Positions 1-64,000 of a stretch of 64,000 nt of DNA are shown in pieces. Both the position numbers and the translations under genes were made by a program. How positions within the stretch are numbered: position 1 is the stretch's first letter; each line of letters opens with the position of its first letter. Source of the DNA: a virus. Taxonomy: Duplodnaviria > Caudoviricetes. The notes under the pieces were generated by a model. That model saw only the letters and a program-made list of their open reading frames with translations, was not told where the DNA came from and ran no database searches. The stretch lies in the IMG/VR virus record IMGVR_UViG_2974521131_000001, positions 1 to 64,000 of that record. One strand, given 5' to 3'.

Positions 1-227
1 ATCGGGCCTTCTCTCTCCGGCACTTTTGGGCCGAGACCCTTCGATTTCAATTTGCTGTGGTACCATTGGGAGGGGGGTTTGGGGGGTGGGATGGAACCAA
101 ACTCCCTGGTCGAGACGAATGAGTGCTCGAAAACAGCTGGTGGCACCTCGGTTGAGGGGTTTGCTGTATGCAAAAAACCCGCCCCTCCCGATGCAGGAAG
201 AGCGGGTTCTGAGCCCGTTTTGAGCGG

Positions 228-536
228 CTACTGGTGGTCGGCGCGAAGCGCGAGATCGGTGATCTTCAGGTATTTGGCCGATGGCGGGATAGTCAGGTAG
301 CCCTTCGCCCCCTGGCCCATGATCACGTCCATGTCGATGAGTCCGCTGCCGACCTGGCAGCTGGTGTTCGAGCACAGCTCCCAGGATCCGCCCGAGTTCG
401 TCACGGTGTAGACGTAGTCACCCGGCATGATGTCCGACCCGACGCGGAACATGGCGTCGTCGGCCTGCGCGACTGGTGCGAAGAAGAGCGCGGCTGCTGC
501 GGCAATCCCCAGCGGCACAGCGGTTTTGAGTCCCAT
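228..536 (-). CDS. Secreted protein with signal peptide
   Basis: Hydrophobic N-terminus ending AQA, then FRVGSDIMPGDY and two Cys; GGGAAG RBS. Confidence 0.75.
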   Translation of the reverse strand: MGLKTAVPLGIAAAAALFFAPVAQADDAMFRVGSDIMPGDYVYTVTNSGGSWELCSNTSCQVGSGLIDMDVIMGQGAKGYLTIPPSAKYLKITDLALRADHQ

Positions 537-588
537 GAGCTTCCCCTCTGTTATGTGGACGGCTCATCTTAGATGACAGGTACGTAAA

Positions 589-840
589 TTGGCAGCGACT
601 TGCAAGGTTGACGGCTGCAAGCGCCGTGTGGCCGGTCGCGGTTGGTGCTCGTCGCACTATCGACGCTGGCGCAACGGTGAGCCGATGGATAAGCCTGTGC
701 GGCAGTACTGCCGATACGAAGTCGGGCCGGATGGAAGCTGTATTCCAGCTAACACCCGGCCCGCGCCCCCTCGCCCGCTCAAGCGAGAAGCTGTCTTCGC
801 TACGGAGTTTGCCCTGCTTCGGGATCTTGGTCTTCGATGA
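589..840 (+). CDS. Small Cys/His zinc-binding protein
   Basis: CKVDGC...RGWCSSHYRRWRNG motif, like the N-terminal module of phage HNH proteins; no nuclease domain. Confidence 0.55.
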   Translation: MAATCKVDGCKRRVAGRGWCSSHYRRWRNGEPMDKPVRQYCRYEVGPDGSCIPANTRPAPPRPLKREAVFATEFALLRDLGLR

Positions 841-1222
841 CCCACTCAGAGCGAATTGCGTTCATGTTTTCATAGAAGCCCACGAGGGCCTCGGAGACGG
901 GGTCTGAGTCACCTGCTTCATCGGCCAATCCGGTGACAATCACGGGACCGTAGAGAGCGTCAACACCTTCCATCTCGGGCTGCAGCTTCCACCACAGGAA
1001 GCTAGCCATGGAGTTGAAGGGGAGTCCGAGTTCCTTGTGGTCTGCGTTGCACCAGAGTGTGCAGTGATCGGTCGTGACGGTCTCGGTCATGCCGCCGACG
1101 ATCTCGCGAAACGATTGCGGTGCCTGGTCTACTTCGCGGACCTCGTAAGACCCATCGCTGTTGATGACGAGTGCCCTTATTGACGGTGCTGTCACGGTCG
1201 CACTGTAGCCTGTTCTGCTCAT
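800..1222 (-). CDS. DUF3846-like protein
   Basis: ALVINSDG...IVGG...LWCN...LPFN...LYGPVIVTG pattern; ATGA overlap with upstream gene. Confidence 0.7.
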   Translation of the reverse strand: MSRTGYSATVTAPSIRALVINSDGSYEVREVDQAPQSFREIVGGMTETVTTDHCTLWCNADHKELGLPFNSMASFLWWKLQPEMEGVDALYGPVIVTGLADEAGDSDPVSEALVGFYENMNAIRSEWVIEDQDPEAGQTP

Positions 1223-1533
1223 GTAGATCTCCTTCGCCGACGTGGTCTGTGCCCCGACACTTCTATAAGCCGAAGCTCGCTCCTCTCGCTCGGGGTTAAG
1301 GCCCCGCCACCTTTGAAAAGGTAGCCGTCAGCGTAGCTGTATCTACTGCCCTTTGTCTCCCCTGTGCGAGCGTTAATTTTCATGAATCTCTCAGTGGAGC
1401 ATCTAATACAGACGAGTCCTTGAATGAAGTTGCCAGCATCCTTCTGAACAGTGGTGTAGTCCCACGCGTGGCCGAAGACGCGGCACATCCGATGCTTCGG
1501 TGAGACCAGTCTCTCATCTTCGTTCTCAGCCAT
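1219..1533 (-). CDS. Hypothetical protein with CxxxGH and CxxC motifs
   Basis: Overlaps both neighbours in the AT-richer cassette. Confidence 0.65.
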   Translation of the reverse strand: MAENEDERLVSPKHRMCRVFGHAWDYTTVQKDAGNFIQGLVCIRCSTERFMKINARTGETKGSRYSYADGYLFKGGGALTPSERSELRLIEVSGHRPRRRRRST

Positions 1534-1915
1534 CGTGAGCCTTGTCGTAGGCCTCTTCGATCTCTAGCGGCAAGACTCCTCGAGTACTCACCTTGTAGCC
1601 GTTATCTTTCGCCCACGCTCTAATTTGTCGGCCTCGTTCGCGCTTCTGTTTTAGGTCCGATGACGGACTAGTTGTGCCTTGACTAGGAACCGGGCCGGGA
1701 AGTAGGTCTTGCTTACGTCTAGGCCTCTTCGGTTGCTTTAGCTTGCCGTGAGCGACATCTATGTAGGGCTGGATGAATGCGCGGAATTCGTTAGCGTGCT
1801 CTGTAGTGAGATCGAGGATGTAGTCAAATCCCTCCCATCCGAATTCGATGACTTCATCCGCTGGCGTTTCTCGGTCGAAGTCGTCGGTCATCTTGACGAT
1901 CATTTGTCTTGCCAC
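1526..1915 (-). CDS. lsr2: Lsr2-like nucleoid-associated protein
   Basis: GTG start after GGGAGG; MARQMIVKMTDDFD...IEFGWEGFDYILDL and C-terminal IRAWAKDNGYKVSTRG DNA-binding motif. Confidence 0.9.
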   Translation of the reverse strand: MARQMIVKMTDDFDRETPADEVIEFGWEGFDYILDLTTEHANEFRAFIQPYIDVAHGKLKQPKRPRRKQDLLPGPVPSQGTTSPSSDLKQKRERGRQIRAWAKDNGYKVSTRGVLPLEIEEAYDKAHDG

Positions 1916-1992
1916 TGATGGCCTCCCGTCTTTCGTGCGTACAGCCCGTGACCTTACTCTTGCGTGACTCAACAACACTGCAATGCATACAA

Positions 1993-2030
1993 GAAAGCCC
2001 CGACCTTTAAGCCTTAAGGTCGGGGCTTTC
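1993..2030. terminator. Intrinsic terminator, probably bidirectional
   Basis: GAAAGCCCCGACCTT (1993-2007) pairs with AAGGTCGGGGCTTTC (2016-2030); T-rich flanks. Confidence 0.8.
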
Positions 2031-2038
2031 GTTTGCGG

Positions 2039-2206
2039 TTACGACTCGACGCGGAGGAAGGCGTAGAGAACGGTGGTTACTGCGGCACCGATGCCTACGC
2101 CGAGGGCCATGTTGATAGCGTCTGGGGCGACCGTGCTGGCCAGGATGAATCCCAGGATGGAGAGGCTCCAGCAGAACGCGGCGTAGTAGGCGAGGAACTT
2201 CATCAT
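2039..2206 (-). CDS. Small two-TM membrane protein
   Basis: MMKFLAYYAAFCWSLSILGF...; ATGA overlap. Confidence 0.65.
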   Translation of the reverse strand: MMKFLAYYAAFCWSLSILGFILASTVAPDAINMALGVGIGAAVTTVLYAFLRVES

Positions 2207-2403
2207 TTCGCGTTCTCCCAGTCGCAGGAGGTGCCGCCACTGCGGTCGATGCAGTACAGGGTGCGGCCATCGGGGAGCTTGATCCACGTCTCGGAGTAGT
2301 TGGCGTGCATCTTGCTGTCCACGTCGTCACACCCGACGAGGGCGGTCGCTCCGATCATCAGGCCGATCACCGCGCCGATCCCGACGAGTTGCGCCCGCCT
2401 CAC
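2203..2403 (-). CDS. Lipoprotein (paralog of 2400-2648)
   Basis: GTGA overlap start; lipobox LVGC; LPDGRTLYC...SCDWENAK. Confidence 0.75.
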   Translation of the reverse strand: MRRAQLVGIGAVIGLMIGATALVGCDDVDSKMHANYSETWIKLPDGRTLYCIDRSGGTSCDWENAK

Positions 2404-2648
2404 TTGGCGTGGTCCCAGTCGCACGACGGGCCACCGTTGTTGGTGTAGGCGCTCTCCCAGACGCACAGCACCTTGCGACCATCGGGGAGGTCGACGTAGT
2501 GGGGCTGCGACCAGCCGGTGAAGCGGCTGCCTCCTACCGTGTTGCCGGGGGACTGGTCAGGTGCAGGTGCCACGTCACACGCGACGACCATGGCCCCGAC
2601 GGGGATCAGGAAGATGCTGGCGAGTAGTGCCTTGAACTTGCGGGTCAT
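2400..2648 (-). CDS. Lipoprotein
   Basis: Lipobox VVAC; LPDGRKVLC...SCDWDHAK; AGGAG RBS. Confidence 0.8.
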   Translation of the reverse strand: MTRKFKALLASIFLIPVGAMVVACDVAPAPDQSPGNTVGGSRFTGWSQPHYVDLPDGRKVLCVWESAYTNNGGPSCDWDHAK

Positions 2649-2655
2649 ATATCTC

Positions 2656-2865
2656 CTAGGTCTTCATGGTGGCGCGGATGGTGATCTCGCGTTCTGCTGC
2701 CCAGTCCTGGATGTGCTGGATGGCATCGTCCAGGGCCTCGAGGGCGTTTTCCAGCTCCTCTTCCGGCCCCATCTCGGTGAACCGGCGCAGGTAGTCCTGG
2801 GAGTTGTGGATGTGCCCGATGGACATCCGCAGGAACACTTCTCGAGCGTGTGGAGCGACGGCCAC
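2656..2865 (-). CDS. Hypothetical protein
   Basis: Tightly packed ORF with high GC3. Confidence 0.65.
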   Translation of the reverse strand: MAVAPHAREVFLRMSIGHIHNSQDYLRRFTEMGPEEELENALEALDDAIQHIQDWAAEREITIRATMKT

Positions 2866-2866
2866 G

Positions 2867-3016
2867 TCAGCCCTCCTTGATGTTGAGGATCAGCCCGCCG
2901 TCGGGCCTTCTGACGACGCCGTACTCGGTGCCAGCTGGGCACTTGATCTGCAGCGTCTTGGCCTTCTTGTCCCATTCGACGGTCGTTTGACCGCCGTCGA
3001 TGTTGTAGAACGTCAT
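2867..3016 (-). CDS. Hypothetical protein
   Basis: MTFYNIDGG...; start uncertain (3016 or 3067). Confidence 0.55.
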   Translation of the reverse strand: MTFYNIDGGQTTVEWDKKAKTLQIKCPAGTEYGVVRRPDGGLILNIKEG

Positions 3017-3103
3017 CTCGGACCCCTCTGCCAGTTGAAGTAGAAGACCTTGTTGGCCCGATCCCACCTGAGCTTCAGGTATCCGCCGAACACGTAATAC
3101 GTC

Positions 3104-3364
3104 TTACTGCGCATCTGCTGCCACCTTGTCCCACTCGTTTACGAACTCTTTTGCTTCGGCGAAGCTGTCGGCCACGAAGATCGTGGACAGCGCGACACCC
3201 GGCTCGGGTCGCACGAACACTCGCCAGCCGACGGGGTCGAAGCCCTCGGTCTTGCGCTTGTATCGGATGACGTAGAGAACTCGGGGATCTCGGCTGGGGG
3301 AGGCGTGGTAGACGCTGTAGCCGGGGTTGTCCTTGGAGACGTTCGTCCACTTCAGTCCAGCCAT
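3104..3364 (-). CDS. Hypothetical protein
   Basis: GGAG RBS before ATG at 3364; high GC3. Confidence 0.7.
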   Translation of the reverse strand: MAGLKWTNVSKDNPGYSVYHASPSRDPRVLYVIRYKRKTEGFDPVGWRVFVRPEPGVALSTIFVADSFAEAKEFVNEWDKVAADAQ

Positions 3365-3630
3365 GGCTGCTTCTCCATCCATGCGGCGATGTTCTGGTCG
3401 TGCTGCACCCTGCCCCAGATGCGGCAGGCCGCGAACTTGACACGGTCGCCGAGGTCGTACGGGTCGCTGATCTCACGCTCGGGGATCGTCACCGGCTCAG
3501 CGGCCTTCGCTCCACCGTCGGTTACGAGGGTGACCCTGATACCCCTCCCGTCTCGTGTGGTCCAGGAGTTCTCACGCTGGACGGACCACTTGAGCCCTTC
3601 GGGGAGTTCGGGCATCTTGACGTTGCTCAT
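3352..3630 (-). CDS. Hypothetical protein
   Basis: ATGA overlap start; high GC3. Confidence 0.7.
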   Translation of the reverse strand: MSNVKMPELPEGLKWSVQRENSWTTRDGRGIRVTLVTDGGAKAAEPVTIPEREISDPYDLGDRVKFAACRIWGRVQHDQNIAAWMEKQPWLD

Positions 3631-3875
3631 GACCACTCCACCGCCACTTCGGGGACCAGCTCGGGCCAGATCCCATCTCCCACCGGCCCGTCATCGGGGA
3701 TGGTGACGGTGAGGATGCGGATGTCTCGCTTCGTCCCGTGGGGGACGCCGTCGCGGCGGAAGTTGACCGCATCACCCTTGCGGGTGAATGCCCGCGTCTT
3801 CTGGGTGTAGTAGCCCAGCGCGAGGTGAGGCTTGCCCCCATCGAACTCAACGAGGATGTTGACTTGTGCGCTCAC
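3627..3875 (-). CDS. Hypothetical protein (distant paralog of 4248-4475)
   Basis: GTGA overlap; DIRILTVTIPDDGPV motif. Confidence 0.7.
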   Translation of the reverse strand: MSAQVNILVEFDGGKPHLALGYYTQKTRAFTRKGDAVNFRRDGVPHGTKRDIRILTVTIPDDGPVGDGIWPELVPEVAVEWS

Positions 3876-4066
3876 AGGAACTCCAAAAGGCTCTTGAGGT
3901 CGTAGACAGCTGAGTCGTAGTAGGCCAGCCGATCTCGACGCTTGTTTGAGATCGCATCGGGGTTGTCGTCGGCAACATCCACAGCCTTGCTGATGCGTGC
4001 GGATGCCGACTTCATGTCCTCTGCTGCCTGTTCGAGGAGGTACTTGATCTCCTTCTTGGCGCTCAT
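3872..4066 (-). CDS. Hypothetical helical protein
   Basis: ATGA overlap; MSAKKEIKYLLEQ... Confidence 0.7.
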   Translation of the reverse strand: MSAKKEIKYLLEQAAEDMKSASARISKAVDVADDNPDAISNKRRDRLAYYDSAVYDLKSLLEFL

Positions 4067-4251
4067 CCGAACACCGCCCAGAAGAGCAGCACCACGAGAG
4101 CAAGTGGCCAGACTATGGACGCGGCGAGTGCGGTGAGGGCCGCGAGCACGTAGTCCGTGAAGTCGTAGGAGTCCAGCGCGGCGACAACCAGGCCGATGAT
4201 CGCTGCGATGGGAACGCCGAGGATCCAGATGCCCGCGAGGATCTCCATCAT
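4063..4251 (-). CDS. Membrane protein
   Basis: Two hydrophobic segments; ATGA overlap. Confidence 0.7.
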   Translation of the reverse strand: MMEILAGIWILGVPIAAIIGLVVAALDSYDFTDYVLAALTALAASIVWPLALVVLLFWAVFG

Positions 4252-4475
4252 TCGACCCAGCTCGTCTCGACGTTGCCGTCGGCGTCGATGGTGGTTCGCA
4301 GGATGCGGACATCGTGCGGACGGTTGTGGCGCTTCAGCTCGTTGGCGAACCGGGTGCGCAGGCTTCGGGCCATCCCGAGAACGCCGTACGACCGGGTGTC
4401 GCGCTGCCGGTAGCTACTGCCGAGGTTGGTGGACGGCTCGGGTGTGAAGTTCACGAGCGTGTGGTAGGTGATCAT
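4248..4475 (-). CDS. Hypothetical protein
   Basis: ATGA overlap; DVRILRTTIDADGNV motif. Confidence 0.7.
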   Translation of the reverse strand: MITYHTLVNFTPEPSTNLGSSYRQRDTRSYGVLGMARSLRTRFANELKRHNRPHDVRILRTTIDADGNVETSWVE

Positions 4476-4759
4476 TTGATCCTGTCCATGAGTGGGTCCA
4501 GCTGGGCGGTAAGGGGATTCAGGACCAAGTCCTTGAAATCCTTCTTGTCCATGAGGTACTTGATCGCCTTCTTTCCGGTGGGGAACCACTGGATTTTGGG
4601 CGATGTGATGTCTTCGTCGGGCGGTAGCACGAACCACGACATCCCTTCGGGCGGAACGACATCCTCGCGTTGCTTGCCCGGTTGCCACTTCGCGCACAGC
4701 CAGTGATCGAACTGCGACGTGAATCTCCCTGGCATGAAGGGGTCTTCGTAAGCGGTCAT
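4472..4759 (-). CDS. Hypothetical protein, probably leaderless; first gene of left operon
   Basis: ATG lies 7 nt downstream of a TACGCT -10; no RBS. Confidence 0.75.
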   Translation of the reverse strand: MTAYEDPFMPGRFTSQFDHWLCAKWQPGKQREDVVPPEGMSWFVLPPDEDITSPKIQWFPTGKKAIKYLMDKKDFKDLVLNPLTAQLDPLMDRIK

Positions 4760-4766
4760 GTCACAT

Positions 4767-4797
4767 AGCGTAAATGCGCTATCAGCCTGATTACAGG
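4767..4797 (-). promoter_or_regulatory. CCTGTAATCA-class promoter (leftward)
   Basis: CC-TGTAAT, 17 nt, TACGCT, 7 nt, ATG. Confidence 0.7.
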
Positions 4798-4826
4798 ACG
4801 CTTGAAAGTCGATCTAACTAGTTTGC

Positions 4827-4835
4827 TGGTAAAAT
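4827..4835 (+). promoter_or_regulatory. Putative extended -10 promoter for the virion operon
   Basis: TGG-TAAAAT upstream of AGGAGG RBS. Confidence 0.45.
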
Positions 4836-4855
4836 GGGAGCAGGAGGTATCACTC

Positions 4856-5176
4856 TTGCCCGCTCCATCGATCAACTATGAGCGCCTGAACAATTGCCCA
4901 GCGATCTGGCTGGAGCTGTCTCTCGAAGAGGTTCAGGCGATGTTGCGCGATGACATCGAAGAGCTTGCATATCTCTACTCACAACAGGCCGAGGACGCAG
5001 TGGAAGCTGCGGCTACCGGAAGGCAGCCGAACTACCGCATCCGATCCCTCATCAAGGCCTGGGAGCGCACACAGGACGCGCACTGGTCCTGGTTCAAGGA
5101 GATCAGTAATGCCCACAATCGAGCCGCCGAAGGGACTCCGGTCCTGGGGGAAGCAGTTGTGGGAGAAGGTAACTGA
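4856..5176 (+). CDS. Hypothetical protein
   Basis: AGGAGG RBS then TTG; overlaps small terminase by 68 nt. Confidence 0.55.
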   Translation: MPAPSINYERLNNCPAIWLELSLEEVQAMLRDDIEELAYLYSQQAEDAVEAAATGRQPNYRIRSLIKAWERTQDAHWSWFKEISNAHNRAAEGTPVLGEAVVGEGN

Positions 5177-5504
5177 ACTCAACTCGTTTGACCCGGCTGG
5201 GTATTACATCCTGGCCGAAGCCTGCCGCACGGCAGACATCATCGAACGCCTGAGTGGCGCGCTGTCCTCGAACAACACCGAATGGGTGAAGCTTTCGGAC
5301 GACATCGTCACGGCTGTTCAAATCGCTGGGGTGGCCGTCGCCGAGATCAATCTCGTGGTCAACCCAATCCTGGGTGAGATCCGCCAGCAGCGGCTCACCC
5401 TTCGCCAACTTCTGGCACAACTCAAACTCGGTAAGACCGAGGCAGGTACGGCAGAGGACGACCCCATCGCTCGAATGATGGCCGAGTTCGCAACGCCGGA
5501 TTAG
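5109..5504 (+). CDS. Terminase small subunit
   Basis: PKGL...GKQLW...LAEACRTADIIERL...NPILGEIRQQR...LLAQL; directly before large terminase. Confidence 0.8.
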   Translation: MPTIEPPKGLRSWGKQLWEKVTELNSFDPAGYYILAEACRTADIIERLSGALSSNNTEWVKLSDDIVTAVQIAGVAVAEINLVVNPILGEIRQQRLTLRQLLAQLKLGKTEAGTAEDDPIARMMAEFATPD

Positions 5505-5531
5505 CAATTCAAGATAAGGACGGTTGGGCCA

Positions 5532-7073
5532 TTGTTGGTCGCAACTGGTGATTCGTGTACCACCACTGATGACGGTGTTTGGTACGACGCTTCTGGCGTC
5601 CGCATTGGAAGTCAGGTTCCACCGAACTACTGGTGCCCTGAGTATGTCCTTTCACGCGGCGATAAGGCCATCGCATTCCTGAATGCCATCGGGTACCACC
5701 TGGATCCGTGGCAGCAGTTGATTCTACGAGACCTAGTGGGCGAGAACGAATCTCGCAAATGGGCCGCGTTGGAAGCTGTGCTGCTCATCCCCAGGCAGAA
5801 TGGCAAGACGGCGATCACCGAAGCACTGGAGATCGTCCACTTGTTCCTGTTCGGAACACGACTGATCATCCACACTGCGCACCTCTTCGACACCGCGTAC
5901 GAGTCGTACCTGCGCATGTGCCAGATCATCGAGGACTGCCCAGCCCTCGACAAGTACGTCAAGCAGAAGCTTTCCGGTAACGGCAAGGTCGGCATCGTCC
6001 TCAAGAGCGGTGCGCGTCTGCTGTACAAGGCCCGTGGTAAGGGCCAAATCCGTGGATTCTCCGGCGATCTGGTCATCCTGGACGAGGCGTACGACCTCGA
6101 TCCCGAGATGATCGCAGCCCTCATCCCTGCCCTGTCGGCTCGTAAGAACCCTCAGGTTGTCTACACCTCCTCGACGGGTAACGAGGACTCGGCGGTTCTG
6201 ATGAACGCCCGCGACCGTGGAATGAACCACGAGGCGCGAATCGCCCTGTTCGAGTGGTGTGCTGACAAGGGTTGCAGCCTAGACGACGTTGACCAGTGGT
6301 ACCTGGCCAATCCGGCTCTCGGTATCCGCCTGGACATCGAGTTCATCGCCAATGTTGAGCGTGGCTCCATGGGCGACAAGGAATTTGCACGTGAGCGTCT
6401 CGGCCTGTGGCATGACAGCTCGGTCAAGATGCCGATCGATCTCGAGAAGTGGCGCAACCTCGCCGATGAAGCGTCTCAGATCACGAGCCGCATCGTCCTG
6501 GCCGTCGATGCCGCCCCAGACCGCTCCAAGTCTTCCATTGCCCTGGCCGGATACACCGCCGACGGCAAGAAGCAGGTTGAGGTCGAGTCGTCGGGCGCTG
6601 GTGTGTCCTGGTGTGTCGAGGCGGTCGACGCAATCTACAAGGGGCTGGCCAAGACTGGGCAGGAACCACTGGCTGTCTGTGTGCAGTCTGGTGCCCGCGC
6701 TGGCGCGTTGATCCCCGAGTTCGAGGCCCTCGACATCGAGGTGATCCCGTTCGGCTCGAAGGAAATCATGGCCTCGACCGGCTTCCTCTATGACTCGGTC
6801 GAGGACGAAACGCTTGTCCACCTTGGTGATTCGACTGTTGAGGACGGCCTTCAGGGCGGTCGTAAGTACAACATCGGCGGCAAGGTCTCGAACAACAAGG
6901 ACGGCGAGGACGAATACAACGGCTGGGGTTGGACCCGCGTTGACACGACCGTCGACATCACTGGCGTCTGCGCCATCACCTACGCCCTCTGGGGCCTGAA
7001 CATGAAGCGAGCTGAAGCCTTCGTGGAGAAGAAGCCATACGAGGGCAAGCCTCGCGGGGGACGTGTCTGGTGA
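5532..7073 (+). CDS. Terminase large subunit
   Basis: Walker A PRQNGKT, Walker B VILDEA, C-terminal nuclease region (LAVD). Confidence 0.95.
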   Translation: MLVATGDSCTTTDDGVWYDASGVRIGSQVPPNYWCPEYVLSRGDKAIAFLNAIGYHLDPWQQLILRDLVGENESRKWAALEAVLLIPRQNGKTAITEALEIVHLFLFGTRLIIHTAHLFDTAYESYLRMCQIIEDCPALDKYVKQKLSGNGKVGIVLKSGARLLYKARGKGQIRGFSGDLVILDEAYDLDPEMIAALIPALSARKNPQVVYTSSTGNEDSAVLMNARDRGMNHEARIALFEWCADKGCSLDDVDQWYLANPALGIRLDIEFIANVERGSMGDKEFARERLGLWHDSSVKMPIDLEKWRNLADEASQITSRIVLAVDAAPDRSKSSIALAGYTADGKKQVEVESSGAGVSWCVEAVDAIYKGLAKTGQEPLAVCVQSGARAGALIPEFEALDIEVIPFGSKEIMASTGFLYDSVEDETLVHLGDSTVEDGLQGGRKYNIGGKVSNNKDGEDEYNGWGWTRVDTTVDITGVCAITYALWGLNMKRAEAFVEKKPYEGKPRGGRVW

Positions 7074-8671
7074 CGATCTACTTCCAGTCCGACATCTACT
7101 GCCCTGACGACCCTCAGACCACTGTCGAATTCCCGGCTGAGAACCTCTCGGGCAAGCAGCTCGAGGACTACCTGACCAAGAAGCTGTACCCGGCGTTCAC
7201 GCAGGAGCGTGTCCGTCTGGAGCGTCTGGAGCTGTGGGGGACCGGCAAGCAGCCTGAGGTGCGCCCACTGAAGCGCAACACTGAGCGTGCCGTGCTGCAG
7301 CGCATGGCCCGCACTGCATGGCTGCCGCTTGCCATTTCGACGTTCGCACAGCAGATGATCGTGGACGGCTACCGCAAGGAAGGCGATCCCGAGAACTACG
7401 GGGCCGCGTGGGAGTCGTGGATCCGCAACAAGATGGGCATGCAGCAGCTGGCCATCAACCGCGCTGTCATGACGTTCGGCTACGCCTTCGTGCGTGTCAC
7501 TGAGTCGGTCGACACCGAAAAGACGATGGCCGTCATGCGGGCTGTCAGCCCCATGGACTTCTTCGCCCTCTACGAGGACGCCTACCTGGATGAGTACCCG
7601 AAGTACGGGTTCGAGCGTCTACCGAATGGCAACTACCGCTGGTGGCTGCCGAATGGTGACTACTTCCCGGTCTCGTTCGAGAAGGGCAAGTTCACCGTCG
7701 GCGAGCTGACGGAAACCGAGTACGGTGTCCCGCCATTCGTCCGCTACATCAACCAGATCGACCTCCGTGGCCGCTGCTGGAGCGACGTAGAGCCGGTCAT
7801 CGACCTCGCTGCCCGCATCGACAAGACGGCGTTCGACCGCCTGATGGTGCAGCACTTCAACAGCTTCAAGGTCCGCTGGGCCACTGGTCTGGAGCAGGCC
7901 GACACCCCTGAGGGTGTTGAGCAGGACAAGATCCGCATCGGCAACGAGGACATCCTCATTGCCTCGGATGTACAGGCCCGTTTCGGCACGCTCGATGAGA
8001 CCCAGATGGGCGGCTTCATCGAGGCCTACAAGGCCGACCTGGAGACGTTCGCGGCTGTGATGCAGCTGCCACCGAACCTGTTCGGCCAGGTGGTCAACGT
8101 GACCGGCGATGCCCTGGACGGCGCACGCCGACAGACCTACCAGCGTCTGTTCGAGAAGCAGACCATGATGGCCGAATCTCACGGCCAGACCATGCGTCTC
8201 GCTGCCCTGATCGAGGGTCGCGAGGACGACGCCGAGGACTTCCTGGCCCGTGTGACGTGGCAGGACGTTGAGGTCCGCTCGCTGGCCCAGTTCGCCGATG
8301 CGTGGGGCAAGATCGTCACCCAGCTCGGTGTGCCGAAGTGGGCTGCCTGGAACAAGATTCCTGGCGTTGAGCAGTCCGAGGTCACCTCGTGGCGTGAGCA
8401 CGCTCTGGACGACGACGATCTGTCGACGTGGCTGCGTGATGTGGTTGGCAAGACCACCACCGATCTCACGTGGGACAGCAAGAAGAAGGAAGCTGCAGCT
8501 CCTCCGGTCAACATGGAGGCCATTGAGGCTCAGGCCAAGGCGAAGGCTGCGGCGGCACCGGCTGGCGGATCCACCGGCAACTCCAAGGGCAAGGGCGGCG
8601 GGACTCGCACGACCAACCAGCGCCCGGTCAACAACAAGACCGGAGCTGATCGCGGTACGGCGGTCAAGTAA
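7070..8671 (+). CDS. Portal protein
   Basis: 533 aa after terminase; SPP1 gp6-like motifs (FGYAFV, PFVRYIN, SGDAL-like TGDAL). Confidence 0.9.
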   Translation: MTIYFQSDIYCPDDPQTTVEFPAENLSGKQLEDYLTKKLYPAFTQERVRLERLELWGTGKQPEVRPLKRNTERAVLQRMARTAWLPLAISTFAQQMIVDGYRKEGDPENYGAAWESWIRNKMGMQQLAINRAVMTFGYAFVRVTESVDTEKTMAVMRAVSPMDFFALYEDAYLDEYPKYGFERLPNGNYRWWLPNGDYFPVSFEKGKFTVGELTETEYGVPPFVRYINQIDLRGRCWSDVEPVIDLAARIDKTAFDRLMVQHFNSFKVRWATGLEQADTPEGVEQDKIRIGNEDILIASDVQARFGTLDETQMGGFIEAYKADLETFAAVMQLPPNLFGQVVNVTGDALDGARRQTYQRLFEKQTMMAESHGQTMRLAALIEGREDDAEDFLARVTWQDVEVRSLAQFADAWGKIVTQLGVPKWAAWNKIPGVEQSEVTSWREHALDDDDLSTWLRDVVGKTTTDLTWDSKKKEAAAPPVNMEAIEAQAKAKAAAAPAGGSTGNSKGKGGGTRTTNQRPVNNKTGADRGTAVK

Positions 8672-9846
8672 TGACCCAGCCCCAGGAGCAGAAGGGGCTG
8701 CGGGCACTTGAGGCGTACATCGCGTACCGCACGTTGCAGCATCGCGATGACCAGGAGTCCATCGCAGCCTGGATGACCAAGAAGATCGTTCCGCTGTGGG
8801 ATCTGGTCGACTTCAACGAGCTGGACAAGACCACGATTGTGTGGGCGGAAGCTGTTCTGCCGCACATCAAGACGGCCTATCTGCAGTCGCAGCGCACCGC
8901 TGCCGTGTGGGCTGAGGATGTCCGCTACGCGTCCCAGGCCCTCGAGCCTCCGATGCCGATGGAGATCCCCGATGTGGAGCGCCCCGAGGGTGTTCCCGAG
9001 GTCCGCTTCAGCAAGCAGTTCGTCCCGTCGTCACTGACCGATCCACTGTTCCAGCAGGCCGTTGAGGCTCTACCGGACAACGTGATCGACATGCAGGACT
9101 GGCAGGAGATCGCCACGTTCGACCCGTTCCCAGCGGGGGATGTGGCGACTTCCCTGGTGGTCAAGGGGAACTACGAGATCAAGAAGCAGATGCCAGGCCC
9201 TGAGCCTGAGCTGATGCGCAGCGGGCTGTCGAACAGTACGGGGGCTGCGGTTCGGCAGGCGATGAACGGTGGGCGCAATGTCACCGGCAACGTCTTGAAG
9301 TTCGACCGAAAGGTGATCGGGTACGCCCGCGTCACCGACGGCAACCCCTGCTTCTACTGCGCCCTACTGGCAAGTCGCGGAGCGGTTTTCACGAAGGACT
9401 CCTTCAACAAGGGTGGCCGGAAGCGATTCGACGGCGTCCTCACTAAGTCGGACAAGGACTTCCTGCCGCCGAAGGACGGTCCTGAGCTACCCGAGAAGTT
9501 CTCGAATGTGGCGAAGGTTCATGACTACTGCCGATGCCAGCTGCGTCCCGTGTACGCGAACGAAGCTACTTTCGCCCGTCGCAATGGCGAGGCGCACCGT
9601 GACGAAGAGGCCCAGTTCTACTTCGACCAGTGGGAGCAAGTAACCCGCGATTACTACTGGCTGTCGAACCAGGAACAGATCCTGAAGTTCAAGGAGCAGT
9701 ACCAGCCATACGAGCGAAAGTCCGCTGCCGTCACCGATATTCGGCGCGAACTGCAGGCCAGGGATGACGCCCTGTCTGCATCCGGCCTAGCCCCGTTCTC
9801 ACCTCAGCGTGAGTGGGCGAAGGCCCAGCTATCACAACTGGCTTGA
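8671..9846 (+). CDS. MuF-like head morphogenesis / capsid maturation protein
   Basis: GYARVTDGNPCFYCALLASRG...HDYCRC motif; position after portal. Confidence 0.75.
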   Translation: MTQPQEQKGLRALEAYIAYRTLQHRDDQESIAAWMTKKIVPLWDLVDFNELDKTTIVWAEAVLPHIKTAYLQSQRTAAVWAEDVRYASQALEPPMPMEIPDVERPEGVPEVRFSKQFVPSSLTDPLFQQAVEALPDNVIDMQDWQEIATFDPFPAGDVATSLVVKGNYEIKKQMPGPEPELMRSGLSNSTGAAVRQAMNGGRNVTGNVLKFDRKVIGYARVTDGNPCFYCALLASRGAVFTKDSFNKGGRKRFDGVLTKSDKDFLPPKDGPELPEKFSNVAKVHDYCRCQLRPVYANEATFARRNGEAHRDEEAQFYFDQWEQVTRDYYWLSNQEQILKFKEQYQPYERKSAAVTDIRRELQARDDALSASGLAPFSPQREWAKAQLSQLA

Positions 9847-9897
9847 GGCCAGGCGGCGTAACGAACAGCCGAGAATTGTTCGGAGAGAAGAGAAATC

Positions 9898-10575
9898 ATG
9901 ACCCAGCCCGTCGATGGTGGAGCAGTCACCCCGAATCCAGCCGCTGAAGGTGGCGACGGTGGAGACAACGACGAGGCGATCACCCCGCCTGCAGCAAACA
10001 CCTGGTGGCAGTTCGAGAACCAGGAAGCTGCTGAGGAGTGGGCGAATAACCTGGTAACCAAGCGTCTTTCGCGGGTCCAGAAGACGAAGGTCGATCCTCT
10101 GGAGCAAACCCGTGCTACACTTGAGGCAGAAGTTGCTCGTCTCAAGCCTTTCGAAGAGGCTGCGATGACGGATGCCGAGAAGCGTGACGCCCGTGAGGCC
10201 GCTCTCTCGGAGGAGCTGGATTCCCTGAAGGCCTTCAAGGCTGGGATCGAGCGCCAGCAGCTGGTGACCGAGATTCTCGGCGAGGTTGGGATCGATCCCA
10301 AGTACGCCAAGTTCATTTCGACCGACGGTGATGCGGATGCGATCCGCGCAAGTGCCGAAGAGCTACTCAACGTCCTGAGTGAGGACGGTCAGAACGCCGG
10401 AAAGCGTACTCCAAAGCCGAAGGCCCCCAAGGCAGATGATGCCGACGCGGGTGCTGGCAAGGGACGTGGCAATGGTGGTGGCGGTAACGGGGACGAGTCC
10501 GATGAGGCTCTCATCGCTTCGATTCTCGAGGCTACCGCGAAGACCCGAAGCAACGGCGGAATCCGCTTCAGCTGA
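9898..10575 (+). CDS. Capsid scaffolding protein
   Basis: Acidic, coiled-coil, immediately upstream of the major capsid gene. Confidence 0.8.
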   Translation: MTQPVDGGAVTPNPAAEGGDGGDNDEAITPPAANTWWQFENQEAAEEWANNLVTKRLSRVQKTKVDPLEQTRATLEAEVARLKPFEEAAMTDAEKRDAREAALSEELDSLKAFKAGIERQQLVTEILGEVGIDPKYAKFISTDGDADAIRASAEELLNVLSEDGQNAGKRTPKPKAPKADDADAGAGKGRGNGGGGNGDESDEALIASILEATAKTRSNGGIRFS

Positions 10576-10622
10576 ACGGGTCTCGACCCTCTCACATTCT
10601 ATCGATTAAGGATTAACTGACG

Positions 10623-11789
10623 ATGGCAAATGCCTTCATCAAGCCTCCGGTAATCATCGCGAGCATCCTTGGACAGCTGCAGCACGAGCTGGTTCTGCCG
10701 AACTACGTGTTCAAGAACGGCTACGGCGATGTGGCGCACAAGTTCAACGACACCATCACCATTCGCATTCCGGTGCCGACCATCGCTCACACTCGTGGTC
10801 TTCGCGCCACTGGTGCTGCGCGAAACATGATCGCGAGTGACCTGACTGAGGTCACTGTCGACATCAAGCTCACCGATGTGATCTACAACCGCATCGACCT
10901 GACCGACGAAGAGCGTGAGCTGGACGTGCGTTCGTTCGCCGTCGATGTTCTGCCTCGCCAGGTGCGTGCAGTTGCAGAGCAGATCGAGGACGCGGTGTCG
11001 TACCTGATCACCAAGGCTCCGTACGAGAAGGTGTCGCAGGTTGCCGAGGACGGCATCTGGAACGGCGTGATCTCGAACCGCCGCTTCCTGAACGAGCAGA
11101 AGGTTCCGAAGGATGGACGCGTGCTGCTGGTCGGCTCCGCTGTCGAGGAGGCCTTGCTGCTGGATGACCGCTTCGTGCGCTACGACTCGGCTGGCGAGGC
11201 CGGTGCAAGCCGCCTGCAGACTGCCCGTATTGGCCGTCTGGCCCAGTACGACGTGGTGACCATCGACACGCTGCCTCACGGTGACGCGTACCTGTCGCAC
11301 CCCACTGCCTACGCGATGCTGACTCGCTCGCCTGGCCGTCCGATGACCAACACTGTCGCAACGTCGACTGTGGCCACCGAGAACGGTGTGCAGCTGCGCT
11401 GGCTGGGCGACTACGACGCCACCGCCACCACTGAGCGTTCCATCGTGGACACCTGGATCGGTGTGAAGGCCGTTCTGGATCCCGTGACCGCCAACCTGGA
11501 CGACGACCCTCGCTTCGTGCGTGGAACCCGTCTGCACCTGAAGGCGACCAGCGCTGAGCTGACTGGACCTGCCACCCTCGCGGGTGCTGGTGCCACTGCC
11601 CAGCTGGAGCTGGAGGACAACAACGGCGACAACCGCGCCGGGGATCCTCTGGTGACCTGGTCCAGCTCGGACGACACCAAGGTGAAGGTCGACGCCAACG
11701 GCAAGATCTCGCGCATCGCTGCGGGTACCGCCACCATCACCGCTCTGGTCGACGGTCTGACCAAGACCCTCGCTGTTACCGCTTCCTGA
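10623..11789 (+). CDS. Major capsid protein with C-terminal Ig-like (BIG2-type) domain
   Basis: MANAFIKP...; very high codon bias; C-terminal VTWSSSD...VDANG...AGTATITA. Confidence 0.9.
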   Translation: MANAFIKPPVIIASILGQLQHELVLPNYVFKNGYGDVAHKFNDTITIRIPVPTIAHTRGLRATGAARNMIASDLTEVTVDIKLTDVIYNRIDLTDEERELDVRSFAVDVLPRQVRAVAEQIEDAVSYLITKAPYEKVSQVAEDGIWNGVISNRRFLNEQKVPKDGRVLLVGSAVEEALLLDDRFVRYDSAGEAGASRLQTARIGRLAQYDVVTIDTLPHGDAYLSHPTAYAMLTRSPGRPMTNTVATSTVATENGVQLRWLGDYDATATTERSIVDTWIGVKAVLDPVTANLDDDPRFVRGTRLHLKATSAELTGPATLAGAGATAQLELEDNNGDNRAGDPLVTWSSSDDTKVKVDANGKISRIAAGTATITALVDGLTKTLAVTAS

Positions 11790-11801
11790 TCGGAGACCTC
11801 A

Positions 11802-12284
11802 GTGGCAGATAGTGCCGACCAGCTCGCCACTGTCGCTGAGCTAGAAATCTGGATGGGCGCGTCCTTCGATGCGGAGGACGTTGCCCGTGCAGAGTTCATT
11901 CTCCGTGTGGGCAGTGGCTGGGCTCGTCAGATCTCGGGAAAGCTATGGCCGAACCGAGACGCATCTGACTTCCCAGTCACTGTGCGGGGCATCATCCTTG
12001 GTGCTTCTCGACGTGAGTTTGAGAACCCTCGCCGCGTCGTATACGAGGTCAAGGGTCCAGAGTCCGCGACCTACCACAACCAGCAGTACGCTCCCGGCTT
12101 CTTCAGTGCAGCCGAGGAGAAGTTCCTCAAGCGGTTCCGCCCAGGCGGGGGACTGTTCTCAGTCGCCACCTACCGCGATGATCCGGTGTTCGCTCTCGGA
12201 TACATCGGTATGGGCAATGGTTGCAAGCCGCTTCCATATCTGAATCCCGGCGATCCTGGCTGGGAGGAAGCAGATCACCTGTGA
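11802..12284 (+). CDS. Head-to-tail adaptor
   Basis: LATVAELE...NP...E..GP motif; synteny. Confidence 0.75.
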   Translation: MADSADQLATVAELEIWMGASFDAEDVARAEFILRVGSGWARQISGKLWPNRDASDFPVTVRGIILGASRREFENPRRVVYEVKGPESATYHNQQYAPGFFSAAEEKFLKRFRPGGGLFSVATYRDDPVFALGYIGMGNGCKPLPYLNPGDPGWEEADHL

Positions 12285-12652
12285 TGCCGCGTGGACGCCC
12301 TGGTCGTGTGTACCGGGTGCCGCAGCGCAACGAGCACGGTGATCCGATTGACTCCGACGGCAACATAATCCGCGTTGGCAAGCTCGGAACTGAACTCGGC
12401 GAAGTCAAGGGAATCATCATGGGTGGCCTCAGTGCCAGCCCTTCCCTCGCTCGCCAGGAATCCTCGAACACCTCAGGGCAGATCGGGATTCCGAACAAGA
12501 ACTTAATCAAGGTGCAGTTCGGTGACCGCATTGTCATCGACGGCGTGGTGTACAAGGTAACCTCCGCTCCCCGTTGGGATTACGAGAACTCCATGTCAGG
12601 CACCAAGCCTCAGTACCACTGGGTACAGGTGGACGGAACCGTTGACGGATGA
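12284..12652 (+). CDS. Head-to-tail stopper
   Basis: TGATG overlap; GDRIVIDGVVYKV motif. Confidence 0.7.
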   Translation: MPRGRPGRVYRVPQRNEHGDPIDSDGNIIRVGKLGTELGEVKGIIMGGLSASPSLARQESSNTSGQIGIPNKNLIKVQFGDRIVIDGVVYKVTSAPRWDYENSMSGTKPQYHWVQVDGTVDG

Positions 12653-13055
12653 GCGGGCGTATCTAGAGCCCAACCTGTATGGGCCAGCCGGTGGCCCCGG
12701 TATCGCGTTCTTCTATAAGGAATCGAACCCGGCATTCGCCGAGATCCTGATGAGTACCAGGGTCCAGACGATCACTGCCGAGTGGACCGCGCTGGTGATG
12801 TCGACGTACATCAACCGGATCGCTCCTCGAAGTGACGCGAGTTCCCCTGATTCCCTGGCCGGTTCGGTTCGAGCAGAGGTGTTCGTAGGCGGATTCAAGG
12901 GAGATCGCTGGGTAGGCGAGATCTCGGTGGAGTCCCCGTACGCCGCTGCCGACGAGTTCGGTCGCCACAGTCCTGCTGAGGGACAGAACAACTCGACTTA
13001 CGAGGGTTCGCACGATCTGCGCGAATCGCTCTATCAGCACCTTCGACCCATCTAG
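12642..13055 (+). CDS. Neck / tail completion protein (putative)
   Basis: Synteny; LAGSVRAEV...YAAADEFG. Confidence 0.55.
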   Translation: MTDERAYLEPNLYGPAGGPGIAFFYKESNPAFAEILMSTRVQTITAEWTALVMSTYINRIAPRSDASSPDSLAGSVRAEVFVGGFKGDRWVGEISVESPYAAADEFGRHSPAEGQNNSTYEGSHDLRESLYQHLRPI

Positions 13056-13063
13056 GAATTCCC

Positions 13064-13576
13064 TTGTCCGACATGTTGGAGCTTCCTGAGTGGTACGAGG
13101 GAGGCTTCACCGACGCGGAGCAGCTCGTGATGAGCTACTTCAAGCGGATCCTCGGTAACAGGGTGTACCTGTGTACGTGGCTCCCCAAGGGGCACTACAC
13201 ATTGTCTCCCGGCGAGGAAGTTGGAGGCACGCAGCCTACTCTGCGGATTTGGCGGCAGCCAGGCAAGTTCGATCCCGATCTCCGTCGGGACCAGGCCCTG
13301 GTACAGCTGGCCGCGATCACACCGACTCGTGCTGAGTCTTGGAAGCTCGTCACGTTCGTGCGCCGAATGATGGAACACGATGTGTGCGTTGGCTATCCGG
13401 TCGAGATGCCGGATGGCGAAACCACTTCCATGGCTGGCTCCGAGGAGTGGCTAGGTCCGCAGCTCATCCCAGAGCAAATGGTGGACGAGAAGTTCATTCC
13501 CGTCACCTTCAAGATCGGCGTTCGAGAACCTTTCGACCTTCCGAACTATCGCAAGATCTTGAATTCACTTCCGTAA
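13064..13576 (+). CDS. Tail terminator
   Basis: DAEQLV...WLP motif; immediately before major tail gene. Confidence 0.7.
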   Translation: MSDMLELPEWYEGGFTDAEQLVMSYFKRILGNRVYLCTWLPKGHYTLSPGEEVGGTQPTLRIWRQPGKFDPDLRRDQALVQLAAITPTRAESWKLVTFVRRMMEHDVCVGYPVEMPDGETTSMAGSEEWLGPQLIPEQMVDEKFIPVTFKIGVREPFDLPNYRKILNSLP

Positions 13577-13595
13577 CTAAGGATTTCATCAAGCC

Positions 13596-14495
13596 ATGGC
13601 TGATTTTGAGACCATTCGCGATGCCCACAACGACCTGGTACTCGCTCACCTTCACTTCGCGATCCTGTTCGACTCGACCGACAACGATGCGGTAGAGACC
13701 CTTGAGGACACCGTCACTGGTGACCTGGTGGTTCCGGTTACCGCCGAGTCGGCTGGTGTCATCGAGAAGCAGGCTGGCGTATCGCTGACCCACGACATCG
13801 ATTCGAAGGACATCGACGGCTACGGTGACGCTGAGCCCGTCCGTACGATCATCTCCAAGCGCGTCGTGCAGTTCCAGGCGAACTTCCTGGAGACCAACAA
13901 GGTTGTGCTGGAGAAGTTCTGGGGAACTGTCTTCGATGAGACCAACCTCGAGGTCTCGGCGCACGGTGGTGTGACCTTCAAGGCACCGACCCTGCCGAAG
14001 AACGTCTTCTACCGCGCCTACCTGGTGGCGACCGATGACGTGAACGGCGAGGATCTGTTCGCCTACTACATCATGCCTCGCGTCAAGCTGGTCAAGGTTG
14101 ACAGCCAGACTTCGCAGGACGACGGCGCTGTCTCGTACAACATGACCTTCCAGGCCTTCAAGGACTCGACTCTCGGGTTCGCGGTTCTGCAGGGTTGGTG
14201 TGGCCCAGGCTGGCTGCGTCTGGTCGACAAGACCGGCTTCGTGGCTCCGATCACCGCGCTGGAGGCCACTTCGGCTGACACCGCTCTGCAGGTCGGCGAC
14301 GACGCGCAGATCGTGGTGACCGGCTCGAACGGCATCAACTACACGCCAATCGTGAAGTACACGGTGACCACTGGCCCCGACAAGGTTTCGGTGGCCAAGG
14401 ACGGCACTGTGACCGCGCTGGCAGCTGGTACCGCGACCGTGACCGCGACTTACCAGGGCAAGACCGCGACCGTGACGTTCACCGTCACTGTCTGA
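13596..14495 (+). CDS. Major tail protein with C-terminal Ig-like domain
   Basis: High codon bias; C-terminal VSVAKDGTVTALAAGTATVTA. Confidence 0.9.
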   Translation: MADFETIRDAHNDLVLAHLHFAILFDSTDNDAVETLEDTVTGDLVVPVTAESAGVIEKQAGVSLTHDIDSKDIDGYGDAEPVRTIISKRVVQFQANFLETNKVVLEKFWGTVFDETNLEVSAHGGVTFKAPTLPKNVFYRAYLVATDDVNGEDLFAYYIMPRVKLVKVDSQTSQDDGAVSYNMTFQAFKDSTLGFAVLQGWCGPGWLRLVDKTGFVAPITALEATSADTALQVGDDAQIVVTGSNGINYTPIVKYTVTTGPDKVSVAKDGTVTALAAGTATVTATYQGKTATVTFTVTV

Positions 14496-14508
14496 TCCCT
14501 CTCGTGAT

Positions 14509-14549
14509 AGCCCCGGCTCCCCGACTTCGGTTGGGGGGCTGGGGTTTCC
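14509..14549 (+). terminator. Stem-loop terminator after major tail gene
   Basis: Long GC stem with TTCG loop, short T run. Confidence 0.6.
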
Positions 14550-14581
14550 ACCTGTAGCCATCGATTAAGGAGCAGAATCAT

Positions 14582-14929
14582 ATGGCGACTACCCGCACCA
14601 GCAAGGCAGCAGCACAGGCCGAGGATGCAGCCGAGGAGGCTGTGGATGAGGTTTGGCTGAAGCTGCAGACCGAGAACCACATTCCGCCGATTGTCATCAA
14701 GGCACCCGGCCACGATGTGTTGACCCTCGTTGAGCCGACGAAGGATCAGATCGACGCCTGGCGCAACGCCAAGGATGTCGAGGCAGGCGAGCGTGCCCTG
14801 TTCGGGGACCAGTTCGACCTGGTTCACGAGATCTTCGACAACAAGCCGGTCCACATCTGGGAGAACTTCAACGTGATGTACCTGAAGCACATGTTCGGTA
14901 CCACGGGGGATGACGACCTAAAAGGCTGA
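14582..14929 (+). CDS. Tail assembly chaperone (short form)
   Basis: Between major tail and tape measure genes; AGGAG RBS. Confidence 0.85.
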   Translation: MATTRTSKAAAQAEDAAEEAVDEVWLKLQTENHIPPIVIKAPGHDVLTLVEPTKDQIDAWRNAKDVEAGERALFGDQFDLVHEIFDNKPVHIWENFNVMYLKHMFGTTGDDDLKG

Positions 14930-15426
14930 GGGAGATCGTTGATCGCTACTGGTCGGCGATCTGCTGGGATTGCCAGCATCTCCTGAACTTCTCCGCAAAC
15001 GAGTACTTCCAGTGGGAGCACGTCGGTCCTAAGGCCGACGGCTCGCCCTGGTGGCAGCGCAAGCGTCCGATGGACGAGCTGCTCGGGTACTTCGACACCC
15101 TGATGAATATCTCGGGGACCATGACCAATGAAGCTGTCCTCCTAGACCCACAAACTATCGAGTGGATGGGGTCACGCAAGGACTCTGACGATGGTCCGCA
15201 CAAGGTCCGAATCTTCGGACACACCGAATTGGTCTCTCTCATCAAGAATTTGATCGAGTTGCAGACCGGCAAGCAGCTGCCGCGCCCTGTCATTCCTGGG
15301 CTCGCTCTTCGCTTGCAGCGGAAGATCATCAAGACCCACGACGCCGTCGCGAAGGCCCAGGATCGGGCTCGCAAGAACGCAGAGCGTATCCAGCGTCGTC
15401 GGGAAAAGTCAGCTACGAAGGACTAA
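14582..15426 (+). CDS. Tail assembly chaperone, -1 frameshift form (slip near 14918-14923)
   Basis: The -1 frame is open from 14914 to 15426 (KRLREIVDRYWSAICWD...). Confidence 0.75.
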
Positions 15427-15429
15427 TTC

Positions 15430-18400
15430 ATGGCCAAGGCCCTTGCGGGCGAGGCCGCGATCCGCATTGTTCCCACCCTCCGTGGGTTCAAGCCTGAGGC
15501 GGATCGCCGTCTCCGCGAGATGACATTCAACCCCGTTGAGGTTCGGATCGATCCCGACCTCAAGCGGGCCACTGCGCAGATGACTGCATGGCGTGAGCGC
15601 CAGCGTCTCAACGCAATCAACGTGCCGGTCAAGGCGGACTTCAAGGACGCCCAGAAGAGCCTCGCTCTCTTCACTCGTGAGATCACGACCGTCGAGCACG
15701 TCTTCAAGCGCTCGTCGCTTTCTAAGGCTATTCGCCTCAACGTCAAGGTATTTGGGCTCGATGCCCTGCCCGCACTGGCCTACGCTGCCGGTAGCGCGAC
15801 TACCGCCATTGATGCTCTGGGCAAGTCTCTCTTCCTCCTTCCTGGTCTAGTCGGCGGTGCCATGGCATCGGTCGGCGCTTTTGCCATTGGCATGCGCGGA
15901 ATCTCGGACGCGTTCAAGGCGTACGGCGAGGAGACCAAGAACTCGGCGCAGCACACTCGTGATGTCGCTGACGCCAACCGCCAGATCCAGCGGTCGTACC
16001 GTGACTACCGTTCGGCTGTCCGCGACACTGTGCGCGAGATCCAGGATCTGAACGCGGAGAACCGTCGCTCGAGCCTGAATGTGGCCGACGCCGTGCTGGG
16101 TGTGCAGGAGGCTGCCGACAAGCTCCGCAAGGGTGGCCAGAACACTCTGCTGGAGTACCGCCGCGACCAGCTGTCGTACGCCCAGGCCGTGGAGCGTCTC
16201 CAGGAGGTCCGCACCAAGGCTGCCCGCACATCGGAGGATGTCGCCGAGGCGAACGCCAAGGGTGTGGACGGTGCCGACCGTGTGGTCGACGCCCTGGACG
16301 CGATCCGTGACGCCACTGAGCGTCTCGACAAGACGAACACGTCGAAGGTCGCTGACGAGCTGGCCAAGCTGGCTCCGAACGCCGCGAAGGCAGTTGAGGC
16401 TGCCCACAGCCTGAGTGGCGCGTGGACGAAGCTGCAGCAGAGTGTCCAGAACAACCTGTGGGATGGGATCGATAAGACCATCCTGGATCTCGGCCAGAAG
16501 ACTTTGCCTGGCTTGGAGATTGGGCTTTCCCGTGTCGCGTCGGGTCTGAACGCGAACTTCCGCTCCATCGGTGAGTCGTTGGGCCAGAAGGAGAACGGCG
16601 ACCTGATGGGTCGCATCTTCGGCAACACTGGCGCTGCCCTGGACCGTCTGTCGGCGGGTATGGATCCGTTGATCAACGGCATCCTCCGCTTGACGAAGGA
16701 GGGCACCGACTTCCTGCCGCGTCTAGGTGACGCTGCCGCAAAGGTTTTCGGTCGCTTCGATGCGTGGACTGAGCGCATCTCCAAGGATGGCTCGCTCGAC
16801 AAGTGGATCGATGATGGCCTGAATGCCCTGACTGATCTGGGCAATGCCGCTGCGAACATCGGCTCGATCATCTCGTCGGTGGCCGATGCGTTCACTCGTT
16901 CGGGTGGACCTCAGGGCGGTCTGATCTCGACCCTGCGCACCGCGACCGAGGATCTCGCGAACTTCCTGAAGTCGGCTGACGGCAAGCAGAAGCTGATCGA
17001 CTACTTCGACCGTGCGCGTGAGCTGATCGGCAAGATCAAGGACGCCATCAAGGACATGCGTCCGTTCATCAGTGACGCCGTCGATGTGGCGCGTGACTGG
17101 TCGGTTGTCCTGCTGGGTGCTGCTGGTGCGCTGCTCAAGATCGGCAAGGCCATTGAGGACCACACCGGCCTGCTGAAGGTGATGCTCGGCGGCTACCTGC
17201 TGCTGCGTACCACCAAGCCGATCTTCGACATGCTGACCGGTGGCTGGAAGCTCTACACCAAGGCTGTTCTGCTGGCATCGGAGACCACGATGCTGTCGGC
17301 CATCCCTGGCATCAAGGGCGCTGCTGACGGTATCCGCAAGTTCCGTGGCGAGGTTGACGAGGCTGGGGACGCTCAGGTAGCTGCCGCCGACAAGGCGAAG
17401 AAGGCTGCCGCTGGCCAGGCCACTGCCACCGTATCTTCGAATGCTTCTCTGGCTGCTGCTGTTCAGCGTCAGGTCACTGCGTACGACAACCTCGGTAACC
17501 GCATTGAGGCTGCCACCACGAAGGTGGGCAACCTGCAGCGTGCGACCAGCCAGCTGTCGGCCACTCCTATCGGCTCGATGGCGTCGACTGTCTCCGCACG
17601 CGGGGATGAGGCTGCTCGTCGTGAGGCCGCTGGATTCGGCCTGGGTACGGGAACTCTCCGTGAGCGCCTGGACCGTGCGAACGCAAGCTACGCGGCCCGT
17701 CAGGCTGCTCGTGGTGTCTCGAACGAGACGCTGGGTACTGACCGCAGTGGTCAGGCGATGCAGCAGGCGTTCATGGCCCAGTGGGGTGCTCAGAATGACC
17801 GTGCTCGCCTAACGAGCGGTGGTCCTGTCGGCGGGGATCTCGCTGCAGCTCGCCGTCTCAGTGCCGACCTGGCGAACCAGCGTGAGGCTGGCAGCGCCCA
17901 GGCCCTGCTGAAGAAGTGGGAGTCGGAGCGCAACCGCGCTGGAATTGGACTCTCGCCGGTACCGCTGCCTCAGCGTCTTGAGAACGCTCGGGATGTCGCG
18001 GCGATTCGTCGTGCCTTCGCCCAGCCTGCCGAGTACCGCAGCCGTGGATTCGATCCGGCCATGCGTGGTGCCAACCTGGCACCGTGGCGCGGTGGTGGGT
18101 CGCTCGTCCAGCCAGAGACCACTCCGACTACGGGGAGCCGCTGGCAGGGGCCTCTGACCGCTGCACCGAAGGGCTCCACCAGCTACAGCAAGTTCTTCGA
18201 GGTCAAGTCCTCGGGAATGGGTGCGATGCAGGGGCCTGCCCTGCCTCCTGGCTTCGCTGGGGTTGGACCGACTGATCTGAGGTCGGGTTCACGCCTTGGT
18301 CCTATGCAGGGACCGCAGCTGTCGGCGGGAATGCTCCAGGCGCTGAGCCGTGAGGCTCGTCAGGCTGGACCGCCTATCGCCACACTCGGGCAGAACGCGA

Positions 18401-21400
18401 TCAAGTCGGGCGCGGGCATCAAGGATGTTGGCACTCAGGCGAAGTTCTCCACGTACACCACTGCGGATCTGAACCGCCAGATCTCCACTGCCAACCAGCG
18501 ATTCCCTGTCCTCGCTCAGGTGGCGTCGGGTATTCCGCCTGTCCTGAACGATTCTTCGTTGGCGGCGGGCACTGCTTCGTCCAAGCTGGCGACCGTCAGC
18601 GACGAGACTCGCAAGCTGGCCCAGGTTCGCTTCCCATCGCTGCTGCAGGTCACCAGCAACATTCCGCCTGCGCTGAATGGCGTTGTCGACACTGCCGGTA
18701 CCGCGTCGTCGCGGATCAAGGATCTCGGTAACGAGGCCTCCACTGCCGCGTCGAAGGTCGGCGGAACGAGCGCTGTCGGCGGAATCGGTGCGAGCCTGTG
18801 GGGCAGCTTCAAGTCGCTGGGTAGCGCGATGCTGCCTGGCGCTGCACTCATGGCCGGATTCGTTCTGGTCACTGCAGCTGTCGACAAGCTGGGCGAGGCT
18901 CATCGCAACGCCGCACGCGATGCGAAGTTGCAGGACGATGCGCTGAAGAACCTTGCCACCACGCTGGATTCGACCACTGGTGCGTTTACTGCGCAGACTC
19001 TCGATGAGTCGCTGCGCACGTTCAAGAAGCCTGTGCCGATCCCTGGTGTGGATCAGAACTTCGTGCCGTTCGACGCGTTCCAGCGTCTCGGTTGGGATCC
19101 TCGCACCACTGCGATCACTGCCGGTGCGCCGAACCAGTCGGACAAGTTCAACGAGCAGCAGAAGGGCTGGATTGACCAGCTCACCAAGGATCTCGAGGGC
19201 ACTGACCTCTGGAAGAACAACGCGTCGAACTTCGGCACGTACGGCATCAGTTCCCGCGATGTCATCATGGCGGGGATCGGTGATCCTGGTGCCCAGAAGA
19301 AGGTCCAGCAGGCCATCGACAACCCCCAGATGGAGTCCGTCGGGGATGAGTTCGGTAGCCAGCAGGCCATCACGTTCCCAGATCTTGCCAAGGTCGCAAA
19401 TGCGTTGCCTAACAAGGATCTATTCGGTGCTGCCCAGGTTCTGACGCAGAACCACCAGACGAATCTCAATGACGCCCAGAACAATCTGGCGATCTCGCAG
19501 ACTCGCAGTGGCAAGCGTGAACTGGGTGCTCCAGCTCAGATCCTCGCACCGTTCGAGCCTGATCTCGGAAGCCTGACGACCAGCGTCTCGGGCGAGGGTG
19601 TTGTTCAGCTGAACAAGGATCCTGGTCCGCAGCTGCGTGAGCAGTGGCGCAACCAGTTCGGTGTTGAGGTCTCGGATCAGCCGAACCCAACTGGCCAGTG
19701 GATTGCAACGATCCCTGCGGGCATCACTGATCAGTGGCTGCCTGCGGTGCCTGGGTACGCCGACGGTGGTCTGGTCCGTGGTCCTGGTGGTCCTCGTGAC
19801 GACGCCATCTTGGCGAAGGTCTCGAACTACGAGCACATCACGAACGCGGATGCGGTTCGTTACTACGGCACCAAGCTGTTTGACGATCTGAACGCGAAGC
19901 GTCTGCCGCGTCTTGCGGGTGGCGGTTGGCCGTTGTCGCCTGCGCCGGTCACTCCGTTTGATCCGGCACCGTTGCCGATCAACCAGGCTGCTACTCCAGC
20001 ACCGCCTGTAGCGCCTCCTGCGCCTGCTTTGGCACCGCCTGCGGCAACTACCGCCACTGAGCGTTTCAGCACGCCTGTGTCGCGTACAGCGCCTCTTCCG
20101 CCTACTCCTGCGCCGACGGACAACTACATTCCGCCGACCGCGAGCTACATCCCGCCAACTGGGTTGGATCTCAGCGGAAGTGGGGCACTACCGGACACCG
20201 AGTCGTCGGCACGCTCGAAGGCTCCTGGCGCGACCATTCCGAACGCCAACATCCTCGGTTACCTCCAGCAGGTAGCGGGATCTCAGGGCCTAGCTATCGG
20301 CTCGGGTGCGGACACCAACCACGGTGGAACGCACAACCCTGACGGTGGCCAGCACTCGATGAACCGTGCGCTGGACATCGGTAACTCGGACCAGGCGAAG
20401 AGCGGTGCCATCTCGGCGTTCGTTCGCCAGTGGATGTCGGATCCGGCGAAGGTCGCGGCTACGCGCCAGCTGATCTTCAACGGACCTGACGGGCCGTACG
20501 GAATCATCAACGGTCGCATCCTGTCGGGTGACGAGCTGCAGGCTGTCTACGGCGGGGATCTACCTGCCCACGGCAACCACGCTCACCTCGCACTCGAGGG
20601 TGTGCCTGCCTCGATGCAGAACGGGCTACAGGGCCTCGTCACCGGCAAGAACGGCGAACTGCTCAACGGTGAGCGTCTCTCGCCGATGGAACTGGTGAAG
20701 AAGAAGTGGGACAACCTCTTCAGCCGTGAGCGCTGGGAGGCTCGCTACGCGAAGGCGTACGACCCGGCAAACGTCTTCAAGTTCCTCGGGGGACAGGCCA
20801 GTGCAGTCGGTAGCGCACTGCTGGGTATCGGATCTCAGTTCCTGTCGGGCATCACCGGCATCAACTTCGGATCGGTCCTCGGACCTCTCCAGGAGGTTGG
20901 GAACTGGGCGCTCGGCGACGACGATGACGACTCCGAGGGTGGAGACGGTTCCGACGTAGCCGGTATGGCGCTGGACCAGTACGCCTCGGGCGCGGGTGGT
21001 ATCGGCGATCCGCTGAACGCGGCGCTGGATGCCTTCAACCCAACTGGTGGTGGCGGCTCCTCGGAGACCCGCAAGTCGGTCTACAAGGCCTTCCTCGAGG
21101 CGGGGTTCCCGAACTCGGAGTGGAACGCGCTGGACAAGCTCCTGGCTGGCGAAAGCAGCTGGGATCCAACGATCTCGAACAAGGACTCGGGTGCGTTCGG
21201 CCTGTTCCAGTTCCTCGGTCACGAGAACGACCAGTACGGCGCTCTGGGTGGCTACAGCCGTGATCCGTACCAGCAGGCCACCGCTGGCATGCGGTACATC
21301 AAGGATCGCTACGGCACTCCTTCGAACGCCTACAACAAGTGGCTGTCGCGTTCGCCGCACTGGTACGCCAAGGGTGGTATCACCGCTGGCGGCAATGCGT

Positions 21401-22233
21401 GGCTGTCGAACGGCGAGTACCGCACTGGAAGTGGTGCGACGAAGTACTACGGCGCTGGACTGTTCAATGCGCTGAACTCCAAGGCGATTCCGCGTGACGC
21501 TATCCAGCGTTTCGCTGAGGGCGGTTGGCCGCTACTGCAGCCGCAGCCAGTTCCTGGCCAGACTCCTGGCCCATTGGATCTTGGGGCACCGGCACCAGCA
21601 CCTGCTGGACCGGCTCCTGCCCCTGCAGCTGGAGGCGCACCAGGACCGGGGGCGACTGCTCCCGCTCCCGACCCTGGTGCCCTCCCCGCAGTCCAGGACG
21701 CCATGTCCTCCATCGGGGGACTGGGTGGTTCCATCGGCGGCGCTGGCGGAAGTGTTGGCCAGCCTGGCGCTTCGCCTACTGACGTAGGTGATCCGCGTGC
21801 TGTCTTCGGTGCTTCGCCTACGTCGAACGACCACAACAACCCGGCGTTGAGTGGCGCGATCCAGGGTGCTGCAGGTGCCATCGGTGGCCTGGCTGGAATG
21901 GCCGCGTCGATGGGTCTCACCACTGTTGGTGGGCCTGCAGCTGGCGGTGCTGGTGGAGCTGGCATCCAGGCTGGTGCCCAGATCGCAGGATCGGCCATCA
22001 CTGGTGGCCTGAACATCCTGTCGTCGCTCCTGGTGGGAACTGCTACGAGCGGTTCGACCCAGAGTGCTTCTGGCGTACCGCTTCTGCCTGATCGCCAGCA
22101 GATGCAGACGGGTGTGCCGCAGATCAACGCGGTCGACAACCGCCAGTACCACGTCACCAACCTTGACGAGTTCAAGCGGGTCCAGGCGACCTCGGACGCT
22201 CAGGCCGCTATGCCATTCATCGGGAAGTACTAA
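15430..22233 (+). CDS. Tape measure protein (2267 aa) with putative peptidase-like and lytic transglycosylase domains
   Basis: Longest ORF, Ala/Gly rich, follows chaperones; ESSW...GAFGLFQF and QHSMNRALD...HAHL motifs. Confidence 0.95.
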   Translation: MAKALAGEAAIRIVPTLRGFKPEADRRLREMTFNPVEVRIDPDLKRATAQMTAWRERQRLNAINVPVKADFKDAQKSLALFTREITTVEHVFKRSSLSKAIRLNVKVFGLDALPALAYAAGSATTAIDALGKSLFLLPGLVGGAMASVGAFAIGMRGISDAFKAYGEETKNSAQHTRDVADANRQIQRSYRDYRSAVRDTVREIQDLNAENRRSSLNVADAVLGVQEAADKLRKGGQNTLLEYRRDQLSYAQAVERLQEVRTKAARTSEDVAEANAKGVDGADRVVDALDAIRDATERLDKTNTSKVADELAKLAPNAAKAVEAAHSLSGAWTKLQQSVQNNLWDGIDKTILDLGQKTLPGLEIGLSRVASGLNANFRSIGESLGQKENGDLMGRIFGNTGAALDRLSAGMDPLINGILRLTKEGTDFLPRLGDAAAKVFGRFDAWTERISKDGSLDKWIDDGLNALTDLGNAAANIGSIISSVADAFTRSGGPQGGLISTLRTATEDLANFLKSADGKQKLIDYFDRARELIGKIKDAIKDMRPFISDAVDVARDWSVVLLGAAGALLKIGKAIEDHTGLLKVMLGGYLLLRTTKPIFDMLTGGWKLYTKAVLLASETTMLSAIPGIKGAADGIRKFRGEVDEAGDAQVAAADKAKKAAAGQATATVSSNASLAAAVQRQVTAYDNLGNRIEAATTKVGNLQRATSQLSATPIGSMASTVSARGDEAARREAAGFGLGTGTLRERLDRANASYAARQAARGVSNETLGTDRSGQAMQQAFMAQWGAQNDRARLTSGGPVGGDLAAARRLSADLANQREAGSAQALLKKWESERNRAGIGLSPVPLPQRLENARDVAAIRRAFAQPAEYRSRGFDPAMRGANLAPWRGGGSLVQPETTPTTGSRWQGPLTAAPKGSTSYSKFFEVKSSGMGAMQGPALPPGFAGVGPTDLRSGSRLGPMQGPQLSAGMLQALSREARQAGPPIATLGQNAIKSGAGIKDVGTQAKFSTYTTADLNRQISTANQRFPVLAQVASGIPPVLNDSSLAAGTASSKLATVSDETRKLAQVRFPSLLQVTSNIPPALNGVVDTAGTASSRIKDLGNEASTAASKVGGTSAVGGIGASLWGSFKSLGSAMLPGAALMAGFVLVTAAVDKLGEAHRNAARDAKLQDDALKNLATTLDSTTGAFTAQTLDESLRTFKKPVPIPGVDQNFVPFDAFQRLGWDPRTTAITAGAPNQSDKFNEQQKGWIDQLTKDLEGTDLWKNNASNFGTYGISSRDVIMAGIGDPGAQKKVQQAIDNPQMESVGDEFGSQQAITFPDLAKVANALPNKDLFGAAQVLTQNHQTNLNDAQNNLAISQTRSGKRELGAPAQILAPFEPDLGSLTTSVSGEGVVQLNKDPGPQLREQWRNQFGVEVSDQPNPTGQWIATIPAGITDQWLPAVPGYADGGLVRGPGGPRDDAILAKVSNYEHITNADAVRYYGTKLFDDLNAKRLPRLAGGGWPLSPAPVTPFDPAPLPINQAATPAPPVAPPAPALAPPAATTATERFSTPVSRTAPLPPTPAPTDNYIPPTASYIPPTGLDLSGSGALPDTESSARSKAPGATIPNANILGYLQQVAGSQGLAIGSGADTNHGGTHNPDGGQHSMNRALDIGNSDQAKSGAISAFVRQWMSDPAKVAATRQLIFNGPDGPYGIINGRILSGDELQAVYGGDLPAHGNHAHLALEGVPASMQNGLQGLVTGKNGELLNGERLSPMELVKKKWDNLFSRERWEARYAKAYDPANVFKFLGGQASAVGSALLGIGSQFLSGITGINFGSVLGPLQEVGNWALGDDDDDSEGGDGSDVAGMALDQYASGAGGIGDPLNAALDAFNPTGGGGSSETRKSVYKAFLEAGFPNSEWNALDKLLAGESSWDPTISNKDSGAFGLFQFLGHENDQYGALGGYSRDPYQQATAGMRYIKDRYGTPSNAYNKWLSRSPHWYAKGGITAGGNAWLSNGEYRTGSGATKYYGAGLFNALNSKAIPRDAIQRFAEGGWPLLQPQPVPGQTPGPLDLGAPAPAPAGPAPAPAAGGAPGPGATAPAPDPGALPAVQDAMSSIGGLGGSIGGAGGSVGQPGASPTDVGDPRAVFGASPTSNDHNNPALSGAIQGAAGAIGGLAGMAASMGLTTVGGPAAGGAGGAGIQAGAQIAGSAITGGLNILSSLLVGTATSGSTQSASGVPLLPDRQQMQTGVPQINAVDNRQYHVTNLDEFKRVQATSDAQAAMPFIGKY

Positions 22234-23144
22234 TGGACACAATGGATTACACCGCGAAGATTGAGATCTTCGGGGTACACGGTGAGTACTTCTGCGTGTC
22301 CGGTCCCGGCAAGGGTGAGCAGGGCGTCGAGCTGATGCCGAAGCTCAAGGGAATGATCGACGCACCTGTGAAGTCGCTCTGGCTTCCAGGTGCGTACGGT
22401 CAGACCTTCGTTGACTTCCGTTGGGAGCGACGAGATGTGGTCTTCACCGTCAACATCTTCGCCGACGACGGCCACCCTGAGACGTGGCGCACCATCGATT
22501 CCCGCTGGCGTTTCGCATTCGATTACGTCAAGGAAGCTCGGATCCGCTTCACCACCTCGGACGGCTGGCGTGAGCTGAAGGTCCGTCTCCTGGAGGAGCC
22601 GCAGGCCTACGACTCGGGCGACTGGGAGGGCAAGGATCCCGCCCTGTACGCCTGCAGCACTGTCGTGATGACGCTGGCCGCTGAGCTGCCGTTCTTCGTT
22701 GGGCCATCGGACTTCTACGAGTTCGACGGGTCTACTGCCAGTGCGCGTAAGACCTTCAAGCTCAACGTCGACTGCGACGTGCCGGTGTGGCCGAAGTGGA
22801 CTCTCACCGACCGGGCGCGGTGGCGTCTGCCCGACTTCTCCTGGGGCAACCAGGAATACGGGCGCGGCATCGAGGACTCGGGACGCACTGTCGTCCTGCC
22901 ATACCTGCCGAAGGGCGCTGGCTGCGTGGCTAATTCGGATCCACGCGTCCAGACCTTGCTGGCCAAGAACAAGATCCACCTTCAGGGCCTATGGAAGGGC
23001 CAGGACTTGCTATACCCAATCGCGGGTGGCACCTACAGCCGGATCCCCGTTGCCGTCAAGGACGCTACGGGTGGTTTCGCTGCACGCCTTGAGGTTCCGA
23101 AGTGGTACACGCGTCCGTGGAGCCGACCAGTGGGGGCGATCTGA
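22233..23144 (+). CDS. Minor tail protein (distal tail, Dit-like)
   Basis: First gene after TMP; typical actinophage motifs. Confidence 0.85.
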   Translation: MDTMDYTAKIEIFGVHGEYFCVSGPGKGEQGVELMPKLKGMIDAPVKSLWLPGAYGQTFVDFRWERRDVVFTVNIFADDGHPETWRTIDSRWRFAFDYVKEARIRFTTSDGWRELKVRLLEEPQAYDSGDWEGKDPALYACSTVVMTLAAELPFFVGPSDFYEFDGSTASARKTFKLNVDCDVPVWPKWTLTDRARWRLPDFSWGNQEYGRGIEDSGRTVVLPYLPKGAGCVANSDPRVQTLLAKNKIHLQGLWKGQDLLYPIAGGTYSRIPVAVKDATGGFAARLEVPKWYTRPWSRPVGAI

Positions 23145-24883
23145 TGACTGCACCTGTACTGGACCGCATCGCGGAGCTGGACCACATCGAGACCGAAGTT
23201 GAGTCGTACCGCGACCAGCTGATGTGGATGCGTATGGCGAAGCCGATGATCACGTTCTACCGCAACCCTGATGACGGGTCGGAAGGGCTTGAGTACTACG
23301 GTCGTGTCGCCTACCAGGACACGATCAAGGCCTCGTTCCCATTCAAGAAGAACGTCAGCGCTCAGGGTGTGCTTGAGCTGCGCTTCGACCACTACATCTC
23401 AGAGTGGTTGCGCGATGTGCCGGATGACCCGATGGCGAAGAAGAACATCGTCATCCGCGTCGACTTCTTCGGTGGGAAGCTGCGCTGGACCGGTCTGCTG
23501 CATCACCACGCGAAGAAGATGCGTGACGGCATGGCGTACATGGAGTTCACGTTCAACGATGACCTCCAGTTCCTCCAGTTCCTTTTGGGGCCACCGAATC
23601 CCGCGCTTCCGATCCCGGTCTTCCAGTGGCCTCGAGTGCTGCCAATTCTGGGTCCGGCCAAGTGGGCGTGCTCAATCATGGTGCTACTCAACCTGATTCG
23701 CGTTCAGGGGCACTTGTGGACGCTGCCAGACGATCCATTTGATCTTAGCCAGTGGTTGTCGATCTTGCCAACTGAATGGGAGAACTGGCAGGTACACATC
23801 AAGTGCAATCCACTTGCGCTGGATGACAGTTCGCTGTGGACGGTGCTCGGCACCCGCATGAACCCCATCGACGCGGTGCTGGCAGATGCGCTCGAGGATG
23901 CGCAGCTGACGATCCGCTGGCGTCGAATCTTCTCCGACGAGGGTGAGTCGGAGACTGGTCTGCTGTTCGTTGAGACTGTCGCGAACGGTGCTCTTGTATT
24001 CGAGATCGTTGACGACAGTGGGTACTTCAATCCACTGCTGGGCGGCACCTTCCTGGGTGGAACCATCATGGACGGCATGGTCCGCTCGGTGGCCGTGTAC
24101 GTCGGCGGATTCATCGAGGACACCGCGTCCGTACTGACTGACGACGAGACCTACCACCCTGACGAGTACTACGGGAGCGGGTGGCTTGCCACCTTGGCGC
24201 AAATGCCGTGGTTGGTCATCAGGGACAGCAGCTGGTCTCCAGTGGAAACGTCGGAGCTGACGTGGAGCCCAGCCACTGCTGTGAGCGTCATCGTTGGTGG
24301 CGACAACCCTGCCGCAGATGCCATCGCTCGGCTAATCATCGAGACCACAGGAAATATCCTCGGTTACTTCCTGATGGGGGGCTTCTCCTCGGCGGGAACC
24401 ATTGCAGCAGACGTGATTATGCCATTTTTGCAGGGCACGATTGCGGCGTGGCTGGAGTGGAAGAACACCGGTCGAGCAAAGAACCTGGGTTGGGTTCACC
24501 TGTGGGAGCTGTACCAGCAGGGTGCCGAGAACAACAGCTGGTCGCTGTCGGCTCTCGCTGCGCTGCGTGGCGGCTTCCTGGCGTCGAAGTCGGAGACCAG
24601 CCACACCCTGTCGCTTCGCGGCAACTCGTGGATCATCCCCGGCGCTCACTTCACCATCGGTTCGCGTATCGGCTCGACCGCTCGCGGCTACAAGAACAAG
24701 ATCTTCGTCGCGCAGTGCGAGGAGATCATCTGCAGCTGGGATCACGGTGGGAACACGCCACTTTCGGTGCAAGTGAAGATCGGCCAGAACAAGGCGGCGA
24801 TGTCGGTTGGCGAACGTCTTGCACGGCTAACCAAGAAGATTAGGGACATCTTGAACAACATCGGTGTTCACCTGGTCAGCTAA
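23144..24883 (+). CDS. Minor tail protein (baseplate hub-like)
   Basis: TGATG overlap; GDHF-like GAHFTIGSRIG motif. Confidence 0.85.
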   Translation: MTAPVLDRIAELDHIETEVESYRDQLMWMRMAKPMITFYRNPDDGSEGLEYYGRVAYQDTIKASFPFKKNVSAQGVLELRFDHYISEWLRDVPDDPMAKKNIVIRVDFFGGKLRWTGLLHHHAKKMRDGMAYMEFTFNDDLQFLQFLLGPPNPALPIPVFQWPRVLPILGPAKWACSIMVLLNLIRVQGHLWTLPDDPFDLSQWLSILPTEWENWQVHIKCNPLALDDSSLWTVLGTRMNPIDAVLADALEDAQLTIRWRRIFSDEGESETGLLFVETVANGALVFEIVDDSGYFNPLLGGTFLGGTIMDGMVRSVAVYVGGFIEDTASVLTDDETYHPDEYYGSGWLATLAQMPWLVIRDSSWSPVETSELTWSPATAVSVIVGGDNPAADAIARLIIETTGNILGYFLMGGFSSAGTIAADVIMPFLQGTIAAWLEWKNTGRAKNLGWVHLWELYQQGAENNSWSLSALAALRGGFLASKSETSHTLSLRGNSWIIPGAHFTIGSRIGSTARGYKNKIFVAQCEEIICSWDHGGNTPLSVQVKIGQNKAAMSVGERLARLTKKIRDILNNIGVHLVS

Positions 24884-24935
24884 CTAGGTGCTCTAACTTC
24901 CATGGGATAATGGGAGGTAGTGGATAGGAGCAGCT

Positions 24936-25391
24936 ATGCCACCTTTGAATGTCCACGCCCCAGATCCTGACTCCCCGAAGGGGATGGCTTTTGTGCTGGG
25001 TGCGGGAATGGTGGATCCCCGACCGGGAAACAACCCCAACCAGCCGATGGCAATCGTTCAATCATGGGAACCCACAAGCGAATTGTGGTACGCCCTCGGA
25101 CTGCGGTACCACCCCGAACTGGCCACCAAGTGGCTGGTCGGCGGTGGGCAGTTCGAGTGCGCCCAGATCGTTGACGAGAAGCCCGACGAGCCCGAGATGA
25201 CTCTGGAGCAGGGTGCCGAAGAGGTGCTCGAGTTCATCGCAGCTGAGCACCCAGAGCATGCCGAGGTTCTTCGGCAGATTCACGCGGCGGGCACCGAGAA
25301 GGAGCGCATCAAGTTGGTGCGCCAGTACGACGCCGAGATCAAACGCATGTTGACGCTGATCAAGTACATCAGCACCAAGCCCCAGGAGTAG
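24936..25391 (+). CDS. Minor tail protein (DUF2744-like)
   Basis: SELWYALGLRYHPEL...KW motif. Confidence 0.7.
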   Translation: MPPLNVHAPDPDSPKGMAFVLGAGMVDPRPGNNPNQPMAIVQSWEPTSELWYALGLRYHPELATKWLVGGGQFECAQIVDEKPDEPEMTLEQGAEEVLEFIAAEHPEHAEVLRQIHAAGTEKERIKLVRQYDAEIKRMLTLIKYISTKPQE

Positions 25392-25394
25392 CCG

Positions 25395-28076
25395 GTGACT
25401 TACCCAGTCGAAGCTGGCGACGATGGCTACAACATCGACGGCTGGGACGGACCTGTTGTCGGAGCGGGACTTTCGAATCTGTCTGCCCGCACCGAGGACG
25501 CCATCAAGGCGATGCTTCAGGATCGGGTCAACAACAACTCGACCCTGAAGGACTTCTCGGACAAGGTGTTCGAGGGTGTCGACGCCACGCTAGGTGTGGT
25601 GCTCGGCCCCCTGATGGCGCTGGTACACAGGATGTTCCCGCACATCGATCTGTCGGGAATCACCACTACCAGCGGCCTCCTGGCTCTGGTGCAGAAGGTT
25701 CCCGGCCTTGGTGACCTCGTTGAGCTGATCACGGGCATTGAGGACGGTGACGAGAACGATCTCGGCACCTACTTCCTGAACATCCGCCGCTTCTTCGAGG
25801 CGGTCGACTTCACTGATCCCGACTTCGATCCGGCTGCCGCAGCAAAGCAGTTCACCGAGATCGTGGTGAAGCCGTTCATCGACGCGCTCACTGGGCTGAT
25901 CGGTGGCGAGTGGCTGCCTGAGATCCCCGTGGGTCACATCGGCCTGGGTATGCCGAACCTGGTTGTCAACGGCGCGTTCAACGCTGAGGTCTCCATGGCT
26001 GAGGTGGACGGCTGGGACTGGGACGGCACCGTCGACCACACCGGCACCGAGGGTTCGGGGTCGGCCATGTGTGTTGCTGACGGCACCCTCAAGAAGCTCT
26101 ACACCGAGAAGATCGGTGTCTCCAAGGATCAGAAGCTCGACGCGTCCGTGTACGTGATGTACGCCGGGGCGACCTCGGGCGCGATCCAGGTGCAGCTGGC
26201 CTACTACAACGGCGATACCCCTGGCCCTGTTGTGGTGCTGGGATCGATCTCTCCCTCCGGTTCTGCCGGGTGGACGAAGATCGGCGGCACTCACACCGTC
26301 CCCGACAACGTCGACAGCGTGGCCGTGGTGCTCGTTGTGTCTGCTGCTGTTACTGCGGGCGTAATTCATTTCGATGACGCGGACATCCATAAGACCGGCC
26401 TATTGCCGCAGATGCTTGTGGATGGATTGGTCCAGGCCCTCACTGACCTACTGAGCTGGCTCGAGTCGCTAGTCGACAATGTCCTGGCGGCATTGGGAAT
26501 TGACGTTTCCGGCTCGCTGGTTGAGCGCATTGGCCATCTCGCTGATGAATTCGGCGATTGGCTTTCTTCGACTGAGAGCACTGCCGCCGATTTGTTGAAT
26601 CTGGTCGGCAAGCTATTGACCGATCCCGGTTCGGTTATCGGCCCATTGGCGCAGTCGATGATCACTGGTCTGGGAACTGCGCTGGGCAATTTGAACACGG
26701 CGATCAACCAGATCGGTGACGTGCTTATTGGCAATGTAGTGACGCCAATCAGCACTGCCATTGGCAATGTCGTGGACTGGTTCAACAGCCTGGTGAATTT
26801 CCAGAACACCACTACGTCGAATCAGGTCAACCAGCAGAACTTCCAGATCGCTGCGCTGACGCAGGGTTACCGCAACCCGACGTGGGTGTGCCGCTACTCG
26901 ATTGGTGACGTGACCTACCCCGAGGTCATGAACATGAGCCAGTCGGTGTCGGGTGTTACCGGCGCACAGTCGGCGGGCACTGCTCACACGCACCCCATCG
27001 ACTCGAATGATGTTGAGGCGTTCGCCGCGCCATGGCGCATCTCGCAGAACGCTGCACGCCTCGCACGCATCACTGCGTCGAACACCACGGTGTGGGACAC
27101 CATCGGCGTCACCTTGAACAAGGACAACGGTGTTCTGAACAACGTCTACCTCGAGTTGTTCCGTGAAGACGCGGCTGGCGCACTCACGCTGGTGTCTTCG
27201 GCGGAAGTATCCGCGCAGATCAACGACTATGACGTGGACATTTACGTCGAGGCGACTCTGCCTGGCGTCATCGCCCAGGAGGGCGAGATGTACTGGGTGC
27301 GGGTTCGCAACAGTTCAACCACGACCACTGGGCTTTGGGTTCGTGCGATGTCGTGGCGCGACGGCTTGGCCAACACGTGCGGCTACGCGGACAGCACTCT
27401 GGCGACGAAGACTTCGTACACGGCAGCAGAGCTTGTGTCGATGACGACGAATGGTTCGTCGTTCCCGATGATGTGGGCGCTCGTTGCGACGAAGAATCAG
27501 GCGGGCAACGACCAGACACACACCGACGACTACAACCGTGGAACGCTCGGCTCGCTGTGGTTCCTGAAGTCGGACACCGCCACCAACCAGATCACGATCT
27601 CGGGTAACCGCGCTTCGTTCTCCGGTCTCACTGACGGCTCACAGAACGCGCTCTACATTCGCCCGACTGGCGGGGACAGGATCCTCGTTGAAGGAACGCT
27701 TTACGAGACCACGGTCGCCGTAACTGGCCCGCGTTGTGGCCTGCTGCTGAATTGCTCGCGTGACCTGAGCCAGGTTGTTTATCTGGGCGTCAACCTGAAT
27801 ACCGCGAAGATCTACACCGGCCCTTACAACTCGCTCACTGAGCGGGCCTCGGTTGCTTCTGTGCTGAATGACACGACATGGCAGCTGTATTACGACCCGG
27901 CCACCGGCACGTACTACGTACGAAAGAACGGGCAGGACATCGGCCTGAGTTGGGCTGACACCGGATCGCTTATGAAGCATGGCCCGAACTTCCGATATGG
28001 CGGAATTCGGATTAGTCGGTCGACCGCATTCAACGCGGGCCGAATCGACAACTGGACTCTGAAGGATTGGTCGTGA
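25395..28076 (+). CDS. Minor tail protein with carbohydrate-binding-like modules
   Basis: NLVVNGAF...HFDDA module; C-terminal beta-rich domain ending RIDNW. Confidence 0.85.
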   Translation: MTYPVEAGDDGYNIDGWDGPVVGAGLSNLSARTEDAIKAMLQDRVNNNSTLKDFSDKVFEGVDATLGVVLGPLMALVHRMFPHIDLSGITTTSGLLALVQKVPGLGDLVELITGIEDGDENDLGTYFLNIRRFFEAVDFTDPDFDPAAAAKQFTEIVVKPFIDALTGLIGGEWLPEIPVGHIGLGMPNLVVNGAFNAEVSMAEVDGWDWDGTVDHTGTEGSGSAMCVADGTLKKLYTEKIGVSKDQKLDASVYVMYAGATSGAIQVQLAYYNGDTPGPVVVLGSISPSGSAGWTKIGGTHTVPDNVDSVAVVLVVSAAVTAGVIHFDDADIHKTGLLPQMLVDGLVQALTDLLSWLESLVDNVLAALGIDVSGSLVERIGHLADEFGDWLSSTESTAADLLNLVGKLLTDPGSVIGPLAQSMITGLGTALGNLNTAINQIGDVLIGNVVTPISTAIGNVVDWFNSLVNFQNTTTSNQVNQQNFQIAALTQGYRNPTWVCRYSIGDVTYPEVMNMSQSVSGVTGAQSAGTAHTHPIDSNDVEAFAAPWRISQNAARLARITASNTTVWDTIGVTLNKDNGVLNNVYLELFREDAAGALTLVSSAEVSAQINDYDVDIYVEATLPGVIAQEGEMYWVRVRNSSTTTTGLWVRAMSWRDGLANTCGYADSTLATKTSYTAAELVSMTTNGSSFPMMWALVATKNQAGNDQTHTDDYNRGTLGSLWFLKSDTATNQITISGNRASFSGLTDGSQNALYIRPTGGDRILVEGTLYETTVAVTGPRCGLLLNCSRDLSQVVYLGVNLNTAKIYTGPYNSLTERASVASVLNDTTWQLYYDPATGTYYVRKNGQDIGLSWADTGSLMKHGPNFRYGGIRISRSTAFNAGRIDNWTLKDWS

Positions 28077-29155
28077 GTTGGGGTGCCACGCCTGCCAATC
28101 CCGTTAAGCGGAATCTCCCCAGCTGGTTCGACTCGCCACTGAGCCGGGTGCCGGATCCGGCGCAGAGCTGGTGGGCGCACATCTCCCGCGAGATGAGCCT
28201 GTCGGTGACTCCGATCATCGGTATGTCGGCCATGTCGCGGCGGGCTGCGGAGCTTGGCCTGGTCATCGTTCCCCAGATCGGGATGGACGCACGCGGTGTG
28301 TCGGTTGCCGAGTTCGGCCTGGTGGTCAACCCGGTTATCGGTATGGAGCCTCCTGCTCCGATCCCTGCGGACCTGCGGATCTCGCTGTCGCCGTCGGTAG
28401 CTATGTCGGCCAACGAGCACTACGCCCGTGCCCTGCAGATCGCCACGACTCCTGGTCTCGGGTTCGCTGCAGCAGAACGCTACGCACGGACGTTCGGCAT
28501 CACGATCACTCCGCAGATCGGTGCGACTGCCGGTCAGCATTACCCGGCTTCGTTCACCGCCGAGGCGATCCCGTCTCTGGGATTCGGTGCGAACCTGCGT
28601 CACGCTCCAGAGCTGACGACGATGCCTGGACCGGTCATCCTGGGGACGTACACGATCCCGTGGTGGGCAACGCATGTCGACGTTGTCCTCATCGGCGGTG
28701 GCAGTGGTGGATCGGGTGCGACGATCCTCGCGAACTCCAAGGGTGGCCTTCCTGGTCAGTGGGCGTGGGCCACGGTTGCCCTGGCCAGCTATCCAGGGCT
28801 GACGAGCGTCAGCGTCACCGTTGGTGGCGGCGGAAACGCAGGTACCACGGTCACGAACGCCGGTCCTGGTGGCATCACTTCCGTCATCTCGGGATCAACC
28901 ACATTCCTGTCTGCGAATGGCGGGGCGTCTCCCGGCATCGGTACCGGCGACACCACCGGACAGGCACCCACTACAGGTAACACCAACGGCGGCAAGGACG
29001 TAACGCTCAACGGCCAGCTCTATGTGGGCGGTGCAGCGACCACTACCGGAGTCGGCAATCCACCTGGTGGTGGCGGTCGAGCGGCTTCCGGCTCGTTCTC
29101 GAGCGGTTACAAGGGCGGCGACGGCTGCGCCTTCTTCTACGCGTACAGGGTTTAA
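28073..29155 (+). CDS. Minor tail protein, glycine-rich C-terminus
   Basis: VDVVLIGGGSGG...GGGG...GGDG motifs; GTGA overlap. Confidence 0.85.
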   Translation: MSWGATPANPVKRNLPSWFDSPLSRVPDPAQSWWAHISREMSLSVTPIIGMSAMSRRAAELGLVIVPQIGMDARGVSVAEFGLVVNPVIGMEPPAPIPADLRISLSPSVAMSANEHYARALQIATTPGLGFAAAERYARTFGITITPQIGATAGQHYPASFTAEAIPSLGFGANLRHAPELTTMPGPVILGTYTIPWWATHVDVVLIGGGSGGSGATILANSKGGLPGQWAWATVALASYPGLTSVSVTVGGGGNAGTTVTNAGPGGITSVISGSTTFLSANGGASPGIGTGDTTGQAPTTGNTNGGKDVTLNGQLYVGGAATTTGVGNPPGGGGRAASGSFSSGYKGGDGCAFFYAYRV

Positions 29156-29169
29156 CGAAAGGCTGAAAC

Positions 29170-29514
29170 ATGGGTATTGCCAACCCAACTCACCAGGCGG
29201 CATCGAATGCGATTGCTGCGTTGGGGGCATGGATCTCGGTACACACCGGGGCTGGTGGCGGAACGAACGGTGCGAACGAGGCCACTGGTGGTGGCTATGC
29301 ACGCAAGCTGACCACCTGGACCCCAGGCACGACTGGCACGAATGCTGGCGCTGTCGTGAACATCCCGGTCGCGGCTGGCACGTACACCGAGGGTGGCATC
29401 TGGTCGGCAGCGACTGGTGGCAACTTCGTCGGGTCCGGTGCATTCACTGGCGGCAACGTAATCGTCAGTGGTGCGGGCGCTTCCATCGACATCACTCCGA
29501 ACATCGCAGCGTGA
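29170..29514 (+). CDS. Minor tail protein
   Basis: WISVHTG...GYAR...W motif common in mycobacteriophage tail genes. Confidence 0.7.
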   Translation: MGIANPTHQAASNAIAALGAWISVHTGAGGGTNGANEATGGGYARKLTTWTPGTTGTNAGAVVNIPVAAGTYTEGGIWSAATGGNFVGSGAFTGGNVIVSGAGASIDITPNIAA

Positions 29515-29523
29515 GAGGCGCAC

Positions 29524-29784
29524 ATGTACCACGTACAAACTGATCACCAGGTCGTCGGCTTCGGTGTTGATCACATGAAGTTGTTCGACGCCCGAACTGG
29601 GGAGCCTCTCGTCTCGACCACTCGCGTCGATGGCGTGTGGACCGTTGAAGCTATTGGCGTTCCGAACGTAACGGCAGAGGATCGCCCCGGCGCATTGACG
29701 GCGATGACTGAGCAGGCACTCGCATCTCTCGGCGGCACTGGCTACTCGACGCTGATCCCTCACGAGCTGTGGGAGATGGACTGA
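29524..29784 (+). CDS. Hypothetical protein (tail region)
   Basis: GAGG RBS; high GC3. Confidence 0.7.
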   Translation: MYHVQTDHQVVGFGVDHMKLFDARTGEPLVSTTRVDGVWTVEAIGVPNVTAEDRPGALTAMTEQALASLGGTGYSTLIPHELWEMD

Positions 29785-30101
29785 TGTGGCCTGAACTGTT
29801 CGGAATGTTCGGCGGCATCGCTGGCACGGGTGGCCTCGCTGTCGTCATGTGGCAGAGCGTATTCCGTCCGAAGGTACCTCAGATCACGGAGACCGAAGCG
29901 GTCCAGAAGCTGTCGGCGGCGATCCGTGAGGAGATCCGCAAGGAGAACGCGGAGCTGAGGAAGCGCATGGAGGTCGTGGTGACGGCGGTCGTCGGCCTGG
30001 TGGACCTGCTGGACGACTTGTTCCCGAAGATCACCGGTTTGACCGACGAAGAGCGAATTGCATTGCGCCACAAGATCAACCTCGCCAAGTTGACGACTTG
30101 A
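29784..30101 (+). CDS. Membrane protein with coiled coil
   Basis: N-terminal TM then helical region; TGATG overlap. Confidence 0.7.
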   Translation: MWPELFGMFGGIAGTGGLAVVMWQSVFRPKVPQITETEAVQKLSAAIREEIRKENAELRKRMEVVVTAVVGLVDLLDDLFPKITGLTDEERIALRHKINLAKLTT

Positions 30102-30123
30102 CGTACAATTGAAAGAGGACTAG

Positions 30124-31119
30124 ATGGGTAGCTTTAAGCCCCTCGTCCCAGTTCGCAGCAACCGACCCCTCGAGCTTCAGCGCGGTAATCCGCTGCGCTA
30201 CCGCTACACGCTGGCCGGTAATCGGGAGTTCCCACTCGGGACCACTGCGCTGCTGACTGTGGCTAACACCTACGGCCAGACCGTCGGTGCCTACGTCGGT
30301 GTTGTTGACGGCAAGTATATCGATTTCGCTGAGGCAGCGGACATCTCGGATACGTTGGCCCGCACTGACTCGTGGCAGCTGTTCGTGACGTACCCCGGCG
30401 AGACTATGCCTACCCTACTGGAGCAGGGCCAGGTCATCCGCATCGAGGCTCCATACCCCGACGCACCGCCGCAGTCGAGCGAGTTCGACGGCGTGGCCTA
30501 CGAGTACCACTTCGGCACGCCTGGCCTGCTGACCGATCCCGCATGGCGGATCATGAACGGTCACCCACGCGTGTACGACAACTCGCTGCGTGGCTATCCG
30601 AACGCTGTCGCCGCTGGCACTCTGCTGACCGATCTCACGCCGTGGGCTGACGTGGCGATGTTGTGGTTTGCACCGCTGCAGACTGACGCAGTTCGGTTGA
30701 CGTACAACACGATTCGTGCCCACGACAACAGCAATGGCGAGATGTGGACCGTCATTTGCTCGAACTACGACATGTCGAACTGGGCCGGGTTCCATCACAA
30801 GCAGGTGTTCGGCATCGGCGACTGGGACTCCGACACCATCTCGGTCGTAACCGGCACTGGGCCAACGACGTTCGTTAATCGCGCCAGCGCGTCGAAGGAC
30901 ACGCAGGACAACCAGATCTACACCGCTGAGTTCAACCCGATCACCAACACATTCACGCTCTACGTGGGCACTGACATGACTCCCGTTGTGTCGTGGACTG
31001 ATTCGACCAGTGTGGTCGACCACGGCCCCGGTGAGCGCTATGTCGGGTTCGGCTTCAAGTCGACCATCTTGGATGCCGGTGTGCAGGTGTCGGACTGGAT
31101 CATCGCTGACACCCCATGA
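30124..31119 (+). CDS. Minor tail protein (LtfC-like)
   Basis: L.RG...FPLGT..LL...IIEQG..IR N-terminal module then beta-rich domain. Confidence 0.65.
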   Translation: MGSFKPLVPVRSNRPLELQRGNPLRYRYTLAGNREFPLGTTALLTVANTYGQTVGAYVGVVDGKYIDFAEAADISDTLARTDSWQLFVTYPGETMPTLLEQGQVIRIEAPYPDAPPQSSEFDGVAYEYHFGTPGLLTDPAWRIMNGHPRVYDNSLRGYPNAVAAGTLLTDLTPWADVAMLWFAPLQTDAVRLTYNTIRAHDNSNGEMWTVICSNYDMSNWAGFHHKQVFGIGDWDSDTISVVTGTGPTTFVNRASASKDTQDNQIYTAEFNPITNTFTLYVGTDMTPVVSWTDSTSVVDHGPGERYVGFGFKSTILDAGVQVSDWIIADTP

Positions 31120-31172
31120 CAAGTTTCGGGCATTTTCTTTGCATGTCCCACGGACATTGAAAGTTTCTTACA

Positions 31173-32588
31173 TTGAGCTTCACCAAGTTTCTCTATGACG
31201 ATCCGCTGATCACTCGCGAGCAGGCGATGAAGGTGCTGATCCAGGTCGCCGACGAGCTGGACATGCCCGACAAGAAGGGTGCCTGCATCATCGCGGGCAT
31301 GACGGTCTCCCAGGAGGCCGGTGTCGAGGACGGCGATGCACCGTTCGAGCGCCGCTTCTGGTGTCCCGCCAACCCCGCTGATCCCGAGTCGTTCAACTAC
31401 GCGCACGACTCCGAGTCCAACGATGGCCGCTCGGTTGGCTACTTCCAGCAGCAGAAGGGTCCGAAGGGCGAGCTGTGGTGGGGGACCACCCAGTCGGAGA
31501 TGGATCTGCATTCTGCTGCAACGCAGTTCATGACCCGTCTCAAGAAGGTCGGCTACAACGCATCGAACGCTGACGCGGCGAACAACTCGGCGCAGTCGGT
31601 GCAGCAGTCGGGTGTGCCGTGGGCGTACGCCCAGTGGTGGGGCGACATCAACCAGCTGTACGCCAAGGTGGCCGGTACTGCACCTGTGGCCGTGCCCGAG
31701 GGCCGGTTCTTCGAAGAGATCAACCTGATCGACGGCAGCGGCTCGCAGTCGCGCAACGGCAAGAAGCCACGCCTGATCGTCCTCCACACCGAGGAGGGCA
31801 ACATGGCTGGCCAGGCCCTGGACGAGTGGATGGACCGCAACAACGTGTCCTACCACTACATCATCGGGAACGACAACCGCGCATGGGATCTCGTTGATAC
31901 CGACCGGGCCTCGTGGTCGGTTCTAGATGCGAACAACTTCTGCATCAACTACGTGTTCGCGCCGTCGTACGCGGGATGGACCCGCCAGCAGTGGCTGGAC
32001 AACATGGGCACCGGCATCAAGATCTGCGCCTACCTGGTTGCTCAGGACTGCCTGAAGTACAACATCGAACCCGTTATCCGCGTGGGCAATTCGGCCACCG
32101 GTTACGCGAGCCTGCCGAACAGCAGCGGCATCACCGATCACTACGGGATCACCAAGGGCCTCGGCATCGGCACTCACACCGATGTCGGCGGCGGATTCCC
32201 GTGGGACGTATTCAACACCTACCTGCAGAAGTACCTCGCAGGCGACACGGAGGACGACATGTTCACTGACACTGACCGCGCCATGGTGCAGCGGATCTTC
32301 TTCGAGCTGACCAACAAGTGGGAGTCCCGCTCGATCTACCGCGAGCCGGGGGAGGGACCGGTCGACACCCTCGTGGGCATGCTGCTCAACGACGACGGCA
32401 TGGAGCACAGCGAGCTGATCGAACGCCTTGCGGTGCTGGGTGATTCGGATGCCATTCGTCGCGTACGCCGGTCGGCTGCGGGCAAGGGTGCGGTGACCGA
32501 CAAGGCCACTGTCGCTCGGGCGAAGAAGGTCTTCCAGTCGATCCCCGAGGAGATCATGGCCGCATACAAGGAAGAGGTAGGCGAGTGA
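31173..32588 (+). CDS. lysA: Lysin A (endolysin)
   Basis: N-terminal GYFQQQ...WWG domain, central Amidase_2-like domain (IVLHTEEG, SYHY, HTDVG). Confidence 0.9.
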   Translation: MSFTKFLYDDPLITREQAMKVLIQVADELDMPDKKGACIIAGMTVSQEAGVEDGDAPFERRFWCPANPADPESFNYAHDSESNDGRSVGYFQQQKGPKGELWWGTTQSEMDLHSAATQFMTRLKKVGYNASNADAANNSAQSVQQSGVPWAYAQWWGDINQLYAKVAGTAPVAVPEGRFFEEINLIDGSGSQSRNGKKPRLIVLHTEEGNMAGQALDEWMDRNNVSYHYIIGNDNRAWDLVDTDRASWSVLDANNFCINYVFAPSYAGWTRQQWLDNMGTGIKICAYLVAQDCLKYNIEPVIRVGNSATGYASLPNSSGITDHYGITKGLGIGTHTDVGGGFPWDVFNTYLQKYLAGDTEDDMFTDTDRAMVQRIFFELTNKWESRSIYREPGEGPVDTLVGMLLNDDGMEHSELIERLAVLGDSDAIRRVRRSAAGKGAVTDKATVARAKKVFQSIPEEIMAAYKEEVGE

Positions 32589-32776
32589 AGAAGAAGCTGA
32601 TCGGAATGATCTTCGCGGCAGTGTGGCCGCACATCGAGCCGCTGGTCGAGGAGAAGCTGATCGAGATGCTCGACGGGATGATCCCCGACGAGGTGAAGGC
32701 GATCCTTCCAGACGGTGGCGACTTGAACGAGTTCATCGGCGACATCGGCAAGTTCATCGGAGGCCTGATGCGATGA
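32585..32776 (+). CDS. Small lysis-cassette protein
   Basis: GTGA overlap; amphipathic. Confidence 0.65.
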   Translation: MKKKLIGMIFAAVWPHIEPLVEEKLIEMLDGMIPDEVKAILPDGGDLNEFIGDIGKFIGGLMR

Positions 32777-33099
32777 AGCTAGCTGAGGTCAAGAAGGCTG
32801 CCGCCGCTGGTGCTACCGCGCTGGCCGGTATGGAGGGTCTGGCAGCGATGCTTGAGGCGTCGACTACCCACCCATGGCTTCACGCTGTGGCCGTAGGGTT
32901 TTCGGTTCTCGTGACCGCTGCGACGTGGGCGGTTCGCAACAAGGCGACCATCGATCAGATCTTCGATGAGTTCGACACGGACCCCGAGATCGCGAAGGCG
33001 GTCATCGAGAAGGCGACGGACGACCCGTACGCCGCACAGGCTGCGCTGGAGAAGCATCCGACTCTCGCAGAGCAGCTCATCGCGTCCTACAAGGACTGA
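32773..33099 (+). CDS. Holin
   Basis: Two hydrophobic helices ending WAVRNK; between lysA and lysB. Confidence 0.75.
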   Translation: MKLAEVKKAAAAGATALAGMEGLAAMLEASTTHPWLHAVAVGFSVLVTAATWAVRNKATIDQIFDEFDTDPEIAKAVIEKATDDPYAAQAALEKHPTLAEQLIASYKD

Positions 33100-33167
33100 C
33101 AAGCACGAAACAGGAACGGGCTCACCTCGTTTGGTGGGTCCGTTTCTTCTGCCTTGAAGGAGGCACT

Positions 33168-34145
33168 ATGGCATGGATCGGTTGGCAGGAAGGCATGGAG
33201 GGCCTGCCCGTTCTGGCCGCTATCGGCGAGCTGCGAGCGAAGTTCTCGTACGGCAAGCAGCTGGGTTTGACCAAGAAGTTCACCCCCGCACTGACGGAGG
33301 CCGTGAAGACGTTCCAGCGCAACAAGGGCGGGCTACGCACCGACGGCGTGCTGGACTACGAGACCCAGAAGGCTCTGGGCGTCCTGGAGGCGCTGAAGCC
33401 GTGGCTGTTCACGGTGGCCGGTACTGGCGCGTTCTGGGATGCCGGATACCCGGCTGACATCGCCCGTGCGGTAGCGGATCTGTACCGCTGGCAGGGCGTG
33501 AACTACCCGGCGACTGCGTTCCCCATGGGCGACTCGGTCGATGCGGGTATTGCTGAGCTGGTCAAGCTGATCAAGCAGCGTCTCGACCGCTACCCTGCGG
33601 CGAAGTTCGTCATGATCGGCTACTCACAGGGCGCGATTGTCACGTCGATGGTGTGGAAGCGCTACATCAAGGGCACCTCGCTCGAGGAGCGCATCATCGG
33701 CTCGATCACATACGGCAACCCGTGCCGCGAGCTGGGTGTGGCGAATGGCAATGTGGCAGAGGGTATTCCGGTTCCCGAGGGCCGTGGAATCGCCGACGAC
33801 CGCCTGCAGTCAACGCCATTGTGGTGGTACGATTTTGCTCACGGAGCTAACTCTCCGTTTGGCCGTGACATCTACACGGACACCCCCGATGACGACGCTG
33901 GCGAGATGATGACCGCCGTGTACCGGGCGGTGCAGAAGTTGAAGAACCTATGGAGCGGTGTGGACTCCATCCTGGAACAGGTCGGCGAGATCATCAAGCG
34001 CCCAATTCCAGAGATCTACGCGGCGTTCCGCGCAATCGTCTATGGCGGTCAGTTCGTGACCACGCAGCCGTGGGCCACCTATCCGCACACGAATTACACC
34101 ATCGATCACGCGGTCGCGATTCTTCGTCGTATCGCTAAGAACTGA
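33168..34145 (+). CDS. lysB: Lysin B (cutinase-like esterase)
   Basis: N-terminal peptidoglycan-binding module (AVKTFQRNKGGLRTDG); GYSQG; YGNP. Confidence 0.92.
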   Translation: MAWIGWQEGMEGLPVLAAIGELRAKFSYGKQLGLTKKFTPALTEAVKTFQRNKGGLRTDGVLDYETQKALGVLEALKPWLFTVAGTGAFWDAGYPADIARAVADLYRWQGVNYPATAFPMGDSVDAGIAELVKLIKQRLDRYPAAKFVMIGYSQGAIVTSMVWKRYIKGTSLEERIIGSITYGNPCRELGVANGNVAEGIPVPEGRGIADDRLQSTPLWWYDFAHGANSPFGRDIYTDTPDDDAGEMMTAVYRAVQKLKNLWSGVDSILEQVGEIIKRPIPEIYAAFRAIVYGGQFVTTQPWATYPHTNYTIDHAVAILRRIAKN

Positions 34146-34154
34146 ACGGATTAC

Positions 34155-34406
34155 ATGAGCGTCACTGTCTATACAACCGGCCCCGATTGCCACAAGTGCA
34201 ACCTGACGAAGCGGGCGCTAGCGAAGGGAGGGATTCCCTTCACTGAGGTGCTGCTGGCAGATGAACCTGAGACTGCGCAGCGGTTCCGAGATAGCGGGAT
34301 GATGATCGCCCCGGTGGTCGTCACGGACACGGAGACATGGTTCGACTTCCGCATCGACAAGATCCGCGAACTGGTCAAGGCTCACGGCAGTCGCGCTGCC
34401 GCCTGA
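34155..34406 (+). CDS. nrdH: NrdH-like glutaredoxin
   Basis: VYTTGPDCHKC, APVVV, WFDFRIDKI. Confidence 0.88.
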   Translation: MSVTVYTTGPDCHKCNLTKRALAKGGIPFTEVLLADEPETAQRFRDSGMMIAPVVVTDTETWFDFRIDKIRELVKAHGSRAAA

Positions 34407-34421
34407 TTTGCCCCAGGAACG

Positions 34422-34462
34422 ACGAAACCCCCACACCCGGTATGGATGTGGGGGTTTTTCGT
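34422..34462. terminator. Bidirectional terminator between convergent operons
   Basis: ACGAAACCCCCACA pairs with TGTGGGGGTTTTTCGT. Confidence 0.85.
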
Positions 34463-34620
34463 TAGAAGGGATCTGAGGCCCAGTCGCGCATGAAGTCCGA
34501 GAGATCGCTCCACGTACGACGGCGATCCTTTGTCCACGCGACGAACTCGAGATCGTCACTGAGCTTGACCCTGGCCGACCAGAATCCGCGTGCGAACTCC
34601 TCGGAGACGACCGGCGTCAC
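34462..34620 (-). CDS. Hypothetical protein
   Basis: GTGA overlap start, MTPVVSEEF... Confidence 0.55.
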   Translation of the reverse strand: MTPVVSEEFARGFWSARVKLSDDLEFVAWTKDRRRTWSDLSDFMRDWASDPF

Positions 34621-34796
34621 AGCAAGTCGCTCTCCAGTTGACGGCAGGACGCTTCGACCCGCGCCTCCATGCACTTCGGGCACAGCCACGCCTTCCAGAA
34701 CTCGTACCACTTCAGTGGCCGCTTCTTCGTCGGACAGCCGTAGCAGTGAACCGTCTCGCGAGTCTCGCCGCCCGCGTACTGGATGGTTCCGCTCAT
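34617..34796 (-). CDS. Zinc-ribbon protein (59 aa, below ORF-track cutoff)
   Basis: AGGGAG RBS; CYGC...CPKC. Confidence 0.7.
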   Translation of the reverse strand: MSGTIQYAGGETRETVHCYGCPTKKRPLKWYEFWKAWLCPKCMEARVEASCRQLESDLL

Positions 34797-34811
34797 TGCA
34801 ATCTCCCTATG

Positions 34812-35036
34812 TCAGTAGGCCCCAGGCAGGGGCTCAACCTTGCTGACCGCCTTCTCCTTGCCCTCATGGGCGAGAGCGCGGTTGAAGTACATGCACATGT
34901 TCTGGGCGATCTTGAGACTCACCGCGTGGGCGACGACGACGATCTTCTCGTCTGGCCGCCCCTCGCGGTTGTACTCACAGACCTCCACACCCTTGACCGT
35001 TGTCCGGCCAGGGTGGTAGCGGTACCAGTCGGCCAA
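34812..35036 (-). CDS. Hypothetical protein
   Basis: Packed ORF with high GC3. Confidence 0.65.
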   Translation of the reverse strand: MADWYRYHPGRTTVKGVEVCEYNREGRPDEKIVVVAHAVSLKIAQNMCMYFNRALAHEGKEKAVSKVEPLPGAY

Positions 35037-35038
35037 CG

Positions 35039-35434
35039 TCAGCGGATTTCGATGTCGGGGAGGATGGTCGTCGGCTTGAACGTGACGTGGTAGTAGTCCG
35101 TCGACACATTCGCGGCGTCGACCTGCTCCACGAAGTAGGAGACGTTGTCACTCAGGCCGAGGAAGTGCTTCTTGTAGCCGTCGCCTACCTTGCAGGTGAC
35201 ATCGAGCTTCTTCGACATGGTGTCAGGGGTGATCGAGCACCGACCCTCGATGGTCAGCAGGTACTTGTCGGTGATGCCGTTGAAGAACGTGATGCGGCGG
35301 GCGATCTTGAAGTTGTCGGCATCCTGGGACAGGTTCTGCGAGGCCAGGTTGGCATCGGTGTCCTGACACGCCGACAGGGTGGTGATGGCTGCGGCGGCGA
35401 CGAGGGTGGCGGCGGCGATCTTCTTGAGGCTCAT
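35039..35434 (-). CDS. Lipoprotein (family often labelled recombination directionality factor)
   Basis: Lipobox LSAC; ASQNLSQDADNF..RRITFFNGITDKYLLTIEGRCSI. Confidence 0.75.
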   Translation of the reverse strand: MSLKKIAAATLVAAAAITTLSACQDTDANLASQNLSQDADNFKIARRITFFNGITDKYLLTIEGRCSITPDTMSKKLDVTCKVGDGYKKHFLGLSDNVSYFVEQVDAANVSTDYYHVTFKPTTILPDIEIR

Positions 35435-36060
35435 AGGTTCTCTTCCATTTGGCGAAGCAGGTTGATGCGGGCGACGAGTTCGTCAGGCTTGAACTCCGTG
35501 TACAGGCCCTTCAGTGACGGTGGCTCGTCGGCCTGAGTGAATGTGTGCGTCGGATAGTCCAGTGGGACAACGTCCTCGTACTGCGCCAGGACGATGCAGG
35601 TCTCCCGCGCCCCGACCGAGATCGTGTGCAGCTCGGGTGCTGACATGTAGTACTGGCTACCCGGCCAGTTGAGCGTCAGGTTCCGCGTGTTCACCAGCAG
35701 TGCAGAGTCGCCGTCGGCGGTGAATCCGTTCCCGCCATTGAGCGGGGTCATCCACTCGAAGATGTTGAACCACTCGGCGGCAAGCATGGTGCCGGGGCTG
35801 GCCTGCGCGTACCACTTGTTCGTGATCCGGCCAGACATCAGCTGCGTGGTGAAGTGGTAGCGGTGATCGTGGGGGTTGATCACCTCGCCCAGCTTCTGCG
35901 ACTCCATGCCGTCAGCGAAGAAGTACGCCTTCAGTGTCAGTCCTGAATCACGGTGCAGGCACAGGTAGTCCAGGCCCTTGGCGTGGAAGTCCTTGAACGA
36001 GTGCTCCAGCAGCTCGTCCACGTCCAGGTCATCCCAGACGATGTCGGCGAGAAGGCTCAA
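35431..36060 (-). CDS. Cupin-fold protein
   Basis: TTGA overlap start; NPHDHRYHF...ELHTI metal-binding pattern. Confidence 0.65.
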   Translation of the reverse strand: MSLLADIVWDDLDVDELLEHSFKDFHAKGLDYLCLHRDSGLTLKAYFFADGMESQKLGEVINPHDHRYHFTTQLMSGRITNKWYAQASPGTMLAAEWFNIFEWMTPLNGGNGFTADGDSALLVNTRNLTLNWPGSQYYMSAPELHTISVGARETCIVLAQYEDVVPLDYPTHTFTQADEPPSLKGLYTEFKPDELVARINLLRQMEENL

Positions 36061-36251
36061 CGTGGCCTCGCAGTGATCGTGACGGCATCCGGCCACGACT
36101 CACGGAAGTCGCTGTAACCCTTCGTGATCTGCAGGTCGAGCGTGGCAGTGGTGCGGACGCCGATCTCCTTGGCCTGCGCGACGAACTGCTCCATGTCGGC
36201 CAGAGTCAGTGGGCTGGACAGCCGGATCTCGTGGGTGATGTTGACGGTCAT
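36057..36251 (-). CDS. Hypothetical protein
   Basis: ATGA overlap. Confidence 0.65.
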   Translation of the reverse strand: MTVNITHEIRLSSPLTLADMEQFVAQAKEIGVRTTATLDLQITKGYSDFRESWPDAVTITARPR

Positions 36252-36466
36252 CCGAGGGGGATCCCGAATCCGACGCCACCGGTCGCGGGGTCGATGTACA
36301 TCCCGCCACCCATGTCGATGCCGATGCCACCCTTCGGGGTGAGCACGATGCCACCACCGCCCGTTGCCGGGGATGGATCCATACCGCCGTCGGTCGACGG
36401 GTCACACGCAGTCGCCCCGAGGATCACGCCCACGGCGGCGAGGCCGAGAAGAATCTTCTTGGTCAT
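36248..36466 (-). CDS. Gly-rich lipoprotein
   Basis: Lipobox ATAC; ATGA overlap. Confidence 0.7.
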   Translation of the reverse strand: MTKKILLGLAAVGVILGATACDPSTDGGMDPSPATGGGGIVLTPKGGIGIDMGGGMYIDPATGGVGFGIPLG

Positions 36467-36777
36467 TCCGGCACCTTCGTCAGTCGGATGAAGCTGTTGA
36501 TGTTGTTGAACCTGTTGAGACACAGCGCACAGGCGATGGTTCCGGTGCTCTCAACCCGCGAACGCCACGACGGGTACAGCTTCATGGCGTTCTCCCAGTG
36601 GTTCTTGCACAACCACCCCTGGTTGCACGTGTGGAACTCCTGGTACCCGGCGATGGGGCCACCGCACGGCACCTTGTCCTTGTGCCGACTGCAGCAGTCC
36701 AGCTCCTCGAACGTCCCGTTGATCATCGACTCGATGTCGACATCGATCTCAACGTCAGGCAGTGTCGCTGTCGGCAT
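36463..36777 (-). CDS. Cys-rich hypothetical protein
   Basis: Multiple Cys/His including CALC. Confidence 0.7.
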   Translation of the reverse strand: MPTATLPDVEIDVDIESMINGTFEELDCCSRHKDKVPCGGPIAGYQEFHTCNQGWLCKNHWENAMKLYPSWRSRVESTGTIACALCLNRFNNINSFIRLTKVPE

Positions 36778-37045
36778 CGTCTTCCTTGATCGAGTAGTTC
36801 TGTTGGAACACTTCGTCGGTCATGACGACCCAGCCGTTGGACTCCTGGACCAGCCAGTCGCCTTCGTAGGCCTTCCTGCCCTGCAGGTCACCCGGTGGGG
36901 TGAGTGCGATGTGCAGGAACTTGCGCGTGTGCGGGTGCTGGATCGAGCGGGCGAACGGGACCGCGTCAGCTACCCGCTTGAAGGGGCGGGCCACCTGAAT
37001 GGCCCGCACCTCCGTCGGGTTGTGAACGTAGGTCTCGAGGCTCAC
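36755..37045 (-). CDS. PGDYG-like hypothetical protein
   Basis: AIQV...EGDWLVQ...VFQQNY; GTGA overlap. Confidence 0.65.
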   Translation of the reverse strand: MSLETYVHNPTEVRAIQVARPFKRVADAVPFARSIQHPHTRKFLHIALTPPGDLQGRKAYEGDWLVQESNGWVVMTDEVFQQNYSIKEDDADSDTA

Positions 37046-37371
37046 GGGATCGCGACGAGCCCATCTGCGATGAACTGCTCGGCGGGCAGCGCCCACACGT
37101 TCTTGTCGCGGTCACGGATGACGTAGTCGCCGGGGAACATCCCCGCCACCCTGCCGTTCTGATGCACGGACACAGCGACCAGGTGGCCGTCGTCGGCGAA
37201 CTCGACAACCATCGCGGTGTGCAGCTTCTCGCGCTCCGCGTCCAGCGACAGCAGGTGGGTGATGGTGCCCAGGTTGGCACCGGTCACCTTGACGCCCTCG
37301 CCGAATGGCATCAGCTGGCCGATGCGCTTGAGTCCGGTCGGTTCGTTCAGCTTGCTCTTCTTCTTGCTCAT
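37042..37371 (-). CDS. PGDYG-like hypothetical protein
   Basis: PGDYVIRD...WALPAEQF. Confidence 0.65.
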   Translation of the reverse strand: MSKKKSKLNEPTGLKRIGQLMPFGEGVKVTGANLGTITHLLSLDAEREKLHTAMVVEFADDGHLVAVSVHQNGRVAGMFPGDYVIRDRDKNVWALPAEQFIADGLVAIP

Positions 37372-38168
37372 AGCAATCCCTTCGTTTTCCAGTGTTGGTA
37401 GTGCATGCCGATCAACCAGTTGTCGATCGCTTCGTAGTCGGGGTGGTCGGGGAGTTCGCTGACCTCCACTGCCTTCCGCAGCAGCTCGGTACGCAGCTCC
37501 AGCGACTTCAGTGCGACATCGAGCGGGAACTCGCCGTTGCGCATCCGCAGCAGGAAGTCGCGGTGAACGTCTTCCATCGGGAGCGTGATGTCGCCTTCCA
37601 GCAGCAGCTCCGTGCCCTGGATGGCCAGCCGGTGGGCGTGGTACATCATCTTGGTGTCGTAGCCGAACTTCGCGACCAGCTCAGGCCGGTTGGTGTGCTT
37701 CTTCCCGCGCTTGCCCTGTGCCCGTTCACGCTGGGCGACAAGGTAACCGAGGAACCGGTCGCCCACCTGCTTGGACAGGAACAGGTCTCGGTTCCACCGC
37801 AGCTCCCGTCCCTCCTCCGTGCAGTCGTACACGTAGTTCTCGGGCGCGAACAGCGGCATCAGCACCGTCGGGTTGCCCTTCGCGGCCAACCGTGCGTACT
37901 TCTGCAGGCTGTAGATCGTCTGGTCCGTGTCGCCGGGACCGGAGCGCTGCCCCTCGGGGATGCGGGTGCCGTCAGCGTGCCAGCGGTCCTGGTACTGCTC
38001 GAACTGCTGTGTGCCGATGACACATTCGGGAGGGGCGATGCAGATGCCCATCTCGTCGTTGTCGTCCTGGCCACCGAGGGTGACGCCGTGCAGGACGGAG
38101 CCGACCTCGGTCTTGTAGATCAGGTTGTCGTGCGCGATCTGGGCATGCCAGATGCTGTTGTGGCTCAC
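37368..38168 (-). CDS. RlaP-like (Pol-beta superfamily) nucleotidyltransferase
   Basis: VGSVLHG...DDNDEMGI; LQKYARLAAKGNPTVL..LF; DTKMMYHAHRL. Confidence 0.8.
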   Translation of the reverse strand: MSHNSIWHAQIAHDNLIYKTEVGSVLHGVTLGGQDDNDEMGICIAPPECVIGTQQFEQYQDRWHADGTRIPEGQRSGPGDTDQTIYSLQKYARLAAKGNPTVLMPLFAPENYVYDCTEEGRELRWNRDLFLSKQVGDRFLGYLVAQRERAQGKRGKKHTNRPELVAKFGYDTKMMYHAHRLAIQGTELLLEGDITLPMEDVHRDFLLRMRNGEFPLDVALKSLELRTELLRKAVEVSELPDHPDYEAIDNWLIGMHYQHWKTKGLL

Positions 38169-38887
38169 ACGATCTCCATCAGGAAGCCGATGCCCTCCAG
38201 CTGCGGGCCATCTTCGCCGACCGACGTGAACTCGTCGCCGTCGAGGGAGCAGACCCACGTGCCGTTCTGCCAGCGGTAGACGAAGTGCTCACCAGCGTCG
38301 TTGACGAACTCCCAGTCGGCGTCACGCTCAGTCTCAGTGAGCTGCTTGACAGCTCGACGTGGCTGCGACACAACGGTGTACGGCCCGTAGTTGGTCAGCA
38401 CACTGGCGTAGCGGCTGAGGATGGGACGCCAGGAGCTGCCATCCTCACTGATCATCCACTCGCCGTGGTCGAACCGGTACTGGTCGCCCTGATTGTCCTC
38501 CCAGACCTCATCGATCTCGTCTTCACCGAGAGCGTCGACCTGGTACGGGCTGTTCTGAAGGAGCGCCGGGACGGTGTAGTGGTCGGGGCACTCCGCGATC
38601 TCATCGAGACCGGCCTGGAAGTCGTCCCACGCCTTCGCCTTCTCATACAGCTCAGTGAGCACGTTGACCCACCGGACGATCTGCGCACGGTTCAGTCCGT
38701 CAGCCTCGGCTGCGGTGATGAACTCGTCGGGGAGGGTCGGCTGAAGGGTCGCCGCGAGGTACTTGTCACCACCGAGATTCACGGAGATGCAGTACGGCTG
38801 ATCCGGCTCGGCGAACGCCTTGTAGGCGAAGACGACTTCCGCACCATCTACTAGACCTTGGTAGGTCTCTTTGATGTCTGTGCTCAT
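38165..38887 (-). CDS. Hypothetical acidic protein, probably leaderless
   Basis: ATG 7 nt after CAAGCT -10. Confidence 0.75.
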   Translation of the reverse strand: MSTDIKETYQGLVDGAEVVFAYKAFAEPDQPYCISVNLGGDKYLAATLQPTLPDEFITAAEADGLNRAQIVRWVNVLTELYEKAKAWDDFQAGLDEIAECPDHYTVPALLQNSPYQVDALGEDEIDEVWEDNQGDQYRFDHGEWMISEDGSSWRPILSRYASVLTNYGPYTVVSQPRRAVKQLTETERDADWEFVNDAGEHFVYRWQNGTWVCSLDGDEFTSVGEDGPQLEGIGFLMEIV

Positions 38888-38894
38888 GGCGTTC

Positions 38895-38925
38895 AGCTTG
38901 TCAGTCGCTGAAAGGTGATTACAGG
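38895..38925 (-). promoter_or_regulatory. CCTGTAATCA-class promoter (leftward)
   Basis: CC-TGTAAT, 17 nt, CAAGCT, 7 nt, ATG. Confidence 0.7.
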
Positions 38926-39019
38926 AAGCGGTTTTCGCGCGCAGTACCTCGTAATTGGTACCAATATCCTTATGTAGTACCTAATTTCAGAATGGGTACT
39001 ACTCACGAGAAGGGAGTAT

Positions 39020-39054
39020 CAAATAAAAACAACGTCCCCCTGTGGGGGACGCTG
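39020..39054 (-). terminator. Intrinsic terminator (minus strand)
   Basis: CAGCGTCCCCC-ACA-GGGGGACGTTG followed by TTTTTATTTG. Confidence 0.8.
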
Positions 39055-39129
39055 CTCTCGTACCGTAGGTGGAACATCGCGCCACATCCGTGTCGCTCCG
39101 TGGGCGCTCACTGGCGTTCGCACTGTCCT
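39022..39129 (-). ncRNA. Putative ~105-nt small RNA
   Basis: Bounded by a motif promoter (39136-39166) and a terminator; no convincing gene. Confidence 0.45.
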
Positions 39130-39135
39130 TTATGG

Positions 39136-39166
39136 ACACTAGGCAGTGGCGCGGAGTGATTACAGG
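39136..39166 (-). promoter_or_regulatory. CCTGTAATCA-class promoter (leftward)
   Basis: CC-TGTAAT, 17 nt, TAGTGT. Confidence 0.65.
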
Positions 39167-39412
39167 AGGATCGCCCTGACCTGCGGTTTTGTGGGAGACC
39201 CTGAGGGCCGGCTGAGGGATCTCTTATGAACATCTCAGGCTTCCGCCATCTAGGTGCAATGAGTACAGGAACCTGTTAAGGTTCCGTCGGGCTCGCACCG
39301 AGGTTGGTATTTCCCTTCCCCCTCAACAGTGAGCGCGGCACCGGAAGCTCACGACTGGTGAAGGTGCCCCTCCCTCGGGGGTCGTGTCCCGAGGGAGCCC
39401 CACAGTCGTTCT

Positions 39413-39443
39413 CCTGTAATCACTCCGAATTGACTGCCACGCT
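39413..39443 (+). promoter_or_regulatory. CCTGTAATCA-class promoter (rightward)
   Basis: CC-TGTAAT, 17 nt, CACGCT, 6 nt, GTG. Confidence 0.7.
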
Positions 39444-39449
39444 GAATGC

Positions 39450-39827
39450 GTGAAAAACATGTTCGGACAAGAGATCACTATCGGATCCGTCGTCGCAGTC
39501 GGCTTTCGACGCTCGAATTCGTCGTCTCACGCCCTCGGCGTCGTGCTGGACATGGTCCCCATTCCCTACACCCACTACAGCTGGGTGCCGTCGGTCAATG
39601 GCGGTCGGCCATGGACCCGCGTTAGCGAGCAACGCGAGTGGATGAAGGTGAAGGTCCGCTGGATCCCCGCGACCAGTGAGTACACCTTCATCAGCCACTG
39701 GGACGTGAACGACCTCGTCCTCGTTGACGACTCGACGCTGGACGCGGAGTACCGAGGTCGCCTGGACACCGCGTACGAGGCGTACATGCTCGATGAGAAG
39801 AAGCCCAGTGAATTCGTCGCGGAGTGA
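39450..39827 (+). CDS. Hypothetical protein, probably leaderless
   Basis: KNMFGQEITIGSVVA, SH3-like start; high GC3. Confidence 0.75.
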   Translation: MKNMFGQEITIGSVVAVGFRRSNSSSHALGVVLDMVPIPYTHYSWVPSVNGGRPWTRVSEQREWMKVKVRWIPATSEYTFISHWDVNDLVLVDDSTLDAEYRGRLDTAYEAYMLDEKKPSEFVAE

Positions 39828-40071
39828 GTTCCTCGCCGACCGTAACCGCATGCTCGAACTGCTCTGGGAGCTGGATCGCGAGCTGCGGGAATGGCATGCG
39901 AGCGGTGCATGGCGATTCGATGACGCCCAGGAGGCGGTCGTCGCCCACCAGAAGAAGATGACCGAGCGGCATGTTCTACATGACCAGCTACTCGGTATGA
40001 ACTGCCGACCCTGGCATTTCAGTCCCGAACGGGACAACTCATGGCTTGCTCGTAACCAAAAAGCTGCCTGA
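39808..40071 (+). CDS. Hypothetical protein
   Basis: Start uncertain (GTG 39808 or ATG 39850). Confidence 0.55.
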   Translation: MNSSRSEFLADRNRMLELLWELDRELREWHASGAWRFDDAQEAVVAHQKKMTERHVLHDQLLGMNCRPWHFSPERDNSWLARNQKAA

Positions 40072-40098
40072 CCTGCGAATACAGGATCGGGTGACAAT
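40067..40098 (+). promoter_or_regulatory. CCTGACCWGCGAWTACAGGATCG repeat, copy 1
   Basis: 21 of 23 nt identical to 62308-62330; followed 3 nt later by GACAAT. Confidence 0.55.
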
Positions 40099-40107
40099 GG
40101 TACAACG

Positions 40108-40434
40108 ATGGGTACAAACAAGCTCAAGCGTTACGCACGCAAGCAGAACGGCGTCCTGACCGACGATCCCGATGCTCTGCTGTCTGCGCTGCAGATCACG
40201 AAGCGCCTTGTCTCCGAAGCGAATGCGCAGGGAGCGCCGCTATCTGTCGCGGCTGCCCTCGACACTGCACTGGGTATGGCTGCCCCGAAGGATCCCGCAC
40301 GGACCTGGTGGTCCGCGATCCGACTCATCGTGCGACACAACGAAACTGGCAAGTCCAACCTCGCTGTGCTCGCCGACGCCATCCAGGCGCAGGGCAAGGT
40401 CAACACCAAGATCAAGCAGAGGATCGCAGCATGA
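40108..40434 (+). CDS. Hypothetical protein
   Basis: High GC3; ATGA overlap downstream. Confidence 0.75.
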   Translation: MGTNKLKRYARKQNGVLTDDPDALLSALQITKRLVSEANAQGAPLSVAAALDTALGMAAPKDPARTWWSAIRLIVRHNETGKSNLAVLADAIQAQGKVNTKIKQRIAA

Positions 40435-40703
40435 GCGACGAAATCTCCACTCCCGGCCTGATTGCCACTGGCGGTGCAGTAGTCACCGCAGGCGTGGTCG
40501 GCGCAGTCACTGAGGCGGTCGGTATCCCGGCGTCTCTCATCCTCCTGGCGATGAAGCTGGGCGCTGGTGACACTGCCGTCGAGCAGTGGTCCTGGTGGTC
40601 GGTGTTCGCACCGGTCTGGGGTGGCGCACTGGCGACCATCTTCTTCCTGTTCCTGGCCTTCGTTCTCGGCCTGTGGAACGTCATTCGCGCAGCGGCACGC
40701 TGA
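40431..40703 (+). CDS. Membrane protein
   Basis: ILLAMKLG...WSWWSVFAPVW pattern; multiple TM segments. Confidence 0.75.
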   Translation: MSDEISTPGLIATGGAVVTAGVVGAVTEAVGIPASLILLAMKLGAGDTAVEQWSWWSVFAPVWGGALATIFFLFLAFVLGLWNVIRAAAR

Positions 40704-40777
40704 CGTACCCGATTTCCCTTGGCTGGACGGTCGTGTTGATCGTCGCGGCTTACTTCTACATGCGATTGGTTGATTAG
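40700..40777 (+). CDS. 25-aa membrane peptide with putative CTG start
   Basis: CTGA overlap with upstream stop; (M)TYPISLGWTVVLIVAAYFYMRLVD; fills the gap exactly. Confidence 0.4.
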   Translation: MTYPISLGWTVVLIVAAYFYMRLVD

Positions 40778-41500
40778 TTGAGCGACACCACCATCACGCC
40801 CGCGAACCCCTGGCTGGCCCCAGTGATCGGCAGTGACGACATCGGCGCAGAGCTGGCCGCAGCACTCGTCGCTGCCCAGGGCGAGTTCGGTGCCGTCGCC
40901 AAGGACACCGCGAACCCGTTCTTCAAGTCGAAGTACGCCGACCTCCCTGCCGTCAAGGCAGAGGCGCAGCCGGTGCTCGCGAAGCACGGTCTGGCTGTGA
41001 TCCAGGAGCCTGGCTTCCAGGTCATTGACGGCAAGATCAACGACACGCTGACCACCATCGTGGTCCACTCCAGCGGGCAGGCGAAGGCCTCCACCATGGT
41101 GCTGCGTCCCGTCAAGAACGATCCACAGGCACAGGGTTCGGCGATCACCTACGCGAAGCGCTACGCCTTCATGGCAGTGCTGGGTCTGGTGGCCGACGAG
41201 GATGACGACGGCAACGCCGCGTCGGGTCGCGGCAAGCCCGCTGCCCGCCAGTCGCGTCCGAAGCAGAACGCCACCAACGACGGTCTGGCCGATCCGGCTG
41301 TGAGCGCAGCTGTCGCCCGCGTCAAGGCTGCCATCAAGTCGGCGAAGAAGACTCCGAAGGATGCCCAGGCGTTCTTCGCGGAGAACTACCCCGACGGCGG
41401 CGCTGTGATCGCGTCGACTGATGTGGCGGCGCTGACTGCAGTGGCCGAGCACTTCGAGGGTCTGGCCAATGCCCAGGCCATCGGCAGCGAGGTCGAGTGA
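40778..41500 (+). CDS. erf: ERF-family single-strand annealing protein
   Basis: AALVAAQ...NPFFKSKYADL...QAQGSAITYAKRYA...DEDDDGNAA. Confidence 0.9.
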   Translation: MSDTTITPANPWLAPVIGSDDIGAELAAALVAAQGEFGAVAKDTANPFFKSKYADLPAVKAEAQPVLAKHGLAVIQEPGFQVIDGKINDTLTTIVVHSSGQAKASTMVLRPVKNDPQAQGSAITYAKRYAFMAVLGLVADEDDDGNAASGRGKPAARQSRPKQNATNDGLADPAVSAAVARVKAAIKSAKKTPKDAQAFFAENYPDGGAVIASTDVAALTAVAEHFEGLANAQAIGSEVE

Positions 41501-41709
41501 GCCCGAACGCCCAGGCGGTGACCGAGGAGATCAAGTCGGCTCGCTGCTCCATGGGCCGCTCGATTGATCAGCGCGACGAGGGTCTGCGTCTGGAGGTTCT
41601 GCGCCAGACCACGCGACTCCTGGACTGGTTCAACGACACCGACGATTTCATCGAGTTCATGGACGACACGTACACGTGGGTGAAGACGGGAAAGCTACCG
41701 AGTGACTGA
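41497..41709 (+). CDS. Hypothetical protein
   Basis: GTGA overlap; high GC3. Confidence 0.7.
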   Translation: MSPNAQAVTEEIKSARCSMGRSIDQRDEGLRLEVLRQTTRLLDWFNDTDDFIEFMDDTYTWVKTGKLPSD

Positions 41710-42604
41710 CTGGAACATCCCGCGAGACAAGTATCAGAGGCCGATGCTGTTCCCGCCCGAGGGTGGAAACCGCGTGGCCTACTCGCGCTGTTCCACACTC
41801 GCCAAGGACATCGACAAGGCCAGTGACGGCCTGTTCAAGTACTACCAGACCAACGCCATGGTCGGTATGGCCGTCAACCCTGCACTCCTGAACCGCGTCA
41901 AGGCCATCGTCGCCAAGGGCGGCAACTGGGATGGCAACAAGGGTGAGTTCAAGGAGATCGCCGAGAAGGCTGAGATCATCGGCGGCTCAACGAACAAGGC
42001 CGACCGGGGTACGTCGATCCACGACTTCGCCGAGGCCATCGAGACCGACACCCTCGACTGGAACCTGGTTCCCGAGGAGCTGAAGGGTCCACTCGACGGC
42101 TACCACCGCGACATCGCATCGAGCCCGCACATCAAGTTCCTTGCGCGAGAGGTGTTCCTGTCGGTCAACGTGCCGATGAAGACACCAACCGGCAACGCGT
42201 TCGTCCTCCGTGCCGCTGGGTCTGCCGACCGCATCATCGAACTCGATGGTGTGCGCAAGATGGCCGACATCAAGACCGGCAAGGACGACGAGTACCGGAT
42301 GGGTGTATCCGGCCAGCTCGCCCTCTACGAGGAGGGTCAGCTGTACCAGGACGCCCAGGTACGCCAGGACATCGACTGGGCCGAGTGGTATCCGAACGCC
42401 GACGGTCGGGCTGAATTCGCTTCGCATGACTGCGATTACGAAGAGGCCATCATGCTGCACTGCCCGCAGTTCCCCGACGACTGGGGTAACTGGAACTGGA
42501 AGGTGTTCCGCGTTCCGCTGGAGCGTGGTCGCCAGATCATCCGATGTGGCCAGTGGGCACGAAAGCTGCGTTACGTGAAGGCATTTCAGGAGGTAGAGGT
42601 ATGA
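41702..42604 (+). CDS. PD-(D/E)XK exonuclease (RecB/Cas4-like)
   Basis: RGTSIH...AGSADRI...ADIKTG...QLALY. Confidence 0.85.
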   Translation: MTDWNIPRDKYQRPMLFPPEGGNRVAYSRCSTLAKDIDKASDGLFKYYQTNAMVGMAVNPALLNRVKAIVAKGGNWDGNKGEFKEIAEKAEIIGGSTNKADRGTSIHDFAEAIETDTLDWNLVPEELKGPLDGYHRDIASSPHIKFLAREVFLSVNVPMKTPTGNAFVLRAAGSADRIIELDGVRKMADIKTGKDDEYRMGVSGQLALYEEGQLYQDAQVRQDIDWAEWYPNADGRAEFASHDCDYEEAIMLHCPQFPDDWGNWNWKVFRVPLERGRQIIRCGQWARKLRYVKAFQEVEV

Positions 42605-42927
42605 GCGAGAAGACGATTGAGCAGCAGCTCACCGACATCCTGAAGGCCGACGAGTACGGGCGAGACGAGGTGTACTGCCTCCGCGCCGAGCCTGACGAGG
42701 AGATCGACGGCTTCAAGCATGTCGCCGTTGAGGAGGGTGAGAACCGCCGCTGGGCGCGTGGGGACACGATCATCGTTCAGCACGTCGACACGGGTCGCTA
42801 CTTCGCCTTCGACTTCGACCAGGGGCTGACCGAGTACCAGGAGAACGAGGTCTACACCGACTCCGTGCGTGAGGTCCAGCGTGTAGTGAAGACCGTCGAG
42901 ATCGTCACCTGGCCGAAGATCAAGTGA
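42601..42927 (+). CDS. Hypothetical acidic protein
   Basis: ATGA overlap; GLTEYQENE motif. Confidence 0.75.
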   Translation: MSEKTIEQQLTDILKADEYGRDEVYCLRAEPDEEIDGFKHVAVEEGENRRWARGDTIIVQHVDTGRYFAFDFDQGLTEYQENEVYTDSVREVQRVVKTVEIVTWPKIK

Positions 42928-43520
42928 GCGACGAGTGCCTGAGTCACACCTCGTCCATGGACTCCACATACGTGGTGTCGGAGGACGAGGATGGCCGTGA
43001 TGTCATCCGCTACTTCTTCCGTGGCTACATCAACGATGAGGCTGTCTCCCCGCTGATCGAGCAGATCTATTACTGGGACGGGCATTACCCCGATTCCCGG
43101 TGGGAGATCGACATCAACTCGCCCGGTGGAGAGATCTTCCCCTCCATCGCCCTGTTCGGCGCTGTGCGCCGTCACAGCCAGCGTATGGGCGGCAACCACC
43201 ACATCACCACCCGCGTGTCCGGTATGGCCGCGTCTGGGGGAGAGCTGCTGCTGCAGGCCGGTGATCACCGCGTCGGTGGGCTGATGGACATGATCATGAT
43301 CCACGAGCCGCTGCACTCGTACGAGGACTCCTCGACCAGCAAGGTCTACGAGGATCTGCGCCGCGCCGACGAGTGGATCCATCGACTGGCCGTTGTCCAC
43401 TGCGAGCGGGCCACGACGATGTCCCCGGCCAACTTCCGCGACAAGCTGAAGAACGGCGACTGGTGGATGTACACCGACGAGGCCCTGGATCTCGGGTTCC
43501 TAGACGAGGTTGAGCAGTGA
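42924..43520 (+). CDS. clpP: ClpP-like serine protease
   Basis: INSPGG, GMAASGG (catalytic Ser), MIHEP, W.YTDEALDLGFLDEV. Confidence 0.88.
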   Translation: MSDECLSHTSSMDSTYVVSEDEDGRDVIRYFFRGYINDEAVSPLIEQIYYWDGHYPDSRWEIDINSPGGEIFPSIALFGAVRRHSQRMGGNHHITTRVSGMAASGGELLLQAGDHRVGGLMDMIMIHEPLHSYEDSSTSKVYEDLRRADEWIHRLAVVHCERATTMSPANFRDKLKNGDWWMYTDEALDLGFLDEVEQ

Positions 43521-43903
43521 CTTGGGACGACTCCGAGGACTACGTCTACACGGAGCTGAGCCCGCAGCTGCTCGACCAGCTGCTGGACAAGAACTCGTTC
43601 CTGATGAACAAGTGGGACAAGCTACTTGCCTGGCACCGAGCCCAGTTCCGTTGGTATGAAACACGGTTCAACACCGCGCAGAAGGTCGCTGAGTTCAAGG
43701 ACAAGGGGCCTGCCACCAAGGCGAAGGCCGCGTCCATGGCCGACCCCGACGTGCAGCAGTGCCAGCTCGACATGGACATCGCGTACATGCAGCTGGGTAC
43801 GTGCGAGCGCCGCGTCCACGCCCTCGACAAGGAAGCGATGAACCTCGGCATGCGCAACAAGCTGCTGGGCACGCTCTACAACAACGGAGGCGGGAACTAC
43901 TGA
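43517..43903 (+). CDS. Hypothetical helical protein
   Basis: GTGA overlap; high GC3. Confidence 0.75.
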   Translation: MTWDDSEDYVYTELSPQLLDQLLDKNSFLMNKWDKLLAWHRAQFRWYETRFNTAQKVAEFKDKGPATKAKAASMADPDVQQCQLDMDIAYMQLGTCERRVHALDKEAMNLGMRNKLLGTLYNNGGGNY

Positions 43904-44046
43904 TGGCCGACTATCCGAAGGATGTCCGCGTCAACACCGCCGACCCCCGCCTATGGGTGAACGGTCTGGCTGAGATCAACATCTCGGCCATCGTGCCCGA
44001 GGCCGAACTGCAGACCTTCTTGAACCGAATTGGAGAGATCCTGTGA
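43903..44046 (+). CDS. Hypothetical protein (47 aa)
   Basis: TGATG overlap; GGAGG RBS. Confidence 0.65.
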   Translation: MADYPKDVRVNTADPRLWVNGLAEINISAIVPEAELQTFLNRIGEIL

Positions 44047-44366
44047 GCAACCTGGACGAGCTGTACCCGATCCCGTTCGTGTTGGCCGAGCAGCCCCGCA
44101 TGTTCCTGAACTTCCTTGCGCTGCACAGCAACATCCCCGAGGCGTACCGCGACATGATCGCCGCCTGGCTGCTGGAGTACAACACCGCGCTGGGCTACTT
44201 CATCGGGACGAACTACGGCATGGACGCCCTGCAGGAAGCTGACCTGATCGCGGGTGCGCTGGCGCAGCAGTTCCTGGAGGTCGTGGCAGAGGAGCGTGAG
44301 GCTGCCGACGGCCAGATGTTCGACAGCCTCGAGAAGGAGATCTTCGGCGATGGCCTACCCCAGTAG
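44043..44366 (+). CDS. Hypothetical protein
   Basis: GTGA overlap. Confidence 0.75.
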   Translation: MSNLDELYPIPFVLAEQPRMFLNFLALHSNIPEAYRDMIAAWLLEYNTALGYFIGTNYGMDALQEADLIAGALAQQFLEVVAEEREAADGQMFDSLEKEIFGDGLPQ

Positions 44367-44682
44367 CGCACCGTCGCTGCCGGTCAACCTCGCCGAGTTG
44401 GTCTACGTGGCGCTGAGCCACACCCTGGACTACCTGGACCGCCACGGCACCTTTCCGCCTGAGATGCAGCACAACATGCGCAAGGTGGCGAAGTCGTACG
44501 ACCGCGACCGCACGGCAGCGCTGAACCACCGTGGCGTGCCGACGGCAGTGGTGCAGAAGTACACCGAGGCTGCGGCGAACCGGCTGGCCGAGTGGATCGA
44601 TGAGCAGGCCGAGAAGAACGAGACGAGCGAACTCGATTTCGAGCAGTGGGCGAAGGAGATGACCAGTGACGACCATTCTTAG
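44350..44682 (+). CDS. Hypothetical protein
   Basis: AGGAG RBS before ATG 44350. Confidence 0.7.
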   Translation: MAYPSSAPSLPVNLAELVYVALSHTLDYLDRHGTFPPEMQHNMRKVAKSYDRDRTAALNHRGVPTAVVQKYTEAAANRLAEWIDEQAEKNETSELDFEQWAKEMTSDDHS

Positions 44683-45136
44683 GATCGCAGGTCCGCACGG
44701 CCCCAACGGGTTTCAGGGAGAAGACGGTGTCGAGCACTACAATTCCGACGTGGAGACGCCGCATGGCAACCTGGGCCAGCTCCACATCCATCGCGAGGAC
44801 GGCAAGGTCTACATCACACGCGCTGACCCGGTGGTACTGGTGCGACGTGGTTACCCTGATGCGTGGAATCCTGATGCGCTGACCGGTGCGTCGATGCACC
44901 AAAGCCCGTTCGGCTGGACCACTTTCAGCTTGACCGCTGAGAACGGGTTCGTTCACTACCGGCTGGTCGAGGATGATCTCCGCTGGGAGGACGACTTCGA
45001 CGGCGTCGAGAGCTTCCTGGCGAAGTACTACCTAGGGATCCTGGTGGATTCGAAGTGGACGTTCGCCTACGCACCGCCCGAGGTGTTCAAGCACGAGACG
45101 ATCACCCGCCAGATGCAGATGGGATTGCCGCAGTGA
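44666..45136 (+). CDS. Hypothetical protein
   Basis: AGGAG RBS; high GC3. Confidence 0.75.
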   Translation: MTTILRIAGPHGPNGFQGEDGVEHYNSDVETPHGNLGQLHIHREDGKVYITRADPVVLVRRGYPDAWNPDALTGASMHQSPFGWTTFSLTAENGFVHYRLVEDDLRWEDDFDGVESFLAKYYLGILVDSKWTFAYAPPEVFKHETITRQMQMGLPQ

Positions 45137-45561
45137 AGGTTTGGGCAGCAGCTGTCGTGAACAACGGCGGCGATCACTATGTCTTCGTCTCGTTGACCGA
45201 AGAGGGTATCCAGGAGCAGATCCTGGAGATGGCCCGCTTCGAGTATGGCGATGAGCCTGACGACTTCGAGCCTGACGTACGACGATTGGCTCCTGGAGCA
45301 GTACCTGATCCAGGTGGAGAAGGAGATCGATCTGTGAGCAACTACGAGATCATCGGCCCTCCGGTCAAGTACACGGACACCAACATCCTGTCGGCGTGGA
45401 TTGTCGACAAGCTCCCCGCGTTGCGCCGACTTCCCAACGGGGACAACATGGCTGACGCCGTCTCGTCCATCCTGGCCCTTCATGACGTGTTCGCCCTGGA
45501 GGCCATTGCCAAGATCTGGCAGGACCACCTCGACTACGGCTGCTGGCTACAGGACGCGTGA
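45133..45561 (+). CDS. Apparent fusion of two genes (45133-45337 and 45334-45561) by a 1-nt frameshift
   Basis: In-frame codons 45271-45333 have 2/21 GC3; the +1 frame has 19/21 and ends in a GTGA overlap. Confidence 0.6.
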   Translation: MKVWAAAVVNNGGDHYVFVSLTEEGIQEQILEMARFEYGDEPDDFEPDVRRLAPGAVPDPGGEGDRSVSNYEIIGPPVKYTDTNILSAWIVDKLPALRRLPNGDNMADAVSSILALHDVFALEAIAKIWQDHLDYGCWLQDA

Positions 45562-45956
45562 ATGAAAAGCAGTGCCGCAAGGAAGTTCTCGAGCGCTGCC
45601 AAGGGTTCTGCGAGCGATGTGGCCGGGGTGGACAGGTCACCATGCACCACCGCAAGAAACGCGGCCAAGGTGGACCTTGGGAGCCCTGGAATATCGTCGG
45701 ACTATGTGGCCACGGCACTACAGGCTGCCATGGTTGGGTGGAATCTAACCCCCTGGCAGCTGCAGCTACTGGCTGGCATGTTCGGCCATGGGAAGACCCC
45801 CGAACCATCGTCCCGATTCCTCTGTGGAAGTCGGGGGTACACGGCGGATCAGATTCTGCTGGACGAGGCTCTGACCAGCTAGAACGCTTCCTGTATTCAC
45901 CTCCTGAGCCCCCTTATTCTGATTACATCGACACCAGCGACGACTGGTTTCCCTGA
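45558..45956 (+). CDS. HNH endonuclease
   Basis: CERC...MHHRKKR..GG...NIVGLCGHGTTGCHGWVE. Confidence 0.85.
   Translation: MNEKQCRKEVLERCQGFCERCGRGGQVTMHHRKKRGQGGPWEPWNIVGLCGHGTTGCHGWVESNPLAAAATGWHVRPWEDPRTIVPIPLWKSGVHGGSDSAGRGSDQLERFLYSPPEPPYSDYIDTSDDWFP
45890..45919 (+). promoter_or_regulatory. Variant CCTGTA(T)TCA-class promoter upstream of ssb
   Basis: CC-TGTATT-CAC, 16-nt spacer, TATTCT. Confidence 0.5.
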
Positions 45957-45976
45957 CCCCAAGCGAAGCGAGAGAC

Positions 45977-46417
45977 ATGGCCCTGACACTGCCGGAAGTC
46001 ACCATCGAAGGAACCCTGACCGCCGATCCCGATCTGCGATTCACTCAGTCGAGCACTGCCGTCGCGAACATCAACATCGCGTGCAACACCCGGCGCAAGA
46101 ACCCGCAGACCGATCAGTGGGAGGACGGCGACACCACGTTCGTGCGTGGCACCGTCTGGAAGAAGCTGGCTGAGAACCTCGCCGACTCGCTGAAGAAGGG
46201 CGACCGCGTGCTGGCGCGAGGCACCCTGAAGCAGAACAACTTCGAGGACAAGCAGGGCAACAAGCGCTCCACCCTGGAGATGGAGATCACCGACATCGGT
46301 GCATCGCTGCGCTTCGCCACTGCGACCACCGAGCGTTCCTCGGGTGGCAACGGCGGCGGTGGTCGTCAGCAGGCCAACAATGGCTGGGGCGACGACGACG
46401 CTGGAGACTGGGGCTGA
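45977..46417 (+). CDS. ssb: Single-stranded DNA-binding protein
   Basis: VTIEGTLTADPDLRFT...GDTTF...W..LAENLADSL.KGDRV; acidic tail. Confidence 0.95.
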   Translation: MALTLPEVTIEGTLTADPDLRFTQSSTAVANINIACNTRRKNPQTDQWEDGDTTFVRGTVWKKLAENLADSLKKGDRVLARGTLKQNNFEDKQGNKRSTLEMEITDIGASLRFATATTERSSGGNGGGGRQQANNGWGDDDAGDWG

Positions 46418-46447
46418 GCCCCTTCTGAGCTTGTGAACTGAACCGGT

Positions 46448-46487
46448 GAAAGGCCGGTGCCAAACATTTGAATGGCACCGGCCTTTC
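46448..46487 (+). terminator. Stem-loop after ssb (terminator or processing site)
   Basis: 15-bp GAAAGGCCGGTGCCA / TGGCACCGGCCTTTC; weak U-tract. Confidence 0.45.
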
Positions 46488-46507
46488 GTGTCTCACAAGG
46501 AGATTCG

Positions 46508-47059
46508 ATGGCCCGTCTAACCCCCGCCCAGGCCCGCAAGAAGCACCAGTCCACGTTTGACGAGTTCTGGACCTGCTACCCGCGCCACACTCACATCAAC
46601 GAAGCGTCCAGCGAGTGGGCGAAGCTGATGGAGGCCGGTCGCGATCCCGTCCAGATCATCGGAGCCGCACGGCGCTACGCGGCCAGTGTCGCCGGAACCG
46701 ACATGAAATACGTTCCAGGCCCGCATAACTGGCTCAAGGCAGGCCAGTACGACGACGCGGACCTGTTCCAGGATGAGCGCCAGGCGCAGGTCACCTGGCT
46801 GAAGCAGATGTGGAAGACGGGAAACGTCAAGGCGGTCGAGAACCGCTTCCACATCAGCATGCCGAAGCAGTACCCACCAGACGACATGTCTGACCCGCAG
46901 GCCATTGAGTTCTGGTACCGCGAGCAAGCCCGCGCATGGATTTTCGAGATGTACAAGGAGAAGTACGAGAAGTGCCAGCCGAGCCAGCCTACGACGAGCG
47001 AGCTGAGCAATCCGTCCTCGGAGCAATCCTCCACAACCCAAATGTCTTTGGCGATCTGA
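46508..47059 (+). CDS. Replication initiator / helicase-loader-like protein
   Basis: FDEFWTCYPRH...W...KY...HNWL....YDD motif; precedes DnaB. Confidence 0.7.
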   Translation: MARLTPAQARKKHQSTFDEFWTCYPRHTHINEASSEWAKLMEAGRDPVQIIGAARRYAASVAGTDMKYVPGPHNWLKAGQYDDADLFQDERQAQVTWLKQMWKTGNVKAVENRFHISMPKQYPPDDMSDPQAIEFWYREQARAWIFEMYKEKYEKCQPSQPTTSELSNPSSEQSSTTQMSLAI

Positions 47060-48252
47060 AGAAGCTGAAGGCCGAGCACTTCTACCTCCCGGCGCACGAG
47101 GTCATCTTCGCGACCCTGTACCAGATGTACACCGACGATCAGAAGATCGATTCGATCACGGTGTTCGCGAAGCTGGCCGAGAACCAGGATCTCCGTCGAG
47201 TCGGCGGCGCACCGTACCTCGCGGATCTGTTGCAGGCCTTCAAGTCTGCCCAGAACGTGGCTGCGTACGCGGAGATCGTCATCGACAAGTGGCGGATCCG
47301 GCAGATCAACTCGCTGGGTCAGCGGTTCCAGGGCATCGCCGCCAACACTGACGAGGTGACGGTGGCATTGGACGCCGCTCGCCGATTCCTGGACGAGGTC
47401 GATGACCAGCAGGACATGGACGCGGTCAATTTCCGCGACCTGTACACCATGTGGACTGAGGCCCAGGAGGACGACCGGCCAGCCATCGAGTCGCCGTTCG
47501 TCGGGATGAATGACCGTCTCGCGGGTGGATTCCAGCGTCAGCGCCTCTATGTCATCGGTGCGCGTCCTGGCTGCGGTAAGACCATCATGGGTGCCCAGCT
47601 GGCCCTGTACGCAGCACAGCTGCACTACAAGAGCCTCATCTTCAGCCTGGAGCTGTCGAAGGAGGATCTGATGGGCCGGATCCTGGCGTGTGGTGCCCGT
47701 GCGGACTACGGCCAGATCACAGCCAAGCGTATGTCGGCTGAGACCCTGGCGAAGGTCAGCCGGTGGGCTGGTGCCGCAGCGGAGCTGACGCTCGAGGTGG
47801 ACGACCGACCGGACCACACCATCGAGTCCATCGCGCAGGCGTGCCGGATCAAGAAGCAGCGTGAGGGCCTGGACTTCGTGTTCATCGACTACCTGCAGCT
47901 GATCGAATCGTCCAAGGGGCAGAACCGTGTTGAGGCCGTGGACCACATGGCCACTCGCGCACGGCATATCGCACGAAAGTTGGATTGCGTGGTGGTCGTG
48001 GCCGCGCAGCTCAACCGCAAGATCGAGGACAACGGCGGCAAGCCCCGGCTGCCCGTGAAGTCCGACTTTCGCGAATCGGGTGGCATCGAGCAGACCGCTG
48101 ATGCCGCAATCGTCCTCTCGCGACCGGTGGACGAGAACGGAGAAGAGGCCGACAAGATGCCCATGATGAACGTGACGTTCGTGAAGAACCGAACCGGGGT
48201 CGAGGGAACCATGCAGCTCCGCGAGCGGTTCGACCTGGCGATGTTCCAGTGA
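46972..48252 (+). CDS. dnaB: DnaB-like replicative helicase
   Basis: AEQSVLGAIL, GARPGCGKT, FIDYLQL, AQLNR, SDFRESGGIEQTAD, KNRTG. Confidence 0.95.
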   Translation: MPAEPAYDERAEQSVLGAILHNPNVFGDLKKLKAEHFYLPAHEVIFATLYQMYTDDQKIDSITVFAKLAENQDLRRVGGAPYLADLLQAFKSAQNVAAYAEIVIDKWRIRQINSLGQRFQGIAANTDEVTVALDAARRFLDEVDDQQDMDAVNFRDLYTMWTEAQEDDRPAIESPFVGMNDRLAGGFQRQRLYVIGARPGCGKTIMGAQLALYAAQLHYKSLIFSLELSKEDLMGRILACGARADYGQITAKRMSAETLAKVSRWAGAAAELTLEVDDRPDHTIESIAQACRIKKQREGLDFVFIDYLQLIESSKGQNRVEAVDHMATRARHIARKLDCVVVVAAQLNRKIEDNGGKPRLPVKSDFRESGGIEQTADAAIVLSRPVDENGEEADKMPMMNVTFVKNRTGVEGTMQLRERFDLAMFQ

Positions 48253-48404
48253 GCGACGAATCGATGATGGTGCTGCTGGGCATCCCCGCCGCCCGGCAGA
48301 CCGAGTTCCTCGCGGTCCTCAACTCCCAGACGGACAAGGGCTCCGACATCAGGCCGGTCGCCGCCCGCATCATCTGGGACATCATGAAGGGCCAGGGCCG
48401 GTGA
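48249..48404 (+). CDS. Hypothetical protein (51 aa)
   Basis: GTGA overlaps at both ends; high GC3. Confidence 0.65.
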   Translation: MSDESMMVLLGIPAARQTEFLAVLNSQTDKGSDIRPVAARIIWDIMKGQGR

Positions 48405-48748
48405 GCAAGCTGTGGCAGAAGGCTGACGAGTGGACCGAGCACGCCCCGTGTGCGGAGCGGATCGAGTTCATCATCAGCCCCGATGAACTGGGGCCGGATC
48501 GGACGGCGGCGGTGAAGGCCACGTGTGCCGCCTGCCCGGTGCGCCCCGAGTGCATCAAGCTGAACGTGCAGCCGCTCCCCGTGTTCGACAAGCCGAGGAT
48601 CAAGCTGGCGTCTCACGCAATGTGGGTGGCCGGTGAGTGGTTACCGGACTTGACGAAGCAAACCTCTGAGGAGCTGGAGGCAAAGCGTCAGCAGCTGATC
48701 GATAGCTTGCCAATGGAAGAAGCTCGACGCCCTTATAGCATGCGGTAG
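48401..48748 (+). CDS. Divergent WhiB-like protein
   Basis: W...APC....F...ATCAACPVRPEC...WVAG. Confidence 0.65.
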   Translation: MSKLWQKADEWTEHAPCAERIEFIISPDELGPDRTAAVKATCAACPVRPECIKLNVQPLPVFDKPRIKLASHAMWVAGEWLPDLTKQTSEELEAKRQQLIDSLPMEEARRPYSMR

Positions 48749-48942
48749 CCGTGATACGTGTCCCAGGTCTGGGACACCTGTCAAGTAGCTATATTCCGTA
48801 TTTTGGATGCGGAATTTCCGACCCCGACATGTCAGACCTCGCCCGTACTGTGACGGACGCGCCGCAACGAGATGGTTGACCTTGCAAGAAGCTCAGGTTA
48901 ACCGTCCACCGATACGGAGCAGACCTAGAAAGTAGCTGGAAG

Positions 48943-49344
48943 TTGAGCCGTACCCGTAAGTCAGCAAAGGCAGCTGGATCGACGTTCGAGCGTCAGATCG
49001 CCGATTGCCTGCGAGATGCACTGGGCGACCCCAACATTCAACGGGCACCACTGTGGGGAGCAGTCGACAAGGGCGATATAGTTAACGTGCGGATCGACGG
49101 CCACGATTTAGTTATACAGACTAAGAACGTAACCAAGTTAGATCTTCCCAAAGGCGTCGGAGACGCTAAAGTTCAAGCGGTGAATGCAGACGCGCTCGCG
49201 GGCCTGTTCATCCACAAACGACACGGCAAGGCCAACCCGATGGATCAGTGGGTTAGCTGCACGGTCGCAGAGTTAGTTGCACTAATCACCAAGGTGCCGG
49301 TACACGCCGGTGCTGCGGAAGGGATAGAGGGGAGGCGGGATTGA
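48943..49344 (+). CDS. Holliday junction resolvase-like (PD-(D/E)XK)
   Basis: AKAAGSTFERQIA...DKGDI...IQTKN. Confidence 0.75.
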   Translation: MSRTRKSAKAAGSTFERQIADCLRDALGDPNIQRAPLWGAVDKGDIVNVRIDGHDLVIQTKNVTKLDLPKGVGDAKVQAVNADALAGLFIHKRHGKANPMDQWVSCTVAELVALITKVPVHAGAAEGIEGRRD

Positions 49345-49970
49345 CCGCCACACTGGAAAGCAGCAGCAACGATTTCGACTGGCGTACCCGGTCGGTCTGC
49401 ACTGCGGAGGACTTCGACATGTCGTTCGACAGCGTCGAGGATCTGGTCGAGAACGGCATGGAGCACAACGAAGCGTTCATCTTCTGTGCGACCACCGTGG
49501 AGCAGGCGAAGGCCGTATGTGCCCGCTGCCCCGTGATCAGCGAGTGCCGCGACGACGCGTTCTCCCGTGACGAGGAGTACGGCGTCTGGGGCGGCATGGC
49601 CCCCGAGGAGCGCAAGCGGGACCGCAAGGTCTGGCTGCAGATCAAGAACGGCCCGTCCGTTCCGGCCACCATGGGGGAGATCGCAGACCCCGATGCGCTG
49701 AGCGCGAATCCGGCTGCGAACGCGAAGCTGACCCGCCGTAATGAGCGTGCCCGCATCGCCCGCGACCTGATCCTCATGCAGCCGCATGACTGGAAGACGG
49801 TCACGAAGAACAACGGGACTCGTACCCGTGATCAGCACCTGCAGGTCATGGACATGATCCTGGCCAACCCGAGTTCACCGGCTGAGCAGATCGCCAACCG
49901 TATCGGGAAGCGCGGGGAGTACGTGAACTCCATGCTCCGCGAAGCTTGTGCGGCGCTGGACATTTCGTAG
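49341..49970 (+). CDS. whiB: WhiB-family transcription factor with C-terminal extension
   Basis: WRTRSVC...AKAVCARCPVISEC...EYGVWGG. Confidence 0.9.
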   Translation: MTATLESSSNDFDWRTRSVCTAEDFDMSFDSVEDLVENGMEHNEAFIFCATTVEQAKAVCARCPVISECRDDAFSRDEEYGVWGGMAPEERKRDRKVWLQIKNGPSVPATMGEIADPDALSANPAANAKLTRRNERARIARDLILMQPHDWKTVTKNNGTRTRDQHLQVMDMILANPSSPAEQIANRIGKRGEYVNSMLREACAALDIS

Positions 49971-49984
49971 ATAGAGCCCAATTC

Positions 49985-50024
49985 GAGCGGGGAGTGGGTC
50001 TTCGGATCCGCTTCCCGCTCTTTT
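49985..50024 (+). terminator. Intrinsic terminator after whiB
   Basis: Long stem with TTCG loop followed by TTTT. Confidence 0.75.
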
Positions 50025-50056
50025 GGTTCGAAAGAGGTAGTACAATGCTTGGTACA

Positions 50057-50212
50057 ATGGAAGTGACCGAAGTTGAGCCGCGCTCCTTCGGTACCCCCGT
50101 AGATGAATCTGTGACGCCGTCCGAAGCGCCTGCCTACGGGGGTTCTTCTTATTCGGAGACTCCCATCCTGTTCTGCCGCCGCCGTCGGCTGTGGCGTTCC
50201 GCCTGGCTCTGA
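50057..50212 (+). CDS. Hypothetical protein (51 aa)
   Basis: Downstream of tandem TACAAT hexamers. Confidence 0.4.
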   Translation: MEVTEVEPRSFGTPVDESVTPSEAPAYGGSSYSETPILFCRRRRLWRSAWL

Positions 50213-50227
50213 CCAGGCAATTCCTGT

Positions 50228-50258
50228 CCTGTAATCACCTCTTACGGCCCCGTACCGT
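50228..50258 (+). promoter_or_regulatory. CCTGTAATCA-class promoter
   Basis: CC-TGTAAT, 17 nt, TACCGT, then GTG (5 nt) or ATG (8 nt). Confidence 0.65.
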
Positions 50259-50266
50259 AATTGGTG

Positions 50267-50491
50267 ATGAGCGACATTCACTGGGGCGGAAGCGTTTCCG
50301 AGTCTGGACAGATCCAGGTTCTTCAGGAGCAGCTGACCGCTGAGCGTGCCAAGGTGCAGGCTGTCCGAGACCTCGTAGATGGCTGGATGCTACGCGCCGG
50401 TCCAGGTAGCCCAGCTGAGCGTGCCTATGGCCAGCAGAGAATCTCAGTCACCTTCGCGCACCGCGAGATTCGGAGCCGAATCGATGCGTGA
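50267..50491 (+). CDS. Hypothetical protein
   Basis: Follows motif promoter; start 50264 or 50267. Confidence 0.65.
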   Translation: MSDIHWGGSVSESGQIQVLQEQLTAERAKVQAVRDLVDGWMLRAGPGSPAERAYGQQRISVTFAHREIRSRIDA

Positions 50492-50915
50492 GCCTGATCT
50501 GGTACTGACCCGCGACGACGGCCAGGTGTACCTCAACCGCTGGCATGTGATCCCGCGCAACCGGTTCCTCAACGTCTACCTGCATCAGTTCCTGGGCAGC
50601 GATGACGACCGGGCGCTTCACGATCATCCATGGTGGTTCGCGAGCCTAATCCTGAAGGGTGGCTACTGGGAGCACCGCAAGACCGGCTGGGCAACATGGC
50701 GTGCCCCTGGATCTTTCGCCATCCGCAGGCCGAAGACCGCGCACCGCGTCGAGCTGGACGTGGACACCGTCTACAGCTTCGAGCACGATACGTGGCTCGA
50801 AAAGCCCGCCTGGACCCTGATTTTCACCGGACCCAAGATCCGCTCATGGGGATTCCACTGCCCGCAGGGCTGGACCCACTGGCGGGTATTCGACAAGCAG
50901 AACGGATGCGAATGA
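50484..50915 (+). CDS. Cupin-fold protein
   Basis: YLHQF...DRALHDHPW.F.SLILKGGYWE...HRVEL. Confidence 0.75.
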   Translation: MREPDLVLTRDDGQVYLNRWHVIPRNRFLNVYLHQFLGSDDDRALHDHPWWFASLILKGGYWEHRKTGWATWRAPGSFAIRRPKTAHRVELDVDTVYSFEHDTWLEKPAWTLIFTGPKIRSWGFHCPQGWTHWRVFDKQNGCE

Positions 50916-51184
50916 CCGAGGACGACGCCCTGGCCGAGATCGAGACCGCGCAGCGTGAGGCGGGTGTCGAGGCCGACGAGGTCAAGGCCAAGATCAACGC
51001 GAACCTCGCCGCCGATCCCGATGAGGAGACGGCGGAAGAGGCTGCCCGTAAGGACAAGTTCCACCGGATCCTGAATCGCCGGATGCGCCGCGACATGTCC
51101 CGGCTGCGTGGGGAGATCAAGACCAATCGGTCCCGAATCCGCCGCCGCGTCTACCGCGTCCGTGCCTACTACGAGGGGAAGTAA
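50912..51184 (+). CDS. Hypothetical basic/helical protein
   Basis: ATGA overlap. Confidence 0.7.
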   Translation: MTEDDALAEIETAQREAGVEADEVKAKINANLAADPDEETAEEAARKDKFHRILNRRMRRDMSRLRGEIKTNRSRIRRRVYRVRAYYEGK

Positions 51185-51778
51185 GTGAGCGCAGGCGAAG
51201 TCATCACCACCAGCAGTACTGGTGCGCAGAAGGCCGGAAACCTCGAACGCTTCGACCTGATCCCTGTCGAGGCTCTCCGCGAGCTGGCCGAACACTTTGG
51301 TCGTGGTGCCCTCAAGTACGCCGACCGCAACTGGGAGAAGGGCTACGAGTGGGGCAAGTCCTACGCAGCCCTGTGCCGTCACCTGACGCAGTTCTGGGCC
51401 GGTGAGGACATCGACCCAGAGACCGGGTCGAAGCACATCATCGCGGTCGCCTGGCACGCATTCGTGTTGGCCACCTTCATGGATCGGTACCCCGAGTTCG
51501 ATGACCGTGCGGTGGTCGGAGCGAAGATCGCCGTCGCCATGGACGCGATGGCCGGTGGGGATCCCCGCGAAACGACCACCCTCGAGCCCGAGTGGACCCG
51601 CAAGTACGAGTGGTGCGTCAACAATGACCGCCAGTACCCGTACGTGTGGCGCGATGGTGACAGCGGTGAAGGCTGGTACTACGAGTGGCCCGCCAAGAGC
51701 GGCGAGTGGACCTGGTCCACCGAGAACGTCACTCCCGGCAACAACCTCGGGCAGTACGACCGGTTCACCCGAGTGTGA
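51185..51778 (+). CDS. dATP/dGTP diphosphohydrolase-like protein (DUF5664)
   Basis: RFDLIP..AL..LA..F..GA.KY..RNWEKG...A..RHL..F..GED.DPETG..H. Confidence 0.8.
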   Translation: MSAGEVITTSSTGAQKAGNLERFDLIPVEALRELAEHFGRGALKYADRNWEKGYEWGKSYAALCRHLTQFWAGEDIDPETGSKHIIAVAWHAFVLATFMDRYPEFDDRAVVGAKIAVAMDAMAGGDPRETTTLEPEWTRKYEWCVNNDRQYPYVWRDGDSGEGWYYEWPAKSGEWTWSTENVTPGNNLGQYDRFTRV

Positions 51779-51930
51779 TCACCGCCGCTGTCGCGCTGCT
51801 GTCACTCATCCTCGGAGTGGCAGTGGCCGACCTGGTCGCCCAAGCCGTAATCATTTGGAAGATCAACGATCTCGCGTCCTGTAATCACTCTGGAACGCGA
51901 GATACGTTGTCGGATATGGAGAATCAATGA
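51775..51930 (+). CDS. Small membrane protein
   Basis: GTGA/ATGA overlaps; N-terminal TM. Confidence 0.55.
   Translation: MITAAVALLSLILGVAVADLVAQAVIIWKINDLASCNHSGTRDTLSDMENQ
51878..51908 (+). promoter_or_regulatory. CCTGTAATCA-class promoter (leadered)
   Basis: CC-TGTAAT, 17 nt, TACGTT; then GGAGA RBS. Confidence 0.65.
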
Positions 51931-52727
51931 GCGCCAAGATCCTGGTACTCGACATCGAGCGTCAGTCTGCACTCGTTGACGGCGTGTGGGAGGGCAAGCA
52001 GTTCTCGACGTGGGTCGACCCGTCCCGCGTGATCGAGCCTGCCCGCACCATCTGCTTCGCCTACCGGTGGATGCACGAGGACAAGACGAAGTTCGTCGCT
52101 GAGTGGGAGGGTGGCCTTCCGCAGGACAACCAAGCTCACACCCCTGGCGGTGGTCATCTCAAGATGATCGAGAAGGCCCGCGACCTGTTCGATGAGGCCG
52201 ACTACATCGTGGGCTTCAACTCGAAGAACTTCGACGTGAAGTACCTCCGCGCCGACATGTGGCTGTACAACCTGCTGCAGCCTGCACCGCACACCGACAT
52301 CGACCTGATGCAGCAGGCCACCAAGAACTTCAAGCTGTACGCCAAGTCGATGAAGTACATCGCCAAGGTGAAGGCGATGGAGGGCAAGGAGCAGACCGAG
52401 AAGGGGCTGTGGCGCAAGCTGCGGTTCGCCGACGGTGACGTGCTGCGCCGCGCTCAGCGGTCCATGAAGAAGTACAACATGCGCGACGTGGACCAGACCA
52501 TCGAGATCTTCGAGGACATGCGTGGCTGGCTGTCGGGCATGAATCTGGGCCTCTATGAGGACGGCCTAGGTCCGTTCTGCTCGAACTGCGCCTCCGACGA
52601 CATCCAGTACCGAGGGTGGGCGGGCAACCGCACCTACAAGTACAAGCGCTTCCAGTGTAACAAGTGCGGCAAGTGGGGCAGGGACTCCAAGTCGTTCACG
52701 TCCATCTCATCCATCGGCATCGCGTAG
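51927..52727 (+). CDS. DnaQ-like 3'-5' exonuclease (DEDD) with C-terminal zinc ribbon
   Basis: ILVLDIE, VGFNSKNFD, YNMRDV, CSNC...CNKC. Confidence 0.85.
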   Translation: MSAKILVLDIERQSALVDGVWEGKQFSTWVDPSRVIEPARTICFAYRWMHEDKTKFVAEWEGGLPQDNQAHTPGGGHLKMIEKARDLFDEADYIVGFNSKNFDVKYLRADMWLYNLLQPAPHTDIDLMQQATKNFKLYAKSMKYIAKVKAMEGKEQTEKGLWRKLRFADGDVLRRAQRSMKKYNMRDVDQTIEIFEDMRGWLSGMNLGLYEDGLGPFCSNCASDDIQYRGWAGNRTYKYKRFQCNKCGKWGRDSKSFTSISSIGIA

Positions 52728-52735
52728 GAGACACC

Positions 52736-52975
52736 ATGACCGCACAGATCGCCGCATTCGGCAACGCCACCATCGACTTCCTCCCGCACGAGCCGGTCGG
52801 TTCCGACTGGGTCATCCGCAACGTGCCCATGGACCAGCTCGATGAGTTCTTCGACTACATGGCCACCGAAGACGGCAAGCAGATCCGCAAGAACGTGATC
52901 GCCCAGTGGCTGCTGGCTACGGGTGGTTGCACTGTGGCCGAGTACAACTCGGTTGTTCGTGAGGTGACCGCATGA
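52736..52975 (+). CDS. Hypothetical protein
   Basis: AGGAG RBS. Confidence 0.75.
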   Translation: MTAQIAAFGNATIDFLPHEPVGSDWVIRNVPMDQLDEFFDYMATEDGKQIRKNVIAQWLLATGGCTVAEYNSVVREVTA

Positions 52976-53187
52976 GCATCCGCACCGAGGACATCCCGCT
53001 GATCAAGCAGCTCGAGGACGTGCTGGTGGCCGAATTGGACCGCCAGTACCTCGACGGCGAGATCGAGTCGGACTCCACGGGATCGGCTCACTTCGACGCT
53101 GTCGACGGGGAGATCACCGGCAAGCCTGACTGGTTCAAGGCTGTTCGAGCGGTCGTGGAAGCGCTCTGGGAGGAAGAGGGCCGGTGA
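52972..53187 (+). CDS. Hypothetical protein
   Basis: ATGA overlap. Confidence 0.75.
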   Translation: MSIRTEDIPLIKQLEDVLVAELDRQYLDGEIESDSTGSAHFDAVDGEITGKPDWFKAVRAVVEALWEEEGR

Positions 53188-53291
53188 GCGGAATCTTCGC
53201 GACCCTGCTGCTGATCCTGTTACTGGTCCTCGGATGGGCCGTGATTGGGGTTGGCATCGCCAGCCTGGTCCTGGGATTGGAGCGCCGCTGA
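53184..53291 (+). CDS. 35-aa membrane peptide
   Basis: GTGA overlap; MSGIFATLLLILLLVLGWAVIGVGIASLVLGLERR. Confidence 0.6.
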   Translation: MSGIFATLLLILLLVLGWAVIGVGIASLVLGLERR

Positions 53292-53386
53292 TGGGTTACA
53301 TGCTCCCCGTGATCGCCCTCGCCTTCGGCTCTGTCGTCCTCCTTGCCGCCCTGGCCGAGTTCATCTTTCAGATGTACGACCGATGA
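53291..53386 (+). CDS. 31-aa membrane peptide
   Basis: TGATG overlap; MGYMLPVIALAFGSVVLLAALAEFIFQMYDR. Confidence 0.6.
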   Translation: MGYMLPVIALAFGSVVLLAALAEFIFQMYDR

Positions 53387-53565
53387 CCGGCCTGTTCATG
53401 CTCCTGGGCTGCGCCCTCACCTTCACCGGTATGGGCATCTTCATCTACGACGCGGCCACGATGACGGTCGCACCGCCGTCCATCGAGATCATCGTCATCC
53501 TCGTACTCATCTTCGGTGGCCTGCTCACCATGGTCGGCGCGATGGTCAGCGAGGCCTACCGCTGA
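53383..53565 (+). CDS. 60-aa two-TM membrane protein
   Basis: ATGA overlap. Confidence 0.65.
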   Translation: MTGLFMLLGCALTFTGMGIFIYDAATMTVAPPSIEIIVILVLIFGGLLTMVGAMVSEAYR

Positions 53566-53627
53566 TGGCCATCGTCGCGACCTACATCCTCATCATCTTC
53601 ATCCTCTACCGCGTCTTCAGTCACTAG
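53565..53627 (+). CDS. 20-aa membrane peptide
   Basis: TGATG overlap; MAIVATYILIIFILYRVFSH. Confidence 0.5.
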   Translation: MAIVATYILIIFILYRVFSH

Positions 53628-53634
53628 GAGCCTC

Positions 53635-54153
53635 ATGACCACCTGGAAACCGGTCCCGCACATGGCTTTCGCCGAGTACGAAGCGTCCACCGACGGCGAG
53701 ATCTTCATCAAGGAATACCAGCGGGAGCACCGCTCGAAGAACAAGGTGTGGACCAAGACCTATGGCGGCAAGGTGCTGCAGCAGCGCATCCGCCCCACGG
53801 GACTATCCGCTGGCAAGCATCCCGTCGTCGGCGTCCGCACCTCCACCGGAGGTAGCAAGGAGAAGCGAGTCGCCCTGCTGGTGGCCTCCGCGTTCCATGG
53901 GCTGCCATACGACCCCGAGGACGCGTCGGACCTGCAGCAGTGGCGTCTGGTCTTCATCGACGGAGACACCCGTAACTGCCGCCCCGAGAACCTCGAATGG
54001 GCTCGCGCCATCACTGGCGACACCGCCGACTTCTACGACCGCAACCGTCGGGCGTGGGAGGAGAGCAAGAAGGAACCCATCAAGTCCTTCATGCGCCGGA
54101 TGTATGGCGACGACTTCGATGAGGAGGAGTGGGATGCGCTGGAAGCGGCGTAA
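53635..54153 (+). CDS. NUMOD4/HNH-like protein, degenerate active site
   Basis: WKPVP...YEASTDGEI; LVASAF; FIDGDTRNCRPENLEW. Confidence 0.75.
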   Translation: MTTWKPVPHMAFAEYEASTDGEIFIKEYQREHRSKNKVWTKTYGGKVLQQRIRPTGLSAGKHPVVGVRTSTGGSKEKRVALLVASAFHGLPYDPEDASDLQQWRLVFIDGDTRNCRPENLEWARAITGDTADFYDRNRRAWEESKKEPIKSFMRRMYGDDFDEEEWDALEAA

Positions 54154-54253
54154 GCCCCGTCGTCGGATCGACTGGCCCGAGTTCTGGGAAGACCTGATCG
54201 AGATCTTCACCTTCGCATGGGTGTTCACGCTTCTCGATGACCTAATCGACTAG
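54134..54253 (+). CDS. Hypothetical peptide (39 aa)
   Basis: GGAG RBS; basic N-terminus, aromatic helix. Confidence 0.5.
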   Translation: MRWKRRKPRRRIDWPEFWEDLIEIFTFAWVFTLLDDLID

Positions 54254-54260
54254 GAGAGAC

Positions 54261-54428
54261 ATGAGCTACCTACTCTTCACGAAGTACGGGATCCGGCACA
54301 CCGTGTTCACCCACCTGCCCGCCGCGAGGGGTGTTCGCACCCGCGACTACAAGGGCAAGGGTTCGATCTACGAGGTTGTGGATGAGCCTGGCCTGGGTCC
54401 GCACCTGGAGCTGGTGGACAGCCAGTGA
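54261..54428 (+). CDS. Hypothetical protein (55 aa)
   Basis: AGGAG RBS; GTGA overlap downstream. Confidence 0.65.
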   Translation: MSYLLFTKYGIRHTVFTHLPAARGVRTRDYKGKGSIYEVVDEPGLGPHLELVDSQ

Positions 54429-54658
54429 GCGACATCGACGTGATGGCCGCGATCATCGAGCAGAAGGCCTACGGCAAGGACATCATGGATCGCACCTGGC
54501 GAGCCACGACTAAGTCCTCGGTTGCCACCGCACAGGCCCTCCACGCCGCTGGATTCCGCATGTCGGCAGGAACGGTCGACCAGGCCCAGAACGACGCTCT
54601 GGCGGCGCTACAGGCCCGTGTTTCACGCCTTGAGGGATGGGCAGGTCTGCCGCAGTGA
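54425..54658 (+). CDS. Hypothetical protein
   Basis: GTGA overlaps. Confidence 0.7.
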   Translation: MSDIDVMAAIIEQKAYGKDIMDRTWRATTKSSVATAQALHAAGFRMSAGTVDQAQNDALAALQARVSRLEGWAGLPQ

Positions 54659-54894
54659 GCCTCATCATGCCGATCATGATCAACGACACCACCATTGGGT
54701 CGCTGGTCGTTGGCCGCACCGAGCGTCTCGGGAAGAAGAACGCCACCCACCACTACGAGTGGGAGCTGTTCATGAAGGAAGGCCGCACCCTGCGCGGCAC
54801 ACGCCCATCAGAGCAGTACGCAGGAACTGTCGAGCACGTCTACGAGGACGGCGCTGTGCAGCTCCTCAAGAAGATCATGGAGCAGATCCCGTGA
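54655..54894 (+). CDS. Hypothetical protein
   Basis: GTGA overlaps. Confidence 0.7.
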   Translation: MSLIMPIMINDTTIGSLVVGRTERLGKKNATHHYEWELFMKEGRTLRGTRPSEQYAGTVEHVYEDGAVQLLKKIMEQIP

Positions 54895-55076
54895 GCGATG
54901 CCCGCATTGTCTTGACCATCGACTACGAGCCCAACCTGGACCACTACCCCGAGCACATCACCACGAAGCGTGAGGCGATGGAGTTCGACGTGGCGCAGAT
55001 GCGGGCTGGCGAAGTCGGCGACCTCGAGCTGGTCGACTACGCCGAGAGTGTCGACTGGCGGGTGGAAGACCACTGA
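54891..55076 (+). CDS. Hypothetical protein
   Basis: GTGA overlap; RIVLTIDYEP. Confidence 0.65.
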   Translation: MSDARIVLTIDYEPNLDHYPEHITTKREAMEFDVAQMRAGEVGDLELVDYAESVDWRVEDH

Positions 55077-55233
55077 GCCTGGCATCGACGCCCGCCCAGC
55101 GAGCCGCCTACCTGGCCGGAATGTGCAAGTGGTGCTTCGTGAATCGGCACCGAGCTGGCAGTCCCGAATGTGACGACTGCTGGAAGTTGAGAGGAACCGG
55201 CGCAACCATGCGCCCCGCACGAGAGGTATTCCC

Positions 55234-55455
55234 ATGACCACCAAGCGCGAGAAGGCCCGTCAGAAGTACAAGGCCCGCTACGGCTATGCCCCGTCGACCG
55301 ATTCGGCACTGACCTCGTTCATGGCCACCATGTCGGCGTCCGACTTCTCGGGCTGTTCGGACTACGGTTCGTCGTACTCGTCCAGCTACGACTCGGGCAG
55401 CTGTTACAGCGACTCGGGTAGCTCGTTCTCCGACGGCGGAAGCTGCAGCTTCTGA
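55234..55455 (+). CDS. Hypothetical protein with Ser/Asp/Gly-rich tail
   Basis: GAGG RBS; low-complexity C-terminus. Confidence 0.7.
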   Translation: MTTKREKARQKYKARYGYAPSTDSALTSFMATMSASDFSGCSDYGSSYSSSYDSGSCYSDSGSSFSDGGSCSF

Positions 55456-55916
55456 GCCGCGTACTGATCCTCACGAATGACGACCGCCAGGTGCCCGAAA
55501 CGGCATGCTGGTGGCGTCTTCGTTTGCAGCCCAATGAAGATGGCTACGCATGCGTTCACCAGTGGCATGTCGGTGAGGACTGGACACCCGAGAAGTACAT
55601 CCCGTGGTCGGGGCACATCGACTACTTCGATGGTCGCAACGACTGGTCCTGGCCGTACAAGGTCGAGACTCACGTGGTCTACCCGCATCTCAAGGAGAGC
55701 TACTACCAGGAGATCGACTGGCACTCGGTGCGTCCTGGCAGGCCGGTCTACTACCTCGACGTGCTCGACCTCGTTCCTCCGAGCCTCCCGAGCATTCTTG
55801 ATCCAAACCCGGTGGGGTTCTTCAAGTTTTCGAACAGCAAGTGGCATCCACGGGAAACCTGCAGCGAGGCCTGCAGCGAGATGCACACCTACGATTTCGG
55901 GTGTTGCATGAGATAA
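55452..55916 (+). CDS. Hypothetical protein; putative CTG start (alternative GTG 55491)
   Basis: CTGA overlap gives (M)SRVLILTNDDRQVPETACWW... Confidence 0.6.
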   Translation: MSRVLILTNDDRQVPETACWWRLRLQPNEDGYACVHQWHVGEDWTPEKYIPWSGHIDYFDGRNDWSWPYKVETHVVYPHLKESYYQEIDWHSVRPGRPVYYLDVLDLVPPSLPSILDPNPVGFFKFSNSKWHPRETCSEACSEMHTYDFGCCMR

Positions 55917-55932
55917 TGGGTAGAGGAACCCA

Positions 55933-56259
55933 TTGCCAACCAGTAGCAAAAATGGCCCACGTTCACGAGGCCGAACTGGTGGGAAGTATGAACGGGCGAA
56001 GTGGCGCGTACTGAAGGCAAATCAGATCTGCGCCCACCCCGACTGTCGCAAGCTCATCGACCTGGACCTGAAGTGGCCGGATCCCATGAGCCCCACCGTA
56101 AACCACATCATCCCCGTCAAGGAACTGGCCTGGGATGATCCACTCACGTACGACGTGGCCAATCTCGAGCCGATGCACCTGGTGTGCAACCAGCGACTCG
56201 GTGCTGGGCCGCGTAAGAAGAAGCCGAAGCACATGAAGTCCCGCAACTGGCGGGAGTAG
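55933..56259 (+). CDS. HNH endonuclease (packaging-associated type)
   Basis: ICAHPDC...IDLDL...TVNHIIP...NLEPMHLVCN. Confidence 0.85.
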   Translation: MPTSSKNGPRSRGRTGGKYERAKWRVLKANQICAHPDCRKLIDLDLKWPDPMSPTVNHIIPVKELAWDDPLTYDVANLEPMHLVCNQRLGAGPRKKKPKHMKSRNWRE

Positions 56260-56266
56260 GAGCAGC

Positions 56267-56512
56267 ATGAACCCGAGCATCGGACGCATCGTCCACTACC
56301 ACTCGTACGGCACACCAGGGGGCGAGTACCTATCGGAGGCCCGCGCCGCGATCATCACGGCGGTCTACGAGGATGGTCACGAGCTGGCCGACCCGTCGAA
56401 AGTCCATGTGGGACTGGCGGTTCTGAATCCGACGGGCATGTTCTTCAACCAGCTGGTCCCGTTCGCCGAGGAGCCGACGCCGGGGCACTGGAGCTGGCCA
56501 CCACGGGTCTGA
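56267..56512 (+). CDS. Conserved phage hypothetical protein
   Basis: PSIGRIVHY...AAIIT.V...L.VLNP.G..F...W.WPPRV. Confidence 0.75.
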   Translation: MNPSIGRIVHYHSYGTPGGEYLSEARAAIITAVYEDGHELADPSKVHVGLAVLNPTGMFFNQLVPFAEEPTPGHWSWPPRV

Positions 56513-56594
56513 GCAAACCCGTGTTACACTAGAAGTAGGCGTAAGCGCACACGAATGGTGTTGCGCAGCAAACATCATTCAGGTTAGGAATCAC

Positions 56595-56804
56595 ATGGCA
56601 TCCCCCGAGAATCCATTCGTGCCACTCGACCCATCGGACTACAACCTGTCGGGGTCGGCGGCTGCTGAGGCTGCCCTGGCTGGCATTTACAAGCCGCTCG
56701 TCGGCGCTGGCCCGCATCCCGACCTGACCCTGGCCGAGTTGAATCAGCGATTCGACGGCACCGGCACTGCACCTGCACACACGTTCCCGACGCCACAGAA
56801 CTGA
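56595..56804 (+). CDS. Hypothetical protein
   Basis: AGGA RBS; followed by terminator. Confidence 0.7.
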   Translation: MASPENPFVPLDPSDYNLSGSAAAEAALAGIYKPLVGAGPHPDLTLAELNQRFDGTGTAPAHTFPTPQN

Positions 56805-56827
56805 TGTTCTGAGGTCATAGGCCCTCG

Positions 56828-56870
56828 AAGAGGCCCTCGGTCAGCGAATGTGCTGGTCGGGGGCCTCTTT
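56828..56870 (+). terminator. Intrinsic terminator before RNA island
   Basis: AAGAGGCCC...GGGCCTCTTT long hairpin. Confidence 0.7.
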
Positions 56871-56876
56871 GGTTCT

Positions 56877-56907
56877 CCTGTAATCACCTTGGATCCCCGT
56901 CTAATCT
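56877..56907 (+). promoter_or_regulatory. CCTGTAATCA-class promoter for the tRNA/tmRNA island
   Basis: CC-TGTAAT, 17 nt, TAATCT. Confidence 0.7.
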
Positions 56908-57087
56908 TGTTCTTGTCCGGTTCAAGAGGGACCGGAACGAAGCGGTACAGAACGGGGATCCCTTCCCAAATCCCATGTCTTTCAGGGGATTCCCACTGAC
57001 TTCAGGGCATGAAGCACCCAGTTGTCAACCCGACTACCGGGCGCGGTAGTCAACCGACCATCGGGAGATGTCACCCGGTGGTCACCT

Positions 57088-57159
57088 ATGGGCGTGGCTT
57101 GATAGGAAAGCAGCGGTCTCCAAAGCCGCCACACGCAGGTTCGAATCCTGCCGCCCGTG
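57088..57159 (+). tRNA. tRNA-Trp(CCA)
   Basis: ATGGGCG/CGCCCGT acceptor, CTCCAAA loop, TTCGAAT T loop, G73. Confidence 0.85.
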
Positions 57160-57239
57160 CGTTCGTTCGGTCACGACCGAACACCGAACACCTGAATCTT
57201 GATAACTACATAGCGATTATGTTTCAAATGTTTTTCAAT

Positions 57240-57615
57240 GGGGCTGTACTGGTTTCGATTGCGAACCGAGTCCATGGAAGCGTGCCGGGAAGATACGCCC
57301 GTAACAGTTCAACCTTATAAGCGCTGCTTTTGTCGCTGCTGATTACGCCGTAGGTGCGTGATCCGGTGGGGTTCAGAGTTTTACCCGTTTTCTGAACTAT
57401 CCCACCGTCATTCAAACGGGGAACCCTCGCAGGAATTGAGCTGATACGTCGCAAGAGGCTAAATAGCGGAAGTCACCAGCAGAGTCGGAATGGAGACCGG
57501 CAACTGAGCGTGTCGGGCGTCCCACCCCGATGCGACGGAGCGAGTGGGACTACGCACGTAGAAGAATGAGTACAGAGAACGTAAGACGCGGGTTCGATTC
57601 CCGCCAGCTCCACCA
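57240..57615 (+). ncRNA. ssrA: tmRNA; tag (A)AAFVAADYAVGA
   Basis: GGGGCTG...CAGCTCC-A-CCA with G3:U70; T arm; ATAAGC then tag ORF 57323-57361. Confidence 0.95.
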
Positions 57616-57736
57616 GGCCTGGTCGCAGGTTCGAATCCTGCTGCGAGAGTGACGAATACATGGTCTGCAGCCATGTACGAGTTCCCGACGGTTCGCTACC
57701 GACGTGTTCGTATAGCTCAGTGGTTAGAGCAGGGCC
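57616..57736 (+). ncRNA. Circularly permuted tRNA-like element A
   Basis: 3' half (57616-57649) precedes 5' half (57706-57736); acceptor 6/7 and anticodon stem 5/5 complementary. Confidence 0.65.
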
Positions 57737-57912
57737 GATAGACCGGTTTCCTACCTCCGTTCAAAGGGTAGGTGGTGGGATCTGGACCCTAGGCAGTCCC
57801 GATCAGTCCCCGCGAGGACAATGCGTTATAACCCCGTAGCGGTCGACGGTGAGCCGCTGGAGTGGCGACCGATTTGCCTGGCGTTCCCGACCGCCGTCAT
57901 CCGTCGGGATAT

Positions 57913-57985
57913 TGGCCTGTAGCTTAATTGGTAGAGCAGCGAGCTGTTAACTCGCCAGGTGAAGGTTCGAATCCTTCCTAGCCAG
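57913..57985 (+). tRNA. tRNA-Asn(GTT)
   Basis: Canonical D, anticodon and T arms; two acceptor mismatches; G73. Confidence 0.85.
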
Positions 57986-57989
57986 CATT

Positions 57990-58063
57990 GCGGGAGGTCG
58001 CCGGTTCGAATCCGGCCACGGGTCAGATAGCACCCGTGTAGCTCAGTCTGGTAGAGCGCCCGC
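57990..58063 (+). ncRNA. Circularly permuted tRNA-like element B
   Basis: GCGGG-AGGTC-T arm-CACGGGT-8-nt loop-ACCCGTG-TA-D arm-G-CCCGC; all stems Watson-Crick. Confidence 0.8.
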
Positions 58064-58470
58064 GCCAACTTTGGGGCATGGCCCATAAGTCGGGGAGACC
58101 CGGCGAAGGGGGAGAGTGACATCTCCTCGCCCGCAAGGGTTCCCCATGCAATGTCGCTGCAGTGAAGATCGTTTACGGCGGTCTTCGAGATGCGAGCTAC
58201 ACCTAGGTGTCCAGGGCCGTGAACCGGTGGGACGCACCATGCCGTACGTGCGGCTGAAAGGGTTATCGAGCGAGTGTGGGTATGCAGGACAAGGTGGAAG
58301 AACAGTCTGAGGCTTGGCAGCCAAGGGCGGTCACCATGATCGTTTGTGAACTGGTCGACGGGTCAGGGAATACGGGAGAATGCGATGTACCTCGCCAGGG
58401 TGAAGCATCTGAGGTGTGAAGCATTCTGTGCCCCAAAAGGGTTCGGAACTTCATGGGGAAGCACATCTCA
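58064..58470 (+). ncRNA. Large structured non-coding RNA domain (GOLLD-like candidate)
   Basis: No credible ORF; terminal multibranch domain GAGGTGTG...CACATCTC enclosing two stems. Confidence 0.45.
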
Positions 58471-58474
58471 CGTC

Positions 58475-58547
58475 AAACATTTAGCTCAGCAGTAGAGCAT
58501 CTCTTTGGAATAGAGACGGCGGCGGTGCGATTCCGCCAATGTAACCA
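58475..58547 (+). tRNA. Atypical tRNA, anticodon GGA (Ser) without long variable arm
   Basis: TCTCT-TTGGAAT-AGAGA; T loop TGCGATT; 5-bp acceptor; encoded CCA. Confidence 0.55.
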
Positions 58548-58840
58548 AGCAAAAGTTCTTCCCCTGCCGAGAAGCAAAAGCGCCTTAATCCCCGACTGTG
58601 GAGCAGAATCGGGGCCGTCACGAGCCCGCAAGGCGACGGCGGTTTGTAGGCAAGTAGTGCAGCCATGGGACGGCCATCCTAACGGCGAAGCGAAAGTCGC
58701 AGAGTAGCTTTCGGTATGACGAGTGGTTCACGTACGAACCAGGCGTTGCACGTACTCGGGGGACCGAGTGGACAAGTCGGGAATCCATAATCCGACGAAA
58801 GCGTGTGGTCGTGGCGGTTTAGTCTCTAGCCCGCCCAACA
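58548..58840 (+). ncRNA. Structured intergenic RNA of unknown class
   Basis: Several hairpins (CCCCGA/TCGGGG, GCGA-AAG-TCGC, GNRA-like loops); no credible ORF. Confidence 0.35.
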
Positions 58841-58842
58841 AA

Positions 58843-58914
58843 CGGAATGTGCAGCCTAATGGTAAGGCGGGGAGTTCGCGACTCCCGATCCAGGTTCGAG
58901 TCCTGGCGCTCCGG
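58843..58914 (+). tRNA. Atypical tRNA, anticodon CGC (Ala) on a Pro-like body
   Basis: GGGAG-TTCGCGA-CTCCC; C1-G72; no G3:U70; 2-nt acceptor bulge. Confidence 0.55.
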
Positions 58915-59003
58915 CGCTACCCTGTGTGTGCCAGATGCACCCCCGCTGAAAACACAACTATTTCAGGTTGTTTGTTTGCCGGAAACAGCGGGCAGGGTTT
59001 CAA

Positions 59004-59082
59004 TCTCGTCGCGAATTGGCGATCACAGCTGGCTGTAAACTAGCTCCTTCGGGTGTGCAGGTTCGACTCCTGACGGCGAGAC
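59004..59082 (+). tRNA. tRNA-Tyr(GTA), atypical D arm
   Basis: AGCTGG-CTGTAAA-CTAGCT; CC-TTCG-GG variable arm; TCTCGTCG/CGGCGAGA acceptor. Confidence 0.7.
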
Positions 59083-59196
59083 GTAGCGGTGGTGCAACAC
59101 CGCAGGGCGAGGCTGGACGGACCCGCGCACGACACAAGGGCCAGCAGACCCTCGGCTAGTGGAGAGGTGAGCCGACCGAATTGCCTTTCCAGCTAA

Positions 59197-59267
59197 TCCA
59201 GGTTGGTGTAATGGCAGCATGGCAGAATCTGACTCTGCCGATTGAGGTTCGATTCCTTGCCCTGGAT
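59197..59267 (+). tRNA. tRNA-Gln(CTG)
   Basis: GCAGA-ATCTGAC-TCTGC; T1-A72. Confidence 0.8.
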
Positions 59268-59358
59268 CGAGCAGGTAGATGATAATGGCGTAACCGGTGC
59301 TAATGCTGCACTCGCTGAGGATCCTCGGCGCTACCGATCAAAGGTTATACGTCCCAAT

Positions 59359-59434
59359 CAGTCTGAGGTGTAAGTGGTTGCATGAGGCGTTTGGATCGCC
59401 GGGGTTGGGAGTTCGAGTCTCTCCAGACTGACCA
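59359..59434 (+). tRNA. tRNA-Pro(TGG)
   Basis: CAGTCTG/CAGACTG, A73, encoded CCA; TTTGGAT loop. Confidence 0.9.
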
Positions 59435-59471
59435 TCGGGTTGTCGGTAAACACGGGTGTGGAACCGTCATT

Positions 59472-59554
59472 GGAAGGATCCGCTGAATGGTCGGCAACCG
59501 GCGTCGAATACCGGGGCTGGTGCAAGCCAGGGGGTTCGATTCCTCATCCTTCCG
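59472..59554 (+). tRNA. tRNA-Ser(CGA)
   Basis: GGAAGGA/TCCTTCC, G73, long variable arm. Confidence 0.85.
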
Positions 59555-59558
59555 CAAT

Positions 59559-59642
59559 GGAGAATGGAGCCCACCAGGTGGTGGGGACCGATTGCTAATC
59601 GGCTCGCAGCCCCGCTGTGTGGATCGTGCCCACTCTTCTCCG
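59559..59642 (+). tRNA. tRNA-Ser(GCT), non-canonical T loop
   Basis: TTGCTAA loop, long variable arm, T loop ATCGTGC, G73. Confidence 0.7.
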
Positions 59643-59643
59643 C

Positions 59644-59763
59644 GTGAACGCATACAAGTGCAGTGCATGTAAGCGCCCTGTCGGTCTGATGGTCGACGCG
59701 AAGGGCGAGCCCGAGATCTTCAAGTGCCCGAATACCGGGCGTGTGGCCACGGCCACGAAGTAG
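59644..59763 (+). CDS. 39-aa zinc-ribbon-like peptide in tRNA array
   Basis: MNAYKCSACKRPVG...FKCPNTG; high GC3; no RBS. Confidence 0.6.
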   Translation: MNAYKCSACKRPVGLMVDAKGEPEIFKCPNTGRVATATK

Positions 59764-59832
59764 TTCCTAGGATGCGCCGTCGAGCTTCAAAATGCTCGTA
59801 TAGCCGAGGCGCAGAAGAGTATCGGCTCCAAT

Positions 59833-59907
59833 CGGTTCGTAGCTCAGTTTGGCAAGAGCGCTGGCTTGAAACCCCAGAGGCCCCAGGTTCGACTCCTGGC
59901 GTTCCGG
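59833..59907 (+). tRNA. tRNA-Phe(GAA)
   Basis: Canonical D and T arms; TTGAAAC loop; two U-U acceptor mismatches. Confidence 0.75.
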
Positions 59908-60047
59908 CGTAAAAGGGAAACCAGATCCGTCCGCTACTGGTGAAAAGCGGCGCAGGCCACGGAGATACATAGGCAGCCTGGGAAAATTGCCCCCGTGTAA
60001 CAACTCGAAGCCGATGACCCAGTGAGGCGATAAACAACCTGGGCTAT

Positions 60048-60119
60048 TGCGCGGTAGTGAAATCGGGATCACAGGAGTTTCATACGCTTCCATTATGGGT
60101 TCGAGTCCCATCTGCGCAA
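60048..60119 (+). tRNA. tRNA-Met(CAT), elongator type (or Ile2)
   Basis: TGCGCGG/CTGCGCA; TTCATAC loop; lacks initiator features. Confidence 0.8.
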
Positions 60120-60199
60120 CGACGTATCAGGTTCTGCAAGGGGTAGGTAAAAGGGTCCACGCCCCAGTGGTCCGTCCTGGTACACAACGAAAGGCAAGT

Positions 60200-60400
60200 A
60201 TGACCGCGAAGCTTCGCACTGGTATCGCCCACATCGACATCGTCCGCACGGTGAACGATCTGATCGACCAGGTCGAGGAACTGAAGGAGTTCTGTTACGC
60301 GGTGGCTGACGAGCCCGCTGAGGCCCCGAAGAAGGCCACGGCACGCAAGGCCCCGGCCAAGAAGGCTGAGGACGCCAGCGAGGCTGACAAGGGGGAGTAA
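60200..60400 (+). CDS. Hypothetical protein with Lys/Ala-rich tail in tRNA array
   Basis: AAGG RBS; very high GC3. Confidence 0.75.
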   Translation: MTAKLRTGIAHIDIVRTVNDLIDQVEELKEFCYAVADEPAEAPKKATARKAPAKKAEDASEADKGE

Positions 60401-60408
60401 TCCCCATT

Positions 60409-60487
60409 CCCGATGTTGAGCAGTGGAGCGCTCAATGGGCTACGAACCCATATTCGCATGCAGGTTCGAATCCTGTCATCGGGTCCA
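60409..60487 (+). tRNA. tRNA-Arg(ACG)
   Basis: CCCGATG/CATCGGG; ATGGG-CTACGAA-CCCAT; encoded CCA. Confidence 0.88.
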
Positions 60488-60489
60488 TA

Positions 60490-60562
60490 CCTCTTGTAGC
60501 TCAATCGGTTAGAGCAGCGGTTTGTGAAGCCGCAGACCACGGATCGTAACCGTGCAGGGGGA
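60490..60562 (+). tRNA. tRNA-His(GTG) lacking G-1:C73
   Basis: GCGGT-TTGTGAA-GCCGC; T loop ATCGTAA; A73. Confidence 0.75.
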
Positions 60563-60567
60563 CCGTG

Positions 60568-60666
60568 TTGGTGTGCCCATATCGCCCCGCGCCATGGCTA
60601 GCGGGATCATCGACGTACTTGGAAGGCAGGGGTGGCCACCCTTCGGGTTCGAATCCCGGCACCAGC
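60568..60666 (+). pseudogene. Degenerate class-II tRNA-like element
   Basis: TTGGTGT/GCACCAG acceptor, intact T arm, variable hairpin; no proper anticodon stem. Confidence 0.4.
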
Positions 60667-60671
60667 CCTAT

Positions 60672-60743
60672 GTCGAGATGACAGAGTGGCGATGTGACGG
60701 TCTGCAAAGCCGATCTACGCCGGTTCGAATCCGGCTCTCGATT
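60672..60743 (+). tRNA. tRNA-Cys(GCA)
   Basis: CTGCAAA loop; U73. Confidence 0.88.
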
Positions 60744-60755
60744 CTAGGAGAGACT

Positions 60756-61007
60756 GTGGGAGCACAACTCTCAGCAGCCGAAGCCGCGAGGATGCGAGCT
60801 GCACTCGACTGGGTGGAGAACCACCCGGTCAGCAAGGACCGCCACGTGCAGCTGGTGGCGGCACTCGTTGACGAGATGCGTCTAGCTGAAGACACTTCGG
60901 ACCTGCGTCCGTGGTTCAACCGGCTGATTCAGATCAACGACGAACTTGATAGAACTCACGGTCGGATTCCCACGGTGGATGACTGGCCGGGAGATATGGA
61001 TCTGTAG
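60756..61007 (+). CDS. Hypothetical protein in tRNA array; 3' end overlaps tRNA-Leu(TAG)
   Basis: AGGAG RBS, GTG start. Confidence 0.7.
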   Translation: MGAQLSAAEAARMRAALDWVENHPVSKDRHVQLVAALVDEMRLAEDTSDLRPWFNRLIQINDELDRTHGRIPTVDDWPGDMDL

Positions 61008-61071
61008 CCCAAATGGAAGAGGCAACAGGCTTAGACCCTGTTCAGTGTGGGTTCGACTCCCTCCAGATTCA
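60998..61071 (+). tRNA. tRNA-Leu(TAG), short variable loop
   Basis: ACAGG-CTTAGAC-CCTGT; A73. Confidence 0.8.
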
Positions 61072-61075
61072 CTCT

Positions 61076-61150
61076 GCTCGACTAGGCAAACTAGGCAAAG
61101 CCGCAGGCCTCAAAAGCCAGTGTTTGCGAGTTCGAATCTCGCGTCGAGTA
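61076..61150 (+). tRNA. tRNA-Leu(CAA), short variable loop
   Basis: CTCAAAA loop; GCTCGAC/GTCGAGT; A73. Confidence 0.8.
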
Positions 61151-61188
61151 CAACGCTGTATTCCCGAGGCGCTATATCGGGAAGCCAT

Positions 61189-61259
61189 GGGCTCGTAGCT
61201 GAGTGGTTTAGCTCCGTCCTCTTAAGTCGGAGACGTAGGTTCGATTCCTACCGGGCTCA
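61189..61259 (+). tRNA. tRNA-Lys(CTT)
   Basis: CTCTTAA loop; canonical T arm. Confidence 0.85.
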
Positions 61260-61260
61260 C

Positions 61261-61336
61261 TGTGATGTCGTCCAACGGTTTAGGGCACCGATCTGATACA
61301 TCGGAAACCAGGGTTCAACTCCCTGCTTCACTACCA
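61261..61336 (+). tRNA. tRNA-Ile(GAT)
   Basis: CCGAT-CTGATAC-ATCGG; encoded CCA. Confidence 0.82.
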
Positions 61337-61340
61337 CTTC

Positions 61341-61407
61341 GCGGCAGTTCCGGAAAGTGCTGGGCGTCCTAAGCCCGAGCAAGGGTGTTCGAGTCACCTC
61401 TGTCGCA
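61341..61407 (+). tRNA. tRNA-Arg(CCT) with truncated D arm
   Basis: GCGGCAG/CTGTCGC; TGGGC-GTCCTAA-GCCCG; only 13 nt between acceptor and anticodon stems. Confidence 0.6.
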
Positions 61408-61424
61408 CAACACAATTCAACATC

Positions 61425-61499
61425 GGGGTATTCATCTAGTCTGGCTCAGGATGCGACACTTCCACTGTCGTCACGAGGGTTCGAATCCTTCATACCTCA
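61425..61499 (+). tRNA. tRNA-Gly(TCC)
   Basis: CGACA-CTTCCAC-TGTCG; A73. Confidence 0.85.
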
Positions 61500-61562
61500 C
61501 GAGGCGTCTCGCCCTCTAACGCAAAGCGGCCTAAGTCGCGATAGCCGTTGCGAGACAACTAA

Positions 61563-61634
61563 TCGGGATTAGCTCAGTGGAAGAGCGGCTGGTTTACACC
61601 CAGCGCGTGGGGAGTTCGATTCTCTCATTCCGAA
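61563..61634 (+). tRNA. tRNA-Val(TAC)
   Basis: GCTGG-TTTACAC-CCAGC; A73. Confidence 0.88.
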
Positions 61635-61695
61635 CGTCGACCTGACGAGGTCACCGGGGACCGGGTACCCGGCTTAGCGGCAAACACCCGTCCAG

Positions 61696-61773
61696 GCTGG
61701 ATTTGCTCATGTTGGCTTGAGCACCTACCTAGTAAGTAGGAGTACGTCGGTTCGATTCCGACATCCAGCCCCA
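61696..61773 (+). tRNA. tRNA-Thr(AGT)
   Basis: CCTAC-CTAGTAA-GTAGG; G at -1, C73, encoded CCA. Confidence 0.82.
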
Positions 61774-61852
61774 TGCCCTGTTCGTCTAACGGCAGGATTC
61801 CTGGGAGTTGGTCCCAGGGGATGGAGGTATCGAATCCTCCACGGGGCATCCA
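61774..61852 (+). tRNA. tRNA-Gln(TTG), atypical loops
   Basis: CCTGGG-AGTTGGT-CCCAGG (G33); 8-nt T loop; encoded CCA. Confidence 0.65.
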
Positions 61853-61854
61853 AT

Positions 61855-61927
61855 GGGGGTGCATGTTCCTTGGGGGCGACGGATCCTTGCAAGATCTGTG
61901 TGGTGGGTTCAATTCCCATCATCTCCA
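61855..61927 (+). tRNA. tRNA-Ala(TGC)
   Basis: G3:U70, A73, CTTGCAA loop. Confidence 0.88.
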
Positions 61928-62050
61928 CGGCGGGTGCGGGCTGTCAGATAACCAATGCTGGCCCGCACCCGACCCAGTATGCAGATCGTAGTCTGTAAGG
62001 GTACGAAATGCATACTCACACATAATAGGTCGCGTAGGCGACCATTTAAT

Positions 62051-62123
62051 CCCGATGTCATCTAGTGGCCTAGGATGCCGCCCTGTCGAGGCGGTCACGC
62101 GAGTTCAAATCTCGTCGTCGGGA
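62051..62123 (+). tRNA. tRNA-Asp(GTC)
   Basis: CCGCC-CTGTCGA-GGCGG; A73. Confidence 0.85.
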
Positions 62124-62183
62124 CGGTAGTTTGCGGTGATCTAGATGGCGATGAGCGTTAGCCTCGCCATCGAAAACCGCTCT

Positions 62184-62254
62184 GGTTCATTGGTGTAATG
62201 GCAGCATCCCAGGTTCTCAACCTGTAGGCAGGGGATCGTAACCCCTATGAACTA
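62184..62254 (+). tRNA. tRNA-Glu(CTC)
   Basis: TTCTCAA loop; T loop ATCGTAA. Confidence 0.75.
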
Positions 62255-62258
62255 CGCA

Positions 62259-62303
62259 AGGCCCTCCCTCCGTCCAAGCAGTGGCGGTTGGGGGGCCTTT
62301 TTT
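62259..62303 (+). terminator. Intrinsic terminator ending the RNA island
   Basis: AAGGCCCTCC...GGGGGGCCTT followed by T tract. Confidence 0.85.
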
Positions 62304-62307
62304 GTGC

Positions 62308-62339
62308 CCTGACCAGCGATTACAGGATCGTGGGATTCT
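62308..62339 (+). promoter_or_regulatory. CCTGACCWGCGAWTACAGGATCG repeat, copy 2
   Basis: Matches 40067-40089; followed 3 nt later by GATTCT, then GTG 7 nt on. Confidence 0.55.
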
Positions 62340-62346
62340 ACTCGTT

Positions 62347-62781
62347 GTGAGCATGAAGAAAGCATTGATCGCGATTCCCGTTGCGGCACTGGCCAGTTCG
62401 GTGCTGCTGGTGGGATGTGGTGACACCACCATCTCCTGCGAGTCGATGAGCAGCGTTGCGCTGCAGTCGATTGAATACCCGCTGCCCCTCAAGCCTGGTG
62501 GCGGCGGTGGTACCGGTGGCCGTGGAGGCTCGAGCGGTGGCAGCCGCAGTGGCGGTTCCTATGGTGGGAGCAAGCCGAAGCCTGCCGCACCGCGTCCTCA
62601 GCCGAAGCCTGCGAAGCCCCCGCAGTCGGGCAACACCACGATCATCAACCATCCTCCCGGTTATCGGGACCGTGGCGGATCCGATCCCATGATGCCGTTC
62701 ATTGGTGGCCTGCTGGTTGGTGACGCACTGTCCGACGGCGGCGGTGGCAACCATGGCGGCGGCAACGGCGGTCACTGCTGA
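62347..62781 (+). CDS. Gly/Pro-rich lipoprotein
   Basis: Lipobox LVGC; start 62347 (GTG) or 62353 (ATG). Confidence 0.75.
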   Translation: MSMKKALIAIPVAALASSVLLVGCGDTTISCESMSSVALQSIEYPLPLKPGGGGGTGGRGGSSGGSRSGGSYGGSKPKPAAPRPQPKPAKPPQSGNTTIINHPPGYRDRGGSDPMMPFIGGLLVGDALSDGGGGNHGGGNGGHC

Positions 62782-62975
62782 TGCCCGCTCTCGGAGCCCT
62801 GGTCGTCAAGCCGTATCCCGGCCAGGAGATGTGGGTGCAGGCCCTCGCTGACGGCGACTACGAGGTCGGTGTGCAGTTCAACAAGAACCAGTACACGATG
62901 ATCGAAGTCAGCCGCGAGCAGTTGGAGCAGTTCTCCACGAACATCATTGCGGTTCTGCTCGATACGGGCCTGTGA
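62781..62975 (+). CDS. Hypothetical protein
   Basis: TGATG overlap. Confidence 0.7.
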   Translation: MPALGALVVKPYPGQEMWVQALADGDYEVGVQFNKNQYTMIEVSREQLEQFSTNIIAVLLDTGL

Positions 62976-63049
62976 ACCCGCTCGTCTTCATCATCGTCCT
63001 CTTCCTGATGGCCCTCGCACTGGCCATCCTCGTGAACGGAACTACATGA
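62972..63049 (+). CDS. 25-aa membrane peptide
   Basis: GTGA/ATGA overlaps; MNPLVFIIVLFLMALALAILVNGTT. Confidence 0.55.
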   Translation: MNPLVFIIVLFLMALALAILVNGTT

Positions 63050-64000
63050 GCACAACCCTTGCCCCGAAGGTCATCTCGTTCGCCAGCGAGATCGACCAGG
63101 CAACGATCGATCAGGCGAAGCAGATCGCGTCGATGCCGTTCGTCCACCCTCACTTGGCGCTGATGCCGGATGCCCACTCGGGCAAGGGGTCTGCTGTGGG
63201 GACGGTGATCCCGACGCTGGGTGCCGTGATCCCTGCTGCGGTGGGTGTGGACATCGGCTGCGGCATGATCGCGGTGAAGACCCGCTTCACGCTGCTGGAC
63301 ATCGATGAGCGCCGCCTACGCCTGGACGTTCTGCGTCGTCAGATCGAGGAAGCGATCCCGCTTTCACCCGGCAACTACAACTCGACGCTGTCGCGGTTCT
63401 CGTTCACCCGCAAGAAGCACGAGGAGCTGATCCAGCTCCAGCAGACGAACGACGTGGACCTGTCTCATTCACCGAAGTGGATGGAGCAGCTGGGCTCACT
63501 CGGCGGTGGTAACCACTTCATCGAGCTGTGCCTGGATGACGAAGACAACGTGTGGCTGTTCCTGCACAGCGGTTCTCGCGGTGTGGGTAACAAGATCGCC
63601 CAGGTCCACATCAAGGCTGCGCAGGCGTACTGCGAGGAGAAGCGTCAGACGGTTCCGCAGTCACGGTTCCACCTGCCCCACAAGGATCTGGCATTCCTTG
63701 AAGAGGGCACCATCCAGTTCGACTCGTACATCAAGGAACTCGAGTGGGCGCAGCGCTTCGCGATGCTGAACCGCGCCGAGATGATGGACCGCTACGTCGA
63801 GGTGTTCGCGTGGTGGATGGGCGTGCAGGCTCAGCGAGTCGAGCTGCAGCGCGTGAACACCCACCACAACTACACCGTGCCGACCGAGATCGACGGCGAG
63901 CGTGTGTGGTTGACGCGTAAGGGCGCTGTGGACGCCACTGAGGGCAAGCTGGGCATCATCCCCGGCTCCATGGGCACCCGGTCCTACATCGTGCGCGGTA
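63046..64000 (+). CDS. rtcB: RtcB RNA ligase (truncated at window end)
   Basis: MPDAH.GKG..VG, VGVDIGCGM, LGSLGGGNHFIEL, HSGSRG, HHNY, RKGA, PGSMG. Confidence 0.97.
   Translation, partial: MSTTLAPKVISFASEIDQATIDQAKQIASMPFVHPHLALMPDAHSGKGSAVGTVIPTLGAVIPAAVGVDIGCGMIAVKTRFTLLDIDERRLRLDVLRRQIEEAIPLSPGNYNSTLSRFSFTRKKHEELIQLQQTNDVDLSHSPKWMEQLGSLGGGNHFIELCLDDEDNVWLFLHSGSRGVGNKIAQVHIKAAQAYCEEKRQTVPQSRFHLPHKDLAFLEEGTIQFDSYIKELEWAQRFAMLNRAEMMDRYVEVFAWWMGVQAQRVELQRVNTHHNYTVPTEIDGERVWLTRKGAVDATEGKLGIIPGSMGTRSYIVRG

Follow-up and report, generated by a model that had tools for sequence, protein, structure and literature searches.

The RNA array of the phage

The stretch of DNA analysed here (the window, 64,000 nucleotides) was assigned by BLAST to a Cluster M mycobacteriophage (Vilmaviridae, Mclasvirinae), and the genome record of this phage is complete at 83,724 bp. 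The relatives found by BLAST include MrMagoo, Estes, Aziz, GenevaB15, Bongo, PegLeg, Reindeer, Nanosmite and SlimJimmy, as well as three M. abscessus prophages. With the upstream 69-aa ORF as the query, the matches were only three Cluster M records that were already known.

ARAGORN and Rfam located an RNA island at 57088-62255, in which all RNA genes are co-oriented. It comprises 21 tRNAs serving all 20 amino acids, a tmRNA, and a GOLLD RNA with a tRNA-Ser inside it. HNH endonuclease genes lie on both flanks of the array. The gene for an RtcB RNA ligase, about 5 kb downstream of element A, marks the end of the tRNA array and is followed on its 3' side by genes encoding a dual-specificity phosphatase, a SLOG protein and a metallophosphoesterase, with a serine integrase farther on. 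The main features are listed below.

57240-57615, + strand: phage tmRNA (ARAGORN, with the tag AAFVAADYAVGA; Rfam RF00023, 100.8 bits)
57616-57736, + strand: element A, permuted tRNA-like module
57737-57786, + strand: A-rich single-stranded tail GATAGAC (7 nt), followed by a conserved wcaG-like hairpin
57990-58063, + strand: element B, sister module, a perfect permuted cloverleaf with an 8-nt acceptor loop
58409-58832: GOLLD RNA (Rfam, 182.5 bits)
62947-64000, continuing beyond the window, + strand: RtcB RNA ligase gene (Pfam PF01139, E 2.6e-79)

According to both ARAGORN and Rfam, the tmRNA ends in ...CTCCACCA at 57615, so that its encoded CCA (57613-57615) abuts element A.

Two further observations concern the annotation of such arrays. 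Neither ARAGORN nor the Rfam tRNA model called a tRNA-like sequence at 61341-61407. Its acceptor stem pairs at 7/7 positions (GCGGCAG/CTGTCGC), its T arm reads GGGTG-TTCGAGT-CACCT, TGGGC-GTCCTAA-GCCCG is a possible anticodon arm (anticodon CCU, Arg), and an 11-nt stretch replaces the D arm. Sub-threshold matches of 30-39 bits to RF04321, the Rfam family for two-piece (permuted) tmRNA, occur at the loci L001-L008 (around 1520-1780; in L008, 2399-2632). They run from the tRNA-Trp T arm into the beginning of the ordinary tmRNA and are an adjacency artefact.

Anatomy of element A

The initial annotation had proposed a permuted tRNA-like module at 57616-57736, straight after the tmRNA CCA, and the order of parts that it gave was confirmed in the sequence. 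From 5' to 3', element A consists of the 3' strand of an anticodon stem, a variable loop, a T arm, the 3' strand of an acceptor stem and a 56-nt insert with two hairpins, after which come the 5' strand of the acceptor stem, a D arm and the 5' strand of the anticodon stem.

57616-57620, + strand: anticodon-stem 3' strand GGCCT, forming the closing helix of the module with 57732-57736
57621-57624, + strand: variable loop GGTC, whose last base, C48, pairs with D-loop G15 (Levitt pair)
57625-57641, + strand: T arm GCAGG-TTCGAAT-CCTGC, aligned to the T arm of the YrlA model
57642-57649, + strand: acceptor 3' strand TGCGAGA (57642-57648) and a discriminator-like G (57649)
57650-57705, + strand: 56-nt insert closing the acceptor stem, with two hairpins
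57657-57677, + strand: insert hairpin 1, TACATGG/CCATGTA with the loop TCTGCAG (sequence, RNAfold and covariation)
57686-57704, + strand: insert hairpin 2 (RNAfold and covariation)
57706-57712, + strand: acceptor 5' strand GTTCGTA (sequence)
57713-57731, + strand: U8 and A9 (TA), D arm GCTC-AGTGGTTA-GAGC (57715-57730) and A26
57732-57736, + strand: anticodon-stem 5' strand GGGCC, paired with 57616-57620

Both pairings that had been put forward hold. The closing helix (GGGCC with GGCCT) is paired at 5/5 positions, one of them a G-U, and the acceptor strands (GTTCGTA with TGCGAGA) are paired at six of seven, with two G-U pairs and one G.A. None of the long-insert relatives has a Watson-Crick pair at acceptor positions 1 and 2, which are G.A/U.G here and G.U/U.U in five relatives; G+1 of the 5' strand is kept in all of them. 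No CCA is encoded 3' of the discriminator. By analogy with M. smegmatis YrlA (PMC4201824), an RNase P site is predicted between 57705 and 57706.

RNAfold of the insert yields both hairpins. The minimum free energy fold of element A alone is not the cloverleaf (z -0.53), and we therefore relied on covariation. No promoter- or terminator-like site was found in the insert or around element A. We also considered the insert as coding sequence (ORF 57660-57839, 59 aa) and rejected this, because the frame is not conserved in comparison with Bongo when read by eye.

The loop of hairpin 1 always holds a 6-nt self-complementary word, CUGCAG or GUGCAC (57664-57670 in the window, and the equivalents in L003, L005, L006, L007 and L009). 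The two words differ at positions 1 and 6 with self-complementarity kept, and the chance of such a word is about 5% for a random 8-nt loop. In hairpin 2, the loops hold UAGCUA in Nanosmite and UGAUCA in prophi86-1, other relatives have at most the 4-nt AGCU, and the window has none. Speculatively, these palindromic loops could make a kissing-loop contact; in RNAfold, part of the hairpin-1 palindrome falls in the stem in 4/6 sequences and NUGCA pentaloops remain.

Element B and the region downstream of element A

Element B starts 4 nt after tRNA-Asn and ends 8 nt before the GOLLD 5' domain. Its minimum free energy fold is the cloverleaf (z -2.15), and it covaries across MrMagoo, Estes, GenevaB15, Aziz and Reindeer. 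The acceptor stem has seven paired positions in B and in the short-loop modules of the prophages described below, the exception being the B of Reindeer, with 5 pairs. The two elements thus bear out the earlier description of a shared topology with different sequences, both being permuted cloverleaves, A with the 56-nt insert and B with an 8-nt loop. They also lie directly behind tRNA-like genes, as had been noted: A begins 0 nt after the 3' end of the tmRNA and B 4 nt after that of tRNA-Asn, so that their 5' ends would be set when the upstream RNA is matured at its 3' end.

The hairpin behind element A (57744-57786; L002 2003-2040; L003 2193-2235) has the form GGUUUC-stem-...CAAAG-stem-GUGGUGG, and its stem covaries (CCTACC/GGTAGG against CCCATC/GATGGG). 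In an alignment by eye it is present in all M. smegmatis Cluster M relatives, including those that lack A. The cyanophage/marine wcaG RNA motif RF01761 matches it with 28.4 bits (E 0.0039) in the window and 21.9 bits in MrMagoo, against a gathering score of 42; the resemblance is to one hairpin of that motif. The tmRNA 3' end CCACCA (57610-57615) is perfectly complementary to the conserved UGGUGG (57773-57778) after the hairpin. To judge by the sequence, this pairing could enclose A in the precursor and mask the tmRNA CCA, or it may be due to chance. A-rich tails of the GTTAAAC or TGTAAAC type follow the closing stem in many modules (57737-57743 in the window, L008 2946-2952, L030, L084, and L054 from an unrelated 150-kb phage) and may serve in cleavage or as a linker, or be what is left of an ancestral anticodon loop. 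Farther on, 57787-57912 is conserved and structured. A match to the sul1 RNA motif RF03058 just before tRNA-Asn (57856-57913; 27 bits against 36.2, E 0.01) is probably a chance one.

Statistical support and covariation

A scanner for the permuted layout returned exactly two instances, A and B, on both strands of the 64-kb window. The control, in which real 3' halves were followed by shuffled sequence, gave 0.12 per array, and whole-window shuffles gave 0. When the halves were set in normal order around a borrowed 7-nt loop, ARAGORN called a tRNA in 12/12 modules. It made no tRNA call on modules in their native order, nor when the halves of A and B were exchanged, which indicates that the halves of each module are cognate.

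Six long-insert (A-type) modules were aligned with MAFFT without structural guidance and tested against the permuted cloverleaf plus the two insert hairpins. We found 94.4% of cells paired, compared with 83.2% in shuffles, and 13 pairs changed on both sides, compared with 4.7; this number was reached by 0/500 shuffles. Controls with slid partners gave 33-48% pairing. Compensatory pairs number 2-4 in each of four helices, namely the T and D stems and the two insert hairpins. The T-arm helix is 100% paired with changes on both sides in 3/5 pairs, the D stem varies from GCTC/GAGC to GTGT/GCAC, and the two insert hairpins are 100% paired with 3 compensatory pairs (helix 4) and 92.9% paired with 4 (helix 5). 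The closing helix is 100% paired in the six relatives with one compensatory pair, and it covaries fully against the modules of the M. abscessus prophages.

Across 12 modules from the two slots, 241/251 cells are paired and 15/21 pairs are compensatory, in a segmentation that was guided by the structure and leans towards it. A second table on this segmentation, with the same leaning, has the Levitt pair 15:48 as G15:C48 or A15:U48 in 11/12 modules and retains U8, A14, GG (G18G19) and T54..A58. Chen et al. reported the same 15:48 covariation for YrlA (PMC4201824). With the T-loop/D-loop elbow and the 15:48 pair kept, element A should adopt the L-shape of a tRNA, and the sequence comparison supports its being a selected RNA of that form.

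Distribution among related phages

A module lies 3-4 nt behind the tmRNA discriminator in eight related phages and prophages, both M. smegmatis phages and M. abscessus prophages. The version with a 55-57-nt insert occurs in the window, Bongo/PegLeg, Reindeer, Nanosmite, SlimJimmy and prophi86-1, and a version with a 6-11-nt loop and entirely different stems in prophiGD54-2 and prophiT49-2. Element A is cleanly absent from four close relatives. In MrMagoo and Estes, the hairpin that trails A in the window follows 3 nt after the tmRNA, and in GenevaB15 and Aziz an unrelated 71-nt insert precedes this hairpin. Element B is present in MrMagoo, Estes, GenevaB15, Aziz and Reindeer and absent from Bongo, PegLeg and SlimJimmy, in which tRNA-Asn and CATT join the conserved GOLLD 5' domain directly. 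This pattern indicates that the modules behave as cassettes, and with A missing in four close relatives and B in three, neither is essential.

No relative, with or without the module, has an ordinary tRNA in the slot of element A. The initial annotation had argued from the two divergent copies for a selected architecture rather than a rearrangement scar and had proposed a search for compensatory changes in related phages. Such changes were found, and the relatives either keep the permuted module with them or lack it cleanly, which upholds that argument.

Other sequences also occupy these slots. Inserts that are not tRNA-like occur in both slots, in GenevaB15 (L001 2050-2120; also in Aziz) and in Nanosmite (L006 2455-2545), and they share a motif of the type CTGCGCACCAG...GGGTAGG. 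The occurrence of inserts with a shared motif after the tmRNA and after tRNA-Asn marks the spacers of the array as exchangeable cassette positions. The tRNA-Leu(aag) annotated in GenevaB15 (L001 2340-2408; also in Aziz) consists of the 5' half of B and an insertion of about 75 nt with a T-arm-like hairpin. Its acceptor and anticodon stems barely pair and Rfam makes no call, so that it was probably annotated in error or represents what remains of a decayed second 3' half.

Relation to YrlA RNAs and Ro60

YrlA RNAs are Y RNAs of bacteria and phages that are bound by Ro60/Rsr; they are known in mycobacteria and mycobacteriophages, and in Salmonella YrlA lies in one operon with rtcB (PMC4201824; bioRxiv 10.1101/312249). 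In a search of Rfam with relaxed thresholds, the YrlA family RF02553 matched element A with 28.5 bits (E 7e-4, model positions 24-84 of 114) and element B with 43.6 bits (E 3e-8, positions 23-85), both below the gathering score of 69 bits. The alignments are limited to the tRNA-like core, with positions 1-22 and 86-114 unmatched. In both elements we found the strand order of YrlA with its loop-closed acceptor stem and the same tertiary nucleotides, including the 15:48 covariation. At the level of sequence, the closest known thing to element A is the circularly permuted, acceptor-closed tRNA-like domain of the YrlA Y RNAs, and the topology itself is already published for YrlA. The initial annotation was right that the permuted architecture is real and did not recognise its topology as that of this known domain.

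The differences from YrlA lie in what surrounds the core. The Ro60-binding helix, formed by the 5' and 3' ends of YrlA, is absent from A and B, and the tmRNA and tRNA-Asn stand in place of its 5' strand, respectively. The Ro60 handle motif GNCGAAN0-1G is absent beside the modules in the window and in 10 relatives, and there are only chance matches inside GOLLD. Both elements are embedded in a tRNA array, A abutting the tmRNA CCA, and A has its 56-nt two-hairpin insert in the acceptor loop. Sequence searches of the complete 83,724-bp genome for TROVE, Ro60-vWA or a homologue of the Ro60 of Xylella phage Usme returned none; 5/5 Cluster M-like records likewise have no TROVE/Ro60 homologue. No unassigned ORF of at least 350 aa, the size of Ro60, lies beside the array, and the neighbouring ORFs belong to other families. 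With the Ro60-binding helix absent and no phage Ro60 gene detectable, element A would work independently of a phage Ro60.

A phage locus that does combine the two came to light through element B, which is 82.6% identical over 67 nt to a YrlA module just upstream of the TROVE+vWA Ro60 gene of Xylella phage Usme. In Usme, L023 2001-2585 holds three YrlA-like RNAs that are unannotated (50, 25.8 and 39.6 bits), and directly downstream (2641-3960) is a gene annotated as hypothetical with TROVE and Ro60-vWA domains. The same type of Ro60/Y RNA locus is present in about 10 related Xanthomonas phages.

Chen et al. warned of dimeric tRNAs as false positives of the YrlA model (PMC4201824), and in such pairs, as in A and B, a D arm comes after a T arm; the model gives 26.4 bits to the Arg-His tRNA pair at 60435-60543. 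Unlike dimeric tRNAs, A and B have mutually complementary acceptor strands and mutually complementary anticodon-stem strands, with no 5' half before and no 3' half after them. On the sequence, A fits best as a variant form of the known tRNA-mimic domain of YrlA that lacks the Ro60 handle, not as a new kind of split tRNA.

Permuted modules in other phages

We scanned IMG/VR for an alanine-type acceptor end (GCTCCAC) followed by a T loop at the right distance, which gave 98 stretches. Of the 80 that were examined, 13 contain a cognate permuted module (score at least 19). Six of these are Cluster M-like and follow the tmRNA, five belong to unrelated phages, and two are doubtful. In the five unrelated phages, of 88-150 kb, the module starts 1-3 nt behind a tRNA-Ala and is separated by 5-6 nt from the next tRNA, at the following positions.

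L054 2402-2526; L101 12188-12256; L059 2070-2136: permuted modules after tRNA-Ala
L069 1337-1411 and L032 2125-2193, - strand: permuted modules after tRNA-Ala

Three of these five gave sub-threshold YrlA matches, and the module of L054 has a 59-nt acceptor insert, like element A. TROVE is encoded by 2/5 of these phages and RtcB by 1/5; two complete genomes of about 150 kb have neither, and three nearly complete ones have no RtcB gene. Since unrelated phages carry the modules, some without TROVE and RtcB, the modules are not confined to one lineage and require neither protein.

Discussion

We consider it fairly likely that element A is a Ro60-independent tRNA mimic of the YrlA type, that is, an RNA domain and not a broken or split tRNA gene. 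It would be transcribed together with the tRNA/tmRNA/GOLLD array, as the lack of promoter or terminator signals in and around it indicates, and its 5' end would be made by 3' maturation of the tmRNA. The RNA would fold as a circularly permuted tRNA body whose outer strands, the "anticodon stem", close the domain and whose acceptor stem is capped by the structured 56-nt insert instead of free ends. Having no anticodon loop, it would be unable to decode. The conserved non-Watson-Crick pairs at the top two acceptor positions, together with the structured insert, imply that A probably stays closed, and by its sequence this part looks more like a built three-way junction than like a free acceptor end. 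Element B and the short-loop versions, with seven paired positions, may instead be opened by RNase P and tailed with CCA, like M. smegmatis YrlA.

The function of element A we can only infer. It may act as a tRNA-shaped ligand, uncleavable in an anticodon loop, for proteins that recognise the body of a tRNA, and as candidates we favour host nucleases or toxins that target tRNAs, or else tRNA-processing enzymes. Hughes et al. proposed YrlA as a competitive inhibitor of an anticodon nuclease (PMC7790460), and the presence of a full tRNA set, a tmRNA and RtcB in one island fits the idea of a tRNA-body ligand or anticodon-nuclease inhibitor.

A processing role for element A, the main rival to this reading, seems unlikely to us, and would suit B and the short-loop modules better. 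On the model of the processed M. smegmatis YrlA and of two-piece tmRNA, RNase P would cut between 57705 and 57706, the 3' half would be trimmed to the discriminator and receive CCA, and this half, of about 38 nt, would stay paired to an RNA of about 207 nt (57706-57912) that begins with the 5' half, giving a two-piece tRNA-like end. YrlA of M. smegmatis, with its 7-bp acceptor stem, is indeed cut by RNase P and CCA-tailed in vivo (PMC4201824), G+1 is conserved in the A-type modules, and seven acceptor positions are paired in B and the prophage short-loop modules. However, the two terminal acceptor positions of A are conserved as non-Watson-Crick, its two covarying insert hairpins look like a built junction and not like a discardable leader and trailer, no CCA is encoded after its discriminator, and even the B of Reindeer has only five acceptor pairs.

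The likeness to two-piece tmRNA has similar limits. Keiler, Shapiro and Williams reportedly described two-piece (permuted) tmRNA genes in 2000. As in those genes, the 5' acceptor strand is preceded, across an intervening segment, by an acceptor/T-arm piece, and element A adjoins a tRNA-like rescue RNA; a weak partial match to RF04321 near A (21.9 bits) rests on the T arm of the real tmRNA. Element A differs in having a canonical D arm and neither a tag reading frame nor pseudoknots downstream, where we found the wcaG-like hairpin and no conserved ORF, the frame differing between the window and Bongo when read by eye. The tmRNA of the phage itself is an ordinary one-piece molecule.

We regard as very improbable a true circularly permuted tRNA gene of the Cyanidioschyzon merolae type, in which the ends are ligated by RtcB or another enzyme, the acceptor stem is opened and a decoding tRNA results. 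Wang et al. raised the possibility of permuted tRNAs for YrlA generally (bioRxiv 10.1101/312249). In this type, which is also found in some other algae and in archaea, a splicing endonuclease and a ligase circularise the transcript and a decoding tRNA is obtained (Soma 2007 and 2014, cited in PMC10085705 and bioRxiv 10.1101/312249). The gene order agrees, with the 3' half upstream of its cognate 5' half and the acceptor stem first closed by an intervening sequence; the halves are tRNA-like when de-permuted, and RtcB is encoded 5 kb downstream. In the C. merolae type, the anticodon loop lies at the termini within a bulge-helix-bulge, and this was not found in A. Its termini show no bulge-helix-bulge motif, and the flanks of the modules are unconserved (CCA, CCAA, CCTG, CTA and CGA upstream; GATAGAC, TGTAAAC, GTAAGC and others downstream). 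In the flanks of 12 + 7 modules, whose joined spacers measure 6-10 nt, we found no conserved 7-nt anticodon loop with U33 and R37. We know of no splicing endonuclease in bacteria. Ends produced by RNase P and RNase Z (5'-P, 3'-OH) are not substrates of RtcB, and here we agree with the caveat on end chemistry raised in the initial annotation. Its implied re-joining of a split or permuted tRNA by RtcB found no backing: there is no conserved loop and no isotype gap, the tRNAs of the array already serving all 20 amino acids, and the modules also occur in the three nearly complete phage genomes that lack RtcB.

To an equally slight degree, element A might be a non-functional scar left by a tandem tRNA duplication and two deletions. 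An origin of YrlA-type modules from dimeric tRNAs is plausible (bioRxiv 10.1101/312249), the arrays of this phage group gain and lose cassettes, and A and B are dispensable in some relatives. Against this stand the compensatory changes in every helix and in the tertiary pair between M. smegmatis Cluster M phages and M. abscessus prophages, and the module boundaries, which fall exactly at the anticodon stem in all copies. An origin of A from the phage's own tRNAs was considered; it has no close paralogue among them, which also counts against a scar.

It is hardly credible that the modules act as DNA, as a recombination or homing site or a protein-binding palindrome, since in spite of the 6-bp palindromes (CTGCAG or GTGCAC) in the hairpin-1 loops, the HNH endonuclease genes flanking the array and the behaviour of the modules as indel cassettes, the stem sequences vary freely with pairing kept, including G-U pairs that are meaningless in duplex DNA, and strand and spacing match the co-oriented tRNA genes.

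If element A is a tRNA mimic, a broader and rather doubtful extension is that a whole class of tRNA decoys without an anticodon, and independent of Ro60, resides in phage tRNA arrays. Keeping the body of a tRNA but not the usual cut site, such decoys would titrate host defence nucleases aimed at tRNAs, toxins of the acceptor end or tRNA-processing enzymes and would thereby protect the phage's own tRNA set and tmRNA. The CUGCAG/GUGCAC loops of A, with its two covarying hairpins, would allow self-pairing or docking on neighbouring RNAs.

To our knowledge, studies of YrlA-type tRNA mimics have dealt with them only as Ro60 partners. Here the tRNA-like domain stands alone and occurs twice in one operon, once fused to the tmRNA and once 5' of the GOLLD RNA. 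If the domain is made and stable, the tRNA-like module would have a function of its own, and these phages would offer a simple system for finding it, with a host that is not a pathogen and with natural variants in which each module is either present or missing. This array would be a useful natural test case for what the lone module does, given its fusion to the tmRNA, the pairing with GOLLD, the structured insert in the acceptor stem and the lack of Ro60.

Follow-up and report, generated by a model that had tools for sequence, protein, structure and literature searches.

A GOLLD RNA and two permuted tRNA-like modules in the tRNA array of a cluster M mycobacteriophage

The GOLLD RNA reportedly goes back to the work of Weinberg et al. 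in 2009. Cryo-EM of the env-38 GOLLD has revealed a cage architecture composed of 5′ and 3′ domains and a disordered, inward-facing linker (PMC12286853), and RNA cages are now known for env-38, as a 14-mer, and for the 3′ domain of a Streptococcus GOLLD (PMC12286853, PMC12990946). A Mycolicibacterium GOLLD with a tRNA in J13/15 has also been described (PMC12990946). In mycobacteria, Morgado and Vicente (2018) found a structured RNA of ~430 nt in about 81% of tRNA arrays, with a prevalence in array groups G1 and G2, the former of which includes the arrays of cluster M phages (PMC5966550). As relayed by two other papers (PMC12286853, PMC9569102), the same group named this ~430-nt array RNA GOLLD (Morgado 2020). 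That tRNA arrays of mycobacteria and of cluster M phages carry GOLLD is already known, and a further sighting adds nothing new in itself. A second system of relevance is YrlA, whose tRNA-like domain is represented in Rfam by RF02553 (Chen et al. 2014; PMC4201824).

The window analyzed here, a 64,000-nt stretch of DNA, is part of a complete virus genome of 83,724 bp (~83.7 kb), and its source is a cluster M (Reyvirus-like) mycobacteriophage. Relatives of the region 57000-59200 are found solely among Mycobacterium phages of the subfamily Mclasvirinae and then M. abscessus prophages; the nearest, sharing 89-90% identity, are Estes, Aziz/GenevaB15 and MrMagoo, all of cluster M, followed by Reindeer, Nanosmite and Bongo/PegLeg, with the M. 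abscessus prophages last. Between 57088 and 62255 on the plus strand, ARAGORN and Rfam identify 21 tRNA genes and one tmRNA gene, for a total of 22. These include the tmRNA at 57240-57615 (+; ARAGORN; Rfam RF00023, 100.8 bits), whose 3′ CCA ends at 57615, and a canonical tRNA-Asn(GTT) at 57913-57986 (+; ARAGORN; Rfam tRNA, 63.4 bits). A gene for an RtcB RNA ligase (63112-64254; 358 bits) follows just downstream of the array. No match to a Ro60/TROVE gene was obtained anywhere in the complete 83,724-bp record, and no convincing promoter or terminator was found inside 56000-59300.

Several other features of such arrays deserve mention. In relatives, HNH endonuclease genes border tRNA arrays of this kind. 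The present array contains large tRNA-free gaps at 59435-59832, 60121-60408, 60745-60997 and 61774-62050, together with a weak tRNA-Sec-type match at 59472-59553 (30 bits versus a cut-off of 47) and orphan T-arm motifs at 61383 and 61903; such gaps may provide room for non-canonical tRNAs or additional small RNAs. The window’s own tmRNA copy encodes its CCA, and the terminal CCA is absent from the tmRNA gene of several relatives, where CTCCAC is followed by TG, GA or TA (fetched loci L001, 858; L002, 886; L010, 909; L011, 1030; L012, 899). Because CCA is not encoded in these genes, the tmRNA must first be cleaved, after which the CCA-adding enzyme extends it.

The interval behind the tmRNA is, we are confident, a mosaic rather than a single RNA, comprised of a permuted tRNA-like module (module 1), a three-hairpin spacer, tRNA-Asn, a second permuted module (module 2), and GOLLD (58067-58835) with a crippled tRNA in its linker. 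GOLLD RNA proper, ~770 nt in length, is located at about 58067-58835 on the plus strand, within the tRNA array. Its 3′ domain (58409-58832, +), the part modeled by Rfam, belongs to the GOLLD family: the RF02032 match scores 182.5 bits versus a gathering cut-off of 150 (E 1e-49) and is not truncated, spanning positions 1-416 of the 416 in the model. Full-length RF02032 matches of 182-216 bits occur likewise in 9 of 9 cluster M loci, in three M. abscessus prophages, and in pCBMA213_1, a Mycolicibacterium plasmid that carries GOLLD. The initial annotation had named a candidate GOLLD-like giant RNA at 57616-58470, to be checked with Infernal and the Rfam GOLLD model. It was right as to the kind of RNA, since the search returned a full-length match above the curated cut-off, but the RNA lies about 450 bases further right: the left 450 nt of that interval are not GOLLD, of GOLLD it takes in no more than the 5′ domain and the initial hairpin of the 3′ domain, and 58471-58835, more than half of GOLLD, falls outside. 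No part of the window reached the gathering cut-off for ROOL, and 57000-59300 had no ROOL match with E up to 1.

Since the Rfam model represents only the 3′ half of GOLLD, the ends of the element were set by comparison with relatives. Over their full length, the 769 nt from 58067 to 58835 can be aligned with 30 phage records at 70-90% identity (blastn), with matches running from query base 1-4, as in all Mclasvirinae phages, through base 766-769, and when the stretch between the tmRNA end and the GOLLD end is aligned, conservation starts at 58067-58070. The flanking genes point to the same limits. Specifically, tRNA-Asn directly precedes the GOLLD start in Bongo, PegLeg and SlimJimmy, and plasmid pCBMA213_1 has the same start 4 nt after a tRNA-Leu, such that GOLLD begins 1-4 nt behind a tRNA in the Bongo group and the plasmid. 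On the other side, tRNA-Ala(cgc) (58843-58915, +; ARAGORN) lies 10 nt past the GOLLD end, and a tRNA of varying identity is found 8-13 nt past that end in 10 of the 11 relatives with annotated or predicted tRNAs, the distance being 81 nt in Reindeer. Flanking tRNAs set the ends of GOLLD in phage, prophage and plasmid copies alike, which makes for a simple, testable processing model with predicted mature ends. A separate search for a Mycobacterium GOLLD in genome contigs, made with a 17-mer from the 5′ start, returned 41 matches in unrelated taxa, none of them Mycobacterium, and these were attributed to chance. A gapped pattern with 15 specified bases of the 3′ domain was searched for in viral contigs and, among the matches listed, hit mostly unrelated ones.

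The 5′ domain (58067-58408, +; 342 nt) is itself a covarying structure. In an alignment of 14 sequences with 66-94% identity, 26 of its 52 predicted pairs exhibit compensatory changes on both sides, 97.4% of cells are paired versus 30-46% in slid controls, and none of 500 shuffles reached this covariation. The domain opens with a four-way junction, in which the stem GCATGG/CCATGC surrounds three hairpins, one of them with a GCAA loop. The initial impression that the interval is dense in stems was accurate insofar as every stem named is present in the sequence, but the density does not go beyond chance, as MFE z-scores against dinucleotide shuffles amount to -0.29 for 57616-57912 and -1.02 for 57987-58408. 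Stems spotted by eye in this G+C-rich DNA carry little weight, and the evidence for structure consists of covariation and covariance models, not of stem density. One such stem-rich segment, a terminal multibranch domain at 58413-58470, is in fact the helix with which the Rfam GOLLD model begins (positions 1-63).

Open reading frames of 40-98 aa occur in all frames across 57616-58470, and none of them is conserved: start, stop or length is not kept among 11 relatives, and all differ in every lineage. The early statement that the interval holds no credible ORF is upheld in this sense, and the small ORFs inside GOLLD were rejected as genes on account of the same lineage-dependent variation. Public annotations place small hypothetical proteins in the GOLLD 5′ domain of Estes, GenevaB15, Reindeer, LilhomieP and PegLeg; these are best read as artefacts. 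Dubious entries include Estes gp105, Reindeer gp95, a second tRNA-Asn in PegLeg, and a tRNA-Leu(aag) in GenevaB15. One annotated tRNA-Leu(aag) overlies the permuted module and one second tRNA-Asn overlies the first GOLLD junction, and ARAGORN and Rfam confirmed neither. Pointing out these hypothetical-protein and tRNA annotations is of practical use (L001, 1321-1437; L002, 1177-1245 and 1490-1618; L004, 1697-1840; L009, 1598-1669 and 1768-1911).

The unpaired linker of the Rfam model, at model positions of about 64-135, corresponds to 58471-58550 and contains a tRNA-like insert. This degenerate tRNA (58475-58546, +; called as Ser(gga) by ARAGORN; Rfam tRNA, 48.8 bits, model 3-68) has two mismatched terminal acceptor pairs, the T loop TGCGATT, and no long variable arm, and what is conserved in it is probably the shape, not a decoding role. 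A tRNA embedded in the linker had been anticipated, with tRNA-Asn cast in that role. The tRNA-Asn is indeed present at 57913-57986, but it is canonical (63 bits) and sits upstream of the GOLLD 5′ end, which it abuts in the Bongo group; the linker tRNA is the degenerate copy. The anticodon of this copy is GGA here and TAG (Leu(tag)) in Estes (L001, 1522-1593), and M. abscessus prophages possess a two-base “anticodon.”

To the left, the spacer that separates tRNA-Asn from the tmRNA measures anywhere from 100 to 404 nt among relatives and contains three hairpins on the plus strand. In hairpin A (57750-57772), CCTACC and GGTAGG pair around an 11-nt loop (57750-57755/57767-57772), and 5 of 6 pairs are changed on both sides among 8 phages. 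Hairpin C (57779-57804) has a 9-pair stem with one constant mismatch, of which three pairs are changed on both sides, and a conserved 8-nt loop (CCTAGGCA here). Finally, hairpin B (57885-57909), located 3 nt before tRNA-Asn, pairs TCCCGAC with GTCGGGA around a conserved loop, and its stem has been swapped in Estes, Reindeer, Bongo and Nanosmite for different sequences that are again complementary, with variants in relatives that include CCCAGTC/GACTGGG and TCGCTC/GAGCGA. The stems of hairpins A and B were among those first picked out by eye, and both are substantiated by these replacements. Other stems from that set (CTAGGCA/TGCCTGG, GTCC/GGAC and GGTCG/CGACC) are not conserved, as one or both arms of each lie in a 68-nt insertion (57813-57880, +) that is private to this phage and appears as a gap in 7 of 8 relatives; the first cannot be conserved because it would pair the conserved loop of hairpin C with the end of the private insertion. 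Nanosmite carries an unrelated insert at the same site, and no second copy of the 68-nt insertion was found in the window or in any fetched locus. None of the three hairpins corresponds to an Rfam family. Two further matches, to wcaG (57707-57786, 28 bits) and sul1 (57856-57913, 27 bits), were below cut-off and judged to be chance. As a group (57750-57909), the hairpins, whose loops are all conserved and whose stems all covary, persist in phages without module 1, namely Estes and MrMagoo.

The remaining parts of the mosaic are the two permuted tRNA-like modules. Module 1 (57616-57736, +), recognized through a permuted-order scan and a six-phage alignment, starts on the base after the tmRNA CCA. 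Its 5′ part consists of an anticodon-stem strand (57616-57620), a T arm (57625-57641) and the acceptor 3′ strand (57642-57648); an insert of 57 nt that contains two hairpins (57657-57677 and 57686-57704) follows, and the 3′ part supplies the acceptor 5′ strand (57706-57712), a D arm (57715-57730) and the other anticodon-stem strand (57732-57736). Among the six phages, the 41 pairs of this module are 91.7% paired and 16 of them are changed on both sides, a degree of covariation reached by none of 500 shuffles, with slid partners at 32-50%. Module 1 is absent in Estes and MrMagoo. Module 2 (57990-58063, +), detected with the Rfam YrlA model and with our own model R1, occupies the space between tRNA-Asn and the GOLLD 5′ end in the order GCGGG, T arm, an acceptor closed by an 8-nt loop (CACGGGT/ACCCGTG), D arm, and CCCGC. 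Relative to Estes, 7 of 7 acceptor pairs differ, with perfect pairing in both phages, and the outer, anticodon-type stem covaries in Reindeer. Module 2 is absent in Bongo, PegLeg, SlimJimmy and Nanosmite. The model for the short-loop permuted module, R1, gives module 2 a score of 80.8 bits, module 2 being a training sequence, and leaves module 1 within the background of ordinary tRNA-tRNA junctions (16-19 bits); module 1 is defined by a hand-made structure and pair counts.

Both modules appear and vanish independently of GOLLD, which is present in all of the module-less phages. Two permuted modules had been noticed in the initial annotation and taken to be domains of one large RNA; they are real, but they are not such domains, given that GOLLD persists without either. 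A permuted module right after the tmRNA 3′ end is common to M. smegmatis cluster M phages and M. abscessus prophage-type contigs, with short-loop versions occupying this post-tmRNA site in the M. abscessus-type contigs, and further copies of the module are found at L010 (908-984), L011 (1029-1102), L017 (6733-6809) and L018 (1169-1245). In most copies, the strand leaving the module is GTTAA, the tRNA-Asn anticodon-loop motif, which suggests descent from tRNA-Asn halves; the window’s two copies have lost it and exhibit GATAGAC and GCCAAC.

Several explanations can be offered for the modules. A tentative one, less likely than not, is that they are YrlA-like, Y RNA-type tRNA mimics that would act via host Ro60/Rsr or tRNA-recognizing enzymes, with module 2 as a functional GOLLD head. 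In Rfam, module 2 is matched best by YrlA (RF02553), with an E value of about 1e-9 across the T arm, closed acceptor and D arm; compensatory changes keep the structure; the M. smegmatis YrlA module has been shown to be cut by RNase P and given CCA in vitro (PMC4201824); and the RtcB gene at 63112-64254 is just past the array. Against this, module 2 scores 43.6 bits versus a gathering cut-off of 69 and aligns only with model positions 23-85, leaving the Ro60-binding helix (model 1-22 and 86-114) unmatched. The locus has no room for that helix, because module 2 is bordered by the 3′ end of tRNA-Asn and by the first stem of GOLLD. Nor does the 83.7-kb genome contain a TROVE gene, and GOLLD does without module 2 in the Bongo group. 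For comparison, YrlA scores elsewhere are at most 18 bits for module 1 and up to 26 bits for tRNA-dimer junctions of the same array. In a bolder proposal, which we regard as a long shot worth stating, both modules would be working parts, not debris: module 2 would form a tRNA-shaped head on the GOLLD cage subunit, module 1 would head a separate ~300-nt hairpin RNA whose 5′ end would be made by tmRNA 3′ processing, and both would offer a grip to the machinery that recognizes tRNAs, for instance RNase P, the CCA-adding enzyme, host Rsr or phage RtcB. If this is true, the GOLLD class would be tied to tRNA processing.

It is rather improbable that the modules are inert debris, in which case deletions in an array prone to recombination would have left behind halves of decayed tRNA genes, probably copies of tRNA-Asn. 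Such an origin would fit the Asn-type GTTAA on the exiting strand in most relatives, the extra T-arm-like debris behind the module of GenevaB15, the phages that do without modules, and the HNH endonuclease genes bordering the arrays. However, all four helices stay paired as their sequences change, with the acceptor differing at 7 of 7 pairs between the window and Estes; the anticodon-type stems covary; 88.7-91.7% of cells in the permuted modules are paired versus 32-50% in slid controls; and M. smegmatis phages and M. abscessus prophages alike retain the position right behind the tmRNA.

Circularly permuted tRNA genes are found in the red alga Cyanidioschyzon, and the modules could by this parallel be permuted genes of working tRNAs, whose ends would be joined by phage RtcB and whose acceptor loop would be opened by RNase P and RNase Z. 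This is very unlikely. RtcB is encoded 5 kb downstream, and a loop with U at position 33 could be closed by a preceding GA and a following GTTA in several relatives, but the window’s copies show GCCAAC and GATAGAC instead, conserved complementary flanks for a bulge-helix-bulge junction were not seen, module 2 is only 3 nt from tRNA-Asn, the acceptor loop of module 1 has its 57-nt insert, and no CCA or discriminator pattern is conserved. Scarcely credible, too, is the original notion of one ornate RNA of ~850 nt at 57616-58470, with tRNA-Asn in a variable linker and the permuted modules as domains, for while its total length is GOLLD-like and its right end coincides with the first GOLLD 3′ helix, the Rfam model continues to 58832, the tmRNA-to-tRNA-Asn spacer ranges over 100-404 nt and is devoid of module 1 in both Estes and MrMagoo, the Bongo group has GOLLD starting right at the end of tRNA-Asn, and it is the tRNA at 58475-58546 that actually occupies the linker.

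For the mosaic, a route from transcript to product can be proposed. The whole array would probably be transcribed as one precursor, and an RNase Z cut after tRNA-Asn, together with an RNase P cut before tRNA-Ala, would release GOLLD. Because module 2 has no free acceptor end, it may stay on the GOLLD 5′ end, or RNase P may nick its loop in a manner likened to that of M. smegmatis YrlA in vitro (PMC4201824). With module 2 attached as a tRNA-shaped head, the released RNA would be about 856 nt (57987-58842). By analogy with env-38 and the Streptococcus GOLLD, the two-domain fold may then give rise to a closed, homo-oligomeric RNA cage in which the linker and its tRNA-like insert point inwards; cage formation by the present copy is an extrapolation from these distant relatives. 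It is tempting to speculate that the role of GOLLD is tied to tRNA supply or translation during lytic growth. Since the phages of M. smegmatis are genetically tractable, they offer a convenient setting in which to address the function of GOLLD and its tRNA-shaped neighbors.

Taken together, the locus can be placed relative to three known RNAs. ROOL shares with GOLLD the character of a large, ornate phage RNA that is found near tRNA arrays and forms cages, and the window differs in having no match to the ROOL covariance model. The modules resemble YrlA in their permuted order of T arm, loop-closed acceptor, D arm, and a stem replacing the anticodon stem; they are unlike YrlA in their lack of a Ro60-binding helix, in the lack of a Ro60 gene in the phage, in a score below cut-off, and in their attachments, one side being joined to the 3′ end of a tmRNA or tRNA and the opposite side to a longer RNA. 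The likeness to GOLLD is much closer and includes the full-length match of the 3′ domain above the RF02032 cut-off within a total of ~770 nt, a linker that carries a tRNA-like insert and follows the first 3′ helix, a 5′ domain that is structured and measures ~340 nt here, compared among 14 relatives, versus a yardstick of roughly 400 nt, and a phage location inside a tRNA array with tRNAs on both sides. Relative to other mycobacterial GOLLDs, nothing sets the window’s copy apart beyond two local details: the permuted module between the upstream tRNA and the GOLLD 5′ end, which is restricted to Rey-type phages and Reindeer, and the degenerate linker tRNA, whose anticodon is unlike that of its closest relative.

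Follow-up and report, generated by a model that had tools for sequence, protein, structure and literature searches.

A permuted tRNA-like module at the 5' edge of GOLLD in Cluster M mycobacteriophages and its possible role as a Ro60-independent tRNA-elbow mimic

Introduction

To our knowledge, tRNA mimics of the YrlA type have been explained only as half of a Ro60 particle. In these RNAs the parts follow one another in the order closing stem, variable loop, T arm, loop-sealed acceptor-like stem, D arm and again closing stem, and they carry tRNA tertiary nucleotides, including a G15:C48 or A15:U48 covariation. The contrast between a constant elbow and a variable acceptor stem in YrlA has been read as an effector binding the elbow (Wang et al. 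2018, bioRxiv 10.1101/312249). Among YrlA RNAs, only that of M. smegmatis has a 7-bp stem; RNase P cuts it in vitro, and in vivo it is both cut and CCA-tailed (Chen et al. 2014, PMC4201824).

Permuted tRNA-like RNAs of a handle type are found on ~10 IMG/VR contigs, where they lie in phage tRNA arrays and are missed by tRNA finders; their acceptor is sealed by a loop and their T arm comes before their D arm, their 5' side carries a full canonical anticodon loop of 7 nt (the break falling at 31/32), and their flanks are able to pair into a handle. In the two-piece (circularly permuted) tmRNA, the tRNA-like domain is likewise encoded with its T arm before the acceptor 5' strand. The mascRNA-type signals of MALAT1/MEN-beta are also tRNA-like, and there RNase P defines the end of the neighbouring long RNA.

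GOLLD genes, as relayed by later papers, belong to the tRNA arrays of phages and mycobacteria, where they frequently follow closely on a tRNA; their J13/15 linker may itself contain a tRNA (Weinberg 2009 via PMC12286853; Morgado 2020 via PMC12990946). Our literature search found no permuted module of the kind described below for Cluster M phages or for GOLLD 5' ends; a mention in Pope et al. 2014 (Cluster M) or Morgado et al. 2020 (GOLLD in Mycobacterium arrays) is possible.

The window analysed here is a stretch of 64,000 nt from a complete, 83,724-bp genome of a Cluster M mycobacteriophage of the Reyvirus type (the window's lineage is called Rey below), whose nearest database relatives are Estes, MrMagoo, Aziz, Reindeer and Bongo. 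Between a tRNA-Asn gene and GOLLD it holds a short element, element B, that resembles the tRNA-like half of YrlA and that may act by presenting a tRNA elbow.

Results

A tRNA in rotated order, sealed at the acceptor and open at the anticodon

Element B comprises 74 nt (window 57990-58063, plus strand), in which the parts of a tRNA stand in rotated order, the acceptor end is sealed and the anticodon loop is missing. Its parts, established by a base check together with the minimum free energy (MFE) fold, and for the tail by comparison among the members of the family described below, are the following:

57990-94 (+): closing ("anticodon") stem, 3' strand
57995-99 (+): variable loop of 5 nt, AGGTC
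58000-16 (+): T arm, a 5-bp stem with a TTCGAAT loop
58017-23 (+): acceptor, 3' strand
58024-31 (+): 8-nt loop sealing the acceptor
58032-38 (+): acceptor, 5' strand
58039-40 (+): U8/A9
58041-57 (+): D arm, a 4-bp stem and a loop with A14, G15, G18, G19 and A21
58058 (+): G26
58059-63 (+): closing stem, 5' strand, pairing 5/5 with 57990-94
58064..58069 (+): single-stranded tail GCCAAC, a remnant of the anticodon loop

All part coordinates given in the original prediction, which was made by a model from the letters alone, proved exact base by base, and the full Watson-Crick pairing that it reported for the acceptor (7/7) and the closing stem (5/5) was confirmed. Its 4-nt gap after tRNA-Asn needs a slight correction to 3-4 nt, the tRNA ending at 57985 or 57986. 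When folded alone, the 74 nt adopt exactly the proposed structure as their MFE fold (-32.6 kcal/mol, z = -2.15). The set of tRNA-type tertiary nucleotides is complete, with U8, A14, G15:C48, G18-G19, A21, G26:A44 and T54-U55-C56...A58 all in place. For comparison, 135 matches to a T-loop-to-D-arm pattern were collected from viral contigs, and since their acceptor complementarity peaks at only 2-4/7, the structure of element B is far beyond chance.

In its native order element B drew no call from ARAGORN and no match to the Rfam tRNA model (RF00005), so that, as had been expected, standard tRNA finders miss it. With its two halves rotated back and bridged by any 7-nt loop, it is called by ARAGORN as a perfect class I cloverleaf. 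The 5' flank of the element is tRNA-Asn; the two flanks have no complementarity to each other, and we found no downstream complement able to close an anticodon arm at the tail. The claim that the flanking bases do not give a canonical U33 loop is true for this allele (7 nt on either side were checked), and the sequence also supports the view that the RNA, as encoded, could not be charged and would offer no anticodon loop to a nuclease.

Element B does not have the contiguous cloverleaf, free acceptor end and 7-nt anticodon loop by which a tRNA is recognised. With the permuted tRNA genes of algae and archaea it has the rotated order in common, but not their conserved loop, anticodon, 7-bp acceptor and discriminator. 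From the handle-type RNAs, with which it shares the loop-sealed acceptor and a T arm preceding the D arm, it differs in that its break falls at 38/39, that it retains at most a loop remnant as its 3' tail, and that it has no handle. It resembles the two-piece tmRNA in encoding the T arm before the acceptor 5' strand but has neither a tag reading frame nor the G3:U70 alanine identity; a weak Rfam match to permuted tmRNA falls on the junction of the tmRNA with the neighbouring element A, not on element B. As regards mascRNA, the acceptor length of the module is not conserved, and a use of RNase P is only a candidate. Two more identities were considered and rejected. First, the element might be the attP remnant of a tRNA-targeting integrase; the integrase of a close relative is, however, of the serine type and lies ~12 kb away. 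Second, it might be a recent duplicate of a tRNA in the array; even the best-matching phage tRNA half shows no more than generic similarity, and since no tRNA of the array is a close paralogue, element B is not a fresh duplicate.

Position in an array of stable RNAs

The array runs in the order tRNA-Trp, tmRNA, tRNA-Asn, element B, GOLLD, ~18 more tRNAs and RtcB, with the following features around element B:

56879..56907 (+): promoter-like site with the phage-specific motif TGTAAT-N17-TANNNT, ~180 nt before the array's first tRNA
57240..57615 (+): phage tmRNA (Rfam RF00023, 100.8 bits; tag peptide called by ARAGORN)
57913..57986 (+): tRNA-Asn(GTT) (ARAGORN; Rfam tRNA 63.4 bits), with a spacer of 3-4 nt up to 57989
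58070..58408 (+): GOLLD 5' region, a conserved block that starts with a conserved local hairpin
58409..58832 (+): conserved 3' domain of GOLLD (Rfam RF02032, 182.5 bits, cut-off 150)
58475-58546 (+): tRNA-Ser(gga) inside the GOLLD linker (ARAGORN)
62947..63999 (+): RtcB RNA ligase gene at the end of the tRNA array, running off the window (Pfam PF01139, 267.9 bits)

The motif TGTAAT-N17-TANNNT has five copies in the window, against 0.07 expected. Between the copy at 56879-56907 and element B we found neither a further copy nor a plus-strand terminator-like site, and from the promoter-like motif onwards to 59300 there was again no plus-strand terminator-like site. A single transcript through the region is plausible given one upstream promoter-like site and no terminator-like site, and we infer that element B is probably co-transcribed with the tRNAs, the tmRNA and GOLLD. 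In the one public RNA run with any word of the region, which contained 5% of the sampled words, coverage extended to GOLLD 58768-58801 only (34 nt, at ~90% likeness) and element B was uncovered.

The phage encodes tRNAs for 20 amino acids together with the tmRNA and RtcB, and the RtcB counterpart in MrMagoo is annotated as a tRNA splicing ligase. The partners linked to RtcB, Band-7 and Archease, are absent from the complete 83,724-bp genome.

Relation to GOLLD

The GOLLD 5' region begins 6 nt after element B. It is contiguous with the Rfam GOLLD match, it is conserved in all Cluster M phages and in related prophages whether or not they have element B, and its first hairpin covaries (TGGG/CCCA as against TGAG/CTCA). 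In Bongo this block follows directly after tRNA-Asn, and in Aziz an extra 72 nt with a degenerate T arm stand between the element and the block. As in the GOLLDs described before, the GOLLD of the window follows a tRNA and embeds one (58475-58546); what is unlike the described associations, which involve ordinary tRNAs, is the permuted, anticodon-less module at the GOLLD 5' edge. This module is absent from the Rfam GOLLD model, whose match covers 58409-58832 only.

Bongo, PegLeg, LilhomieP and Nanosmite have GOLLD without a module between it and tRNA-Asn, and from such relatives it follows that the module is neither integral to GOLLD nor needed for it. In every lineage, some tRNA-shaped element stands immediately before GOLLD. 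A long-range pairing of 58072-80 with the loop of the first hairpin of the GOLLD 3' domain was considered and rejected: it is 9/9 here and shows no covariation in MrMagoo, Aziz, Bongo or the prophages. Folded as a single sequence, element B and the GOLLD 5' domain together (435 nt) gave z = -0.74, with an MFE structure that differs from the centroid. A search with a 15-base motif for diverse GOLLD loci returned nearly nothing but chance matches and one new relative only, and a scan of genome contigs with the GOLLD 5' block returned only chance matches in other phyla.

Comparison with YrlA

The likeness to YrlA that the original prediction saw in the order of T arm, acceptor and D arm is supported by the Rfam YrlA model (RF02553), which in a 1.8-kb search matched 57992-58061 with 43.6 bits (cut-off 69, E 6e-8); the modules of the relatives scored 30.9-31.9 bits. 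This alignment takes in model positions 23-85 of 114 only, with 1-22 and 86-114 unmatched. Element B thus has the tRNA-like effector domain of YrlA, that is, the T arm, the closed acceptor-like stem, the D arm and the tertiary nucleotides. The long terminal stem with the Ro60-binding helix is absent, the alignment stopping at the closing stem of 4-5 bp, and the predicted lack of a Ro60-binding extension is borne out by this restriction of the match to the tRNA-like core. Equally correct was the statement that the window has no Ro60 gene, and it can be extended to the whole genome: the complete 83,724 bp gave no TROVE/Ro60 match in a search that detected its positive controls. MrMagoo has no TROVE annotation in 36,000-84,303.

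Beyond the order of their parts, element B and YrlA share the tertiary nucleotides with the 15:48 covariation, the conserved elbow beside a variable acceptor hairpin, an RtcB gene in the neighbourhood and a host genus, M. smegmatis and the Ro60-encoding mycobacteriophages having YrlA. They differ in that element B has no Ro60-binding helix and no GNCGAA-type motif in a genome without a Ro60/TROVE gene, that its 5' end abuts a tRNA or tmRNA with no long terminal stem, and that it sits in a tRNA array beside GOLLD. By membership element B is not a YrlA, since it is without the Ro60-binding helix, scores below the threshold and belongs to a genome without TROVE. The original prediction had also allowed that the element might turn out real but not new, either as a full-length YrlA or as a sub-domain of GOLLD; given that the YrlA match is partial and that the element lies outside the Rfam GOLLD model, this does not apply.

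Structural conservation between tRNA-Asn and GOLLD

The site between tRNA-Asn and the GOLLD 5' domain, slot 2, is represented by four distinct alleles, namely those of the window, of MrMagoo/Estes/GardenSalsa, of Aziz/GenevaB15 and of Reindeer. Placed on the proposed structure, the four alleles are paired in 97.6% of cells and have 8/21 pairs changed on both sides. None of 500 column shuffles matched this pairing, and sliding the partners by 1-3 columns as a control brought it down to 30-49%. The acceptor stem has 4/7 pairs altered on both sides, the T stem has compensatory changes at two pairs, the closing stem covaries (GTGGA/TCCAC in Reindeer), and the D stem is without variation. MrMagoo and Aziz are separated by 8 differences: the acceptor loop accounts for 5 and the D loop for 1, and the remaining 2, in the acceptor stem, are G-U/G-C swaps. 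Covariation across related phages was the test by which the prediction had proposed to stand or fall, and its result is strongly positive (8/21 pairs, or 15/21 with the paralogues described below), with the reservation that the sample consists of four slot-2 alleles and nine members overall from one phage subfamily, so that some of the "events" may share descent.

A family of modules at two slots

A covariance model, R1, was built from the four slot-2 alleles and used to search for further copies. Its score is not specific, tandem tRNA junctions scoring 30-57 bits, and candidates were therefore assessed by checking the pairing of every helix explicitly and by requiring that no tRNA call overlap them. 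In the window, this identified a second module directly after the tmRNA, at slot 1:

57616..57736 (+): element A, a paralogous permuted module (R1 41.2 bits over the full length; explicit parse)

The first base of element A is the base that follows the CCA of the tmRNA, and its acceptor region extends over 71 nt with two hairpins. In the explicit parse its closing stem is 5/5, its T stem 5/5 and its D stem 4/4, and it is conserved in Reindeer, Bongo, Nanosmite and prophi86-1. The distribution of the modules over the two slots is as follows:

Rey (window) and Reindeer: slot 1 (after tmRNA) present, slot 2 present
Bongo, LilhomieP and Nanosmite: slot 1 present, slot 2 absent
PegLeg: slot 2 absent
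prophi86-1: slot 1 present
M. abscessus prophage-type contigs L014, L016, L017, L018, L021 and L268: slot 1 present as a compact copy of 69-73 nt directly 3' of tmRNA
L014, L016, L017, L018 and L021: slot 2 without the module, a degenerate tRNA-like element in its place
MrMagoo and Estes: slot 1 absent, slot 2 present
Aziz: slot 2 present
GardenSalsa and GenevaB15: slot 2 present

Of the roughly one dozen genomes that were examined at both slots, every one has a module at one slot at least. The slot after the tmRNA seems to be the older home of the family, and the adjacency to GOLLD may for that reason be incidental. A scan of viral and metagenome contigs for the D arm plus tail returned the same lineage and ordinary tRNA-Val genes only.

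Nine members at the two slots, the four slot-2 alleles and five post-tmRNA paralogues, were parsed explicitly, and in all of them the closing stem and the T stem are 5/5 and the D stem 3-4/4; no member carries a stem-breaking change in the closing or T stem, and none overlaps a called tRNA. The TTCGA T loop, the GG of the D loop, U8 and A14 are present in 9/9. An alignment of eight members has 15/21 pairs changed on both sides and 97% of cells paired, figures to be read with the knowledge that the alignment was fitted to the model. The tertiary 15:48 pair is G:C in six of the nine members, A:U in two, both of which are paralogues, and G:U in one. This covariation argues for a three-dimensional tRNA fold, beyond hairpins alone.

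We define the Mclasvirinae permuted tRNA-like module as a 5-bp closing stem, a variable loop of 4-5 nt, a T arm with a TTCGA loop, a sealed acceptor hairpin, U8-N9, a D arm with GG, and N26, separated by 0-4 nt from the 3' end of the tRNA or tmRNA before it; this description applies to 9/9 members, element B included. Across the members, the elbow and the T, D and closing stems are constant, as is the starting distance. The acceptor hairpin, the discriminator, the 3' tail and the sequence of the sealing loop vary. The acceptor measures 5 bp in Reindeer, 7 bp in both Rey and MrMagoo, and 7-8 bp in Aziz; prophage copies have stems of 8-9 bp or stems with interruptions. At the tail most members have GTTAA, GTTAC or GTTAG, and the window allele has GCCAAC; the GTTAA... 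tail of the relatives is a U33-containing loop remnant that is left unclosed. Because the tail resembles the 5' part of an anticodon loop, the family can be described as a tRNA broken between positions 38 and 39, and in every member both boundaries fall exactly at the anticodon stem.

Discussion

The pattern of substitutions indicates that element B is kept by selection for its structure and is very probably a working tRNA look-alike. As to its work, the explanation that accounts best for the observations is that it may well be a functional, non-decoding and Ro60-independent mimic of the tRNA elbow, transcribed in the tRNA/tmRNA/GOLLD operon of the phage. Its 5' end would be set by the 3' processing of tRNA-Asn, and the RNA would fold into the L-shape of a tRNA, a loop closing off its acceptor end and its own termini lying within the anticodon stem. 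Most probably it would remain joined to the GOLLD RNA or be made together with it; in the absence of any tRNA-type processing site between the two, the simplest expectation would be that element B forms the 5'-terminal domain of GOLLD. Since selection appears to keep the elbow and core, that is, the T and D loops and stems, the 15:48 pair and the closing stem, the element most likely works by offering its elbow to a factor that reads tRNA shape. Such elbow binding, which we infer from the conserved residues, would be comparable with the role proposed for the effector domain of YrlA, but without the coupling to Ro60. Sealing of the acceptor and pairing of the 5' end would at the same time guard the RNA from charging and from exonucleases, including 5'-end-dependent nucleases. 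The purpose served could be recruitment, repair together with RtcB, or the decoying of a host toxin.

Element B could accordingly be pictured as a Y-RNA-like mimic that lost, or never had, its Ro60 module. The tRNA-like half stands alone in phages without Ro60, appears to be kept by selection and is represented at least once in each genome examined, which argues for a job that is independent of Ro60. Phages of M. smegmatis with one copy (MrMagoo) or two (Rey) offer a small, genetically tractable system in which to look for the partner of this tRNA-like half.

A different use of the same fold would be as a substrate for host RNase P, with cleavage inside the sealing loop (58031/58032); trimming of the 3' side and addition of CCA would follow, giving a tRNA-like RNA in two pieces and setting a mature GOLLD 5' end with the D arm as its leader. 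The host of the phage provides a precedent, in that the YrlA of M. smegmatis is cut and CCA-tailed in this way (PMC4201824), and the acceptor, stacked on the T stem, is of exactly the length expected, or close to it, in Rey, MrMagoo and Aziz; the tRNA-shaped element found directly upstream of GOLLD in every lineage would fit as well. The family as a whole does not keep to this length, however. With 5 bp in Reindeer, and with 8-9 bp, interrupted stems or the 71-nt insertion in the paralogues, there is no conserved 12-bp ruler, the discriminator varies (C, T, C and others), and the GOLLD of Bongo manages without the element. For the alleles with an acceptor of about 7 bp such cleavage deserves to be taken seriously, but the want of a conserved stem length argues against RNase P cleavage as the core function of the family, and we consider this explanation of the element unlikely.

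The elbow mimic may also be thought of in terms of GOLLD itself, whose function is a long-standing question. In a speculative extension, for which we would claim little likelihood, the module would be a Ro60-independent, Y-RNA-like adaptor on the GOLLD 5' end, with its sister on the post-tmRNA RNA, and would serve as a tRNA-shaped handle that couples the nanocage to RNase P, to modification enzymes, to the ribosome or to the phage RtcB. If true, GOLLD would for the first time be tied functionally to tRNA biology, and if the module were physically part of the GOLLD and post-tmRNA RNAs, it would supply a concrete hypothesis for their tie to tRNA processing or repair.

It is rather improbable, though conceivable, that element B serves as a decoy or sponge for a host defence or toxin that targets tRNAs and reads their shape; lacking both an anticodon loop and a free CCA end, it would itself be immune. 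In mechanistic terms this would be a special case of the elbow mimic, with only the purpose being different. The intact elbow combined with a sealed acceptor and a missing anticodon loop would fit such a decoy, the phage invests in the replacement and repair of tRNAs (tRNAs for 20 amino acids, tmRNA, RtcB), and no examined genome has fewer than one copy. A sponge, however, needs abundance, and the best-known tRNA toxins require the anticodon loop or the CCA end; as both are missing from the module, they might not bind it.

That the element is functionless debris, in which deletions in a recombination-prone array joined the 3' half of a tRNA gene to the 5' half of the tandem copy behind it, strikes us as very doubtful. 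Permuted tRNA genes classically arise when a tandem duplication is followed by loss, the 3' tail does resemble what is left of an anticodon loop, relatives have degenerate tRNA pieces close by, and slot 2 is without the element in Bongo, PegLeg, LilhomieP and Nanosmite. Debris would nevertheless not be expected to show compensatory changes in all three variable helices together with covariation at 15:48, nor closing and T stems that are unbroken in 9/9 members while the loops drift. No array contains a close parent tRNA, the boundaries are set exactly at the anticodon stem in every member, and each genome examined has retained a copy.

Finally, a cryptic permuted tRNA gene, cut at 38 and 39, circularised by the phage RtcB and opened at the acceptor by RNase P and 3' trimming into a working tRNA, would follow the circularisation route by which algal and archaeal permuted tRNAs mature and would be in keeping with the RtcB gene 5 kb downstream in the same array and with the U33 and UAA triplet in some paralogue tails, but we find it scarcely credible, since the loop of the window allele would be GCCAACU, which breaks the Y32, U33 and R37 rules, the "anticodon" differs between alleles (CAA, UAC, UAA, UAG), the acceptor length, discriminator and sealing loop are not conserved, no CCA is encoded, and there is no evident nuclease or ribozyme to generate cyclic-phosphate and 5'-OH ends at 38/39. 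The earlier suggestion that element B is a substrate for ligation by RtcB is disfavoured on the same loop, "anticodon", discriminator and acceptor-length grounds.

One point that counts against the elbow mimic concerns the arrays in which these modules lie: they also contain degenerate tRNA fragments, such as the Aziz insertion and the pseudo-tRNAs of the prophages, so that rearranged tRNA debris does occur here.

Rotated tRNA-like sites in unrelated phages

The rotated order of tRNA parts, in which a T arm is followed by a loop-sealed acceptor stem (6-7 of 7 bp) and then by a D arm, was encountered inside the tRNA arrays of about ten unrelated IMG/VR phage contigs, namely L110, L135 and the following:

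L048:4292-4364, +, rotated tRNA-like site
L050:8909-8976, +, rotated tRNA-like site
L052:5608-5677, -, rotated tRNA-like site
L064:9804-9879, -, rotated tRNA-like site
L095:6021-6089, +, rotated tRNA-like site
L096:5417-5488, +, rotated tRNA-like site
L111:12793-12866, +, rotated tRNA-like site
L127:592-665, -, rotated tRNA-like site

Each of these roughly ten sites carries a whole canonical anticodon loop, of the Thr, Asn, Gly, Pro or Arg type, immediately 5' of the closing stem, and in none of the contigs is there a 5' half upstream. They look like complete tRNAs with the break at 31/32, and all score below both the YrlA and the tRNA threshold. At the L135 site the flanks could form a helix (GAATCG with CGGTTC), and the word CGTTATC is common to L135 and L118.

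tRNA-like elements at and within GOLLD

In the M. abscessus prophage-type contigs, a degenerate tRNA-like element in normal order lies about 40 nt upstream of the GOLLD 5' block (L007:1300-1390; L014, about 4090-4170; the same block also in L008, L011, L016-L019 and L021). Its acceptor is 6 bp long, its T arm is irregular and its loop reads TTGCTAA; ARAGORN makes no call for it. Aziz carries a 72-nt insertion (L002:1328-1400), shared with GenevaB15, that separates element B, the permuted tRNA-like module, from GOLLD; this insertion contains a degenerate T-arm-like hairpin, and ARAGORN finds no tRNA in the Aziz copy. The GenevaB15 record annotates a tRNA-Leu somewhere beneath the matched stretch.

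Relatives differ in which tRNA sits inside the GOLLD linker (58475-58546 in the window), as judged at the equivalent place in L003, L007, L008 and L016; in MrMagoo and Aziz, ARAGORN calls no tRNA there.

Identity of the GOLLD-linker tRNA
Window, 58475-58546: Ser(gga)
Estes: Leu(tag)
prophi86-1: Gln(ttg)
L016: Met(cat)
prophiGD54-2, L014 and L017: indeterminate two-base "anticodon"

Where the GOLLD 5' block begins, 9 nt (58072-58080) are perfectly complementary to the loop that caps the 3' domain's first hairpin (58429-58437). This match does not hold in MrMagoo, Aziz, Bongo and the prophages, which makes a conserved pairing improbable.

Further candidate RNAs in the array

Directly 3' of the sister module that follows the tmRNA lies a conserved hairpin region (~57737-57790) common to Reindeer, Bongo and Nanosmite, and Rfam yields a weak wcaG-motif match at 57707-57786 (28.4 bits, E 0.008). 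A further structured RNA may reside here, between tmRNA and tRNA-Asn. Immediately 3' of tRNA-Thr, a tRNA-like stretch (61736-61850) is passed over by ARAGORN; the covariance model built from element B alleles, whose score alone is not specific, gives its junction 25 bits, and MrMagoo has a tRNA-Ala(tgc) annotated at the equivalent place. This stretch may represent a third tRNA mimic or an odd tRNA.

Promoter-like motif and public annotation

A two-part motif, TGTAATCA and then TANNNT after 17 nt, has five copies in the window versus 0.07 expected:

4767-4795, -, promoter-like motif
39136-39164, -, promoter-like motif
50230-50258, +, promoter-like motif
51880-51908, +, promoter-like motif
56879-56907, +, promoter-like motif, at the head of the tRNA array

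TGTAATCA-N17-TANNNT likely constitutes a phage-specific promoter class.

Neither GOLLD nor the permuted modules are annotated in the GenBank records of MrMagoo, Aziz and Estes (L001-L003, L264), and those of MrMagoo and Estes also lack a tmRNA annotation. Within the GOLLD 5' region, public records call small "hypothetical protein" genes, such as Aziz gp105 and Estes gp105.
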